Shown here: piece after piece, positions 1 through 64,000 of the stretch
Layout: every line of letters begins with the position of its first letter
Position numbering within the stretch: the stretch's first letter is position 1
Source: Octopus vulgaris
Taxonomy: Eukaryota
DNA length: 64,000 nt
Direction: 5' to 3'
Assembly: GCA_951406725.2 (NCBI GenBank)
Contig: OX597825.1
Coordinates: 17,732,001 to 17,796,000, forward strand
Translations under genes and position numbers: made by a program
The notes under the pieces: generated by a model
The model's database searches: none
Seen by the model: only the letters and a program-made list of their open reading frames with translations
Told to the model about the DNA's origin: nothing

Positions 1-146
1 GGGATCACCACCATCCCCTGCCGGAGCCTCGTGGAGCTTCAGGTGTTTTCGCTCAATAAACACTCACAACGCCCGGTCTGGGAATCGAAATCGCGATCCT
101 ATGACCGCGAGTCCGCTGCCCTAACCACTGGGCCATTGCGCCTCCA
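1..146 (-). mobile_element. tRNA-derived SINE, family A head (cut by window edge)
   Basis: Reverse complement reads TGGAGGCGCAATGGCCCAGTGGTTAGGGCAGCGGACTCGCGGTC...TTCGATTCC (pol III A/B boxes); near-identical to 40192-40340. Confidence 0.9.
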
Positions 147-254
147 TAAACTATGTATGTGTGTGTGTGTAAAGATTAGTGCCTTTGATAAACAAACTCT
201 TTTATTCTCTCATCATATGTGTCAATTCATTGTTTCACTGTCTATTCGATATCT

Positions 255-632
255 TTTATTTGGTTCAGTCAATATCACTGCGGCCATACTGGAGCACCGC
301 ATTTAGTCGAAAAAATCGACCACAGGAATTATTCTTTGTGAGCCCAGTAATTATTGTATCGACCACTTTTGCCAAACCGCTAAGTTACGGGGATTTAAAC
401 ACACCAACATCTGTTGTCAAACGATGATATGGGAACAAACACAGACACACAAACAAACTCACACGCATATACGACGGGCTTCTTTCAGTTTCCGCCTAAC
501 AAATTCGCTCCTAAGGCTTTGGTCGGCCCGATGCTACAGTAGAAGACACATGCCTAAGGTGCCACGCAGTGGGACTGAACCCTTAACCATGTGGTTAGGA
601 AGCAAGCTTCTTACCACACAGCCACTCCTGCG
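255..632 (-). mobile_element. SINE family B (tRNA-like head, internal microsatellite segment)
   Basis: Reverse-complement match to the copy at 991-1390. Confidence 0.85.
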
Positions 633-749
633 TCTATTTGCAATCTATCAATATATTATTTTCCCTTCCATCTTCTTTGTTTTCTCTACTTTCATATAAC
701 AAAATGTCTTTCTGCTTTCCTTTTCCATTTTATATCTAAAACAAAAAAC

Positions 750-1420
750 TTGTCAGTCCGCCTCATAGCGCCGGCGGACACAATAGAAGAAAGCGTTGCT
801 CCGGAAGACGGCGAGGAAGACGCGCTGGAACAGAGGGATCGATCTTGCGGATAGCCATCTCTGCCCCAATGGCAATGAATTGAGATATATTCCAGGGCTG
901 AGAACGCCAGAGGTCTCCATTGTCATATGCTCGACCACAAATGTGTCAGAGAGTGAAAATACACAAATAGGATAAAGTGATTGAACTTAATAGGAGTGGC
1001 TGTGTGGTAAGTACCTTGCTTATGAACTACATGGTTCCGGGTTCAGTCCCACTGGGTGGCACATTGGGCAAGTGTTTTCTACTACAGCCTTGGGCCGACC
1101 AAAGCATTGTGAGTAGATTTGGTAAACGGAAACTGAAAGAAGCCCGTCGTATATATCTATGTATATATGTATGTGTGTGTGTGGATTTGTGTGTCTTTGT
1201 TTGCCCCCCCCCGCAACATCGCTTGACAACCGATGCTGGTGTGTTCACGTCCCCGTAACTTAGCGGTTCGGCAAAAGAGACCGATAGAATAAGTGCTAGG
1301 CTTACAAACAATAAGTCCTAGGGTCGACTTGCTCGACCAAAGGCGGTGCTCCAGCATGGCCACAGTCAAATGACTGAAACAAGTAAAAGATTAAATGGTC
1401 CCAAATACTGACACGCGTAC
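750..1420 (-). pseudogene. Possible decayed LINE reverse-transcriptase fragment interrupted by a SINE
   Basis: Minus strand gives an SVLGPL-like motif (frameshifted, ~1394-1410) and a YPQDRSL motif resembling YADD (~835-853); GC-richer than flanks. Weak. Confidence 0.3.
991..1390 (+). mobile_element. SINE family B, near full length
   Basis: TAGGAGTGGCTGTGTGGTAAG...GGTTCAGTCCC head, TTGGGCAAGTG body, internal (TA)n(TG)n, GGCGGTGCTCCAGCATGGCC...GAAACAAGTAAAAGA tail; about 15 copies in the window. Confidence 0.9.
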
Positions 1421-1573
1421 CTTCCCACACGCAGCGATGATAATGACACTAACAATAAAAAAGAAAAAATGAACGTTTCCCTACTCACAGCCTTCGCAGA
1501 GTACACACAACACACATTTCAACAACCACCCACACACATAGTCAGAACACCATCTTTAGTCTTGGTCATAGAA

Positions 1574-1644
<71 letters not shown>

Positions 1645-1807
1645 GTTATTTTGTGACTCACGTGGTAAAAAGTTCTGGAGGGAAATACGAATTCACTTGT
1701 CTATATAAATGTGGATATGCTGATTAGGTTCTGTATGTTCCGACGTCGCTTGATCGGAAATATAGGAGGTATGATTTCCTAGCATTTCTAGATTTATTTA
1801 TCGGAAT

Positions 1808-1865
1808 ATTATGTTGACGAAGGAAATGAATCTTTGATTCTAATCCTGAAACGTGCGTCCATAAT
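1808..1865 (+). ncRNA. Type I hammerhead ribozyme motif (C3U variant)
   Basis: ATTATG-TTGACGA-AGGA.aat.GAATC.ttt.GATTC.taa.TCCT-GAAA-CGTGCG-TC-CATAAT. Stem I is a perfect 6 bp; predicted GUC cleavage after 1859. Confidence 0.75.
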
Positions 1866-2366
1866 TGACCGTGGACCGTTTGATTTCGTTATTTTTCTTC
1901 TGTTTTTGCCATATAATGAGTTACAAATACTGTTGTCTGTGGAGACATATTTTTGCAGTAAAAGGAAATAGCAGTCCTCTGGGTGCTATTTCTAAAACTT
2001 TCGGTATGTGGTCAAGCAACTTGTTGCAAAGACCCTTATTGTTATATATTTATATATATATATACCATGCGCGCACAAACGTGTATTTACACACGCCTAA
2101 GTACATGCGTTCACTAACTCACATACACACACAAACGCACGCACACACAGATACAAAATATTTGTTTCACATTTTCACTCCCTTTTATCCTGTCACAATC
2201 TGAAAAAGTAGAAAACAAACAAACATTTAGTATTAAGGACATCTCATTGATGAGGTCTCAAATGGTAACTAAAACACGCTGACGAACCGAGCTGATTGAT
2301 TAGATCAACCCGCCGATTAATCAAGTCATCTATTTGTTAATTAGCAGAATAGTCAACAAGTTGAAT

Positions 2367-2393
2367 AATAATAATGTTAACAACAACAACAAC

Positions 2394-2457
<64 letters not shown>

Positions 2458-2790
2458 GCCCTGATCCAGTACCAGACAGTTGCTCTCATGGCTACTGATC
2501 TTAACTGATTGGAAGTGTTATCGTGTACATTGTTTTGTCTTGGTATAAAAGATGGGCTACAGCAAATATTCTGTTCAATACCACAGATTTGCTTGTCAGT
2601 TTGACCTTAACCAGTTGACCATGTCCCTTAGTGACTGACGATATGTGCATCTCTGATCACGTGCAGAAATAGTGGGGGAGCATCATAGCCATGTGTTGAG
2701 GGGGATTCTTTGGGGTTCGGATAATTCACATTTGGAAACGTGGGTGGTTCGTTCAACATTCTTAAACGATCCTTATTCAGGGAGCTTTTG
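2367..2790 (-). mobile_element. 3' end of a non-LTR retroelement with (ATT)n tail
   Basis: Non-coding block 2457-2790 abutting an (AAT)n tract at 2367-2456, the layout of a LINE 3' UTR plus trinucleotide tail on the minus strand. Confidence 0.5.
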
Positions 2791-2792
2791 AG

Positions 2793-2961
2793 CTTACGTA
2801 CCACATGGTTCCGGGTTCAGTCCCTCTGCGTGGCACCTTGGGCAAGTGTCTTCTACTATAGCCTTGGGCCGACCAAAGCCTTGTGAGTGGATTTGGTCGA
2901 CAGAAACCGAAAGAAGCCCATCGTATATATATACATATATATATATATGAATATATACATA

Positions 2962-3011
<50 letters not shown>

Positions 3012-3240
3012 CGTGTGTGTGTGTGTGTGTATGTTTTTGTGTGTGTGTTTGCCCTTCCCTCAACATCGCTTGTACTGTGTTTACGTTCCCGTAACTTAGG
3101 TATTCGGCAAAAGAGACCTATAGAATAAGTACTAGGATTACAAAGAAGAAGCCCAGTGATCGATTTGCTCTACTAAAAAAAGGCGGTGCTCCAGCATGGC
3201 CACAGTCAAAATGACTGAGACAAGTGAAATAGTAAAAGAG
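2793..3240 (+). mobile_element. SINE family B, 5' truncated, expanded internal microsatellite
   Basis: Matches 991-1390; internal (TA)n(TG)n at ~2924-3050. Confidence 0.9.
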
Positions 3241-3296
3241 TATCCCGAAATGTAACACACGACCTCACATCAAAATACAAAGATGAGAATGTACAC

Positions 3297-3430
3297 TGTT
3301 ATCTGTATAAACGTGTATTTCCTATCCATAGGTTTATTAGTATCACATTAGTATAATTGTATATGTTATCTGTATAAACGTGTATTTTCTATCTATATAT
3401 TTATTGGTATCACATTAGTATAATTGTATA
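3297..3430 (+). repeat. Tandem duplication, 2 x 67 bp
   Basis: TGTTATCTGTATAAACGTGTATT...GTATCACATTAGTATAATTGTATA at 3297 and 3364. Confidence 0.9.
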
Positions 3431-4009
3431 TTTCTATAACATTCAACGACATGACCAGTGTCATATTATTAACACAACGCCAAGATAACCTCTATTTGAT
3501 TTATAATTATATAAGTTAAAGTCTAACTCGAATTTGCGTATTATACATTCAAGTACAATTGTGGATTTCTATTATATAATATTGTTCAGCGTTGCATTGT
3601 CAATTCGCCTAATTGTCAGTTATAATACAAACGATTTCATTAAATTCAGAAAATATTACTCCAGTAGTGACATATCAATAATAAATATTGTTCTACTGTA
3701 ATTATGTTATTATAAATTTATAATAATGCAGTGCAGTGGTAGCTATTTTATAACATATTTCAACCTTTTTGTGTTCAACATGATAGCTTAAGTTGTTATA
3801 ATATTTATTATTTATCATTCGACCCCACGTTCTTTATAATAGATCTCAGTTCTTTACTAATGATTAGAATTGCAAATTCTCTTAGAATATTAATACAATC
3901 GCATATACACATGTACACATGCATATATACATATATGTATATGTATATATGCATACTTACATACATATATATACATATACATACACACACACACACACAT
4001 GTATATATG

Positions 4010-4093
<84 letters not shown>

Positions 4094-4281
4094 GTGTAAT
4101 TTATCATTGTTTACAAATAACACGGAAAAAAATATAAATAGTTACCAGGGTAGCAAAAATTCACATAAGTTCGAAAGATGTAACAACCTACTTATAAAGG
4201 TAGAAATTCCAGGCTTTCGTGAAAATGTTTTTGTATATCATAGATAAATAAATAAATGAAGTTAAAATTCAGATGTTTATA

Positions 4282-4368
4282 CTTCCGACATATGTTTCGA
4301 AGAAAATATTGGTATTATTCCAGAAGGAATAAAACGATGTGAACAATACAATCTTCTCATCAGGGAAA
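4282..4368 (-). ncRNA. Type I hammerhead ribozyme motif, canonical core
   Basis: Minus strand TTTCC-CTGATGA-GAAGA...TCTTC-GAAA-CATATG-TC-GGAAG. Intact core, G-C closed stem II, palindromic stem III, GUC site (cut between 4287 and 4286). Confidence 0.85.
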
Positions 4369-5002
4369 AAGAGAGAGACAAAACGCAACAATAAAACATT
4401 TTAATAGGGACTGTGTGGGAAAAAAAACCGATTTAGTTACATTCTGTGAGCGAACATTGGTGGGCCTATGATCTTTTGAAAACCACTCTTTTGTACACTA
4501 CATGCACCTGATACAAAATCCCCTCTTGTGTATACCTACACGAACCAGATACACATACACACTCAGCAGATTACTCACATACACATACGCACACTTACTC
4601 ATATACAGCGCGGATAATACCCATTTGTACTAAATACATGCAGCCACAGGTCAGTACACACACGCATATGTACACCAACAAACCAAATATCACGTTCCAA
4701 ACAGAGTCGACACTATTATGCTGCCCTAGCAATGGGTCATAGGAATTCAGATTGGAACGCAGAACTGGAATTGCTATCATATTAATAACAGTATGTAACC
4801 TGCGTTGACCAATAACAGTCCCATATTCAGAAACTATCGTGGATTCGCCTCATTCGGCTTCTACGTTTCTGACGAGATAGGTTAGTTTGACGAGCTTTCC
4901 ATAGTTGAAGAGTTGAATGGAATCGAATCAAACTGTTAATCAATAAAACTCCCATCAAATACCTTTCGTACCCCGTTCTTTCGTTTGTCCACTAACCTAT
5001 AC

Positions 5003-5432
<430 letters not shown>

Positions 5433-6221
5433 CATGATGCAATATGCATACAACAGTTATAGAATTTATGACTTACTATAAACATATTCTATTTATTTCT
5501 CTTAAATAATATTTGTTAGACAAGAAATTTTTTTCTACTATTTTTGCAACAAAACCTAGAGAAAATGCCACTGTTCTTTTAATGATGGTTTTCATATATA
5601 TTTTAAAGAATCTTTCAATTCATACACTAAGCTATTGTTTTCATATGTTACATTAGTGCCAGCTCTGCTTTTGTTGGCAACAGAAGAATTCAATGAGAAT
5701 GTGTAACGTTTGAACGTATTTACAATGACTAAAGCACACAAAGACAATTACAAACAAGAATAGCATTTTACAATTTTTCACAATGAACAGAATTTGTATG
5801 GAGGTTGATGGTATATTTAATGTACAGTGTACAGAACTACATACACATGTAGGCAAACTGAAAAACGTATGCGTATATTTACATACATATTCACACGTAC
5901 ACAAACGCACACACAGACACACAGAAACGCACACACAGACACACACAAACGCACACACGTATACACACAGAAAAAACACAAATACTCACACGCATATAGA
6001 AGCGAGCAAATATACATATATATATATATGTATGTATTCATTTGTGTATATACATACATTTGAATGTATAAATATGTATAGATGTCAGTAAGGAAATAAA
6101 TATATGGGAATGCGCAAATATTTGTGTATATATAGACATATACACTTTGGTGTATGTATGTGTGTGCATGTGTATACATGCGTGCGTCTTTGTCTCTTTG
6201 TCTTGTGTATGGAAGAGTGTT

Positions 6222-6263
<42 letters not shown>

Positions 6264-6359
6264 TATATATATATATGTATGTATGTATGTACACACACAT
6301 ATATATATATATATATGTATGTATGCATACATATGTATGTATGTATACATATATATATG

Positions 6360-6430
<71 letters not shown>

Positions 6431-7335
6431 ATATGTTGTGAATAGCTAATTGCGCACAATATTAAAAAAATATACGTATTTAATTGTGAAAATAGAATTA
6501 CAATGAATTGAAAATGTATACACACGCACACAACAAATATTAACATACGTATATGCATACATGCACAAACCGACACACAGACACACATATATACGTATGT
6601 ATATCTATATATAAGTATATTTATGTGCATATATACATATATAAATTTATATATATGTACGTATACCTATATGAGTATTATGTATATATATATATATATA
6701 TTCATATATATATATTTGTATGTAAATATTATAAAGCTATGGATTACGAAATATTTTATCAATATGTGCGTGATGATATGTTCGTGTATATATATGACTA
6801 TATATCTGTAAGTGTTTGAATTCATACGTTTAATTTGATATATTATTTTCTAATCTATTTATTTATTTGTTTCCTAAAACTCCGTTGAGAATACTCTTCA
6901 TCTTCTCTTTTACTTTTGATTTATTTCAATATCATTAAAAGTCATTCATAAATACTTAGTCTGAAGTTATTTAGATAATTATATGATTTTAGCATTTAAT
7001 TGCTTTTACTAGAATATATGTATTTTCGAGTTTAGTTCTTTATTACATGAAATATATCAGATAGCAGTTGCTATTTGTTTTTCTTTTTGCCATGGCTGGC
7101 AAAGTGAAAGCAGCACTAATTTCCTTCTACAGTTCTTATAAGATTATTTCCTATATGTATAAAAGCCACACTAGTTCATGAATTAGTAAAAAGTGGCGAG
7201 CTGATCCGAACGCTCAGATCAGGGTCGTTGTCCAGTCTGTAATCCAGAGTCGTTGTGTTTTTGTTATAGACGGTAATAACTTACAGCTATAATTCACACG
7301 GAATGGGCTCCTATGTTTTATTTTGTATAATTTAC

Positions 7336-7901
<566 letters not shown>

Positions 7902-8170
7902 CTATTATATTTTTTCACTTTTATGGCGGTAGCGACCAGTGCACAGGAGTCTTCCTCACAGTGGACCATGGGCGAAACGAAGTGACGAAGTTCAGCAGCA
8001 ACTACAACATCAACAAGAAAATGGAAAAGAAATGAAGAATAAATATGCATTTAAAAGTATTTGTACTTTTATTTTCTGTGGAGTTATATATAAAACGAGT
8101 CTAACTTTAAACGCAAGGTTTACTCAATAAAGCACATGTGTATTAAATTTACAAGGAAAGAATTTTAGTG

Positions 8171-8206
8171 TCTTTGAACTTTCGGCCCCTCGCCTTCAAC
8201 AGAACA
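8171..8206 (-). ncRNA. Degenerate minimal hammerhead motif (A6U)
   Basis: Minus strand TGTT-CTGTTGA-A-GGC.GAGGG.GCC-GAAA-GT-TC-AAAGA; stem I only 2 bp. Confidence 0.45.
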
Positions 8207-8336
8207 TACGAGTATTTAATCCCAACGGAAAATATAACTGAGATTATTTCTCATAAGCATACTTTGGCAGTTCATTAATTAATATAATATATTAATTTCT
8301 CTGTGTATTACTATATGTGTCTATCTATCAATTTAT

Positions 8337-8403
<67 letters not shown>

Positions 8404-8429
8404 CCATTGTCTGTATATATATATATATG

Positions 8430-8474
<45 letters not shown>

Positions 8475-8481
8475 TGTATAG

Positions 8482-8792
8482 GGGCAGGTGCGACTGTGTT
8501 GTAAGAAGCTTGCTTTCAAACCCAACCATATGGAACTGGGTTCAGTCTCATTGGGTGGAACTTTGCGCGAGTGTCTTCCAATATAGCCACAGGCCAACCA
8601 AAGCCATGTGAAGGGCTATGGTACACAGAAACCGAAAAGAATCCCCTCATATATATGTATATAATTATGTGTCTGTCTTTGTGTCTGTTTGTCCCCACCA
8701 CCATCGCTTGAAAACCGATGCTGGTGTGTGTATATGTTCCCGTATCCTTTGCAGTTCATCAAAAGACACAGATAGGATAAGTACCAGGCATT
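8482..8792 (+). mobile_element. SINE family B, diverged, 3' truncated
   Basis: GTAAGAAGCTTGC...GGGTTCAGTCTC...CCATCGCTTGAAAACCGATGCTGGTGTG. Confidence 0.75.
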
Positions 8793-9326
8793 TAAATATG
8801 ATTTTATAAAACCCCTTGCAACGGCAAAATTCGACTTTTTCTCTCCAAAACGGATTTTCAATGCAAAAGATAATCCACACCAAATCATCCACGGCGTAGT
8901 ATGCATTATTTTAAAGTATTTGTAAAATCGCCAATGTGAACTTTGACTTCAGTTTCAAATGCCGCATGGAGGATAGGAATACGATATAGTATATACAATA
9001 CTATTATTGTTCATTAAGCATGAGCATTAACAACTGGAAAATTCAAAGTAGGTATTTGTAAATAGCAAATATTATATGGGAAAACAATTGGGAAATGAGA
9101 ATTTAATGCGTGGCAGCATTCCTATTCATCATGTATTTTTACTAAACACACAAGTCCTTGTTAATCCTTCCTATAATAAATGGCACGTAAACACACACAT
9201 ACATACATACACATACACAGTACTTATGCACATATACACAAAGAGACAGATACACATACATACATACATACATACATACAGATAGATAGATTGATAGATA
9301 GAAAGATAGATATAGCTAGAGAGATA

Positions 9327-9548
9327 TATTTCTTTATTGCCCACAAGGGGCTAAACATAGAGGGGACAAACAAGGAAAGACAAAGGGATTAAGTCGGTTA
9401 CATCGACCCCAGTGCGTAACTGGTACTTAATTTATCGACCCCGAAAGGATGAAAGGCAATGTCGACCTCGGCGGAATTTGAACTCACAACGTAACGGCAG
9501 ACGAAATTCGGTTACGTATTTCTCCCGGCGTGCTAACGTTTCTGCCAA
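9327..9548 (-). mobile_element. SINE family C
   Basis: Reverse complement of the 45899-46128 family (GAGTTCAAATTCCGCCGAGGTCGAC...CCTTTCGGGGTCGAT). Confidence 0.9.
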
Positions 9549-9613
9549 GACAGACACAAAGATAGATAGAAACAAAGTCGTACATTTATTCCTATCATCC
9601 TTGTCCACCGCCT

Positions 9614-9644
<31 letters not shown>

Positions 9645-10201
9645 GGCGTCATCGTCGTTGTTTTCGTCGTCGCCGTGTCTGTCGTCGTCCTCATTCTACC
9701 CATTATCTACATAAATTTAGTCGTTATTAGGATTATCTATATTTGGTGATAGGTAACGTGGTTCTACCCAAGTCCAAAATCCTCGCCACCCCGAACATGA
9801 AACTTCAAAAGACATGATAAAAATAGAACAATATTCCACAAGACAGAAAAGTAGTTTTGATTTAAAAAGAAAGTGAATTACAATGCTTTTTGATCGACTG
9901 TTGAAAAATATGAGCAATATTACTCAAAGCTCAGTTATAGACTCAATACTGAATTGGATTCAAATCAACACGATAATAATGCCTAGCTGTAAATATATAT
10001 ATATTTCTAATTTAAATTTAAAAAAAAAGAGAAGTTGCGTTATGAATGAAATAATATTCTGTGCAAATATATTCTGAAATTGCATTGAATATGGCCATAA
10101 ATATGAAATTTCAATTTTAAAACGATGATAATATAATTTAGAAACATATGTTCAGACTATAAATCAAAATTGAATGTTATTTTTGGAACATTTGTGAAGG
10201 G

Positions 10202-10307
<106 letters not shown>

Positions 10308-10384
10308 TATGCATACATACATATATACATATATATATGTATATATATTAACGTATGTATATATATATATACATATACATACAT

Positions 10385-10444
<60 letters not shown>

Positions 10445-10578
10445 AAGAGAGACAGAGAGACAGAGAAACATATACATACATATATATGTACACATACTTT
10501 CATTCATACGACCTACCTACTTACCTGCATACATACTTACATACATACATACATGTATACATACATATATACATACAT

Positions 10579-10668
<90 letters not shown>

Positions 10669-12839
10669 GCATACCAAAGGTTAATGCACGCTATTACTGA
10701 ATATTTTATTGAAAGTAGAGAAGCCTAAATAGATGTCTTGATTGACAATTAGTAGTTGTGCATATCTATGCTTCACTTGCAGATTACTAGCTAATATAGT
10801 CTCAGGAGGAATAGCAGCATAAATAGTCACTTGAATACAACATTAGGGAGGGAGTGTGTCGATAGGAATTTTATCATTGAAATTTTTATTTACATATTCA
10901 ATTTTCGAACGTCATCTCTTGTAATTGAGTTACTTTGCAATATTTTACATTCAATATAATTTGATATTATTTACAAAACGAATTGGGCAATACGTTGGGA
11001 GTATGTTTAAGGGCTAAATCTGTTTAGAGGGAAATAACATACTACAAGAAACTCTGTGTGTCTTTGTATGTTTAATCAGTGCTTGTCTTTGTTTAGGGTG
11101 TCTTCAACCTTATCGTGTTCGACATACCAAAACTCCTAGAGGTAACTACCTCATATGATATCTCAATTGATATAGGGCAAATGTATCCTCAAATATCCTC
11201 CTTATTGCACCCGATTTAATACTCACTCTTCTATGCATACATTTGCTCTCACCTCCTTATGGCATTTCTACTGACACTACAGTCCAAAATGGAAGTTGCT
11301 TCAAAGCGATTGGTCCTCTTCTACAACCTTTATTTACTCATTCTCTGCTCAACTGCTCTTCACACGATTGTGATCGAGCTTGCGTCTATACCTGAAAGTT
11401 GCTCTGATAGCTATATATCTACCTTCTGTATCAACAGCGCCGGCTTTCTGGAATTTAATACGTTATCCCTGTTTATCTGTTCAATTTTGGTTTCCTGCAG
11501 AACTTAACGTGAATGTATTCATGAACACATTAGAGTCATCAGCTTCGCCGACCTTGGACGGTCTGCATATACTACAATGGACTCAATACATTTACCCGTT
11601 AACCAAACATTGATGCATTATATATATTTTAGAGAGATGATCTAATTAGAATTCAGATGAAATTGTAAATCATACCACACCTTTGTAAATATTTATGTAA
11701 TAATGGAATAAACTTCATACTTTTCTATTGTATATTACCTGCATCTGGTGACGATAAATAAATTCTGGTATTCAGATTAAAAATGTCAATGAGCTATGTT
11801 ATGTGCACATGACAATAAAAGCCGTAAGAATAATAGGATATGGAAATATATAATGAGTATGCTTCTTTAAATATTGAGAAAGAAATGTTCTCTATGATTT
11901 TTTTTTTTTTGGGCTTATGTTGTGGTAGATCTTGACTGTGCTTTTTGTTGATAATAATTTCTTATATTTTCAACCGGAGATTAGCTTATATGTCCCTTTG
12001 AATGAGAACGGCAATAATATGTGGAAACGAACATGTTGAGTTTTATCGTTTTTGATCTATTCGTATTGAAAACAACAACGCTATATTTATGCCGAGCAGA
12101 AAGCTTATGTTTTGAAAACACCAATATCGTAAATGTTTGTGCAGTTGCTAGAAATTACCTGTCATTATTAATGATTGGAATGACCACACATCCTATGTTG
12201 TATATGCTTAAAAGCAGAGCAAATGCACGGATTATGTCGATAAAGATGTATTTCCTTTCAGTAAACATTCAAAAGGTCGAAAGTGAAAATAAATTTAGAT
12301 GTATTACACTAGACAGAAAATTTGTGCGATACGACACTGTTTGTTATAATTCTTGTTAGACGCTAAGAAGAACAGAAATAATTTATTGTTGGGTATGGAG
12401 GCATATTTTCTAGGTTTCGTGTTTCAGGTGTAGCCCATTGGACATTGTAAAACATAGCCACTACTGTACTTTACACACACGAACACACACGAACACATGC
12501 ACACATACAAATTGACACACACATACACACATTCTATGTCTCTCTCTCTCTCTATCATATACACACGCACACACGAAAAAGTTATACATATGATACAGCT
12601 ACACGTACAACAAAGCCCATCCCCACAGGAGCATCACATCAACAATACACACTTTCCCCACTTCAAGATAACTCTCGCCGGTTTCACAGCATACCTAACC
12701 AAGGGACATAACTCCATACGTCATCACCTGGCACCTTTTTTGTTCCACCACTGTTTCCATAACAATCGCTGACCCGTTTTGTTAATCCTTCTCCGGCAAA
12801 AGAGAGCAGCCATCATATTCCCTTCTAAATCGGCTAAAT

Positions 12840-12919
12840 CTGATGAACGTAAAGTTATATAACCGGTTTGTTATCTGACACTCCAATGTATTCTCTACGC
12901 GAAACCGATTGGTAAGACC
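12840..12919 (+). ncRNA. Hammerhead motif with intact core and eroded stem I
   Basis: CTGATGA-aCGTAaAG...CTcTACGc-GAAA-CC.GATT.GG-TA-AGACC. Confidence 0.6.
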
Positions 12920-12942
12920 AGACGTAATAGATATTTAATACT

Positions 12943-13019
<77 letters not shown>

Positions 13020-13032
<13 letters not shown>

Positions 13033-13240
13033 ATGTCTCCTTGTGTCTGTGTTTGTTCCCACACCGGAGTTGGTGTGTTTACGTCCCCGTGGATTAGCGG
13101 TTCAACTTTAAGAGACCCATAGAATATAATAAGTACTAGACTTACAAAGAATAAATCCTGGGGTCGATGACTTCGACTAAAACCGTTTAAGGCGGTGCTG
13201 CAGCATGACTGCAGTCAAATTACTGAAACAGGAATAAATA
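13020..13240 (+). mobile_element. SINE family B, 3' half
   Basis: GGTGTGTTTACGTCCCCG...GGCGGTGCTGCAGCATGACTGCAGTCAAATTACTGAAACAGG. Confidence 0.8.
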
Positions 13241-13819
13241 AAAAAAAAAAGAATATTTTTGTTGTTATTGTTGTTGTTGTTGTTGTTGCTGCTGCTACTG
13301 TTGTTGTTGTTGTTGTTGTTGCGAATAGTAAAAGTAGTTCATTTATTAATCTTACCACTACTACTACTACAAATACTAACAAGAAAGTACTACTGAAACT
13401 GAGGCTGCACTTACTGTAACGATGTTGATGCGGTTCTGTTGTGACTACCGTTTTGTTATGAATAAAATAATTGTGCTTATAAAAAAAGGACCCCTTAGGC
13501 AACTGTGTGAATAATAACCATAGAAAACAATGGTAAACTTTCTTGATCTTTGATATTTTCAGCAATGTACAAGTGGATAAAGCTAATATAAAAAAAATTC
13601 TTTCATATTTTATATTGACCTTAATGATTAAATGCCGTACTTTGACCTAACTGCCCATTGGATATTTTATGAATGTCCATATTTCATTTCAAAATTAATA
13701 TTTATTTCGTTTATTTTATTTTTCGATTTTCGCAAATGTCAAAATAATATTAACTGCCGTTAAATATAGCTTATACACACGTACACGCACAAACACATAC
13801 ACTCACACATATATATGTA

Positions 13820-13874
<55 letters not shown>

Positions 13875-13999
13875 TATCTGTCTGTATTTGTATATATCTG
13901 TATGTTTGTATGTGTATGTACATGAATAAATAGATATGTATATATATATGTATATATATATATATGTATGTATATGTACGCATATATAAATACGTACAG

Positions 14000-14064
<65 letters not shown>

Positions 14065-15387
14065 GCATATATATGTATACAACAATGTGTATATTAATAC
14101 ACATACATGATTAGTATTGTGGTAGAGTTTGTACGCAGCTCTTAAAATGTCCATAATATAATCATATGTCTAACTTTTGTTTATATGTGTATGAATATAT
14201 ATATATCTATATTTATATTCTTATCTTTCTATTAATCTAAATCTAAATCTCTCTCACCGTATATATATATATAAAGAGAGAGAGAGAACGAAAGAAAGAA
14301 AGAGAGAGTGAGGGAGAAAGAGAAGGAAATACTTATATAAATATATGAGCTTGTATATGATTTTGTATGTATGTCTATGCTTTCCGGGTTTTTTTTTATC
14401 TTGACTATTATCATCATGGATTTGACGAGGTTCGAATGGGCGGCGAAGTTCATGGAAACAGCTCCTCCTCTTCTGACAGGCTTATAGACATGTATATGTC
14501 GGTATCTAATCTTGTATATGTACATACGTAAGTATATTTATATTTATCCACTGATAGACAATGTTTTAGTATTGTGACAAAAACTGTCTTTTTACGCACT
14601 TACTTTATCAAGGAATTTTAACGTTAATGTATATCGAGAAAGAATTAAGATTTTAATTTTTGCATGCTTCAGCATTTAACCAAACAAATAATATTTGTCA
14701 TTTCCTTATTTTGATATGTTATTCCTTATATCAATGACTCCACTCCTTTCATAGGGCAAGTGACGTCAGAATCCACGTGGTTGATTTATGCCGTATAGAT
14801 TGACAGACAAATTTTACTTGAAATTTGACATCCTGTAGAACTGAAACAATCTACTCGCGTAGTTCTCACAAACCGACACGGGACACCATATTTTTGCATT
14901 CATCGAAAGGCCGAGTCAAGTAAAGACCCGCTGTTGATGTAGCATTGTAATCAGCAGGAATGCTGGCACATTGACATAATTGGTCACCAATAATAAAGAC
15001 TGACTAGAGATAAAACGCTAGAGAGAGAGCGCGAGAGAGAGAGAGAGAGAGGAGAAACAGAGAGAGAGAGAGACACACTGACTGTCTGTGTGTGCGTTTC
15101 CGAGTGAACTCCGAAAGATCTTTGATTTGCACCTGTTTCGAGTACAAATCAAAATTGATGTGTACAGAGAAATCAGTACACACAGCTACATTAGCTACGC
15201 ACATACACATACGTACACTCACACACAAGCGCACATGCGCAGAGGGATACACACACGCCACCCTCAACAGATACGTATAAATATATACACAAGCACGTCA
15301 TGACACACATGCACCTGAAAAGTCATATACACATACATATATTTATATACCCAATCCTATAAATACATACATGTACTCATATACCTA

Positions 15388-15435
<48 letters not shown>

Positions 15436-15759
15436 CATAGATAAACATACATATGTAGCAAAACATTAAAACGCTGAGATTTGAAATCAGCTGTCGCGAC
15501 TGTTCTTATCGTCTGTGGAGAAATTTTAAAACTGACATATCACCAGCAGTGAGATAGATGGATCGCAGGCACAATAGCATTAAATAGCTATGAATAATTA
15601 ATTTATACGAAGTGCAAGAATGCTTAACAAGCATCCACCTGCTAGAAATAAGAGCTAAATTCTTACATTTATCCACCGTACCGCAAGATAATAGAGAAAA
15701 ACATTATGCAAGGAAAACAGAAAGGATTAAGACATTTAACAGCACATACATACAAACAA

Positions 15760-15794
<35 letters not shown>

Positions 15795-15795
15795 C

Positions 15796-15907
<112 letters not shown>

Positions 15908-15974
15908 TATACATATATATTTATATATAGAAGGAGCTTTATACATATATATATATCTGAAGATTTCCTGAATG

Positions 15975-16005
<31 letters not shown>

Positions 16006-16054
16006 TATATATATATATTTACCTATTTATATGGATTATTATATATATACAATT

Positions 16055-16100
<46 letters not shown>

Positions 16101-17097
16101 TACTTATATACACATATATACGTACACATGCATATATATATGCACAAACATTTATGCATAACTATGTACATACATTCGTATACATGCATACGAAAACAAA
16201 CATATGCACGTATATACAAGCACTCACGCATCAAAACAGCTAACTACCTTAATATTCAAGATCGAATTGATCTCTCTCAACCTATAATACCAAGGATTAA
16301 CCTAAATGACCATAAATCATATTTCAAAGAATATCTTACCGTAAGACTGATTTGCCCTTCCAAACCTGATATGGGGAGATCGAGTAAAAAATTTTAAATA
16401 GCATTATTCCTTCTTTAAAAATCTATTATTTCTCTTAATCTCTGGACAGATTCTTAAAATTTGATAGACTGGTTTGTAAGCTTAACGAAATAAAAACAAA
16501 TAGAACATGAAATTTACAAAATGATATTAATAGCTATTATTTGTCAATTAATCCTACCCTTAATAAAGCTCCCTTTTTTGCTATGGAAAATACAAATACT
16601 GACAAAATGAAATTGATTTAATTCTAGATGACAGGAAAACTACTATCAAATTTGGAAATATATGACGGACTAGCAAAATTAGGCCTGAGAATTTTTGATA
16701 TCATTAACGGATCTAGTGACTCTGCTCTGAGGTCAGAGATCTTGCAGGATTGTATTAATTATACAATATTAAAGAACATACACTTATGTTCACGGAAGTC
16801 TATATATACACGATTGTAATTTTTCTTATATAAACATATTAATGTAGAAATAAAACGTAAAAAAAAAAGAAGAAACGTTACATTCTTTCAAATTACGGTC
16901 TTTCGATTACTGTGGAATGGAATCTTAATACAGCTGATTATTTAGATGTCGCGTTTGATTGAAACTCTGGTTTGTGTAAAACATTTTACAAAATAAATCA
17001 GAATCTTCAATATATACACAAAATAAAAGACAATGATCCATGTGCAATAAAGTATTCAACTGTAAAATGCATTTCACGCCTTCTAAAACTTCAGCAA

Positions 17098-17106
17098 ATA
17101 ATAATA

Positions 17107-17155
<49 letters not shown>

Positions 17156-17210
17156 GGAGGAGGAGGAGGAGGATGAGGATGATAATAATAATAATAACAA
17201 CAACAACAAA
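17098..17210. repeat. Compound trinucleotide microsatellite (ATA)n(GAT)n(GAG)n(AAC)n
   Basis: Directly visible; source of the poly-M/poly-S ORFs. Confidence 0.95.
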
Positions 17211-17519
17211 ATTATGTGACCAGTCAACAGCCGAAGACACAGAAACGCTAATGCAACACAGCAAGACAACTGAAAAATAAGTCACGAAAAACTGGAGCAT
17301 TTACAATTTCCTGTGAGTATTATAAATTTCCCTCGAAATAAGTATAGAAACTTTCATATTTACAGTTTTTGAACACACAAACGATCATCTTTAAAAATTT
17401 TAATATATACAACTTCTGTGAATACCTATCCTTTCCTTTCTCCCTGAGTATTCGAAAATGTAAACATTCTTTTTATTTTAAGAACACTACAGTTTTATCT
17501 GTTCGGGCATATAAACGAT

Positions 17520-17822
17520 CATTGCCTTTCATCCTTTCGGGGTCGGCTATATAAGTACCAGTTACGCACTGGGATCGATATAATCGACTTAATCCGTTTG
17601 TCTGTCCTTGTTTGTCCTCTCTGTGTTTAGCCACTTGTGCGTAGTAAAGAAATAGGTATTTCACCTGTCCTTCTGATCTGAGTTCAAATTCCGCCGAGTT
17701 CGACTTTGCCTTTCATCCTTTCGTGGTCGATAACCTTAGTACCAGTTGCGTACTGGAGTCGATGTAATCGACTGGCCCCCTCTCCCAAAATTTCGGGCCT
17801 TGTGCCTAGTGTAGAAAAGAGT
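17520..17822 (+). mobile_element. Two tandem 5'-truncated SINE family C copies with different tails
   Basis: TTGCCTTTCATCCTTTCG occurs twice; the first copy ends GTAAAGAAATAGG, the second CCCAAAATTTCGGGCCTTGTGCCTAGTGTAGAAAAG. Confidence 0.85.
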
Positions 17823-19130
17823 ATAATGCCAAGTTCCAAATTATATAAAGTCACCCGGGAACTGAAAATTAGTAGCTAGTGTCACGGTTGGATCTGGTTC
17901 GGTTGGAAGTTAACCCAATCACAGGTGGCGTGGGCTAAGCAATTACAATCATAACGATTACAGAACAGAAGACGGTAACAGGGAAACAAAGAGCTTTATC
18001 AAAAACATATATGTAGTAACAGGAAAACTACAGAAGGAAAGATCCAGAGAATCGGCTGTTTTGGTGAAAGCCACCAGGTTTTGGACAAACATATCACTCA
18101 CAAACTATGCATAAACTGGATTAGAAGATCTTAGGTAATACTTCTTTTAGTATATTTACTCTGAGAAATACATATCAACGAAGTTTGAAACAGATAAAAG
18201 GGAGAAGTTCCAGCTGTCGAAGGAAGAGATGTCTTCAGAATTTTATGTTGTGAGAAACAGATGTTTTTGTTTTCTGCTGCGTAAGTTGTGGCAGCATGTT
18301 GCTGGCTAACATATTCATAAAATAAACGTGGAAGATATATAAATGGGAAATATATGAGCGACATCTCCATGTACGGTAAGTTTCAATTGTTCCCAGTCAT
18401 TGCTTTACAGACGATAATAAATGAAGACGCTTGATGCACATTAGAACTGATGTGGATCTTTCTATATGAGTTATTAAAGGATGGAAATGAAGCTGAAGCT
18501 AATGAAACCTGGATTTAGAACTTGCTTCCGTTGTTATAAATCACGTTGAAATTTTGTATAATAGTTTGTTCTATATCGCAACCAATGAAGGGATTTCAAA
18601 TAATCAGCCACTGCTTCACATCATTCATATTAGAAGGTAACAGTGACATCACAGGTTCTGATTCATTCATGGTTGAACTAATATTGCAAGGGACTTCGAT
18701 CAAAGAATGTTTCTGTATGTACGATTTTCAGAATATACAAGAGAGCCAATATATAAGTGTATATATTCAAGTGTCAAAAACAAACTAAAATATGTAATTT
18801 TTAAATTTAAAAAAAGACAGATAATGGTAAGGAGTCTTTCAGTTTTATACATTTATAAAATTATACATTTTACGCATAACTGTACGTTTGAGTAGTTATA
18901 TTAGAAAATATATTGTGAGGATCTTAATTAGAGACAGGGTGATTTTCAAATAATTTCTATAGTTCCTGTTTTCAGTAAAAGAGTAAAGAGTGACTTTTTT
19001 TTATTTTATATTATGGTGAAGTGATGATTTTAACTCAGCACAGACTATATAAATGCAAGACTAAATCTAGTGCATTGTGTTCCGAGTAAACTTCGAAGTG
19101 GCACTGTCAAAAACATTCTTGTATAAGAAG

Positions 19131-19242
<112 letters not shown>

Positions 19243-19390
19243 AATCTATCTCTCTATATATGTATGTATGACCAATTCTTTATCTAAGTGAATTCTCAAA
19301 CCGTGATCTTGTGCTGGTATACAATGTGTCTTACAATTGGAAGAATTACAAGTGTTGTGTACACATACACACATATATATAGATCATTAG

Positions 19391-19450
<60 letters not shown>

Positions 19451-19636
19451 CGCCATGATAGATAGTTAGCCACTACACACATTTTTCTCTCCTTGTTTTT
19501 TCTGTGTCACTTTCTGTAGAAGAGCGTAGGCTCGAAACGTAAAAGACTTTTTCTATTCCTGAGCGTTATACTAATATATCTGTTTGTTTTGTACACCATC
19601 TGTCTTCGACTTTTGATTTTTTTCGTAAATTCTGCC
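19451..19636 (+). mobile_element. ~186 bp non-coding cassette with a minimal hammerhead variant, embedded in (TA)n
   Basis: CTTT-CTGTAGA-A-GAGC.GTAG.GCTC-GAAA-CG-TA-AAAG at 19510-19545; (TA)n on both sides; related copy at 62184-62292 (-). Confidence 0.65.
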
Positions 19637-19790
19637 TATATATATATATATAAATATTAGTTATATGTATATATACACACATACATACTTACACACACAC
19701 ACATACACACACACACATACACACACACACATATATAGGTATACAGTCATGTACACATATATATATATACACATATACATATGGATGTAT

Positions 19791-19865
<75 letters not shown>

Positions 19866-20099
19866 CTGAGAGAGAGGAGCTGACGGAATGTCATGTATAT
19901 GTACATTTGTATAATTATACATCTGTATTTTCATGCGTATGTACGTATGTATATATATATATGTCTGCTGGAGACTGATTCACAGATGAAGTTTAAAGGT
20001 AATATAATTCTATATCACCGAGGCAACCGTTCTGTAATAAAACAATACTGATTTACGTTATTAAATCAAAAAAGTTTCCGTAAATTTTAGAGAGAATAA

Positions 20100-20510
20100 A
20101 GAAACATTTTGAACATTTCCTATTCTCCAAAAATAATCAAAGAAATCTGTAAAGACCATTGCTATAACCGGGAATGGAAACTGAGGCTTACAGATTTCAT
20201 AAATTAATACTTCAGAATAAACAACCAAATCCAAAATTGATCCAATTGTATAGAAAGAAATGTTCAAAAAAAGACATGAAAAATCATTTATATATGAATG
20301 GGATATAATCAGCGATACTATGAGAGAAAATACATGAAAAGTGATATTGTTTCGATATTGGTACATTTTTTTCTGTCTTCAAATTTTGAAGAGACGTAAT
20401 CTGGAAAATACGTTTCAGGCATTGTATGGCAGAATAACTATAGTATTCTTTTCTGGATGTTAGTATTAACAAAGCAGAGACCATAACAATTGAAATTTTA
20501 CAAACATTTC
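20100..20510 (+). pseudogene. Possible decayed Penelope-like RT fragment
   Basis: LFRYWYIFF (~20347; resembles RYxDDIF) followed by SFLDVSINK...ITIEI (~20447; resembles the PLE FLDVxI motif); frameshifted. Confidence 0.35.
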
Positions 20511-20554
20511 TATTGTCTGATTGTGCGTTACTCAATTCTTGTGTGTGTGTGAGA

Positions 20555-20592
<38 letters not shown>

Positions 20593-22344
20593 TATTGTGT
20601 GGCTAGTATCTTACATAAAAGAGACTCAACAAAAGAGACTCTTCTGCTTGCTAAATCATTGTCATGTAAAGTCAATTCGTCAAACATATTTTATTTATTT
20701 ATTAATTTATATTTTGTTTCTTGTCTTTCAAAATTTCAAATACGGAACGAAATTTGAAAATTAGCACATTACGCGTATTTTTATGTCAACAATGCTAAAC
20801 ATTTCTACGCGTCATACAATGTACATGCATGCACACACATAAATTATAAGTATGTATTTTGATAACACTGGTATATCGTCGAGTATTAATCTGTTCAAAT
20901 ACAGTATCAGTTATAACTTAATGAATATGTATACATCTCCTGTTGAATATTTTACTTTCCTTGTGGATCTTTCTGTTCTTAAAGAATCTGGTATCCAGCA
21001 AAGAAGCAAGAATCCCATCACTCAAATTAGAATAACATCTGCAACATCTGCAGCATCTGCAATTTTTATTTCTTGATGATCTTTAGGAAAGTCTTCTATA
21101 TTTTTATTGCTCTACCAAACATCTTTCCTTGCCCAAATGTGTTACTGTGTGGAGACTCTAGCCTTGAAATTAATAGCATAACCACGGGCGCAAATGGTTA
21201 TTGAGATAAATGTGAATTCACTATAGGAATAACGTACCTATAGGTTTCTAAATTTTCGTTGATTTTAGAATACATGTTCACATCTACAAGTCAACATCTC
21301 CACGAATCTTCATATATTTATTCTGTTTCAAACGAATATATCACGTTCTTATACTTGCATATGATAGTAATATCCAGTTAATTTTCTTTGAGACGATATA
21401 TATTCAGAAGAAATTGTGTTTATATTTATTCTCGGGAGGTATTTCCTGCGGATGGCATTGGATACTGTTTGAGCAACACCATGTTGTGGTGGAAACTAGG
21501 ATTTTCATGACATTTTTGAGTAGTTAATAATTACAGATGTTATGTCTAACACAGAAAACAGATATAATCGGCATTTTTACCTCTTGGGTGTTTAAGTGTT
21601 TCAAAGTCTCGCTTGCTTATTTAATATATACTTCTTAGATATCGCCTCCATCTGGATTGCAGACTTTTACGTTTCAAGATTTAGCGTAATGTAAGAATTC
21701 GATTATAATGACCATACACATACGGTAATCACTCATAAGCTCACATACACTCAATAAGAAGTAATTGAGTAATTTCAACACACTAAGAAACATAAAAGAT
21801 GGCTTGATTGAAAAACATTAACAAAAACTATTTATATGTTATGAAATTCCCCACGGATAGAGTAGGCAGATTATGAAAGCTACACAAAACTAAAATTATC
21901 ATACATCATACGTCACAACTGCAAAACCGATGTTGCACAAAACTCGCATCCCACTGTTTAAGTTACTGCAGGAAATTATGAATACTTATAAAACACTGAC
22001 TGAAAAAATATTCTGAACAGATTCCAAAATCGCAAAAAATCTTCTTCAACATCAGTCTGAGATACACGAAAAATCTTGGAGATAATGATGAATCTGCCAA
22101 ATATACTGTTCTAAAGGAACTATAAGTATATGGTGAAGACGTTAACAAAAAATTCGAAATCGAATATTTTCGTGTTTACCCAACTCACACAAACATACGC
22201 ATACAAAAACAAACACACACAAACACACACACACGCACACACACGCAAGCAACACACACACATACATATATATAATATATGTATATATAGTTTATGTAAG
22301 ATATGTATGTATATATATATATATATTTGTAGGCATATATATAT

Positions 22345-22414
<70 letters not shown>

Positions 22415-22761
22415 AGTAAATATGATTATCTAACCACTTGTCTCTCCCTTAGGACTTCGGCCGTTGCACAGCCTTCTTCATGCAATTTCAGCGTATAATA
22501 TATTATATTTAGAAGTCTGCAATAATGACCATGCTACGCATTATTCATGACAATTGTTTATTCACAGAGCAATGCATAAAAAATGTTTATACATGTGCAT
22601 ATACCTGTATAGTGTATACATGCATTTTTGTGAGTATAAGTGAATATTTTTCTATGTAAGATTTAATTTGTGTATATGACCGTGTAACGATGCATGCGTG
22701 TATCTGTATCCATCTATCTATCTATCTATCTAGTTATGCTTCTCCCTCTCTCTCTCTCTCT

Positions 22762-22857
<96 letters not shown>

Positions 22858-23363
22858 TTATAGTTACTTATATATATTTGTATGCATACATTTACCATGC
22901 ATGTTTGGATGTCATGTATGTATATGTATGTGTTTTGTGTACGTATTTATATGTATGCATTATACTTATTTGTATATATATATATATATATACATAAGTC
23001 AGTGCGTATAAATGTCTTTCTGTATGGTCTATATGCCAACTATGTTCATAAGAGCATAGTAGTCAGTGAGTGTTTTTTATATTATTAGTATGTTAATATT
23101 GAAGTGCATATGCTTCTACGTAGGCATGAGTAATGTTTCACTTTATTTCATTGGGATAATATGTCTTTTGAGTTGTAGCTAAAATATATCATGTGTGTCG
23201 AAAAGCTTTTGAACTCTTGATTATTTTTGAAAATTATTGTTGTTCATATTATATGTTGGTTTAATCTATATATCTACAGCTATGTGTTCCATATTGAATT
23301 CTTTATATATTTTATTTTACCCGTTAATATACTTTTAAAAACTATTTATTTTTATATTTACTA

Positions 23364-23574
23364 CAGGGGGTTGGCCAAAATTCACTCGATAGTAAATCAA
23401 AATTCCATAAATACTATTTGTAATTCTGTATTGACTCGAATGGAAAAATGTGTCGCTCAAGAAATACTTCAGTTTGAACAATTTTCATGATGTCTCATTC
23501 ATTTGTTAAACATAAATAAATCTTGGAATTGAGTCTGTTTTGATTTGCTGTCAGATGACATTTGGCCAATCTTG
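23364..23574 (+). mobile_element. Tc1/mariner-derived MITE-like element
   Basis: TA-CAGGGGGTTGGCCAAAATTCA... and ...TGACATTTGGCCAATCTTG-TA form imperfect TIRs; the interior retains a transposase-like C-terminus SVLTRMEKCVAQEILQFEQFS*. Confidence 0.65.
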
Positions 23575-23770
23575 TATGACTAGTTTAAGTCCTCTCCTTA
23601 TCCTTCGTGTTTTTGTTAACATTAAGGCTGGTCAATTCCATGAATTTAGATCATGCAACTGAGTACCACGCTAGATTTATCAAGTCTCAGTCTTTCGTAC
23701 ATTGTTCATGCAAAGAGAAAATTTTGCATCTATACTTTGAGCTGAATCATTGGTGTAACCATGAAACTCT

Positions 23771-23925
23771 AGTAATCTGATGAGCTGGCTTTCTTTCTCT
23801 GCACTGATTTGTAAATATACAATTATAATGTATATTGTGTAGGAGGTATATTAGTGCAGACATCTATACACTTTATGCAGTGCAATTTTTATTACAGGAA
23901 AAGGCTACGAAACGGCCGTTATTCT
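23771..23925 (+). ncRNA. Type I hammerhead motif with very long stem II
   Basis: AG(T)AAT-CTGATGA-G(C)TGGCTTT...AAGGCTAC-GAAA-CGGCCG-TT-ATTCT; internal helix TCTGCACTGAT/ATTAGTGCAGA. Confidence 0.7.
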
Positions 23926-24654
23926 ATTGATGGCAAGTGATTAAATAAATCCATTAACGTCCTGTTAATAACTCCTCATGAAATAATTTCATTGATTTGA
24001 ACTCCTAGATTTCAGCTGCATGAAACTAAGCATTGGATTAATATGTGGTTTGTCAGCCGGTTTTGAACTAATATGTGGTATGCTGCCGTGTCCGCTAGAG
24101 GAGCTTTCTGTAGCACCGTAGTCTCAGTTAAATCCTATATTTGACATCTGACATTTGAAATTTACAGAAGATATTAGTTATATAGCTGTGTGGTTCCCAG
24201 ATTTAACATTCCAAACATACCCACTAATCGATGAACCGTTTCATTGCGTGGTGTTTTATAGAAGAGCATACCCAAAAATATATTTGACCTTCGTATGATG
24301 TGGATTGGATACTGTTCGTAAATCGTGATATCTGTTTTCCAGTTGAGCCAAATGAATCTTCTCACTTTATGACAAGTATTCTTAATCAGCTGTGAACTTA
24401 CAAGTTCATATACTAAGATCTTTGGTTTACAAACGTGAACAATTTTTCTTACTGGCCATTCACACAAAATACTTCAAAACAATCAAATTTCTACAAATAG
24501 TTTCTTTCTTTAACGCATTTAAATTTATCTTCTATTTTCCAAAATCATAGAAGTGTATCGCTTAACTCGGCATACATTATACTATTAATACCAATATCAC
24601 TAACTGTGTGTGTGCGGTGCGTGTGCATGTTTATTTGTGTGCCTCTATGTGTAT

Positions 24655-24699
<45 letters not shown>

Positions 24700-26397
24700 G
24701 TGTGTGTGTATGTATATATATATATATGTGTGTGTGTGTGTATGTGCGCCCTCTCATACATAACTTTATCTATAAATGGAGAAATATGTAGACAGATGTG
24801 TATAAATATACGTAGGTGCATAGGCATCAGTAGTGTATCCTTAGTGTATAAATTGCAAATTGTATGTGTAATTTGTGGAAGGTTATATATTCTGCATTTC
24901 CCGATAAAATATATTTATGAGCTTAGAAAGGAAATTATTGTTACCAGTACATAAACCATAAGGTAAATTATACCTTACAAAAAAAGCAAAAAAAAAGCAA
25001 GCAAAAGCTAAATACTGCCTCACACCTTTTATGTGAGCTAGAGCATGCCCCACACTCTCTTTCTATTTTATTTCAATTGTTTAAAACCGAGACATATTTA
25101 ACGAGCGTTGAAAAGAAATTTATAATAAGAGGTGTGAATGGATGAGTCACACAAACGAAATATAAAAAGAAATTATATCTAATTTCTTTTAAATGTGTCT
25201 ATGTATATTAAGCATGTTATTGAATGAGTTTGTATTGTGTTTTTCAATATTTCTATCTCTCTGGACACATACACATACGTACAGAAATGCATTGATTTTA
25301 CATAAACTCTAAACTATTTTGGTCATTTCATTCGACACTCTCAATATTAACTATATCTCCGTTATTTCAAATTTCCAGCTAAGTGGACTGTCTCAGTTCT
25401 AATCTTTAGAATTCTTAACGAACTCGGTGACAAACATGTAATTAAGATATTATAAACTCTCGAACTGTCTTCATATTCGTCAATTCCTTTCCTTTTTTTT
25501 TATTTATTCATATATTTATTTTTACTTGAACTAATTTCCTATACCGAATTATTTAAACATCAGTTATATTTTCGGAAATGTTCGTTTTCAATTTCTCTCT
25601 GTTTTGACTATTTTATTATATTATTTTATTTTATATTGTTTATTTTATTTAATTTGATTTATTTCAGAGAACTAGAATCATGTTTAAGATGTGGAAAAAT
25701 GATTGAAGGCTTCGAATTTGGAAAAAAGATACAACATAATATTTTCATAAACATCCAGTTAATGTTGTTTTCTTTAACTTTGATCGTTACTTCTGTTTGA
25801 TAATCGTAAATGAAGGATTTATACATGTTTACCTTATCTAATTGATAGTTATCGACAGAAGACTGCAATACGGAAAATCAACAACGTAGCAATGAAAATG
25901 TGTGGTGAGACGATGCGACTTTTACGTTGGCTAAATTACCGGTTATCTAAAAATGCAGATTACTTTTTTTTGTTTTGAGTTTATCTAATTCCCACCGATT
26001 AATATTGCAGCCAGCTAGACTCGTAATCCAGTGTTCTTTCAGAGAAGGAAGATAAATTTACAGGCTCACACACAAATATGCGCAACTTTGCTTTTATTAA
26101 TGAAAATTAATATTAAGTTAATACGAGTTTCCATATGTATTTATTATTTATTTACTGAGAATACTACAGTAGCTTCGTACACCATTGGTGTACCCTTCTT
26201 GTATACTAAGCAAATAACAACGAATAAAATCTTCAATTATTGAATGTTTTCCTTCAGTTTGCCAAACTAATATTTTATGAATGTATGTATATTCCATCCC
26301 TCTCCATTTTGCCGAACACAAACAATACTCAGAATCGAAGTCACACACACATATACATAGACATAAACTCACACCTACACACACACACACATACACA

Positions 26398-26703
26398 GTG
26401 GAGGCACATGACCTAGTGGTTAGAGCAGCGGACTCACTGTCGAGAGATCGTAGGTTCGAATCTCAGACCGGGCGATGTGTGTGTTTATGAGCGAAACACT
26501 TAAGCTCCACGCGGCTCCGGCAAAAGGTAATAGCGAACTTCTGCTGAGTCTTTCGCCACAACTGTCTCTCACTATTTCCTCCTGCATCTTTCAGCTCACC
26601 TGCGACGAACCGGTGGGGAACCTATACGCCAGGTGGGGAACCTATATGCCAAGGAAATCGGGAAACTGGACCTTATGAGCCAGGCGTGGCTCGAGAAGGA
26701 ACA

Positions 26704-26704
<1 letters not shown>
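26398..26704 (+). mobile_element. SINE with A-related head and tail type 2
   Basis: GTGGAGGCACATGACCTAGTGGTTAGAGC...GGTTCGAATCTC; homologous to 63111-63409; internal 20 bp tandem duplication at 26612-26651. Confidence 0.9.
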
Positions 26705-26782
<78 letters not shown>

Positions 26783-27058
26783 AGATATATGTGTGTGCAG
26801 CCTTGTGTGTGCTGATTTCTCTCTATTTATATATATGTGTATGTATTTGTACCGCGGACGCCTATGCATTTACCTCTGCACAGAAATGCATTCACAAAGT
26901 ACACATGAGGATTTGAAACCAATTCTCCAAGACGCAGCGGGTAAATTCCAATCCAGATACCAAAGGATCCAACCTTCCAACATTGATCCTATTTTACTGC
27001 GACTTGCAACTCCCACTTAAGTTGGATTTTCTAATAATTTTGAAGAAAGTTGTCAACC

Positions 27059-27267
27059 ATTTGTAAGCAATAAGGGTATTGACTACATGATTAATTTAAA
27101 CCATGTATTAGGAATTTGTAAGCAATAAGGGTGTTTATTACATGTTTAATTTAAAACATGTATTAGGAATTTGAATGAAATAAGGGTGTTTATTACATGT
27201 TTAACTTAAATCATGTATTAGGAATTTGTAAGAAATAAGGGTGTTTAATTTAGAACATGTATTACGA
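27059..27267 (+). repeat. Minisatellite, ~3.8 x 55 bp
   Basis: Units start at 27059, 27114, 27169 and 27224 (ATTTGTAAGCAATAAGGGTG...CATGTATTAGGA). Confidence 0.92.
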
Positions 27268-29551
27268 AAATTTTAACAAAATATTTATGGGTTTTCTATC
27301 ACAGAAATATATTCGCCTAATGTGGGCAAACATGTAACATCGGATCATTAGTCCAATAAGTTGGGTCCAAAATCTATTCTTAGATACATCTCTTTGTGAT
27401 AAATGCTAGTATTTCATCTGAGACATTTCTTCAGCCATACCACTTTCAAAGAAATTCAGCAAGCGTAAAAATGGTGGAAGACTAAATTCCCTCTATTTTC
27501 TTGCTAAACTCAAACACGAAAGACAACCTGTTAACTAATTCCATCTCATTTTCACATAAATTGTTCTCTTAATAGTTATTATGATTCAAAGGTCAATCAT
27601 ATCAAACTAATTGACGCTAATGAGTCTGTGTTCACATTATATATCCAGATGAGACAACTATCACTGATATCACACGGGATATTCAGCATTGATTTGCCGT
27701 CAACAATTCACGAAGCGCCGTTTGCAGTCAGGAACGGTCGATTTGTTATTGTCACAATGTTATCTGCTTGAAAAATGTCGTCCAAGCAAATTCTGGATCA
27801 GGTGATTGATGTTTTGTCGATGATCGTCACAGAGACATACTGAAAAATTCTAGATTTACACTTGGCAATTTCGAAGCTTCAATATCATTTACACAGATTC
27901 TACAAGACATTTGAAAAGGTTACGAAAGACCAATCTATAGAACGCTTCAACGGTTTTTGATATTTTAAAATATTATGTTAAGCATATTACGCAGCTTGTT
28001 ATAATGAATGCTAAGTGCATATCTTCAAGACGTGTAATATATTTTAGTGTGTTGAGCCAATATAAAAAAAACTATTTCAAACGATGCATAAGTTTTCTAA
28101 TTTCTGTTTGCGATTTCCTCACTGAGATTATCATCCTAGCTGAAGATGTTGAATAGTTAAGGAAGATGCATTGTATAGCCTAGCGTGTTACCTGCCATCG
28201 AAATTTTTGTTATTTATAGCCTGGAAATAGATTTTTGGTATCGGTCGTTATCATAAAAGATCTCTCTAATGCAAAGTGTATGAGGAATTACAACCGTGTT
28301 TCGTGGTCTGCTACCACAACAGTTCCTTTTTAGGATCCAGTTAGCTCAAGACATCATCAGGAGGAACCACGTCCGGTTTCGGCCCCTACTCCTCTTTCGA
28401 GGTGTCTTCAGTTCTAGTGTTGGGTGCATTTCTTCTTTCTTCTTTCTTCTGTTCTCTGGCCTCTTCGATGTATCGTTAGCGAGTGTCAGCCGGTGACTGA
28501 CTGACTTGTCAAATTTTTAACTCGGAGTTTATATAAAGACATTAAGGGCAGTCTTAGAAAAACGATTAAAGACGTATTGCAAAGATATGGGAAACAGAGT
28601 AGGGGCTGTTCTGTCATCATTCTTCAGACAATCATTGATTGAAATCAAGTCTAAACATTTCCCACAATTTAAAATAAATGCTGACGTATCACCGTGAAAG
28701 AACTTGATAAAATTATTAGTTCACCTTCATTCATCAAGACAGCCAAATATTCTGAGAACAGTTCACAATACTTCACGGATACAGTGAAACAAATAGGTTA
28801 GTTAGGCCAATGAAGCAATCATCATGTTCAGATTGTTTTGTTTTTCTTTTTTAATGATTTTCTATTGTAGCTAACGAACTTGAAATATGTGATTAGTTTC
28901 TCGTCCAGTCTGAAAACCTGATTGTGACTTAGTCATAAGTGTTATCCCAATGTGTTTAATGAGCGTAACAAGAATAATTCTGTTCCATAGTGTCCGTACA
29001 ACACCGACGAGGGAGCTGCTTCGAGAATTACTGCAAATATTGTTATCAATTAATCCTCTGCACAAGTCTAGATATACATACACGCGTACATGCGTGTGTA
29101 TGTAAGTGTGTGTGTATCTATGAGAGACAGAGAGAGTGAAGGAGAGAGAGAGAGAGAGAGTTTGTGTATATATATGTGGGTGTATAAATATCTGCGTTTG
29201 TGTGTGTATATAAACTAGAGTAGCTTAGTAGTTTTCCCATACATTTGTGTACAAAAATGTTCATAAGATACAAGGTACTATATATTTCTAATTTCAGCAC
29301 TTCAACACGAATTCCAAGAGAGGTTTTAAATGATTTAATTTCCATTTGAGGACCCCCAATTTCAATGAATGCGGGTGGACCTTCAAAGATATATTGCAAT
29401 AGGGTTTGCGGACGTATTTTTTTAAAAATGACTAAAGAAACGTTGATGAGAAATTTAGCAGCTTTATGCAGAAATTTTACTACCGTCGAATGAAAATTGA
29501 AAAAATTAAAAATTGAAATATTTATTAAGATGTTACCAATAGTTACCAACA

Positions 29552-29637
29552 GGCGCAGGAATGGCTTTGTGGTAGGTGGGTCGACCAAAGCCTTGTGAGT
29601 GTATTTGGTAGACGGAAACTGAAAGAAGCCCTTCGTA

Positions 29638-29704
<67 letters not shown>

Positions 29705-29895
29705 ATGGGTTTGTGTGTCTGTGTTTGTCCCCCAATATCGCTTGACGACGGATGCTGGTGTGTTTACGTCCGCGTAACTTAGCGGTTCGGCCTTAGAGAC
29801 CGATAGAATTAGTACTAGGCTTACAAAGAATAAGTCCTGGGTCGCTCCAGCATGGTTGCATTCAAATGACTGAAACAAGTAAAAGAGTAAAAGAG
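29552..29895 (+). mobile_element. SINE family B with internal deletions
   Basis: GGCGCAGGAATGGCTTTGTGGTAG...CCAAAGCCTTGTGAGT...GAAACAAGTAAAAGAG. Confidence 0.85.
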
Positions 29896-30874
29896 CAAAA
29901 AAGTAAAGAGAGAGTTACCCCCAATAGGTGCATAGAAAATTGAACACGTATCATCGATGTTACTTAGAAGCATTAAAATTACGTAAATCTACATTTTCTT
30001 GTATGGTTTCTAATGGTTACAGACAGGTTCACCTACGTATTTATTATTAATGCTTCTGACATTCCTCTTTAATTAGTACGTATCAGTTTCATAATAGTCT
30101 TGTAAATTTTCGTTTTGTCACATTTGTTTTAAACTAATTCAGTTTAATTACTGTCAATATATTTCACTCTAGTTGAGATATAACAAAAACAAAAAGCAGA
30201 AACAAAATCTTGTTGCGTTTGAGTTCATACAGTATTGTACCTCTCTCTTGTATAGACCTTATTGCAAGCATATTATCCCTAGTATTGTTACTCTCAAAAG
30301 AGTCCCTGTTTTCTGACTTTCTAGCAATTAAAACTGAAAATTGGTAATACTAGTTATTAAAGACCACACATTCTATAATTTATTATTAGCGACTGAAGCA
30401 GTATTCATAGCAAAATGACACAGCAGACGAGAATCGTCTGTAATGGGCACGGAACGTAATTTTATTGTATCGGATATCATCAATGGAGCTCCGTCACCAA
30501 CATCAGACGATCTCCGTTCGCTACGATCCATGAGTACGCTTTTATGCATCAAGCTCCTATATGAGAGAATCTTTAAAGGTAAATTAGGCAGTATTCGGTG
30601 TTCTAAAATGATATTTATGTTAATTTAGTAATAAACATTACATATCATTGTTACACATTTGTCGTCAGATGTTCTTTAATTGTTTAATTTACCTAAACGT
30701 CGCTTTACACCAACATTTCGTGTGTCAAATTTATGCCGTTTTCAAACATTTATGAGAATATTGAAATCTCTTACTGTACAATATAGAGCAGCTACTTAAT
30801 AACATCTCTGTATAGTTACACACTCCTAGACATAAATGCATACGTAGGCACATATACACGTATATATGTATATG

Positions 30875-30936
<62 letters not shown>

Positions 30937-30937
30937 T

Positions 30938-31266
30938 ACTGAGACCCCCTTCGTTCATGACTGACCATAGGATTGCACCTAGAAAGTTACCCTCCCATGC
31001 ACAAGTCCGGGCAATGTTGTTTAATGGAAGACCACCATTCGCTCATGCATGCCAGCCTCTCCTCGTCACGCCACCAGTGTTATCCAAGGGAAAGGCAAAG
31101 GCCGATACAGCTTGGCACCATTGAGGTTTACAGCTGAGTAAACTGGAGCAACGTGAAATAAAGTGCCTTGCTCAAGAACACAACACGCAGCCCGGTCCGG
31201 AATTCGAACTCACAATCTCACGATCGTAAACTCGTCGCTCTAACCACTGAGTCATGTGCCTTCACA
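30938..31266 (-). mobile_element. tRNA-derived SINE family D
   Basis: Minus strand GTGAAGGCACATGACTCAGTGGTTAGAGC...GAGTTCGAATTCC...GTGTTCTTGAGCAAGGCAC, then a distinct tail; flanked by (TA)n/(CA)n. Confidence 0.8.
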
Positions 31267-31293
31267 TGCACGCACACACACGCACACACACAT

Positions 31294-31352
<59 letters not shown>

Positions 31353-33029
31353 TACATGTGCGTGTGTGAAGCATGTGCGTATATGTGTGTGTATGTACTT
31401 TCGTTTGCTCCGTACTGCTTGACCAGTTTTATTGGTTTGTTTACCTCCCTTTAAGTTTGCCATTCGGGAAAATTAATCGAATGAATCGATAGAATATGCA
31501 TCATACATATGAAGTCGGTTTGTTTTTACTAACATTAAATGCAGTGCAACAGCATGGCTGCAATACCATGGCAGATAGGTATTAAAGGACAACCAACAGC
31601 ATATTTTTGTAAAGTCTTAAATGTTTACGTAATAAGCCAACGTCTAGATTATTCCGAGTGTTAGAAATATTATCAAAAATTAAAAGGACGTCGTAGATTA
31701 TCAAAAAAGACTTAATACAGAAAATGTAATAACACCTAAATACAATAATTACTATATCGGTAATGCTTGCAACTTATACTATTCTTAAAATAAATTGAAT
31801 AGAATTATTATGGCGTTCCATATATATACGATGTCCTTGCATAGATATAAACGAATCTTATTTTCCAAATAAAATGCAATCTCACACTTTGAAGTTTAAA
31901 TATGCTAAAATTTAAAGTGTTACATTCATAGATTTCCCAAAAGTATTTAACGCTTCAAATAGACTTGAATATTTTTATATCCATTAGATTGTTGTCTCTC
32001 TCTTAGTGAAATTGTGTATATTACATAATGCTATTCGGTTCTAGCTGGGTAACTTGCGATGTTTGTCAATCAGATTTTTTTTCTAAATGAGAGACATTCG
32101 TTTAACAATCCTAGTGGAAGATAGGAAGTAATTTATTTCAGAGACTGACAAAAGGAAAATTGAAATTTTGAACCTGGAAAGGGAACAAAGATACTAAGAA
32201 TTTATTAAAGATGTCTATTTAATATGATGAACTACGTATAATCAAACTTGACGAAATATTGTATAACAAATGAATGAAATTATTTTAAAATCATTTAAAA
32301 AATATTTAATTATTTGAATATTGTCACATATGTTAAAATTTTATGGATGGTAAGGTATGGAATACAGTAAGTATAAAAATGAAAGGCTTACGAAATACGT
32401 TTTATGGATGTTGACTTGCTTGTTTGTAGCCATGTCCTTCTGGCTTTTGAATTTCTTAGGGAAATATTGCATTTGAATAATAGGTTGGAACAATCATAGC
32501 TTCGAAGATTTCTCTTGTGATCATTTTCCGGCTCTTCGAACTCTGAGTTCAAATCCTGCCGAGATCGATTTTTTCTTTTATCTCTCCGGGGTCGATAAGC
32601 TTAGGAAAATAAAAGAGAGTTTGTTCAGATGTGATAGAAAATTCTTCCTAATAATGGCACCGAATCTCTGTACCTACTCATAGAAAGAAGTGACAATTGC
32701 ACTATGTTGTAATACAGTGTTCATTTCGTTCGCTACACTACATGATACGATAGGATATGCTTGAAAGAGAGAGGCGTTCTGTTATGATGTTATGACTTGC
32801 CTTAGATTCATATATTTTATTGAGGAAATCTGAAGAATGACGAATATCTAAGAATATTTGAAGTGCGTATAAACAGTGAGACAGAAAAGTAATCGAGTGT
32901 TTGCTTCGCTGCTTTACTTCGCTTTCCAATTAGAAAATATCTGCCAAACATATGAATGGTATGCAAAAGAGCATTGATATGGTTCTCACAGAAGCTACAA
33001 GTACCTTAGGTGCAACTGGAAATGAATGA

Positions 33030-33190
33030 AAATATACTCTATACATTATTTACATTAGACGGATATGTGTCCTCGTCTTGTTTGTTGTTACATCAACGTT
33101 TCGGTTTGTTCACCATTCAGCATCCATCAGGTGTCCTAGAGGAATTTTGAACCCAAACCTCGGTTCTCATTCCTAAGGTATTTTTTGCCG
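33030..33190 (-). mobile_element. Cassette with decayed hammerhead motif next to a trinucleotide tract
   Basis: Minus strand GACAC-CTGATGG-ATGCTG...AAACC-GAAA-CG-TT-GATGT (33088-33135). Confidence 0.45.
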
Positions 33191-33191
33191 A

Positions 33192-33233
<42 letters not shown>

Positions 33234-33262
33234 AACTACTACTGCTGCTACTGCTGCTGCTG

Positions 33263-33297
<35 letters not shown>

Positions 33298-33402
33298 TCT
33301 GCTGATGCTGCTTCTACTACTACTACTACTGCTACTATTATTATTATTATTATTCTTCTTCTTCTTCTTCTTCTTATTATTATTATTATTATTATTATTA
33401 TT
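33191..33402. repeat. Compound trinucleotide microsatellite (TAC)n(TGC)n(TAT)n(TTC)n
   Basis: Directly visible; source of the poly-L/poly-V ORFs. Confidence 0.95.
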
Positions 33403-34460
33403 TCGCGCTCTTTACCATTACGCGATATGCCTGTGGACAATTATAGAGTAACTTATAGAGCTTATAAACTTAATATATTCGATGTTGGTACGTTTAAGTA
33501 AAAATGTGTAACCATAGAATATTTCACCTTCATAAGAAATGTTTCTCATTGCTCTATGAACATTAATTCAGTCTTCAGCTCTATGTGTACTGTATTTACA
33601 ATAATAAGACAATCTTGGCTACTCGATTGTGACTACATAAAGAGATAAATCATTCCTCTTAAATGCTGAAATATAAATCCGATGACAACAGGCAAGTGTC
33701 TCTCTCTCTAAATCCAAAATACAGATGCATTCAATATAACATTTATCATTTCTTGGTAACAGAAATCCGCAGAGTTCATCATGCGCCTTTTACAAGTTCA
33801 TTTTGAGTTGTTATAATCTCTGTAATACTCTCTTTTAATTGAGTCCAAAATATTTACCTCTGTTTCTGTCCCAGTCAGCCTTTCTCTCTCTCTCTCTCCC
33901 CTCTCTCTCTCGCTCTCTCTTACTCTATCTATTTACACACACGCGCACATACACTCACACAAATATATATATCCTTCCTTTTGATGAGTCTTAATAGGTT
34001 ATTATTTTGCTATCATCCTTACAATTTCTTTTTTCTTTTGTATATTCTGTCCACAATATTCGCAAAGGTTTCCCATTTAAACCTTTGGAGTTTATTTAAA
34101 AATATTTTTTACAATGTTCACGCTTAGCTCCATATAACAGAGTGGAGCATATGTAACACATTAATATTTCTTTTGGTCCACGCGATTTCTAGTGGGGGCC
34201 TGTTGTCTGTTGTATGTTATTGTATGTTATTATTTTTAATGGACTATTAAGTCCAATAATTGTAAAAGCTGTAGTGAGTGGTTCAATACCTCGTTTTCTT
34301 TTTCTGTTGGAATAATGTTTTAGAGCAGCAAAAAAGTAGGCATTTTTTTTGTCTTCTCCCATCACTATCAACCTTTTATTCATCATTCATCTCATCAATA
34401 TTTCTGTCCAGCCAACAAGGTACTCTTTGTAATGCCTTTATGGCAAATCCTAATGAAATA

Positions 34461-34700
34461 AAGTAGCTTGCTTACGAACCACATGGTTCCGGGCTCAGTC
34501 CCACTGCGTGGCACCGCAGGCCGACCAAAGCCTGGTGAGTGGTTTTGGGTCCCCGTAACTTAGCGGTTCGATCTAAGAGACCGATAGAATAAGTACTAGG
34601 CTTACAAAGAATAAGACCTGGGTTCGATTTTCCTCGACTAAAGTCGGTGCTCCAACATGGCCACAGTCAAATGACGGAAACAAGTTAAAGAGTAAAAGAG
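34461..34700 (+). mobile_element. SINE family B lacking the internal microsatellite segment
   Basis: Head joined directly to the GTCCCCGTAACTTAGCGGTTCG tail. Confidence 0.85.
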
Positions 34701-36968
34701 TATGTATATTTATACATACATGCAAAAATAAGTGTTTTCTTAAAGATGCTCATGGGATATGAAAATATAATTAAAAGTTTTTGAGAAGAAGGACATTTGT
34801 GCCTCAGTGCGGCGAAACGCACAACTTACCAAAGCCACATGCTAATTATTTTCATTGGACCTAAAATGATATGCCACTAGATGTTTAATCAATAGTCCCG
34901 GAAGTCTAGAAAACAAACGATGTAATCTTACTGAAATTCGAATTTTTCTTTTCTTTCGAAAATTGAGAGTTGTAGTTTAGAGGTATTTAAATTAGTGAAT
35001 CCTGCCTTCGTTATACACATTTATTTCCTCTGACATGAGAAAATGAAAATCAACGCCGGTGGGACTTCTAACTCAGAAATAATAAAGGCAAAGCAAGGTT
35101 CTAGCATCTGTACAACTCTCTCCACATCTCGGCAAGTACTTGATCATCTTTTAAATAAGAGTAATTACCTTAATATTCAGTTCTATGCAACGCTTTTTTT
35201 TTAAACGTATATCTTTTACGACATTCATCGTATCATATACATGTAATTAAAGTCAACCTCTGGTAAGTTAGAATCAAAAACATTTAGTGATATCAAATTC
35301 TCCCGCATTACGATAACATTAACCTTAGCAGCAAACTGTTTATGCAAAGCACATTTCTCATCACGTTAGCGGTGTATTCATTCTAATGTAATTCTGTGTG
35401 TTACTGTCAATAACTTTCACAGCAGTTGGAAACAAGAAGATAAATAGAGCCACACCGCATTTGAATTCAAACAATGTTGTATCTATCTCTTAATGATAAT
35501 GCAGGAGATGGCTGTGATTCTAATTTCTGAGGCAGGCGTACACCTCATCATTAATAAAAATTTAGCTTTAAACTACTAACCGGGTCACTGTATTCAAAGG
35601 CAGAAATAATACGATGTTAGCATACTGACGTCTTTGCCGAGGACATCATGGTAATCAATGAGATAAAATTGTTTCAACGGTGTACTGATATTTCATCTGG
35701 TCATTCCATGGATTGATAACGTCAAACTCTTCGTCTGCAGATTGCATCTTCCAGGATTCAACATAAATATTTATATATTTCATTACGTACAAAATCAGGT
35801 AATGGAGGATATATGGAGGATATAGGTAGTTGATTGAATCAATTCACATGGAATATTTCTATTCTTTTTATTGATCCGGGGCGATGGCAGTCAAAATCAG
35901 AACTTAACGAGCTGTATCTAAATACACTATTGCATTTGATGCGGTGATTTTAGCTTTTAGCCAAATCGGTTTCTGGTTCAAATAAATCTGCATCAGCTGG
36001 AAATTGAATAAATTTTCTTGAGAATTACATCAATATTTTTTTTCCTGCCATGATATCTAAAGTTATTTACAATGATATTAAAAGTGATACTTATATCGGA
36101 ATAAAGCAAAAGCTAATCGATGCATGAACTAATGTCTATTACGCATAGAAACCAACGAGAAACTTTTACGCGCTATTAGACTGAGAGATAAATAAAACCC
36201 TACCATTTCGGAAAAGGAATCAGACGCTGACTATAACATATTTTCAAATACACTATTCCTTCGAAAGGACTTGCAATTGTTTGATTACAAATCTAATAAG
36301 CAAAGTAATTTCAAGAGTAAACTAATATCATCGAAAACTAAATAGTTCTTTTTAGTTAAATTTTAATAGGTAAACCGGACGAACCATTGTCTAAAGTGAG
36401 ATATTTAGCTTGAGAGATTCAACGAGAACAAGGTCTATTTATAATTGAGTACGGGGCATGTATGGATAAATGCATGGTCGTCGGTAATATGGTATTTTGC
36501 GTAAATGTATATATCTTCAAAATATATAGCCATTATTATAAGCCCGGTTACTATATCACATTCTCTCGCATTAAGATTACATCAATCCAAGTATTGGTCT
36601 GTTTATGCAAAGTACCATTGGTTAAAAGGGACATAAACCTTCTGTTAAACATCCATTAACGTTATATCGCTTGAAGAAACGAATCCATGAAGAGGAGCAA
36701 CTCGATGACCACGGATACTACGGATTACATTGTAATCATTCCAGGAATGCGGACTGTGATCTTAAGAGACATGTGATTTGAGGAAACGCGCGTAAAGATG
36801 CATTAAATGTTTTTAAATTCCATCCAAGGATCATAGTTATTATTACTATATTTATCCTACATTATATCGGTACAGCTCAATGTAAATCCCCAAAACGCTG
36901 GTTCACTTGTCGGTATCATTAGTCCCAAGCCGACATAATGGTAAAGGAGCTTTATTTCCCGTAAATAG

Positions 36969-37024
<56 letters not shown>

Positions 37025-37035
37025 ATATGTATATG

Positions 37036-37350
<315 letters not shown>

Positions 37351-37361
37351 GCTCACGTGAT

Positions 37362-37394
<33 letters not shown>

Positions 37395-37395
37395 A

Positions 37396-37438
<43 letters not shown>

Positions 37439-37814
37439 GTCTCCTTTAGTGAGATTTAGAATTATTAATATTTATATTTCTGAAAACCAGTTGATGTATT
37501 CCACTGAACATAGGTAAATAAATTTTCAAAAAGACGGCCAAGAGCGACGCCTGCTGGGTTCGGCTACTCCCCATTGAAAAGAGCCAAATACCAAGAAACT
37601 AGTCTGTGGTTGTTGTGACCAGCAAGGGGAAGCTGCTGACCTCCCCTGTTCGATGGTTGTAATGGACACAGGTTTCTGTGTCACATAGGTAGCTAGAGGC
37701 GATGGCCTCTTGGAGCTAATCAACGGCAGCATTTTTCCTATTCTCCTGCACTGCCATGTTAGCTTGGCGATAAGTATTAATGTATATACACACACACACA
37801 CATATATATATATA

Positions 37815-38664
37815 TAGGGTATGGGTAAAGAAACTAGGCATTAGAAATTGCTTATAGAATTTTTCGTATTCCTGAATTCATAACGCAAGCATTTTATAAA
37901 CAGGCAACGCTAATGGGGATTTTTATTTTCTTATTGTTTTATTTCTTATTTCCCAGATGGCTGGTCGCTTGACTTTCAGGAGCGAGCTAAGATAGCATCC
38001 CGCTATGAAGTATGGAATTCCATTGTTTTGGTTCAGAGATGGTGCTGTGCATGGAAAGATAAACATGCAACACTACGTCCAGATAAATAAAAAAAAGTTG
38101 TTATGCAAAGCTGATATCACGGGGTCTGAGAACGATGGAAGAAGTGGCCATTCAACCACATCCTGATTAATAGAAAACGTGACAACAGGGCAGGAAATGC
38201 TTAATCGCGGCCTGCAAAAATCAACGCGTGAAACAGTTCGTGAAATTGGTAAGATGTTGCATAAAGAACTGGATTTTCCTTCGTAGAAAACCCATTACAT
38301 GCTGGAGCTAAAACCTGAAGTCCAGTACCCCAAGAAGTACAGTTCTCACTCCGTGTGATTTTTACCTGTGGGATTACACAAAAGAGGTGCACAAATCAAA
38401 ATATTGCACACAGGTGGACTCGGATACACAGATTCAGGAGGTGCTCAATGATGTCCCCGACGACGTCCTTCAGAAGGTTGTTCATTCCATCTCTGGCAGT
38501 TTGAAGAAACTGGTTGACGCCACCGTTGCAAGGATGAAATATAAAGATTTACTTTCATTTTCCCATGTAATAAAGAACATGTATCAATTGTTTCAATAAA
38601 TTTGTAAACGAAATATGGATTTTATTACAAAATTTGAATGCTTACTTATCTTTTCACACACACC
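37815..38664 (+). mobile_element. Decayed, internally deleted Tc1/mariner DNA transposon
   Basis: Imperfect TIRs (AGGGTATGGGTAAAGAAACTAGGCATT / AATGCTTACTTATCTTTTCACACACACC). N-terminus MAGRLTF/QERAKIASRYEVWNSIVLVQRW (frameshifted, ~37957) and PRSTVLTPCDFYLWDY (~38328), a relic of the WPPRSPDLTPCDFFLWG motif. Confidence 0.85.
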
Positions 38665-38984
38665 TTTTTACTCTTTTACTCTTTTATCTGTTTCAGTCAT
38701 TTGACTGCGGTCATGCTGGGGCACCACTTTTAGCCGAACAAATCGACCACAAGACTTATTCTTTGTAAGCCTAGTATTTATCGTACTTATTCTGCCGAGC
38801 CGCTAAGTTACGGGGACATAAACACAGCAGCAAATTCCGCTGAGGTCGATTTTGCCTTTCATCCTTTCGGAGTCGATTAAATAAGTACCAGTTACGAACT
38901 GGGGTCGATATAATCGACTCAATCCGTTTGTCTGTCCTTGTTTGTCACCTCAGTGTGTAGCCCCTTGTGGGCAGCAAAGAAATA
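38665..38984. mobile_element. SINE B 3' fragment (-, 38665-38831) fused to SINE C 3' fragment (+, 38832-38984)
   Basis: Matches to the family B tail (reverse) and the family C tail (forward). Confidence 0.85.
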
Positions 38985-39391
38985 GGAAATGAACGGGATA
39001 TAACAGAGAATTACAAACAAGATATTAACAGAAAATACTAAAATATAAACCAGTATGAAGATCATAGAATCAGCGATTGAAATCAACCAGATATGTAGCC
39101 ACAAAATCGTGTGATGGAAAGGAACGGAATAAAACACACCGACCAGTGTTAACACCGAGAACATTAAAAATACAATAAAGTAACAGTGAACATAAAAATT
39201 GATTAACTTAGACCGATATAGACAATTGCCCATCCTACATACAAGGAAACAGTTCTACGGCGAAATGAAACAGAAATGTATGAAGGCTGTGCATAAATTT
39301 CTGCCAACCGCACAGACTACCTGAATGATCTATTGCATTTATTTAGTGGCGTCACTACTGTAGGGGAGCGGACTTTATACTCATAGCGTGA

Positions 39392-39624
39392 AAGGCTGCG
39401 AGCTGGCAGAAACGTTAACACGCCGGGCGAAATGCGTAGCCGTATTTCGACTGCCGTTACGTTCTGAGTTCAAATTCCACCGAGCTCGACTTTGCCTTTC
39501 GTCCTTTCGGGGTCGATAAATAACGTACCAGTTTCACAATGGGATCGATGTGATCAACTTAATCCGTTTGTCTGTCCTTGTTTGTCCCTTCTGTGTTTAG
39601 CCCCTTGTGGGTAGTAAAGAAATA
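39392..39624 (+). mobile_element. SINE family C, full length, 16 bp TSD
   Basis: TSD TATACTCATAGCGTGA at 39376-39391 and 39625-39640. Confidence 0.93.
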
Positions 39625-40191
39625 TATACTCATAGCGTGAGGCTGTTCACGAAATCCACTCTACGATATTGGAAATATATAAACTACATTGAATTGAGAA
39701 CAGAAATACTATTAAATACAAATGAAATGGAAAATTTATGAGGCAACATGAAAAGATGCAAACAACACAAATAAAATATAGATAAGACATCAATAAAAAC
39801 ATAACATGCATGAATGAATTTAAAGAAAAAGTTTTTCAGGAAATATACCAGCATAATCATGTATAAGGTCTCGTAAAATCTGAGCTCGATACAGACAGTA
39901 AATTATATAAACCCAAAACCCATGGCTATTTGCAAACAATGCACGACTCATAACAAAATTTATAGCAGTAATGTAAACGGGAAATAAAACGGACAGGAAG
40001 GGACAGTCGACACAAAAAACAAAGTAGTTCAGAATGATACAACATATCAGGCAAAAATCTTACTAACACATCAATAATAGCAACTGAGTGAAAACGAAAA
40101 CCCTACATTCTGAATTACCTTTATTTTCTGAGAGAAATACCTGACAAGTTGACATGGTTTCAGTATTCCTTGAAATGGCAAGTAAAACAGA

Positions 40192-40576
40192 GTGGAGGCG
40201 CAATGGCCCAGTGGTTAGGGCAGCGGACTCGCGGTCATAGGATCGCGGTTTCGATTCCCAGACCGGGCGTTGTGAGTGTTTATTGAGCGAAAACACCTAA
40301 AGCTGCACGAGGTTCCGGCAGGGGATGGTGGTGATCCCTGCTGTATTCTTTCCCCTCAACTTTCTCTCACTCTTACGTCCTGTTTCTGTTGTACCTGTAT
40401 TTCAAAGGGCCGGCCTTGTCACTCTCTGTGCCACGCTGAATATCCCCGAGAACTACGTTAAGAGTACACGTGTCTGTGGAGTGCTCAGCCACTTACACGT
40501 TAATTTCACGAGCAGGCTGTTCCGTTGATTCGGATCAACCGGAACCCTCATCGTCGTAACCGACGGAGTGCTTCCC
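40192..40576 (+). mobile_element. SINE family A, full length (tail type 1), flanked by a 102 bp direct repeat
   Basis: A/B boxes present; direct repeats at 40076-40177 and 40577-40678. Confidence 0.93.
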
Positions 40577-41351
40577 AATAGCAATTGAGTGAAAACGAAA
40601 ACCCTACATTCTGAATCACATTTATTTTCTGAGAGAAATACCTGACAAGCAGACATGGTTTCAGTATTCCTTGAAATGTTTCAGTATTAAAACACGACTC
40701 TACACCCAAGGTAGAAAAGCATTAGTGAAAATTAATAAAAACACCGTCTATAAAATGCTTCCCGGCAATATGAAAAAACCTCTAATTTCTTGTCGTACTA
40801 CAGTCGAATTTCTTACCTGAAGAGCGACAAGACGTTTGCTGACTAGAAACACTGGTGTTGAAAATGGTTGTATATAAATTACTGGATAAATGAAATGTAA
40901 TACACAAATATTATTAATTAGTGAAATGTTTGACAGTATAACACAATGCCAGAGACTGGATATAATTCACAGTTTTCACTCTCGCTTGCACTGCGTATGT
41001 TTATGTGTTTCGTATTAAACGCCAATTATATGGCACGTTGCCATGTGTTTGCCATTGGCACTTTAGTAAATCCCTTATTTCTAATGTCAGCAGCAATGGA
41101 ACTGTTTGCTCTGGATGTAGAAAGTTGTGCTTGGCTTTTGGTATCGCTATTTTTGTTGCGTATTGTGATATCTGTGTATTTTCTTCTACAATTTTTGGTT
41201 TGTTAGAAGCTTAGGAGATTATGTATTGTATGACCGATTAACACGTAGATAGATCTTCTTCCCTCTTCTGGCATCTTATTGCTTTCCTATCATTATCTCC
41301 TGCAATAAACAATGGTGTTTTTGCAAGTCGACAGGCTAACATATGTTTATA

Positions 41352-41690
41352 CGCATGGTTGTGTGGTAAGAAGCTTGCTTCCCAACCACATGGTTCTGGG
41401 TTCAGTCTCACTGCTTGGCACCTCGAGCTAGCGAGTGGATTGGTTTTGTAAACGGAAATTGAAAGAAGTCCGTCGTATATATTATTTGTGTGTTCGTTTG
41501 TTTCCCTACCATCGCTTGACAACTGATGTTCGTATATTTACGTCCCGGTGAACTAGCGGTTCGACAAAAGGACCGATAGAATAATTACTAGGCTTACACA
41601 AAATAAGTCGATTTCTTTGTCTAAAACCATTTAAGATGGTGTTGCAGCATGGCTTCAGTCAAATGACTGAAACAAGTGAAAGAATAAAAA
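41352..41690 (+). mobile_element. SINE family B, diverged
   Basis: GTGTGGTAAGAAGCTTGCTTCCCAACCACATGG...AAATGACTGAAACAAGTG. Confidence 0.85.
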
Positions 41691-42226
41691 AATTGAAAAG
41701 GTATAGTTGTTTTTAACTGAACATTTTCAATGTTACTGTTAAACTTTATAAAGAAATTGTATTTGCATTTAATCTTTTAGTTCTTATTACTGCTTTTGCT
41801 TCTCTGTTCCTCGCGGCGGCCGTTTTGTTGGAAGTGTTCTTCTTAATAATTAGAGAATACTGCTAAAAGAAAAAAAAACACGAGAAAGAATGATTCAGTA
41901 GTTGTTAGTGAACTTTGTGACAAGAGACCAATAAAAAGGCATCGGTTTGAATATATGAAGGCTTGAATGATATATGAAATGCCGCTTTATTTATATCCTA
42001 CATGGTTCGATGATTGTCGAGTACTACATGTGGTATGGTACACGAGACTACTATTTTAGCAGAGGTTGACTTTGGAGGTGAGAAATTGTTGAGGAGTGTT
42101 TGGAATGTCTCTGTATTACTCCGAGTACAAAAACTCTCATAAAAACACTAGTTGGTATCTCGTTGAATTTCTAAAATGAAATGAATTATGTGTTTGTGAG
42201 AGAAAGTTTGAGAGAGAGAGAGAGAG

Positions 42227-42265
<39 letters not shown>

Positions 42266-42576
42266 CAGAGAAAGAAAGAAAGAGATAGGAAGAGAGAAAG
42301 AGAGAGGTATCCGCCTTCTTACAACAACAGCAGTTGAAATCTGGAGTGATATATTTCATTTCGCTTTCAACCTAAGCTGGTTGGAAGGCACGCGAAGACG
42401 ATTCTTTCCTTCAAGTTAATAGTCTTCAAAGTACAGGTTTCAAAAATATTTTTTTCTATTTGAACCCTAAGGAGCAGGAAATAAAAACCATTATTCGGGA
42501 GGTTTCTATGGTTTCGCAAGAAAATGGCAACGTAATTTACTCTAACAAATTCTTTTAAATGGTAAACAGAAAAATA

Positions 42577-42936
42577 AGTCGTGGCACTCCGTCGGATACG
42601 ACGACGAGGGTTCCAGTTGATCCGATCAACGGAACAGTCTGCTCGTGAAATGAACGTGCAAGTGGCTGAGCACTCCACAGACACACGTACCCTGAACGCA
42701 GACTGTGAAAAGGTTTGGCCCTTTGAAATACAGGTACAAAAGAAACAGGAAGAAAGAGTGAGAGAAAGTTGTGGCGAAAGAATAGAGCAGGGTTCGCCAG
42801 CAGCCCCTGCTGGAACCTTGTGAAGCTTTAGGTGCTTTCGCTCAATAAACACTCAAAACATGTGGTCTGGGAATGGTAACCGCAATGCTATGACTGCGAG
42901 TCCGCTGCCCTAACCAGTGGGCCATTTCGCCTCCAC
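42577..42936 (-). mobile_element. SINE family A (tail type 1), ~11 bp TSD
   Basis: Reverse complement of 40192-40576; ACAGAAAAATA at 42566-42576 and 42935-42945. Confidence 0.9.
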
Positions 42937-43996
42937 AGAAAAATATGTATAATACAGGTGAATACACAACTTGATAATGATAATTGTTCCTAGTATAGGC
43001 ACAATGTCTAAGGTTCTGGTGGAAGAGTTATCGATACAGTAATAGACTTGTACTTCATTTTGTTGACACAGAAAGGCTGAAGGGCAATGTAGACGTCGGT
43101 GGAATTTTGACTCATAGTGTAAAGTCGGAAGAAAAGCTGCTAAGCTTATTTTTCTGGCATTCTAACAATTCTGGTAGTTCACTGTCTTACAATAATTGCA
43201 TTGAATTCTGGTCCCATGCTAGCAATTATTAGTGTTAGACAGACTGAAAAATTTTGACCGCAGTACGTGTCTGGTATTTTATTTTAATGAACTCGAAAGA
43301 ATGAGAGGCACTCAGGTCTTCGGCGAGAACCGAACTGTGAATATAAGAGCGGGAACAAAATACAGCAAAATAATTTGTGTTTTCCTAGGCACCTAGCCGT
43401 TCTGCCAAATGAATGTATAAATAAATACATGCAATGTTCGTGATTTGGATGTAAGAATCACCATGAATTTACAATATTCGCTATGCATCATCATAGCTTT
43501 ATGTTCGCTACAACTGCGTGGGGTGTTGGTCAAAATTTCTACCATATTGTCTATGTTCAATAGTGAGCTACCTAATCAAGAAACCGATGAAAAATAACTT
43601 TCTCCATTGAGTAGCTTTATGAGTATTAGTAATACGTAATGTCTTTACCTATGTTACTAGGAAACTCGCCCGGGAAATTAACACCAGTTTTTATCATAGC
43701 CGTTAGCGTCATTCAGCAAATTTGTAAACGTTATCAGTGCTAAGCAGAAGTGTTAGGAGACTTCTCTGGAAGAGATATGGTATTATTAGTATAGGAGAGG
43801 TTTTAATTATCCTCTTTCTGCCTTCTAGTGATATGGTCATTTTCTATTGCGACGTGACATGGATAATGAAGTCTTAGTGTTGGAGCTACAATATAGTGTT
43901 GTTGCTTTTTTCTCGTAGTCGTTGGTGTGAAATATTCCTTCTATATTTAAAATTGTTCTCTCACTTTTCTGCTGTTATTATTTCCCTTGTCCTTGA

Positions 43997-44291
43997 TCTA
44001 GTCATTGGACTGCGTCCACGCTGGGACATTACCTTGAAGGGTTTAGTCGAACAAATAGGCCACCATCCCCGCAGTACTTACGTATGAATCCGGAACTTGA
44101 TCTCTCGGTTTCTTTTGTTGAATTGCTGGGACGTAAACACACTAACGCCGATTTACAGGCGATAGGTAGGGACACACCTAAACAAAAACATACACGTGGG
44201 CCCGTACAAATACGCTCACACACAAACACATACACACATATATACACGTCGGTCTTCGACACACCCTCCGTCTACCAAATTCACTCACAAG
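43997..44291 (-). mobile_element. SINE family B, old, 5' truncated
   Basis: CCGTCTACCAAATTCACTCACAAG and TTTAGTCGAACAAAT are reverse matches to family B. Confidence 0.7.
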
Positions 44292-44343
44292 AGAATAGAA
44301 AATAATTTTACTACAAATGCACAAGAAAAAAAAATATATATAA

Positions 44344-44733
44344 GTAGGAGTGGCAGTGTGATAAGTAACTTGCTTATGATCCACATGGTTCCAGGTTCAG
44401 TCCCACTGGGCGAGTGTCTTCTACTATAGCCTCGGGCCGATCAAAGACTTGTGACTGGATTTGGTAGACGGAAACTTAAAGAAGTCCATCGTATATATAT
44501 ATATATGCATGTGTGTGTACGTGTGTGTTTGTGTGAGTGTGAGTATATGTTTGTGAGTCTGTGTTTGTCCCCCCAACATCGTCCTCGTAATTTAGCGGTT
44601 CAGCAAAAGTGACCGATAGAATATGTACTAGGCTTACAAAGAATAAGTCCTGGGGTCGATATACTCGACTAAAGGCGGTGCTCCAGCATGGCCACAGTCA
44701 AATGACTGAAACAAGTAGAAGAGAGTAAAAGAA
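44344..44733 (+). mobile_element. SINE family B, near full length
   Basis: Matches 991-1390. Confidence 0.9.
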
Positions 44734-45898
44734 AGTCTATACAAGTTCATAGAGACTGGATTCCTGGTCTTCTTTTTTATTCGCAGTTGCTCAGTGAAGT
44801 GAATCGTGAATGTTCTACCGTTTCTCTATAAAACGTATTGCCTTTATCCTTAATCTCTTGCGATAACGTTTAATATTGCTTTCAGTGACTTCGGTTATTA
44901 GAACTGAAAATATCGATATTTCCCTAATTAAATAAACACAATCGTCAATGGAACGGTTATAATGATAATAACCATGTCCATTCAGTTTCATTTTATACTA
45001 ACCTATAGGAATATTATATCTTTATATATTTGGGTATGCTTCCAGCGTTTCGTTTTATTCGCTCTGTTTCTAAAATATTAGCGACTTAATCTCGATGGCT
45101 AAGGAATTTGACGTACAGACCACAGATCCCTTGGGAGTATTCCACTCGATATATTTTGATCAAATTTATTATTTTAGGCACAAGGGTGGATTTACTAGTG
45201 GAGACTTAAGGGAGTGTTAGAGTGACAGAGACCAACAGAAAAAAAGGACCAACTCGTGACTGATGTTGTCTCAATAAGGACGTGTCGCACTACGGGTTGC
45301 ATTGCCGAATTTGGTCAAAATCTTCAGAAAAGTATCATAAAACATTGTCTTCTTCGTCGTTTTGATCGTCATGCCGCAAACGGAAGCAAGGGAACATGGA
45401 AAAGTGAACAGCGACGACCTGAGAAATTATGTACAAAAGCAGACATCATATGAAATTTCCTTCCACTGTACAAGTTTACAAATGATTCACTCTTTATTTT
45501 ATATGATAATGAAACAATTGTGTTGGTACCCTTGCTTGTCTTCTTTATTACCTTTAACAAGATAAAAGGTGAGTTGAAAGTATTATCTGTCTCGGTACGG
45601 CCTCACAAAATCAAAGTCTTTGTCCTTGAAGCAATCTTCAATGTCAAAAAAGTTTCAGAGCAGTGGAGGAGCAGAATGCCTTCAGGGAAGAAACCTTATA
45701 TAGGTAAGCATTTTGGCCCATAACCTCTTACAATCTAAGGAAACCAAGTTGTATGTAGGTCATGGATCCTGGGTGCCTTTGTGTTGACACCGTTCATTCA
45801 CTTCGATATCGGAGACTTGTGCATTTAAACCACAAAGTGATGTCATCTAGTTAATGCTCCTCACCGTTGCCTCTACTTTCAAACACATATTTAATTAA

Positions 45899-46128
45899 GG
45901 CGGCGAGCTGGCAGAATCGTTAGCACGCCGGGCGAAATGCTTAGCGGTATTTCGGCTGCCTCTACGTTCTGAGTTCAAATTCCGCCGAGGTCGACTTTGC
46001 CTTTCATCCTTTCGGGGTCGATTAAATAAGTACCAGTTTTACACTGGGGTCGATATAATCGATTTAATCCGTTTGTCTTTCCTTGTTTGTCTTCTCTGTG
46101 TTTAGCTCCTTGTGGGTAGTAAAGAAAT
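45899..46128 (+). mobile_element. SINE family C, full length, 14 bp TSD
   Basis: GGCGGCGAGCTGGCAGAATCGTTAGC...GAGTTCAAATTCC; TSD ACATATTTAATTAA at 45885-45898 and 46129-46142. Confidence 0.93.
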
Positions 46129-49073
46129 ACATATTTAATTAACATTATATCGTTAGTAACAAGATAGCGGTAAATCGTCGTGAGTTTCAAAGCTACTACC
46201 ATGGCTATCTCAGAGTTACTTCCCTTGATGTTAAAATGCAAACATGAAGCCCTCAAACGGTACAGTGCCGTTTTTCTTCTACCTCAGCGTGATCCAGCTG
46301 GATCACCTCTTCACTTTCTTTGATATTACCTTTAAGAATTTCGTCCTGTTTCTCTCAGAGAAAGAGATATGCTTATGAGATCTTAAGTAGATGTGCCCAC
46401 AAAACTTCTAGATCCAACCTATATAGCGGAAATATTGACATGGAAGACGGATTACCTTATACTGCTGGTTAAACTGCCATACTTTTCGCTCTGTGACACC
46501 TGTACTTTTTTATATATTGCTTTCAAATTGCACGGGGAATTTAATCAAAATCAGTTGGTTTGATGAATTAGAATGGAAAACGATATCCAGCCTCAAGCCA
46601 CTCTTCTTGGGCACAGTCAATCGATCGCACCACCTAGTAGTCTTCCTTCTCAGGATCCATATGACATGGCAAATCCTGACCAAACTTTGCTTCTTTCTAC
46701 CGCACAGAATGATGAAGGAGATTTTGGTGCTATGATTTTAATTTGGCCGTACATATCACGTGTACGTTTTAGTTAGATCTTGATTGTGCCTCCATATGTA
46801 CCTTCCTCGGGCTAGTGCTTCACTGCAGACAGTAGAATGTTTTTCTACCGTCCATTTACCCCGCAGACCAGACAGACAGAACTACATAATTTGCCTCACT
46901 TTACTTCATTCGTATTCAAAGGCAGGATAATTTAGACAGATCTGAAAATAAAGCTTATTTTAAGAGGCACCATATGCCACAGGTAACTCTACTAGAGATA
47001 CTTCTATATGTAGACTCCCATATAGTCCACTGGCCCTGTTGACTCTGATGTACTGCTTTCCGAGTTGTTATAGCATCATCTCCCTTTTTTCTAGAGTCAG
47101 ATCTCTTCTCATCTTTCGTCTGGCGTCCGAGGACCCAGTCTCTGCCTATTGGCTAGATCCGGGCTTAACAAAAATATAGTCACCGTAAAGCTTTTCTCTG
47201 CTGTGTCCACCGCATTGTGTACATTTCATATCCTACCTATCTTCCCTTTGTGCCAGGTTGTTCTCACGAACAAGTCTTCCGAGTCTGCAAGTATAGCCTT
47301 GCTTTTACGACTTTGTACTCTACAACGATGGAACTGAGTGTAGTCCTGGCGACATTAGAGTGCAGCGTAAGTGAAACCTCTAGAACAAGCCACTTTATTG
47401 TGTACTTGTTGGATTTGGCCTCCATTTCCTCCACAAACTTTAGACGAACTGATTGAAGTCCGTGCGAGTTACAATATCCCTGGCGAATGACAATGTTGTG
47501 GAGAACTTAAAACGGAAATTTCAAAAGAGAAGAAATGCAACTTTTCAGGTCATATGTTCTTTTTGCATGGCAGAAATAAACTAATTGGCTTGTTAATGTT
47601 GTAATGGCCTGTTCCAGCGATGTTAGGGATAGAAGTTTAAACTATGAAATTTGTTGGATTTTAGCCATGAAGAAAGGGGACAGAGCGCAACTGAACTGAA
47701 TAAATTTATCGAAAGAACGGAGATTAGAACATTGACAATGACACAACAGATTGTGTATCATTGTAAATATACCATTTACAAGTGCAACGATAGATAAGCT
47801 CCTTGACAGACATCATAAATTAATTCAAGGCCTAGGTAAAATCTCTTTTGAAAATACTGAGTTACGTCGATGCTTGTACACTACTGTCAATTATCATCTT
47901 TCCTCTTCACATGAAATACTAAGATCAAGTACAAGGAAATGCTGACATTTTAATTGTATGTTTTATATTTTTGCTTTCTAACGAATAATGTTTTCAATAT
48001 ATGTAATTCAATATGCATATCACACAGATTTCTCTCGAATCTGGCGTATGTAGAGCATATTTGCTCTGTTACTGGTTCCGTATATATATTTTTTTCGGAG
48101 CTGTTAAGCCAGATTCTGATAAAATATCGTGGGAAATACAATACGAAGCCGAAATTTATAATCTACATTGTACGAGATTCAGATATATATGCCACATGTC
48201 TATTGGTGATTCGTTCTGATCCATGGAGAATATAAAAACAGCTTCTGCTGCTCTTTTTATTTGGTTATTTATATATATATATATATGTTTTAAATTTTTT
48301 GCTGGATTTGTAAATACAGGCAATTCATTTACTTTTTATTATATATTAAAAAAATCCAATTCAAAAAAAATATTGTACTTTTAACGACATGATCTCGTTT
48401 TTTTGGGGGGTTTTTTTTCACCACAGGGAACATACCTGCCATATGCAATATTGATATTTTTGCCAGTGTTCTTTTAACATTTATTTGAAGTAAACCTGGA
48501 ATTATTTTTGTTTTTCTTTTTAATAAGTTCTATGTATCTTTCGAAAGTTGATCTCAATTTTTGTTTCAAGGAAGGACTTATATAACTTTCAAATCATCAG
48601 TTATGCAACTAATCATTTTCACAAACTGAATGCACAAAACAGGTAAAACTACAAAAAATACTGATAAAAATACTTTGAAATACCTGGAATAAAGCCAACA
48701 AGTTTTAATGGGCGAGGAACAGTCGATAACAGTGACCTGAGTTCTTGCCTAATACTTTATTGTAATTAACATGAAAGGATGAAAAGTAAAGTTGACCTCA
48801 ACGGGATGGTGAATTCAGCACATAAAGAGCCGGAAGAAATGCTGCTCAGCATTTTGTTCGACGCTCTGAAGATTCACCCAGCTCGCCGCTGGAATAATGA
48901 TGGTAATAGTACCAATAAAAATGATAGTGATGGATGCATATAAGCATGGTATGAAATAATATTCAGTGATTTTCCTGCGACATAAGATAGCAACACAGAA
49001 ATTATCGTTTGCAAACATCTGGAAAAATATCATCTGAAACAAAGAATTGGACGTTGTACCTGTTGTGAAAATA

Positions 49074-49616
49074 TCGGGTTGCCCGGAAAGTTCGTGTCAA
49101 TTATTTTAGAACATGGTTGTGTCCATAAAATAGGATTTGACTACACCTCCATTTAGAACATAGTTTAAGCTAAATTTTCGTGGAATAAGGTTTGTGTTCC
49201 TGTAACCTGTGTTAATTCTGTAGCCCTTTAAAATGGAAGATAAGAAAGTTCATTTTCGGCACTTGATGCTTTGGGAACCAGACAAAAATTGCTGCAGCTC
49301 GGCTGGGATGTGTTACCCCACCCTCTATATTCACTAGATATTGCTCTTTCGGATTTCCACTTATTCAGGTTTCTGCAGAATAGTCTTAATGGTAAACATT
49401 TCAACTTCTTGGATGATGGAAAAAGATACCTTGATGAATTCTTTGCCATGAAACCACCTCAATTCTGGGAAGCGGGTATTTTCAAGTTAAAGGAAAGATG
49501 GAGACGCATTGTGCAACAGAATGATTCATATCTGGTTGATTAAAAATGTAATGGCAAGTATTTATTGATCTTTTACTTTTCTTTAAAAATCGGCACGAAT
49601 TTTCCGGACAAACCAA
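49074..49616 (+). mobile_element. Internally deleted mariner transposon (543 bp)
   Basis: TA-flanked imperfect TIRs of ~28 bp. ATG at 49233 gives MEDKKVHFRHLMLWE, joined out of frame to TRQKLLQLGWDVLPHPLYSLDIALSDFHLFR...YLVD* (relic of YSPDLAPSDYHLF). Confidence 0.95.
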
Positions 49617-50217
49617 TATTAATCGTTACATCGCCAATGACAGGACCTACGTACTGTCTCTCGTGATTTTCCAGAAGTGGCGGCCACACCAACCGCAAAG
49701 TACACACTTCAGTGAGGTTCTTCATTCTTCCTGAAGATAATGATTATGGTCACGGAAGAAATATATACTTAATCATATGATCTCAATCAGTTTTAAACCG
49801 ATGCGAAATAATATTTATACCGCAGTGTTCGATATAACAACTGAGCACGCGTAGAATCTATCAAAACGTGTTGAAAAAAACTGAAAGTATGTTTTGATAA
49901 TGTAGATGTTTTATATATCTTGCCTGAAAAAGAGATCAATCCGTCACAACTAAACAGTTTTGTTGATGGGACTGCTTATCGACTCTGGCTTGTCTGATGC
50001 AAACCAAGATACGGCTGTGGCAGTATCAACAAAATAAAATACTGGGTAAAAATTACACTAGAATCGGGGACCAGATAACGTGGATGCAAAATAAAAGAAA
50101 AAAAAGAAGGAAATAGCTGTCATTGTATATTAGGCAAGACATTGTTCCCTTTTTTGTTTTTTTACCAAACCTTTGATAAGAGCGCAGATCTTGTTTTCAT
50201 TAAATATAATCGTTTTT

Positions 50218-50390
50218 GCTATAGGCGCAAAGTTTGAAGTTTTATGGGAAGCAACCAGTCGATTTCTTCGAAATCAGAGCACAACTGGTTCTTATTTCAT
50301 CGATCCCGAAGGATGAAGTCAGAACGTAAAGAACGGACAAAATACCGCTAAGCATTTTGTCCGGCATGCCAACGATTCTGCCTGATCGCA
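50218..50390 (-). mobile_element. Old SINE family C-like copy (similar relics at ~42990-43185, 48700-48890, 57160-57340)
   Basis: AAATACCGCTAAGCATTTTGTCCGGCATGCCAACGATTCTGCC is the reverse of the family C head. Confidence 0.7.
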
Positions 50391-52677
50391 ATATATTTCT
50401 TTAGATATAATGCGCCAATAGTTGTTTGATATGGAATATTAAATTCAGTGTCGTACTTGTTGGCAAGTGGTTCGGTAGTAGATCGTGTGTTTTAAGTGAA
50501 ACAGTTAGAAGAGTCAATTTAACCATTTAAGAACACACAAAGACTGCTATATTTACTTCTTGTCCTTTATTTCTTAATAATACAGTCTATTTCATATCTT
50601 CATGCCAAGAAAATTTTGTCAGACCTCTTGCGGCATGGTCATTCACACAATTCCACTGCATCTGTAAAAAATCATTTACAGTCAAAGTTTTAACAATAAG
50701 CCTCGCGGATTTTCTTTCCTTCAGGTTCCTAACCATTTATGTTGAAGACTTAACATATCAGTCCACTGTATTGTTGCTGTTTTTACATTTGCACATTTGA
50801 CACATGGTCCCTTTGTGAATTTCAGGTTTCAATATTTGTTTTCTCTCCCTAAATGCATTATAAATTTATTCATGCATTTATGCGTTTCATTAGAATTATT
50901 TCTTTTTCCTATAAGGAAAGTATATAAGCGCTATATAATCTTTCCTTATGGAAGCTGTTTATAAATTATTTGAAATGTCGCCACAATATATATATATATA
51001 TATATATGCATACACATAAATCTGTATATACATATATGTGTATATATATATATACACGCATGTATATATATATGTGTGTGTGTGTGCATGTGTGTGTGTG
51101 TGTGTATGTATATGTATATATACATACATATGTGTATAGATATATATTTGTCCCGACACATATTTGAAATATTTGATTACACCACAAGTCTGTTGAAATT
51201 AGATTTTTGCGAAGTTGATGTAGTTAACTTTCATGATATAAAACCAAATATATTGGACTAGATAGAACAAAAAATGTTTTAAACGGTATAACATCGAACG
51301 GACATGCAAAAAAATGTGTGTGGATATAAAGGTAAAAATAATTAGATAATAACCTTGGTGAAATAAACAGATAAAAATATAACATCTATCTATCAATCTA
51401 TATACCTGTGTCTCTCTCTGAATGTATGTGTGTGTATATACATATATGTGTATATGTGTGCGTGTATGTGTATTTATATATAGGTGTGTATATATAAATA
51501 TAAATATATATATATATGTATGTATGTATATATGTTTGTATTTATGTGTGTATATATGTATGAATTAGTTTAGATCCTGTCGATCGTGGTTATTAGTTCG
51601 GTAGCTTCTAGCATGTGATGGGCTGACAGCGTGTACTGTAAGTTTACTACTAAATTAATACCCCCGTTTTATCATCTAATTAGTAATTCTAATAACTAAA
51701 TCACAATTGTTTAATGACATTAGCTATTCCATAACACTAACAACGTTAGTTACTTGACTGCATATCAAAATTGAAGAAAACGGATAGACAATAATAGTTT
51801 CATACATGTTACATTTGTTTTAATAACATAACTATTTATTCATAATTGGTGCTTTACGCAATCAAAAATCATTTGCCATTTCATCAGTTGATAGAAATCG
51901 ACTGCTCTGGAAACCATATGAAGATTATACTTCCTTCATATCAGTCATAGGAGTGTTTGAAAAGGGAAATTATCCATTGAAACATCGTTAATATAGTATT
52001 ATCATCTCATTCGTATTTTATATCAATTGAAATTTTTCATTATATTCCTAAATATTTTATCTGATATATTCAGTGAAGGTTTTTATCTAATGTAATTTAT
52101 GCTTATGTATTTTAATTATTTCTAATAATCATTTTAGAGTGAAACGGCAGTTGGTTCATCTGACATTACTTTCACTTAATCGTGGCTCCTAAAACAGTGC
52201 TTGTGTCAGAGGACTAGTCAAAAATTCTCGACGCGATTCAAAACAATTTCTGCCTTGTAGCAGTAAGGATACTGATGGTAGATGAATGTTAACCGCAGCT
52301 AATTTTTAAAAGTTGCCCATACTACATTAACGACATTTTATTGGATAAGTTCCATTTTCAAACTCTCCTAAGATTGATATGATCTGAGTACAATCTTTCT
52401 TTAGATTTTCGGAGATCGATCTTCTTTGGAGTCACTTATTTAACAACTGATGACTGATGAATTGGTGTGTGATCTCTGATTGCGTAGTAAATAAAACATG
52501 CTATTGAAACATATATCTATGTTGCCTGTGTAGAACTGTTATTACCTATTCAGCTTCTTTAATACACACACACATATTTATATGCATTACATATATATAC
52601 GTACCTATATATATATATGTGTATATATATATACATATATACATAAATGCATATATACATACATATACATGTATGTA

Positions 52678-52712
<35 letters not shown>

Positions 52713-52770
52713 GCATATATATATGCATGTATTTATATGTATATATGTATGTATATATATGTATATATAT

Positions 52771-52852
<82 letters not shown>

Positions 52853-54890
52853 GTAAGCAAATGTGATTGGAGCTGAATTAATAAGAAAGGAATACACAAA
52901 TGTATTTGTGTTCTCATTAATGTTCCCCGGTTTGGATTTACAGTTTGTACTACTGACGTTTTACACCCTTCTTCACGAAGATTTCATTGCGGTCTTAAAC
53001 CAATTTTCTAACAATGTATCTATACGATATCCGTACAGTCTATTTATTGATGATTCTCGTTCACTACAACACGCTTGTAAAAATATTAATAGAATTTCGT
53101 TTTCACTTAAGTCGTCCAAATCCACATTGAATCTATTCTCCAGGCTTTTGCTTATTTTAGGTTTCAGAGCATCTTGAGCATGAATATTCTTGACTCTTTA
53201 TACAGTTTGCTATATTACTTATTTTCCTCTGAAAGTATGAGGTTTTGTCCCTCATTACGTAAGAATTTCAAAGGTGTATTCATTTAAAAGTTTACCGATA
53301 ATTAATTGGATACACACATTTAATATAAACTTCACGCGATGTTTCCGTACGTCTAAACTATTTCATCACTGCATGTGTACTTTTTTTTGCCAGCATTAAC
53401 ATTATAAGACCTACTGTTATTTTATCATTAATATCCTCGGATATCTTAATATTTAAATATTTATTTTATCCCATTTTTTTCGATATTAAAGTGAGCATAA
53501 TCCTTCTGCATTAATTAGAATACTTCGAAACCTTATTGATGCATTTTCCAAATTTATGGAATGTTAATAAAAAAAATGTTGTAAACAAGTGAACATTAAA
53601 AAAAAATGTGTGATCATCAATGGCCACAATAAATCTTACACGTTAGTCATTGAGAAAAAATATATTTCTAACATATGCACAAAATTAAAGAAAAAAATCA
53701 GTGTTTATTAAGAGAGATCCTATTGATGATATCAACACGAGTATTTGCCTGATACATTTTTTATCTTGAAATTCAAATAGGAATGACGAAGCCATACCTT
53801 GCAAAGGAACACAACTAAATACCATGTTGTATTTACTCCAGCCCCTAACCTATTTTTCCCTCCGCAGCTTTTAAAATTAAAATAATATAAATAAGAAAAA
53901 CTAATAATAATAATAACATTTATTATTATTATGACTATTGTTATAATAATACTCCTGCTGCTGTCATTATTCCATGGTCAATAATAATGTATTTGAAGGC
54001 AATTTGTAATGTTTAACATATTTCGTTCATCTTGTTTTCATAAAAGACGAAGGAAAATATTAACGGTAGCTTTTCAAGACATGTATACAACAATAACAGC
54101 AACTTATGAAATACAGAAGACAAAGATAACTTATTATTTCAGTCCTTTTGTTTTTTTTTTTCATTCTTTCCATTTTGAATTCGTACTAATTTAATATAGA
54201 CGTATTATTATCGTCAAAATTATTATATGTTGATAGATAAACATATGCAGCGGCTATTTAAAGTTTTTGCCAATACACGGCGCCACTGCAGTATATCAAA
54301 ATAAACAAACAAAAATAAGTTGAAGGGGAAGTAAAAGAATGAAAGTATGGAAGGTGAGTACAGAAATTTGTAGTTTTGTATGTATTTTTTTTTCATTGTC
54401 TCTTTTTTCTAGTTTTTGAATTTGTTTTTCTTTTTTTTATTTTCAGTGTTTTTTTGTTTTTTTTTCTCGAAGTTGTTCAGAATTGGAGTATTGTTCAGAA
54501 TTTGACTTCCACAGTTCACCCTATTAACAGACACCTTACATCTCTTTTGGCAGAAATATCATGTATAACAGCTGCTTGTTATCCGAGTCCAGCAAAAACA
54601 TTACCAAGCAATATATTTATTTATATATTTATTTATTTATTTATTTATTTATTTATTTCTGAAGCAACTAATTATAGGCAAATAAATCGTTTAATTGTTT
54701 TGTTTCCATTCTTTGTTTTTGCAATGAAATTCGAAGAAAAAAAAAAACGAACAGACAATCATCTTCAACTTTGGTTGTTACGTTTCCTTTTTGTTTTCTT
54801 TTTTTTTTTCCATGTAGATGTGGACGAAAATAATTATTTCAGATTAATCATATTTACAGGAGACGGTAGCCAAATTTATTTTAAGATGCG

Positions 54891-55002
<112 letters not shown>

Positions 55003-55160
55003 AATACATACATATACATATATACATATATACATATATATGCATATATGTATGTATATACGTATATATATATAATCATACAATTATATTTATATATGTA
55101 TATATGTATATATATATATATATATATGGATGCATATATATATGGAGGCATATATATATG

Positions 55161-55194
<34 letters not shown>

Positions 55195-55206
55195 TGTATA
55201 TATCTA

Positions 55207-55256
<50 letters not shown>

Positions 55257-56045
55257 TACATACATATATATACATAGTCGTAAGCGCGTTTTTTTTGTAT
55301 CTGTGTCTATGTCTGTATGTCTGTGTGTAATACGTATTTCTGTACATGCGCATGAAGTTATAGACATGTCGTCTAAACGATTGAGTGTATGGCGCTAAAG
55401 TGATATGTGCGTGTAGATTCATGTTAATCGATGCGGCGTGTAAATGTATGCAAGCATGGATGTGTATAAAAGTACATACACATAAATATCTTAACGCAAC
55501 AATTAGAGATTAGGAAGTGTTGCTCAATGTTCCCTGAATTGTAGTTAACAGGTTCGTTTAATTCTTGTATTTAAGTTCTTTGATGATGCTATATTTGTAA
55601 TCTCCCCTTCACGCTTAATATTTTCTTTATATATTTTTCTTCTTCCCCTCCACTTCTTCTTTCGTCTTCCTCTTTTCCTATATTCTTTCTTTCTCTCTCT
55701 CTCTCTGCCTCTCTCACTGTTTAGGTTTCTTCTTTTCTTTCACGCACACAATTTCTCATCAATGCCTTTCAATTAGTATTTTTGGTTGATACCGTCAATT
55801 TACGATATTATAGCAAAATATAAACACGTATAATTCAAAGAAAACCTGAGAGTCTCTGGAAATGTGTTTTTGTAGGCCATTTTTGTTTGCAACAACCATT
55901 TCATATTTCTTTCAAAGAAAATTATATGGATTTTAAATTTGCAAAACATTGTCGCATTCTATGGAAAAAACAACAATATTCTTGTGAGGAGCCTGGAAAT
56001 CGGGCAGAGGCAAAGCAGTACATTACCAAAATGTCTGCTTTTAAT

Positions 56046-56161
56046 TTACTCCATATAGAAACAAAGCAATGCAATGAATAAGCTGACAAGCGAAAGCGAT
56101 AGTCTTCCATTCCATTCTAATCTACATTCACCGCTGCCTATATTGGGTGGGAAGAGAGTAC
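56046..56161 (-). CDS. Terminal coding exon of the lachesin/IgLON-like gene: GPI-anchor-type C-terminus
   Basis: Acceptor ttttctcttgacAG; phase 1 gives (G)TLFPPNIGSGECRLEWNGRLSLSLVSLFIALLCFYME*: small residues, polar spacer, then a hydrophobic end. Stop at 56046-56048. Confidence 0.8.
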
Positions 56162-56834
56162 CTGTCAAGAGAAAATTGAAATAAATTAGCTGTTTGTTTA
56201 AACATGATAACATGGACATTCAGAACAGAGAAAAGTAATCAGCATTTACATTTTTCAAAGACATTAGTGGTGCGTTTAAAGTGAAATGATGTGATTACAA
56301 AATAAGTAACAACTGGCTTTGCTTCCTTGAAATATTGTCTGAAATGTGTGCAACATTGTGAGAATGTTGAGAGGTGGTATGCTGCTTTATTGTGTGTGGC
56401 GGCTATTCAGTGGAGTAAATACTCCAACACGCAATCGTTTATACCTCCTTCTTTCATCAATTCATCAACTTGCTTGAGGAATGATTTGACTTCTATGACC
56501 TTCTTCGTTCAGTTACTTTTAAATATTTTTTTGTTTCATGTTCAGCAATACGTCTACGTATTTTACGAGAAATTTCTATTGACAAACTAATAGGATCCGA
56601 TGTTATTTATTGAAAATAAGCCATTTTAGCCGGTTGTCTTCCTTTGGCATTGTTCGTAGTTTAACTTCTTTAACTAAACTGTTCTTACTGAAAGTATCAT
56701 AGGAATAAAAAGAATGAAATTACTTCAGGTATAGACTAAAATCGAAGCAAGGTAAACCACACTACCTATAATTTCTTAAATAGCCTCACATTATAATTGC
56801 GTCGTTATTAAACTCTGAATTACAGCGGTGAGTA

Positions 56835-57155
56835 AAGAAGCTTGGTCTAGCGGTCAGGATAATCACCTTACGATCGTAATGACGTGAGTTCAGTTCTCGG
56901 CAACGCATTGTGTCCTTGAGCAAGACACTTTATTTAACGATGCTTCAGCTGACTCAGCTGACAAAAATTAGTAGTACCTTTATTTCAAAGGGCCAGCGTT
57001 TTCACACTTTGTATCGCGCTGAAACTCCCCGAGGACTACGTTAAGGGTAGACGTGTTTCTGAAGTATTCAGCCACTTGCAGATTAATTTCACGTGCTGGC
57101 TGTTCCGTTGATCGGATCTATTGGAATCCTCGTCGTCGTAACCGACGGAGTGTCA
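56835..57155 (+). mobile_element. Chimeric SINE: D-like head/body with family A tail type 1 (intronic)
   Basis: GTGTCCTTGAGCAAGACACTTTATTT body, then TATTTCAAAGGGCC...CGTCGTAACCGACGGAGTG as in 40398-40570. Confidence 0.85.
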
Positions 57156-58344
57156 TCATAGCAGCGAATTGTTAGAGTGGCTTTTGATCCGATGCTATGT
57201 ACTCTGAATTCAAATCCAACCGATATCACCTCTCCCTTACATTCTTTCAGAATTTACAAAAATCAAGTAACTGTCAAAGAACTGAGGGTCGATGGAATAG
57301 GCTACATCACTTCCTAAATATTTCTGGTTTAGTGTCCTTAATTAATAGTCATTATTCAACGGAGTAACTGAAGGTAAAGTGTGTTATTTAAAGTGAAGTT
57401 TGTTTAAAGAACACCAGTCATTATTATTGAGCTCATACATAGCACACTTCTAACTCCAATCCACCATAGTAATATACTGCTTTTTTTTAAAGAAGTCATT
57501 CCGATCCCAAGTCTTTAACTTTGCATAAACTCCCAGACTGGCGATATGGATATCATTGATAACCGATCTAAATATCTACAGGCGAAAGTCTACTACATAC
57601 TGCCATGATCAGTGGCATGATGCATACAGTGGCATGATCAATGGTATGATGCATACTAAGTCACGTGACACATGATCGGTACATTGGTATGTATGATCAG
57701 TTTTATCCTCTGTGATACCCGTATAATATAAACTATGAATAGTACCGGAAATATGCAGTTATATTCATTAACATAAGACATGATAAAGAGTGTTGCATGA
57801 TTGATAGTATGATACGTTATGAATAACATGAAGTAGGAAAAACATGTCAATGATTAATAGAGAGGTGTATTTATTGTTAGTAATATATGCACATTCTTTA
57901 GTTTGATGTAAAGTCGGTAGTATGATATATAATCACTAGACTGATGTATGATCTAGAGTAGGATATGTAGTCATAGTTTAAGTGTATGATCATTGAAATA
58001 TGACAGAGTGAACGTCTAATCTTTTACGATATGAATGCTAAAAAAATTATTATAGTCTTTCATATTAAACTGTATACGGCAATTTTAATTATATTTTAAA
58101 ATGAATTTTACATGAAACAAACATTATAATAAAACAGATATATACATGATTGAAACAATTCAGATTCGAAGCGATTCTGTAAGTATTTTTGTATGGACTT
58201 GAATATATATTTGTATTAATTTAATGATGTACTGATATGAAATAGAGTATTTTACGTTCGTTTATATTCATTGAAATTTTAGTGAAAAGTAGTTTGAATA
58301 TGAACATCTTTTGGTATCATTACATGCAAGAAAAACGTACGTAC

Positions 58345-58527
58345 CACCAAGTCGATGAGGTGATCTGGTGTCATCTGGCGGCGTTGGTATGTCAGATCTT
58401 ATATCCGTGCGTGGCGGATAATTCGATTTCCCATTTTTCCTAATTGTAGAATTTTTTTTCTTATCATGATTATGCTTTACATATCCACCTCTAGGTGATG
58501 AAATTTGTTCTTTCTCTGCAGTTGCAT
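58345..58527 (-). CDS. Internal stalk exon of the lachesin/IgLON-like gene
   Basis: tttcattaaatAG acceptor, GTACGT donor, 183 bp, phase 1-1, open frame: DATAEKEQISSPRGGYVKHNHDKKKNSTIRKNGKSNYPPRTDIRSDIPTPPDDTRSPHRLG(G). Links the flanking exons in frame. Confidence 0.78.
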
Positions 58528-58577
58528 CTATTTAATGAAAGAATATTAAAAACACTTATTGAAACAAGTATGTGGAT

Positions 58578-58614
<37 letters not shown>

Positions 58615-59660
58615 GAATTTGAAATATATGAAAAGCATAGCTAACAAATACGTCAACGTAAATTATAGAAAATGATATGAACATAACAAAAATATTTACT
58701 TTCAATATATTTACTTTCAATATATATATCAATGATTCTAATGATATCATTAAGTGAAATATATATGTTTAAGAATACTTGGGTATCTGTTCGCTGGTTA
58801 TTAAATGTTGTATATTGTCAAAACAGATAAGACTGTAAAACATATTGTATACATTTATTCAAATTTTGAATCAACTGAATGTAGTTGGAAAGTAACCCTA
58901 AATTTTAGTGCAACTTCAAACATATATTAGGCTGTTCACAGCTTAAGAACCATGTGGTTAAAACTGGAATAAGTTTCTAAACAATTGACATACAGTTATG
59001 TATCAGTTAAATGCGACGATTGAAATTACAGAATCAATATAATGAGAAAGTATAAGAAAAGAGAAGATGTTTCTTTACGATTCTAATGGATAAATGGCAT
59101 CTAATTATTCTATTTATTTGATACAAATTAACGACAATGTACAATAAGATTCATGAGGGTAGAATCCGAGAAGAATAAAGTTCCAATGATGATCCAGGTG
59201 GAGTGGTGGTAAAGTGGTCGGTTCAGGAGAGGTAGCAATTGTCCAAGAAGAAGGTAGGAAGCAAGTTGAGAGTCCAAAAGAGGAGGAGGTTCAGTTAAGC
59301 ACGATCAAATTTCGGTGATTACGTGAACGCATGTCATATATGGCTCAAAACAATTCAAAAAAGAAAAACAAAACAAAAACAAAAAAGACAGGTGATGGAA
59401 CAAGAAACTAGGTGTATTAGTTTGACGCTCAGGAAAAACGGACACATCTCTGAAGTTTCGATTTCTTTTCTCGTTTCTTTATTCCTTTCTAAAACTAATA
59501 CACCTTGATTGTTGTTCCCATTTGAACGACATTCTATTTATTCTATGACAAATATGAAAGCTACTCGTTATATCTTTTAGTTCCGATCCCTTTTTTTAAA
59601 TGAAATTATCAATTTGTGTTAATAATGAAATAGTAAAAGGGCAATACAAACATCACTTAC

Positions 59661-59948
59661 CATACAGAATCATAGTTTCTTGATCTTCGCCTAATATATT
59701 CGAAGCCACACATGTGTATTCTCCAAAATCATCTTTGTTCAAGTCAATAATGCGAATGCTAAGTGTATAGGAATTTCCAGATTCATCGTAAGGTTCAATC
59801 CGATATTTCCAAGATTTCTTTAGTGTAATTCCATTTCTTTCCCATGACATACCTCCTAAAGGCACGGCAGTTATCATGCAATCCAAAATAGTTTCTTTCC
59901 CTCGGATTTGTCCCATTCGCTTAATTGGTAAGCGTACGTCAGGTAGAA
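59661..59948 (-). CDS. Ig I-set domain exon of a lachesin/IgLON-like cell adhesion protein (membrane-proximal Ig)
   Basis: ttgtctttgcAG acceptor, GTAAGT donor, 288 bp, phase 1-1. LDC...W...YTLSIRIIDLNKDDFGEYTCVASNILG carries the Ig Cys, Trp and DxGxYxC signature and resembles lachesin Ig3. Confidence 0.92.
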
Positions 59949-60697
59949 CTGCAAAGACAAACAAAGAAATTCCTATTAAACGTCAGCTTTGATCGAGCTT
60001 ACAGCCCCACAGAAAAGGGAGTGTGATCAGGCCTTTGAAAGGAAGCGTACCAAGTAAGAGAACCTTCTGCAGGGTTACAGTTTGGTTGCAGAGGATTCCC
60101 TGCCAGTCGGTTCTGAAGATGTTTGGAACTAATAAAATGAGACGAAAAGAGCAAACATGGAAGATACAGCAGGAAGAGGCTATTGCTGATTATGGAGCAA
60201 GTGAGAGGAGTTAAGATGGAAGCCAGGAGAAGAAGATAAGCAGTGATTTGGACTCCTCTGATGACTCTCGAACGGGAAGGTGAAACACCCAATAATCTTT
60301 GGAGACTGACTGATGACGTCAATTCTTCATGGATAAAATTCCATTCACTTCGGTGAGAGGAAACGAAGGATCTCCTTCCTGCTGTTATAAATAATATATA
60401 TTCGTATTCAGACTGCATTAAATAAGTTTAAATATGTAGTTTTCTAATAATATTCCGTATTTTGACATTACATATGTCCACTTTTCTATTTGAATACAGG
60501 TATCAAATACAAAATACATTCAATCGTCATTCGTTACCTTTGGGATATTGTGAGGCAATTCAGAAAAGAAGATGACATCATCTGTTCCGTTTGTGATATA
60601 GAACATCCGACTGAATACAATCATAAATGTGAATATGTGTGTGGGAGTTTGTGTGTGTATGAGTGTATGCATGTATATATATATATATATATATATA

Positions 60698-60903
60698 TTT
60701 CAAAATGTGATCGTGTGTACCGTTGGCGATTTTTTTTCCTCTGTCTTCCCTTCTCTGGACCTTTCCTTCTCCTACGAAGAGCTCCGACGAAGAGCTCCGC
60801 TCGAAACGTTAGACCCTCCTTCTTTCCTTTTTTCCTGAGCGTCCATTTGTTCCACGTCCTCGCGTTGTTGTGTTTTTTTTGTGTTTTCTTGTTTGCATTA
60901 ACT
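60698..60903 (+). mobile_element. ~200 bp cassette with a minimal hammerhead variant between microsatellites (intronic, antisense to gene)
   Basis: CCGACGA-A-GAGC.TCC.GCTC-GAAA-CG-TT-AGA at 60784-60813, preceded by a 13 bp local duplication; (TA)n on both sides. Confidence 0.55.
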
Positions 60904-60922
60904 ATATATATATATGTGTGTA

Positions 60923-60970
<48 letters not shown>

Positions 60971-60990
60971 TGTGTGTTTGTGTGTATAGT

Positions 60991-61171
60991 GTCCTAAAGG
61001 AATGCAGACACTAGCTTGCAGCCCCTCTAACCCACATCTGGAGAAACTACAGTGAGCTATCGCCCAATCTCACCCAACTCTCGTGTCATCAAAGTCGTTG
61101 AAAGGGTGGTGAGATCAAGGACAGTTGGCTTCCTGGAGAGACAACATTTTCTACGTTGAAACCAGCATGGC
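60991..61171 (+). pseudogene. LINE reverse-transcriptase fragment (CR1/Jockey-like)
   Basis: VLKECRH*LAAPLTHIW and SYRPISPNSRVIKVVERVVRSRTVGFLERQHFLR*NQHG match the LKEC..LA.PL and YRPISL..K..E..QHGF motifs. Confidence 0.85.
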
Positions 61172-61181
61172 TAATATATAA

Positions 61182-62123
61182 TCTTTTACTTGTTTCTGTT
61201 ATTAGACGGCGACCTCACTGGAGCACCTTCTTCAATCGTTTAGTCACACAGATCGTCTCAACTACATACCATTTTATTTCTAAACCTTGTACTTCTACCG
61301 GACTCTTTTTGAGGAACTACCAAGGCGCTGATTTAAGCGGACTGCTAGTATGGTGGTGGTGGTGGTGGTGGGGGCATGCACAAACATAGACACTGGAAAC
61401 CTTAGATTTATATTTACAATTATACATATACACAAAAGCACACGAACCCACACAAAGGCACACACCCTCACACATATTTATATAAATATTTACATATATA
61501 TACAGAAAAATCTGTATGTTACTCTGTGAATGTCTGTATTATTGGATAATAATTTGCTCGCAAAGGAAACGTCGTCACCTCAAGCAAATTTCATTAACGG
61601 TGCGCAAGAAGTGAAATAAAAGCTGATAGATAAACAAAATTATAACGGAACGCATTCGTCGTAATATTGTTCCTGTATAAACATCGCCATCGTAAGACGT
61701 AGATGTTTTTGTTCACACACCGGATTCTTAAACGATTGTTATTATTTGTATCATGCTGGATTAGGTTTAAATGTATTTGTATCATACTGGACTAGGTTTA
61801 AATATGTCGACGCTGTGTAATAGGCATAAAATTATTATAATTTCCAGACTCAACCAGGAATATAACTATTTGTCAACATACTTTCCATGTGATATGTCTT
61901 ATCATTCATTTTTTTCCATGCATCGGTCCTTTCGCTGCGATCATACTGGGGCACCTACTTGAAGGTGGTTTTAGTCGAAGGAATTGATCTCTTGTAAACC
62001 TGGTACATATTGTATTGCTTTCTTATGACGAATCGCTAACTTATGCGGACGTAAACAAACCTACACTCTGTGGCAAGCGATGGTGAGGTGAAAGCAACAA
62101 TACAGAGGCTCTCACACATAGCT

Positions 62124-62183
<60 letters not shown>

Positions 62184-62292
62184 AGAAAATTCACAAACAA
62201 AAAAGACGGAGACAGGTGCAGGTGGTGTAGACAACAAACAGTTGTATTAGTATAACGCTCGGGAAGTGAAAAAAATTTTAACGTTTCGAGCC

Positions 62293-62383
<91 letters not shown>

Positions 62384-62600
62384 GAAGGTGATGGAGAATA
62401 AGGATAATAGCAAAACGAAAAAGGAGGACAAAAAGAAGTAGAGGAAGAAGAGGATCCAAGACTGCAGCTCATACAAAGTGACGAACTGTGGAATACCCTG
62501 TCTGATAAACGGCAACCAAACCTGCTCACCGCGACATATGCAGGTCGGGCTTCTTACAGTTTCTTTCTAACAAATCCACTCACAAGGTGACACGCAGTGA
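61182..62600 (-). mobile_element. Two old SINE family B fragments (61182-61392; 61910-62600, the latter with nested insertions)
   Basis: Reverse matches to the family B tail and to CAAATCCACTCACAAGG. Confidence 0.6.
62184..62292 (-). mobile_element. Truncated copy of the 19451-19636 hammerhead cassette
   Basis: Minus strand AGGCTCGAAACGTTAAAA...CCCGAGCGTTATACTAATACAACTGTTTGTT; the 5' half of the ribozyme is replaced by (TA)n. Confidence 0.8.
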
Positions 62601-63110
62601 GATTAAACAGTCGAGAGGCCCCGTTGTAAGGAAGCAAAGTTTACCACAGAGGAATCCCTGCGCCCGTATAGTTCATTTATATATGTAGTTACATGTGTTA
62701 TTGTTATAAATATATAAACACTCAAATATATACATTCATGTGAATGTATATACTTTTTTTGTGTCCATTGCAAAACACTTAACATTTCAAATTAGTTCAA
62801 GGTTCCTTATGCTCTACACATCATTGATCTGCATCCTTTGCTCTCCAGAGAGGAAATTCTACTTGGTACTTTGCCTGGAAAGGAAACAGATTTGAACATT
62901 CGCCAGATCTGTCGAAACGGAAATCAAATGATATTTACTGTGATTTATCAACATTAATTTACCTAACACAAGTATTCTTATCTGAGATACTATGTTTATT
63001 TTCGTATAAACGAATTACAATAACCCTTTAAATATCGTTTCCCGAGTGCTTCATTCACACTCAATAGGTTGTACGTCTCACGTTTTCCATATAGTGGACT
63101 TAGGTGATGG

Positions 63111-63409
63111 TGGAAGCACATGGCCTAGTGGTTAGAGCAGCGGACACGCGGTCGAGGGATCGTGAGTTCGAATCTCAGACCGGGCGATGTGTGTATTTAT
63201 GAGCGAAATACCTAAGCTCCACACGGCTCCGGGAGAAGTTAATGGCGAACTTCTGCTGACTCTTTCGCCACAAATTTGTCTCACTCTTTCCTCCTGCATC
63301 TTACAGCTCACCTGCGACGGACCGGCGTCCCGTCCAGGTGGGGAACCTACACGCCAAGGAAACCGGGAAACCGGCCATTATGAGCCAGAAATGGCTTGAG
63401 AAGGAACAA
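63111..63409 (+). mobile_element. SINE with A-related head and tail type 2, 13 bp TSD
   Basis: TSD ACTTAGGTGATGG at 63098-63110 and 63410-63422. Confidence 0.93.
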
Positions 63410-63696
63410 ACTTAGGTGATGGGTGTAATCTTAACATTTGGCTACGTCTTAAGCATTGTATTACATTTCTCCAATGATTTAATCATTTCTCCAGTATTAT
63501 TAAATCTTTAATCTATTAATCTATAATCCCTATCACCGTCATCAGTATCACTTCATCTCATCAGCATCACTCTATCTCGAACCTCACAATGACATTTCTA
63601 TATAGGCTGCATACATCTAACCGTACCGGCGGGAAATACATTATCCCTGATCGTAGATATCCCAATAACAGCTTCTTCAGCTAACTTCATAAGCAT

Positions 63697-63859
63697 GTAG
63701 GAATGGCTGTGTGGTAAGTAGCTTGCTTACCAACCACATGGTTCCAGGTTCAGTCCCATTGCGTGGCACCTTGATGTAGTCTCTTCTACTATAGTAGCCT
63801 CGGGCTGCCCAAAGCCTTGTGAGTGGATTTGGTAGACGGAAACTGAAAGAAGCCCCTCG

Positions 63860-63914
<55 letters not shown>

Positions 63915-64000
63915 CTATGTGTGTGTGTGTGTATGTTTGTGTGTCTGTTTGTTCCCCCAACATCGCTTGACAACCGATACTGGTGTTTTTACGTCCACGT
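63697..64000 (+). mobile_element. SINE family B (cut by window edge)
   Basis: Matches 991-1260. Confidence 0.9.

What the first reader, a model, noticed from the sequence alone, without database searches (positions are those of the whole stretch)
1808..1865. Near-perfect plus-strand hammerhead with a C3U core
Seen: perfect 6 bp stem I (ATTATG/CATAAT), core TTGACGA, bipartite stem II (AGGA/TCCT and GAATC/GATTC), GAAA, near-palindromic CGTGCG and a GUC triplet. It lies in a ~400 bp block (1639-2042) between TA-rich tracts. Inference: C3U and the A-U closing pair of stem II may be family features or decay.
Basis: partly seen in the sequence, partly recalled or inferred. Interest (0 to 1): 0.7.

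Follow-up and report, generated by a model that had tools for sequence, protein, structure and literature searches.

The report
Hammerhead retrozyme copy with variant core
This is one shortened copy of a scattered non-coding repeat that carries a predicted self-cutting RNA (a hammerhead) of a known kind, which likely cuts only in pairs and is likely moved by a Penelope-type jumping gene; its odd core base is shared by nearly the whole family and is not decay.

Summary
The motif is there as described. It lies in a 5'-truncated solo copy (1646-2046) of a ~555-bp ORF-less repeat with at least 161 copies. U3 is the family state: 110 of 114 copies, opposite A8 (71) or G8 (39, as here). The A-U pair closing stem II is nearly private (2 of 114); the family has A·A (110 of 114). 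Stem III is 2 bp capped by a self-complementary segment that occurs as 6, 8 or 10 nt (95 of 114 fully self-complementary), and folding favours a double hammerhead. Insertions end at two fixed sites in (TA)n, are 5'-truncated, and form partial tandems and head-to-head pairs with unequal ends (13 of 14): Penelope footprints. Verdict: new member of the animal non-LTR retrozymes. U3-A8 cores and stem II base mismatches are already in print. Cleavage, circles and the mobilising enzyme are not shown; this lone U3·G8 copy is probably weak or inert. The scan reported similar families and unequal ends before, on other DNA.

The parts
1646..2046 (+). 5'-truncated solo copy of a ~555-bp non-coding hammerhead repeat; starts at unit position 342 and ends at unit position ~186 counted from the cleavage site (end site A)
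   Evidence: BLAST to the tandem unit of L004, 399 nt at 92%; 42 other places in the best-scored set, most at 88-94%
1573..1639 (.). (TA)n tract on the 5' side; target microsatellite
   Evidence: same target type at other copies
2043..2064 (.). (TA)n tract on the 3' side, merging with the element's own TA-like end site A
   Evidence: sequence; TA follows 57 of 68 A ends and 40 of 49 B ends
1808..1813 (+). stem I, 5' strand
   Evidence: pairs with 1860-1865 in 105-113 of 114 copies per pair
1814..1820 (+). core strand U3 U4 G5 A6 C7 G8 A9; U3 is the family state, position 8 is A or G, C7 with G8 is private to this copy
1821..1847 (+). stem II: position 1821/1847 (A-U here, A·A in the family), 3-bp helix 1822-1824/1844-1846, 3x3 internal loop, 5-bp helix 1828-1832/1836-1840
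   Evidence: C-G (71) to U-A (29) compensatory change at 1832/1836; G-U wobbles at 1830/1838 (15) and 1828/1840 (11); one recurrent mismatch C·A at 1831/1837 (12)
1848..1851 (+). core strand G12 A13 A14 A15.1
   Evidence: 112-113 of 114 copies per position; outside the search pattern
1851..1858 (+). self-complementary 8-nt segment: 2-bp stem III in a monomer, predicted 8-bp intermolecular stem III in a dimer
1859..1860 (+). predicted cleavage site, 3' of C17 (1859) in the GUC triplet
   Evidence: position by hammerhead consensus; C17 in 110 of 114; cleavage not tested
1860..1865 (+). stem I, 3' strand
1965..1992 (+). 9-bp hairpin (1965-1973 with 1984-1992) upstream of end site A; its 3' arm recurs in distantly related families
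   Evidence: read by eye; function not tested

Best explanation
This is a truncated genomic copy of a ~555-nt non-coding repeat family whose type I hammerhead has a variant core, likely cuts slowly and only as a pair, and is likely copied into (TA)n tracts by a Penelope-like reverse transcriptase borrowed in trans. Shown: family, unit length, fixed U3, A/G at 8, A·A at the base of stem II, self-complementary stem III, insertion anatomy. Inferred: transcription through a tandem copy brings two motifs together; their self-complementary segments pair into a full stem III; both cut after GUC and release a unit-length RNA that is closed into a circle; the enzyme nicks (TA)n and primes at two fixed sites about 190-200 and 290-300 nt downstream of the cut, reading back through the ribozyme junction. 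One priming event gives a solo copy like this one (site A), two give head-to-head pairs with one A and one B end. The window copy has one motif, the weaker U3·G8 pair and no partner, so it is most likely a dead or nearly dead product; its A-U pair is a chance mutation.
For: Family: 1841 candidates, 40 scored, 43 places; 161 exact matches to a 22-nt pattern, control 0; three head-to-tail units spaced 556 and 554 bp in L004. No ORF shared by copies among 50 loci scanned at 170 aa or more. Selection on the motif: 0 of 21 paired/core columns in the 3' half (outside the pattern) have a second allele at 8% or more, against 87 of 313 flank columns (Fisher p 0.0018); 102 of 114 keep an intact core. 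Position 3/8: UA 71, UG 39, CG 3, CA 1; position 8 is never a pyrimidine while position 7 takes all four bases. Stem III: four recurrent forms of 6, 8, 8 and 10 nt cover 83 of 114 copies, all self-complementary; a random 2-nt insertion keeps this in 7-13 of 64-88 cases, a 1-nt insertion never. Double-hammerhead fold within 2 kcal/mol of the dimer MFE in 68 of 112 copies, single fold within 2 of the monomer MFE in 14 of 112. Related families at 61-70% identity carry canonical C3-G8, different but pairing stem I strands and an A·A or U·U mismatch at the base of stem II. Ends: of 146 segments, 68 end at A, 49 at B, 29 elsewhere; 5' ends are scattered; 22 exceed one unit; only 3 (5') and 2 (3') lie within 10 nt of the cut; of 27 head-to-head pairs, 14 have both ends at A or B and 13 of these are A+B (p 0.0007). 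These match the Penelope pattern in PMC8557442 (passages). The genome holds Penelope-type elements with 781-aa open frames that also end in (TA)n.
Against: No cleavage, circle or strand-specific transcript was observed. In a pairwise mutagenesis of one type III hammerhead, all single and double mutants around the C3-G8 pair had low activity except the G-C swap (PMC9901934, passages), so U3·G8 and even U3-A8 may be poor. For the window copy the dimer hammerhead is 2.7 kcal/mol above the dimer MFE. Only 3 of 103 loci hold two full motifs on one strand; 93 hold one. No autonomous partner was found: the 3' tail profile matched none of the Penelope ends in 40 loci, apart from nested copies of the family itself. 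Copies longer than one unit also follow from linear read-through of a tandem, so circles are not required. Samples were chosen by similarity or by a pattern fixing 19 of positions 1808-1829, and by a profile hit, which favours intact motifs; columns and copies are not independent. The tree is weak (61 of 101 inner branches open).
Confidence: 0.72

Rival explanations
1. The family ribozyme lost its activity when U3 was fixed; the element kept spreading as an uncleaved passenger RNA, and the motif is conserved as a fold or protein-binding site.
For: Core mutants at 3/8 are mostly poor in one mutagenesis study; U3·G8 is carried by 39 of 114 copies in several branches; A·A replaces the usual G10.1-C11.1 closure; no insertion ends cluster at the cut; Naiads spread without canonical hammerheads.
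Against: Cleavage triplet, G12-A14, A15.1-U16.1 and stem I stay fixed across subfamilies; stem III lengthened in steps of two bases while staying self-complementary; U3-A8 is described as natural and active in vitro (PMC3088659 section 8).
Confidence: 0.17
2. The block is the truncated 3' pseudo-LTR of an autonomous Penelope-like element, not a separate non-autonomous family.
For: Same insertion anatomy as Penelope elements, most of whose copies are 5'-truncated; their repeats carry such motifs, including U3-A8.
Against: Copies extending upstream run into another copy of the unit, not an ORF: 22 of 146 segments exceed one unit and L004 has three units head to tail; no shared ORF next to copies in 50 loci. 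The one copy beside a Penelope ORF is separated from it by a TA tract.
Confidence: 0.07
3. This copy has been adopted by the host as a working monomeric ribozyme, with T1847 selected to close stem II.
For: T1847 does create an A-U pair that 112 of 114 copies lack.
Against: The copy has other private changes, ordinary branch length, a 2-bp stem III, and a monomer hammerhead fold 4.8 kcal/mol above its MFE.
Confidence: 0.03

Closest known systems
Animal non-LTR retrozymes (Cervera and de la Pena 2020, PMC7229834, passages read; Li et al. 2026, bioRxiv 10.64898/2026.07.22.740005, part 1 of 5 and passages read)
   Same: ORF-less low-GC unit with one type I hammerhead, tandem and solo copies. Axolotl HHR_Amex2 has a 2-bp helix III with a tetraloop and a U·U mismatch at the base of helix II and cleaves better as a dimer.
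   Different: Unit ~555 bp against 220-390 bp in the passages seen; mostly solo, truncated or head-to-head copies rather than long arrays; U3 core; A·A rather than U·U; circles and cleavage not shown here.
Hammerheads in pseudo-LTRs of Penelope-like elements (Cervera and de la Pena 2014, PMC4209133, parts 1-2 of 4 read; Craig et al. 2021, PMC8557442, passages read)
   Same: Type I, palindromic stem III region, U3-A8 variant (about 1,300 hits in Schistosoma mansoni), opposite-strand pairs 100-700 bp apart, 5' truncation, partial tandems, inverted 5' copy, tail at one end only, (TA)n targets.
   Different: No ORF; a canonical-length 6-bp stem I and a retained stem III rather than a minimal motif; an extra base on both sides of stem II; the one-sided tail is about 95 nt rather than 30-40 bp.
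Natural core variants of hammerheads (Perreault et al. 2011, PMC3088659, section 8 read; PMC7151607, passages read)
   Same: U3-A8 covariation and a 10.1·11.1 mismatch are described as natural; a U3 core with G8 from a halophile is cited.
   Different: Here U3·G8 and U3-A8 alternate within one large animal repeat family; I did not find A·A at 10.1·11.1 in the passages read.

Membership tests
Type I hammerhead ribozyme | Three helices around core N3-U4-G5-A6-N7-N8-A9 / G12-A13-A14, A15.1-U16.1, H17, open at stem I | tested here: met
   102 of 114 intact cores
Type I hammerhead ribozyme | Base pair between positions 3 and 8 | tested here: inconclusive
   Watson-Crick in 74 of 114 (UA 71, CG 3), wobble in 39 including the window copy, mismatch in 1
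Type I hammerhead ribozyme | G10.1-C11.1 pair directly closing stem II | tested here: not met
   A·A in 110 of 114, G-C follows one step out; natural mismatches here are in print, so this lowers expected rate rather than excluding the class
Type I hammerhead ribozyme | Site-specific self-cleavage | not testable with these tools
   needs in vitro transcription
Animal non-LTR retrozyme | Non-coding unit of a few hundred bases with one type I hammerhead | tested here: met
   554-556 bp, one motif per unit, no shared ORF
Animal non-LTR retrozyme | Tandem copies with complete motifs in consecutive units | tested here: met
   3 of 103 loci (L004, L025, L082); not met by the window copy itself
Animal non-LTR retrozyme | Expressed as linear and circular unit-length RNA | tested here: inconclusive
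   only contigs of runs guessed to be RNA were available; no ends or strand
Penelope-type mobilisation | Fixed 3' ends, 5' truncation, partial tandems, inverted 5' copy, one-sided tail, microsatellite targets | tested here: met
Autonomous Penelope-like element | RT plus GIY-YIG ORF within the element | tested here: not met
Penelope-type mobilisation | An autonomous partner sharing the 3' end | tested here: inconclusive
   none among 40 loci from the 30 best of 150 scored GIY-YIG matches, out of 6136 candidates

The most novel reading that the evidence does not exclude
The family records a natural tuning series: a canonical C3-G8 core gave way to U3·G8 and U3-A8 while the dimer helix grew from 6 to 8 to 10 bp, turning the ribozyme into a slow, strictly pair-gated switch that cuts tandem transcripts but spares monomer circles, which a Penelope enzyme then copies from two fixed sites about 95 nt apart.
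Probability: 0.3. Interest if true: 0.55.

Novelty: new member of a known kind. Interest (0 to 1): 0.3.

Why it matters
Modestly. The class, the U3-A8 core, the palindromic stem III and a mismatch at the base of stem II are all in print, and this scan has reported like families. What the family adds is a ready-made natural series (three pairings at 3/8, three lengths of dimer helix) for testing the dimer model and the tolerance of the 3-8 pair, and one more case where the uneven ends of retrozyme insertions point to Penelope enzymes as the mover, a link proposed from phylogeny but not shown biochemically in the papers read.

Tried and rejected
Rfam: no hammerhead match; its models miss this variant. 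C3U as post-insertion decay: rejected. CpG decay as the source of G8/A8: rejected, only 1 of 114 copies has C7-G8 while true CpG sites in stem III are changed in about 7%. A-to-I editing of the RNA intermediate: no excess of A>G over T>C among rare changes (32 vs 63 on 6018 vs 10039 opportunities, p 0.46). Position 8 as an exceptional hot spot: it changes 17 times on the tree against a flank median of 4, but flank columns built the tree and other motif columns change as often per minor allele, so only 'repeated switching' is kept. Autonomous partner: not found; the Penelope copies near L039, L050 and L162 look like independent insertions. Expression: no holder on record as RNA; contigs of five runs guessed to be RNA and one of unknown kind cover the family but show no ends, strand or circle; no evidence either way. 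Rows dropped: L006 (overlaps L004); 12 of 126 profile hits that did not span the motif; 10 of 114 copies with short flanks for the tree; 2 of 114 for dimer folding; segments under 70% identity for end counts. Not held and so not read: Lünse et al. 2017 on dimeric Penelope hammerhead variants, Przybilski and Hammann 2007, Nelson and Uhlenbeck 2008; these and the supplementary figures of PMC4209133 and PMC3088659, which I did not open, may already describe this core. Searches for a description of this family listed none.

Full report
Observation. A type I hammerhead descriptor finds the motif once in the window and in 1 of 100 shuffles (thresholds chosen after the fact). The 58-nt monomer does not fold into the hammerhead as its lowest state: -6.4 against -11.2 kcal/mol. 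Rfam does not see it. The host is a 2.8-Gb, microsatellite-rich animal genome; earlier notes of this scan call it octopus-like, which I did not test.

The block is a mobile repeat. Window 1640-2042 gave 1841 candidates in the genome; 40 were scored and gave 43 places, most at 88-94%. A 22-nt pattern over 1808-1829 with positions 3, 7 and 8 left open has 161 exact matches and 0 in the control. L004 holds three head-to-tail units spaced 556 and 554 bp. I fetched 110 loci, dropped one overlap, and recovered 114 full motifs in 103 loci out of 126 profile hits. No ORF is shared next to the copies in the 50 loci scanned. The window copy is 1646-2046, about 0.72 of a unit, alone between two TA tracts.

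U3 is the family state: 110 of 114, 95 of the 100 listed pattern matches (hand count, 61 not listed), and 38 of 38 copies found by whole-block similarity. Opposite it, position 8 is A in 71 and G in 39; C3-G8 occurs in 3 and C3·A8 in 1. The window has the wobble form. The A-U pair closing stem II is not a family feature: 110 of 114 copies have A·A and 2 have A-U. So the family ribozyme has a mismatch, or an extra base on each side, between the core and a G-C pair.

Signs of selection. Because the pattern fixed most of the 5' half, I tested only the 3' half: 0 of 21 paired or core columns carry a second allele at 8% or more, against 87 of 313 flank columns (p 0.0018, columns not independent, copies had to match the profile). 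Stem II shows one compensatory change (C-G 71, U-A 29) and two wobble changes, but also one recurrent C·A mismatch (12). The segment from A15.1 to U16.1 comes in four recurrent forms of 6, 8, 8 and 10 nt, all self-complementary; 95 of 114 copies are fully so, whereas random 2-nt insertions keep this in 7-13 of 64-88 cases and 1-nt insertions never. Predicted duplexes run from -7.5 to -12.2 kcal/mol. The double-hammerhead fold is within 2 kcal/mol of the two-strand optimum in 68 of 112 copies, the single fold within 2 of the one-strand optimum in 14 of 112; for the window copy the gap is 2.7.

History. A quick tree from flanks only (104 of 114 copies; 61 of 101 inner branches open; rooted by my choice on the most divergent copy) puts C3-G8 copies and the 6-nt form at the base and all 8- and 10-nt forms in one starred clade. 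Position 8 switches between G and A at least 17 times, which I read only as tolerance of both. Related families at 61-70% identity (L020, L026, L072, L108) have canonical C3-G8 cores, different but pairing stem I strands and A·A or U·U at the base of stem II (partly read by eye), which suggests C3-G8 is ancestral. CpG decay and A-to-I editing do not explain the variants.

How copies arise. Of 146 segments, 68 end about 185-210 nt after the predicted cut (site A), 49 about 270-305 nt after it (site B) and 29 elsewhere; TA runs follow 57, 40 and 3 of them. 5' ends are scattered, 22 segments exceed one unit, and ends do not gather at the cut. Of 27 head-to-head pairs, 14 have both ends at A or B, and 13 of those have one of each (p 0.0007). 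Truncation, partial tandems, an inverted 5' copy, a tail at one end and (TA)n targets are the described Penelope pattern (PMC8557442). Penelope-type elements with 781-aa open frames are present (9 of 10 loci fetched), but none of those examined shares the family's 3' tail, so the partner is unidentified. Priming at two fixed sites on a circular or tandem RNA is my inference; a linear read-through template is not excluded.

Activity. Not shown. U3-A8 is described as natural and active in vitro (PMC3088659) and as common in Schistosoma Penelope elements, whose motifs cleave weakly and only as multimers (PMC4209133). An axolotl retrozyme with 2-bp helix III and a U·U mismatch at the base of helix II cleaves weakly as a monomer and well as a dimer (PMC7229834). 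Against this, a mutagenesis of one type III hammerhead found only the G-C swap tolerated at 3/8 (PMC9901934). I put the family ribozyme as a slow, dimer-dependent cutter at better than even odds, and the window copy, solo and with U3·G8, as weak or inert. Sequencing runs gave no usable evidence on expression.

Comparison and verdict. It works like, and passes the testable criteria of, animal non-LTR retrozymes, proposed to be non-autonomous Penelope derivatives (bioRxiv 10.64898/2026.07.22.740005). It fails the test for an autonomous element. Six literature searches listed no description of this family; three directly relevant papers were not held. New member of a known kind; interest 0.3.

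Noticed in passing
window 4368-4282, minus strand (block about 4404-4090): A second type I hammerhead with a canonical core, G10.1-C11.1, a long stem II and a perfect 8-nt palindrome at stem III, in another repeat family ending in (TA)n: 2643 candidates, 40 scored, many with inverted partial copies.
   Followed up: partly
L019 1268 (-), L054 3109 (+), L063 1924 (+): A third, compact hammerhead family, also with U3-A8 and a 6-nt palindrome, set in long inverted arms.
   Followed up: no
L020, L026, L072, L108, L039: A superfamily of 550-650-bp tandem units shares this family's 3' region at 61-73% but has different hammerheads with canonical cores; L072 and L108 hold tandem copies.
   Followed up: partly
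L153-L161: A young Penelope-type family with intact 781-aa frames and C-terminal GIY-YIG, 3' end in (TA)n; my type I scan found no hammerhead on its sense strand.
   Followed up: partly
L039 8850-7090 (-) and L050 1-2400 (-): Another Penelope-type family (98.9% identical over 883 bp between the two loci) with a minimal hammerhead-like motif near its 3' end, read by eye.
   Followed up: no
window about 1000-1180 and 2790-2930: Two copies of a SINE-like repeat ending in (TA)n/(TG)n flank the region; the label is recalled, not tested.
   Followed up: no
L043 5685-9159: A young tandem array of about 530-bp period, 97-98% identical to a stretch of L021.
   Followed up: no

Follow-up and report, generated by a model that had tools for sequence, protein, structure and literature searches.

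A type I hammerhead motif in an old pseudo-LTR relic of a Hydra-like Penelope-like element in Octopus vulgaris, and its intact young relatives

Introduction

The closest described relatives of the element studied here are the Penelope-like elements (PLEs) of the Hydra clade, including Hydra-1_Obim (Craig et al. 2021, PMC8557442), which resemble it in unit length (~2.9 kb), in a single ORF with RW and DKT motifs and YRDD, and in a C-terminal endonuclease that lacks CCHH and carries CxxC and CxH. Also shared are (TA)n targets, a type I hammerhead in the 3' region and inverted 5'-truncated copies. The same paper suggests that the CxCX5C linker directs (TA)n targeting, and it presents the role of the PLE hammerhead and the origin of inverted, tailed insertions as open questions (PMC8557442).

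The PLE hammerheads described by Cervera and de la Pena (2014, PMC4209133) are like ours of type I, carried on pseudo-LTRs (pLTRs), and have a palindromic stem III and a G10.1-C11.1 pair. As in our family, they are mostly solitary or in close opposite-strand pairs, and low activity is expected of them. Hammerheads of this type are reported to show no activity as monomers and only slow cleavage as dimers (PMC4209133), dimer dependence and slowness are likewise reported in PMC6765202, and activity can need the element protein (PMC11167929). For the Poseidon element PAc of Anolis (Frangieh et al. 2024, PMC11167929), both target strands are reported to be cut, and the PLE tail is explained by two initiation sites.

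Here we compare with these systems a hammerhead motif from a 64,000-nt (64-kb) stretch of Octopus vulgaris DNA, referred to below as the window. We put at about 0.85 the probability that this motif is the pLTR hammerhead of a Hydra-like PLE, lying in an old, 315-nt, 5'-truncated copy that was likely inserted by TPRT into (TA)n, with cleavage predicted only for the dimer and a solitary locus that likely does little or nothing.

Results

A descriptor scan and direct reading located a type I hammerhead motif at 4282..4368 on the minus strand, the single type I descriptor match on both strands of the 64 kb. All of its parts lie on the minus strand. The 5' arm of stem I (4364..4368) forms 5 bp and, in the sister subfamily, carries a double change from C-G to U-A; it is followed by the core C3-A9, CUGAUGA, at 4357..4363, found by the descriptor and by direct reading. 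Stem II takes up 58 nt (4299..4356) and comprises a 5-bp base with G10.1-C11.1, an internal loop, a 5-6-bp helix and a capped hairpin. Direct reading then gives G12-A13-A14 (GAA) at 4296..4298, the self-complementary stem III ACAUAUGU at 4288..4295, which can form 2 bp and a tetraloop in a monomer and 8 bp in a dimer, and the 3' arm of stem I at 4282..4286. Established hammerhead numbering puts the cut after C17, here at 4287, and the reading of the core thus predicts cleavage at 4287/4286 (4286..4287). Just beyond, the stem I extension is damaged (4266..4275): compared to family copies it has lost 10 nt near 4266/4267 and carries substituted letters at 4275 and 4272. An earlier note made from the letters alone had proposed a canonical minus-strand hammerhead with its cut at 4287/4286, and every part that it named was found where it had placed it.

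In 40 order-2 Markov simulations, the chance expectation was 0.025 matches per window at the stringency reached by the motif. A looser descriptor yields 0.58 chance matches per window (again 40 order-2 Markov simulations), and this rate, together with weak Rfam matches to C/D-box RNAs (E 0.3-9), is what could be said for a chance match or a C/D-box snoRNA. Such an origin is scarcely credible, as hundreds of dispersed copies have a conserved core, the snoRNA scores miss the gathering thresholds by a wide margin, and at 4270-4267 the D-box-like CUGA differs from the family sequence. SnoRNA and miRNA matches of Rfam at the motif were rejected as chance level only. Rfam returned no hammerhead at the motif, either at the gathering score or at E up to 10, of which the 58-nt stem II is a likely cause. 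The 101-nt strand carrying the motif folds only modestly better than its shuffles (z -1.83). The TATTG/CAATA helix of stem II is private to the window copy, with CATTG/CAATG as the family form, and in this copy both outer pairs of one stem II helix are altered together. The window motif is confirmed as a real hammerhead motif.

The motif lies within a 5'-truncated 3' end of an element (4090..4404, minus strand), namely a pLTR of the long-end class from the old subfamily of a Hydra-like Penelope-like retrotransposon. Homology to family copies extends over 315 nt, from 4404 to ~4090, with 84-87% identity to other old copies when gaps are counted and 88% for substitutions only (88.2% against eight old copies), and 69% identity to the intact young unit. 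Comparison of copy ends puts the termination position of short-end family copies at 4234..4248 on the minus strand. A (TA)n target tract (4002..4087) adjoins the 3' end of the element, and (TA)n is also entered by 57 of 59 young outer ends. The earlier note had the hammerhead cassette abutting (TA)n, which is right for the element, whose 3' end near 4090 adjoins the tract, but not for the hammerhead, which is ~195 nt away; likewise its type I assignment stands, while the membership of the motif in a retrotransposon pLTR had been overlooked.

Upstream of 4404 neither an inverted partner nor a target-site duplication was found, the 64-kb window has no second hammerhead copy or tandem unit, and no long coding frame or gene was recognised near the motif. 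Since the window copy is 5'-truncated and solitary, has the identity of the old subfamily and lacks a partner or ORF nearby, we read it as an old solitary 3' end, an ordinary relic of an old, broken element. One could instead see in it a non-autonomous retrozyme unit, that is, a tandem hammerhead repeat that forms small circles. Animal retrozymes are defined by type I hammerheads with a short stem III (PMC7229834), and retrozymes have been proposed to derive from pLTRs (bioRxiv 10.64898/2026.07.22.740005), but the solitary state of the motif in the window and the fact that family copies run upstream into an endonuclease ORF make this highly improbable.

The window also contains a heavily decayed reverse transcriptase (RT) remnant of a second, distinct Hydra-like family (16230-17090, plus strand; 30-50% to the ORF described below and its homologues). 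A low-copy dispersed repeat at 4677-4990, outside the element, occurs at 14 other places with 66-84% identity, an abundant SINE-like repeat at 2790-3240 also flanks many family loci, and a 67-nt tandem duplication at 3297-3431 consists of two copies that are 92% alike.

Folding predictions bear on what the window copy could do. As a monomer its stem III has 2 bp with a pairing probability of 0.0, and its hammerhead fold lies above the free minimum by +6.0 kcal/mol for the monomer and +5.4 kcal/mol for the dimer. The double hammerhead is predicted to lie 11.8 kcal/mol below two monomer folds, which bears out the earlier proposal of a type I hammerhead with a palindromic stem III of the dimer type. 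Built structures were evaluated for the 54 of 124 copies that are core-intact and distinct and have flanks, and the copies were ranked by how near the dimer fold comes to the free minimum; the window copy came 28th of the 54 overall and 5th of the 22 old copies. Among young copies the double hammerhead was itself the unconstrained two-strand minimum for 17 of 32, among old ones for 1 of 22. Stem I of the window copy has only 5 bp, compared to 11-17 bp in the 21 other old copies and 11-19 across all others ranked, because of the two substitutions and the 10-nt deletion just downstream. The earlier note had called this motif the best candidate for activity, a claim that we drop for a solitary copy that is 12% diverged, no longer has its stem I extension and stands 28th among the 54. 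In these models cleavage of the window copy as a two-copy dimer is plausible; the copy is predicted to need a partner for cutting and would likely cut weakly, and for cleavage assays the younger intact copies found elsewhere are the better choice.

It is very unlikely that the window locus is an active, host-relevant ribozyme that cleaves a transcript passing through it and works as a monomer with the aid of internal-loop contacts between stem I and stem II. The canonical core, G10.1-C11.1 and GUC would suit such a role, as would the paired change in stem II and the fifth place among old copies, and newt type I monomers are reported to cleave given looped stem I extensions (PMC6155905). In undamaged family copies, internal loops lie 5 bp from the core in both stem I and stem II. 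However, the stem I extension needed for these contacts is lost in the window copy, stem III is not predicted to pair in the monomer, neutral decay leaves an intact core in about a third of copies, and no gene or long coding frame was recognised nearby.

The window copy belongs to a large family in the microsatellite-rich, 2.8-Gb host genome. A genome search with 4240-4420 gave 1,498 first-look candidates, of which 40 were scored. A 21-mer spanning the cut has at least 323 exact genome copies, compared to 0 for the reversed control; a 21-mer of the youngest hammerhead form has 240 exact copies. Young copies are 98.6% identical to each other and old copies 89.8%, with 76.7% identity between old and young pLTRs. 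L061 and L062 are intact young pLTR-ORF-pLTR units with inverted 5'-truncated arms, and the young unit is 2,874 nt long. Old-family copies extend upstream into a remnant of a GIY-YIG-type C-terminal endonuclease, and L066 is a decayed full-length copy of the old subfamily whose protein is 57-75% identical to the young ORF. As in PLEs, pLTRs arise from partial tandems, 5'-truncated copies are inverted, and a tail is found at one end; intact relatives and the copy series place the hammerhead within the pLTR. In a search limited to the text of published papers, none was found that describes this family, a PLE tail as long as 150 nt or, for any animal PLE, a stem II of 58 nt. Separately, four near-identical old copies (L023, L031-L034; G000:C12, 34.16-34.36 Mb) lie ~60-70 kb apart, a spacing pointing to a large tandem segmental duplication.

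The young ORF encodes 775 aa with RIRW, SDKT, YRDD and a C-terminal CxxC and CxH, and without CCHH. It thus has the Hydra-clade traits of RW(K), DKT, no CCHH, and CxxC and CxH around E and N residues, in a unit <3 kb that inserts into (TA)n. The combination of RT and C-terminal GIY-YIG endonuclease in a single ORF was seen in L061, L062 and L066 and is absent from the window copy. Among 51 homologues, 27-40% identical to the young ORF, most have the same motifs. Atlas neighbours of the ORF score 0.96-0.98, with GIY-YIG, RVT_1 and HTH_animal on 13-100% of the members of the clusters beside it, and a by-eye comparison with the proteins in Figure S7 of Craig et al. agreed motif for motif. Pfam found no domain in the endonuclease fragment or the whole ORF, and in 40 aligned proteins it found RVT_1 in 1, with no match in the query; a PDB sequence search with the ORF matched no solved structure. 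The putative RT and GIY-YIG labels rest on the motifs, the 51 homologues, the Atlas neighbours and the reading of Figure S7. The CxCX5C linker, present in 43 of the 51 homologues, is absent from the young ORF and from the old remnants L066-L068, and because it is missing we call the element Hydra-like rather than a plain member of the Hydra clade.

Hammerheads could be parsed from 124 of 128 collected copies (4 unparsed). From old to youngest, the core and cleavage triplet form the series CUGAUGA/GUC, CUGAGGA/GUC, CCGAAGA/GUC and CCGAAGA/GUA, the last with G10.1-U11.1. Both subfamilies have C3, G5, A6, G8, A9, G12-A14, A15.1 and U16.1 as their majority letters, and these ten essential core positions persist across the series, as does the self-complementary stem III. 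In 24 chosen copies, 88.6% of the pairs in stem I, lower stem II and stem III are standard, compared to 32-55% in slid controls. Covariation includes the C-G to U-A change in stem I and several wobble changes in stem II, which amount to few independent events since most of it comes from one split between two subfamilies. The core is intact in 26 of 59 old copies, where neutral decay would leave 35%, and the intact core of the window copy is unremarkable.

We surveyed the 5' ends of young copies chosen only by the post-cut motif, taking the first 100 of 547. In this sample 97 copies run uncut across the cut site and 65 run past -118, indicating that cleavage is not required for most insertions. 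Starts at the cut (-1 to +6) numbered 3, with 2.8 expected, so no excess of 5' ends was found there. In contrast to their expected 1.3, 12 copies in 10 loci start at the 3' foot of stem II (-11 to -16; p ~3e-5 allowing for 20 windows). This pile-up fits stalling of the reverse transcriptase at a folded stem II in uncut RNA; fold-back joints at the TTT(C/G)GAAA palindrome found there could also produce it, with no RNA structure involved. Of the 30 copies that include a pLTR-ORF junction, 17 continue beyond the upstream cut site; 5 start at most 41 nt after the cut and 0 at most 41 nt before it (p 0.03, for a window picked afterwards), a weak hint that some templates are cut. A junction in L108, 2-6 nt past the cut, was considered as a cleavage end and rejected, as it shows microhomology and is within chance.

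The core series and the uncut young copies raise the possibility that the hammerhead is a vestige, kept structurally only as a long hairpin after the youngest expanding subfamily drifted to U4C, G10.1-U11.1 and GUA because cleavage had become irrelevant. The stepwise order of the changes, the 240 exact copies of the youngest form and the 97 of 100 copies that cross the cut agree with this, and so do published reports that catalytic mutants had no effect on insertion in vitro (PMC11167929) and that U4C lowers in vitro activity (PMC3088659). On balance we consider a pure vestige unlikely, though a serious contender. Its three changes are at tolerated positions, while stem I pairing and the palindrome are kept along with all ten essential positions, the double-hammerhead fold is predicted to be best in the youngest copies, and U4C is also reported to be sufficient in vivo for a viroid (PMC3088659).

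Young copies have two fixed 3' ends 150 nt apart, lying ~52 or ~202 nt beyond the cut. The 59 young outer ends comprise 38 long ones, 21 short ones and 0 elsewhere, a ratio that is biased because 30 of the loci were fetched by a long-end query; of 73 old ends, 33 are short and 27 long. All 12 inverted insertions seen combine one long and one short end. A further set of 12 had been predicted beforehand, and the 10 that were scorable all had one end of each kind, although one of these shares the L062 junction and is perhaps not independent. This difference between the ends is the known PLE tail, which in our family reaches 150 nt. The long arm of both L062 and L073 breaks off at the point where the short arm begins, an arrangement like that left by twin priming of L1, and our literature search found no paper that applies twin priming to PLEs. 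Where arms overlap at other loci, a tandem template or a pair of RNAs would be required.

At L110, L112, L116, L118, L129 and L132 we observed tandem read-through that reaches the start of the ORF, and in the four scorable cases it is on the short-ending arm, which implies that either primer can make cDNA longer than one unit. At L073 (1357-1683; G000:C1, near 299 kb) we noted a 330-nt two-armed mini insertion with one genome match, whose long arm ends at the short priming site; in two runs not recorded as RNA, contigs with the L073 junction were far deeper than the ORF. Contigs from four runs not recorded as RNA gave no piles of starts or ends on L061. The insertions at L062 and L106/L102/L150, which are two and lie on different contigs (C5 and C15), have common inversion breakpoints, 6452/4344 in L061 numbering, which suggests that the whole inverted structure was duplicated or re-transposed.

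Discussion

In the mechanism that we propose, the element protein would cut both strands of a (TA)n tract and prime two cDNAs inside the RNA, one ~52 nt and the other ~202 nt beyond the hammerhead cut, so that insertions would be head-to-head and end short on one side and long on the other. Most template RNA would be uncut and have stem II folded, and ancestrally the ribozyme may have processed tandem or read-through transcripts, slowly and under dimer gating or with help from protein. The account of the family as a whole, which we advance tentatively and at somewhat below even odds, is that of a recently active, intact Hydra-like element that would find (TA)n without the linker zinc finger and prime two cDNAs 150 nt apart, on both strands of one cut. 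Its hammerhead would be dimer-gated, with a 58-nt stem II that stalls RT in the uncut template, so that the ribozyme arm may serve structurally, besides or instead of cutting.

Having lost the linker and still inserting into (TA)n, the element provides a counter-example to the published idea of linker-guided targeting. Both open PLE questions, on hammerhead role and on inverted, tailed insertions, become directly testable in this family: its ORF is intact, its near-identical young copies number in the hundreds, its core variants form a dated series, and the two priming sites are easily told apart because the tail is 150 nt long. As a test system the family has moderate value, owing to its missing linker, the length of its tail and stem II, and the intact state of its young copies.

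The element departs from the systems introduced above in several ways. It is without the CxCX5C linker of the Hydra clade (PMC8557442), its stem II and loop comprise 58 nt compared to 10-24 nt in the 25 Hydra hammerheads given in File S2 of that paper, and its tail is 150 nt long compared to the 30-40 bp given there for PLEs. Its hammerhead sequence is unlike that of Hydra-1_Obim, which makes it a different family. Compared to the hammerheads of PMC4209133, stem II has ~20 bp with internal loops rather than 7-8 bp, undamaged copies have a long stem I extension, and the youngest subfamily carries U4C. Two rows for the Selaginella element PLE-X1 in File S2 of PMC8557442 provide a plant precedent for the long stem II (~50 nt), but that element is from a plant, endonuclease-less and rRNA-targeting. 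Like PAc of Anolis (PMC11167929), the element has AT-rich targets and probably two internal RT start sites downstream of the hammerhead and an uncut RNA template; these sites are 150 nt apart rather than the 30-40 of PAc, the hammerhead lies ~255 nt before the start codon where that of PAc overlaps it, and the two elements are from different clades (PMC11167929).
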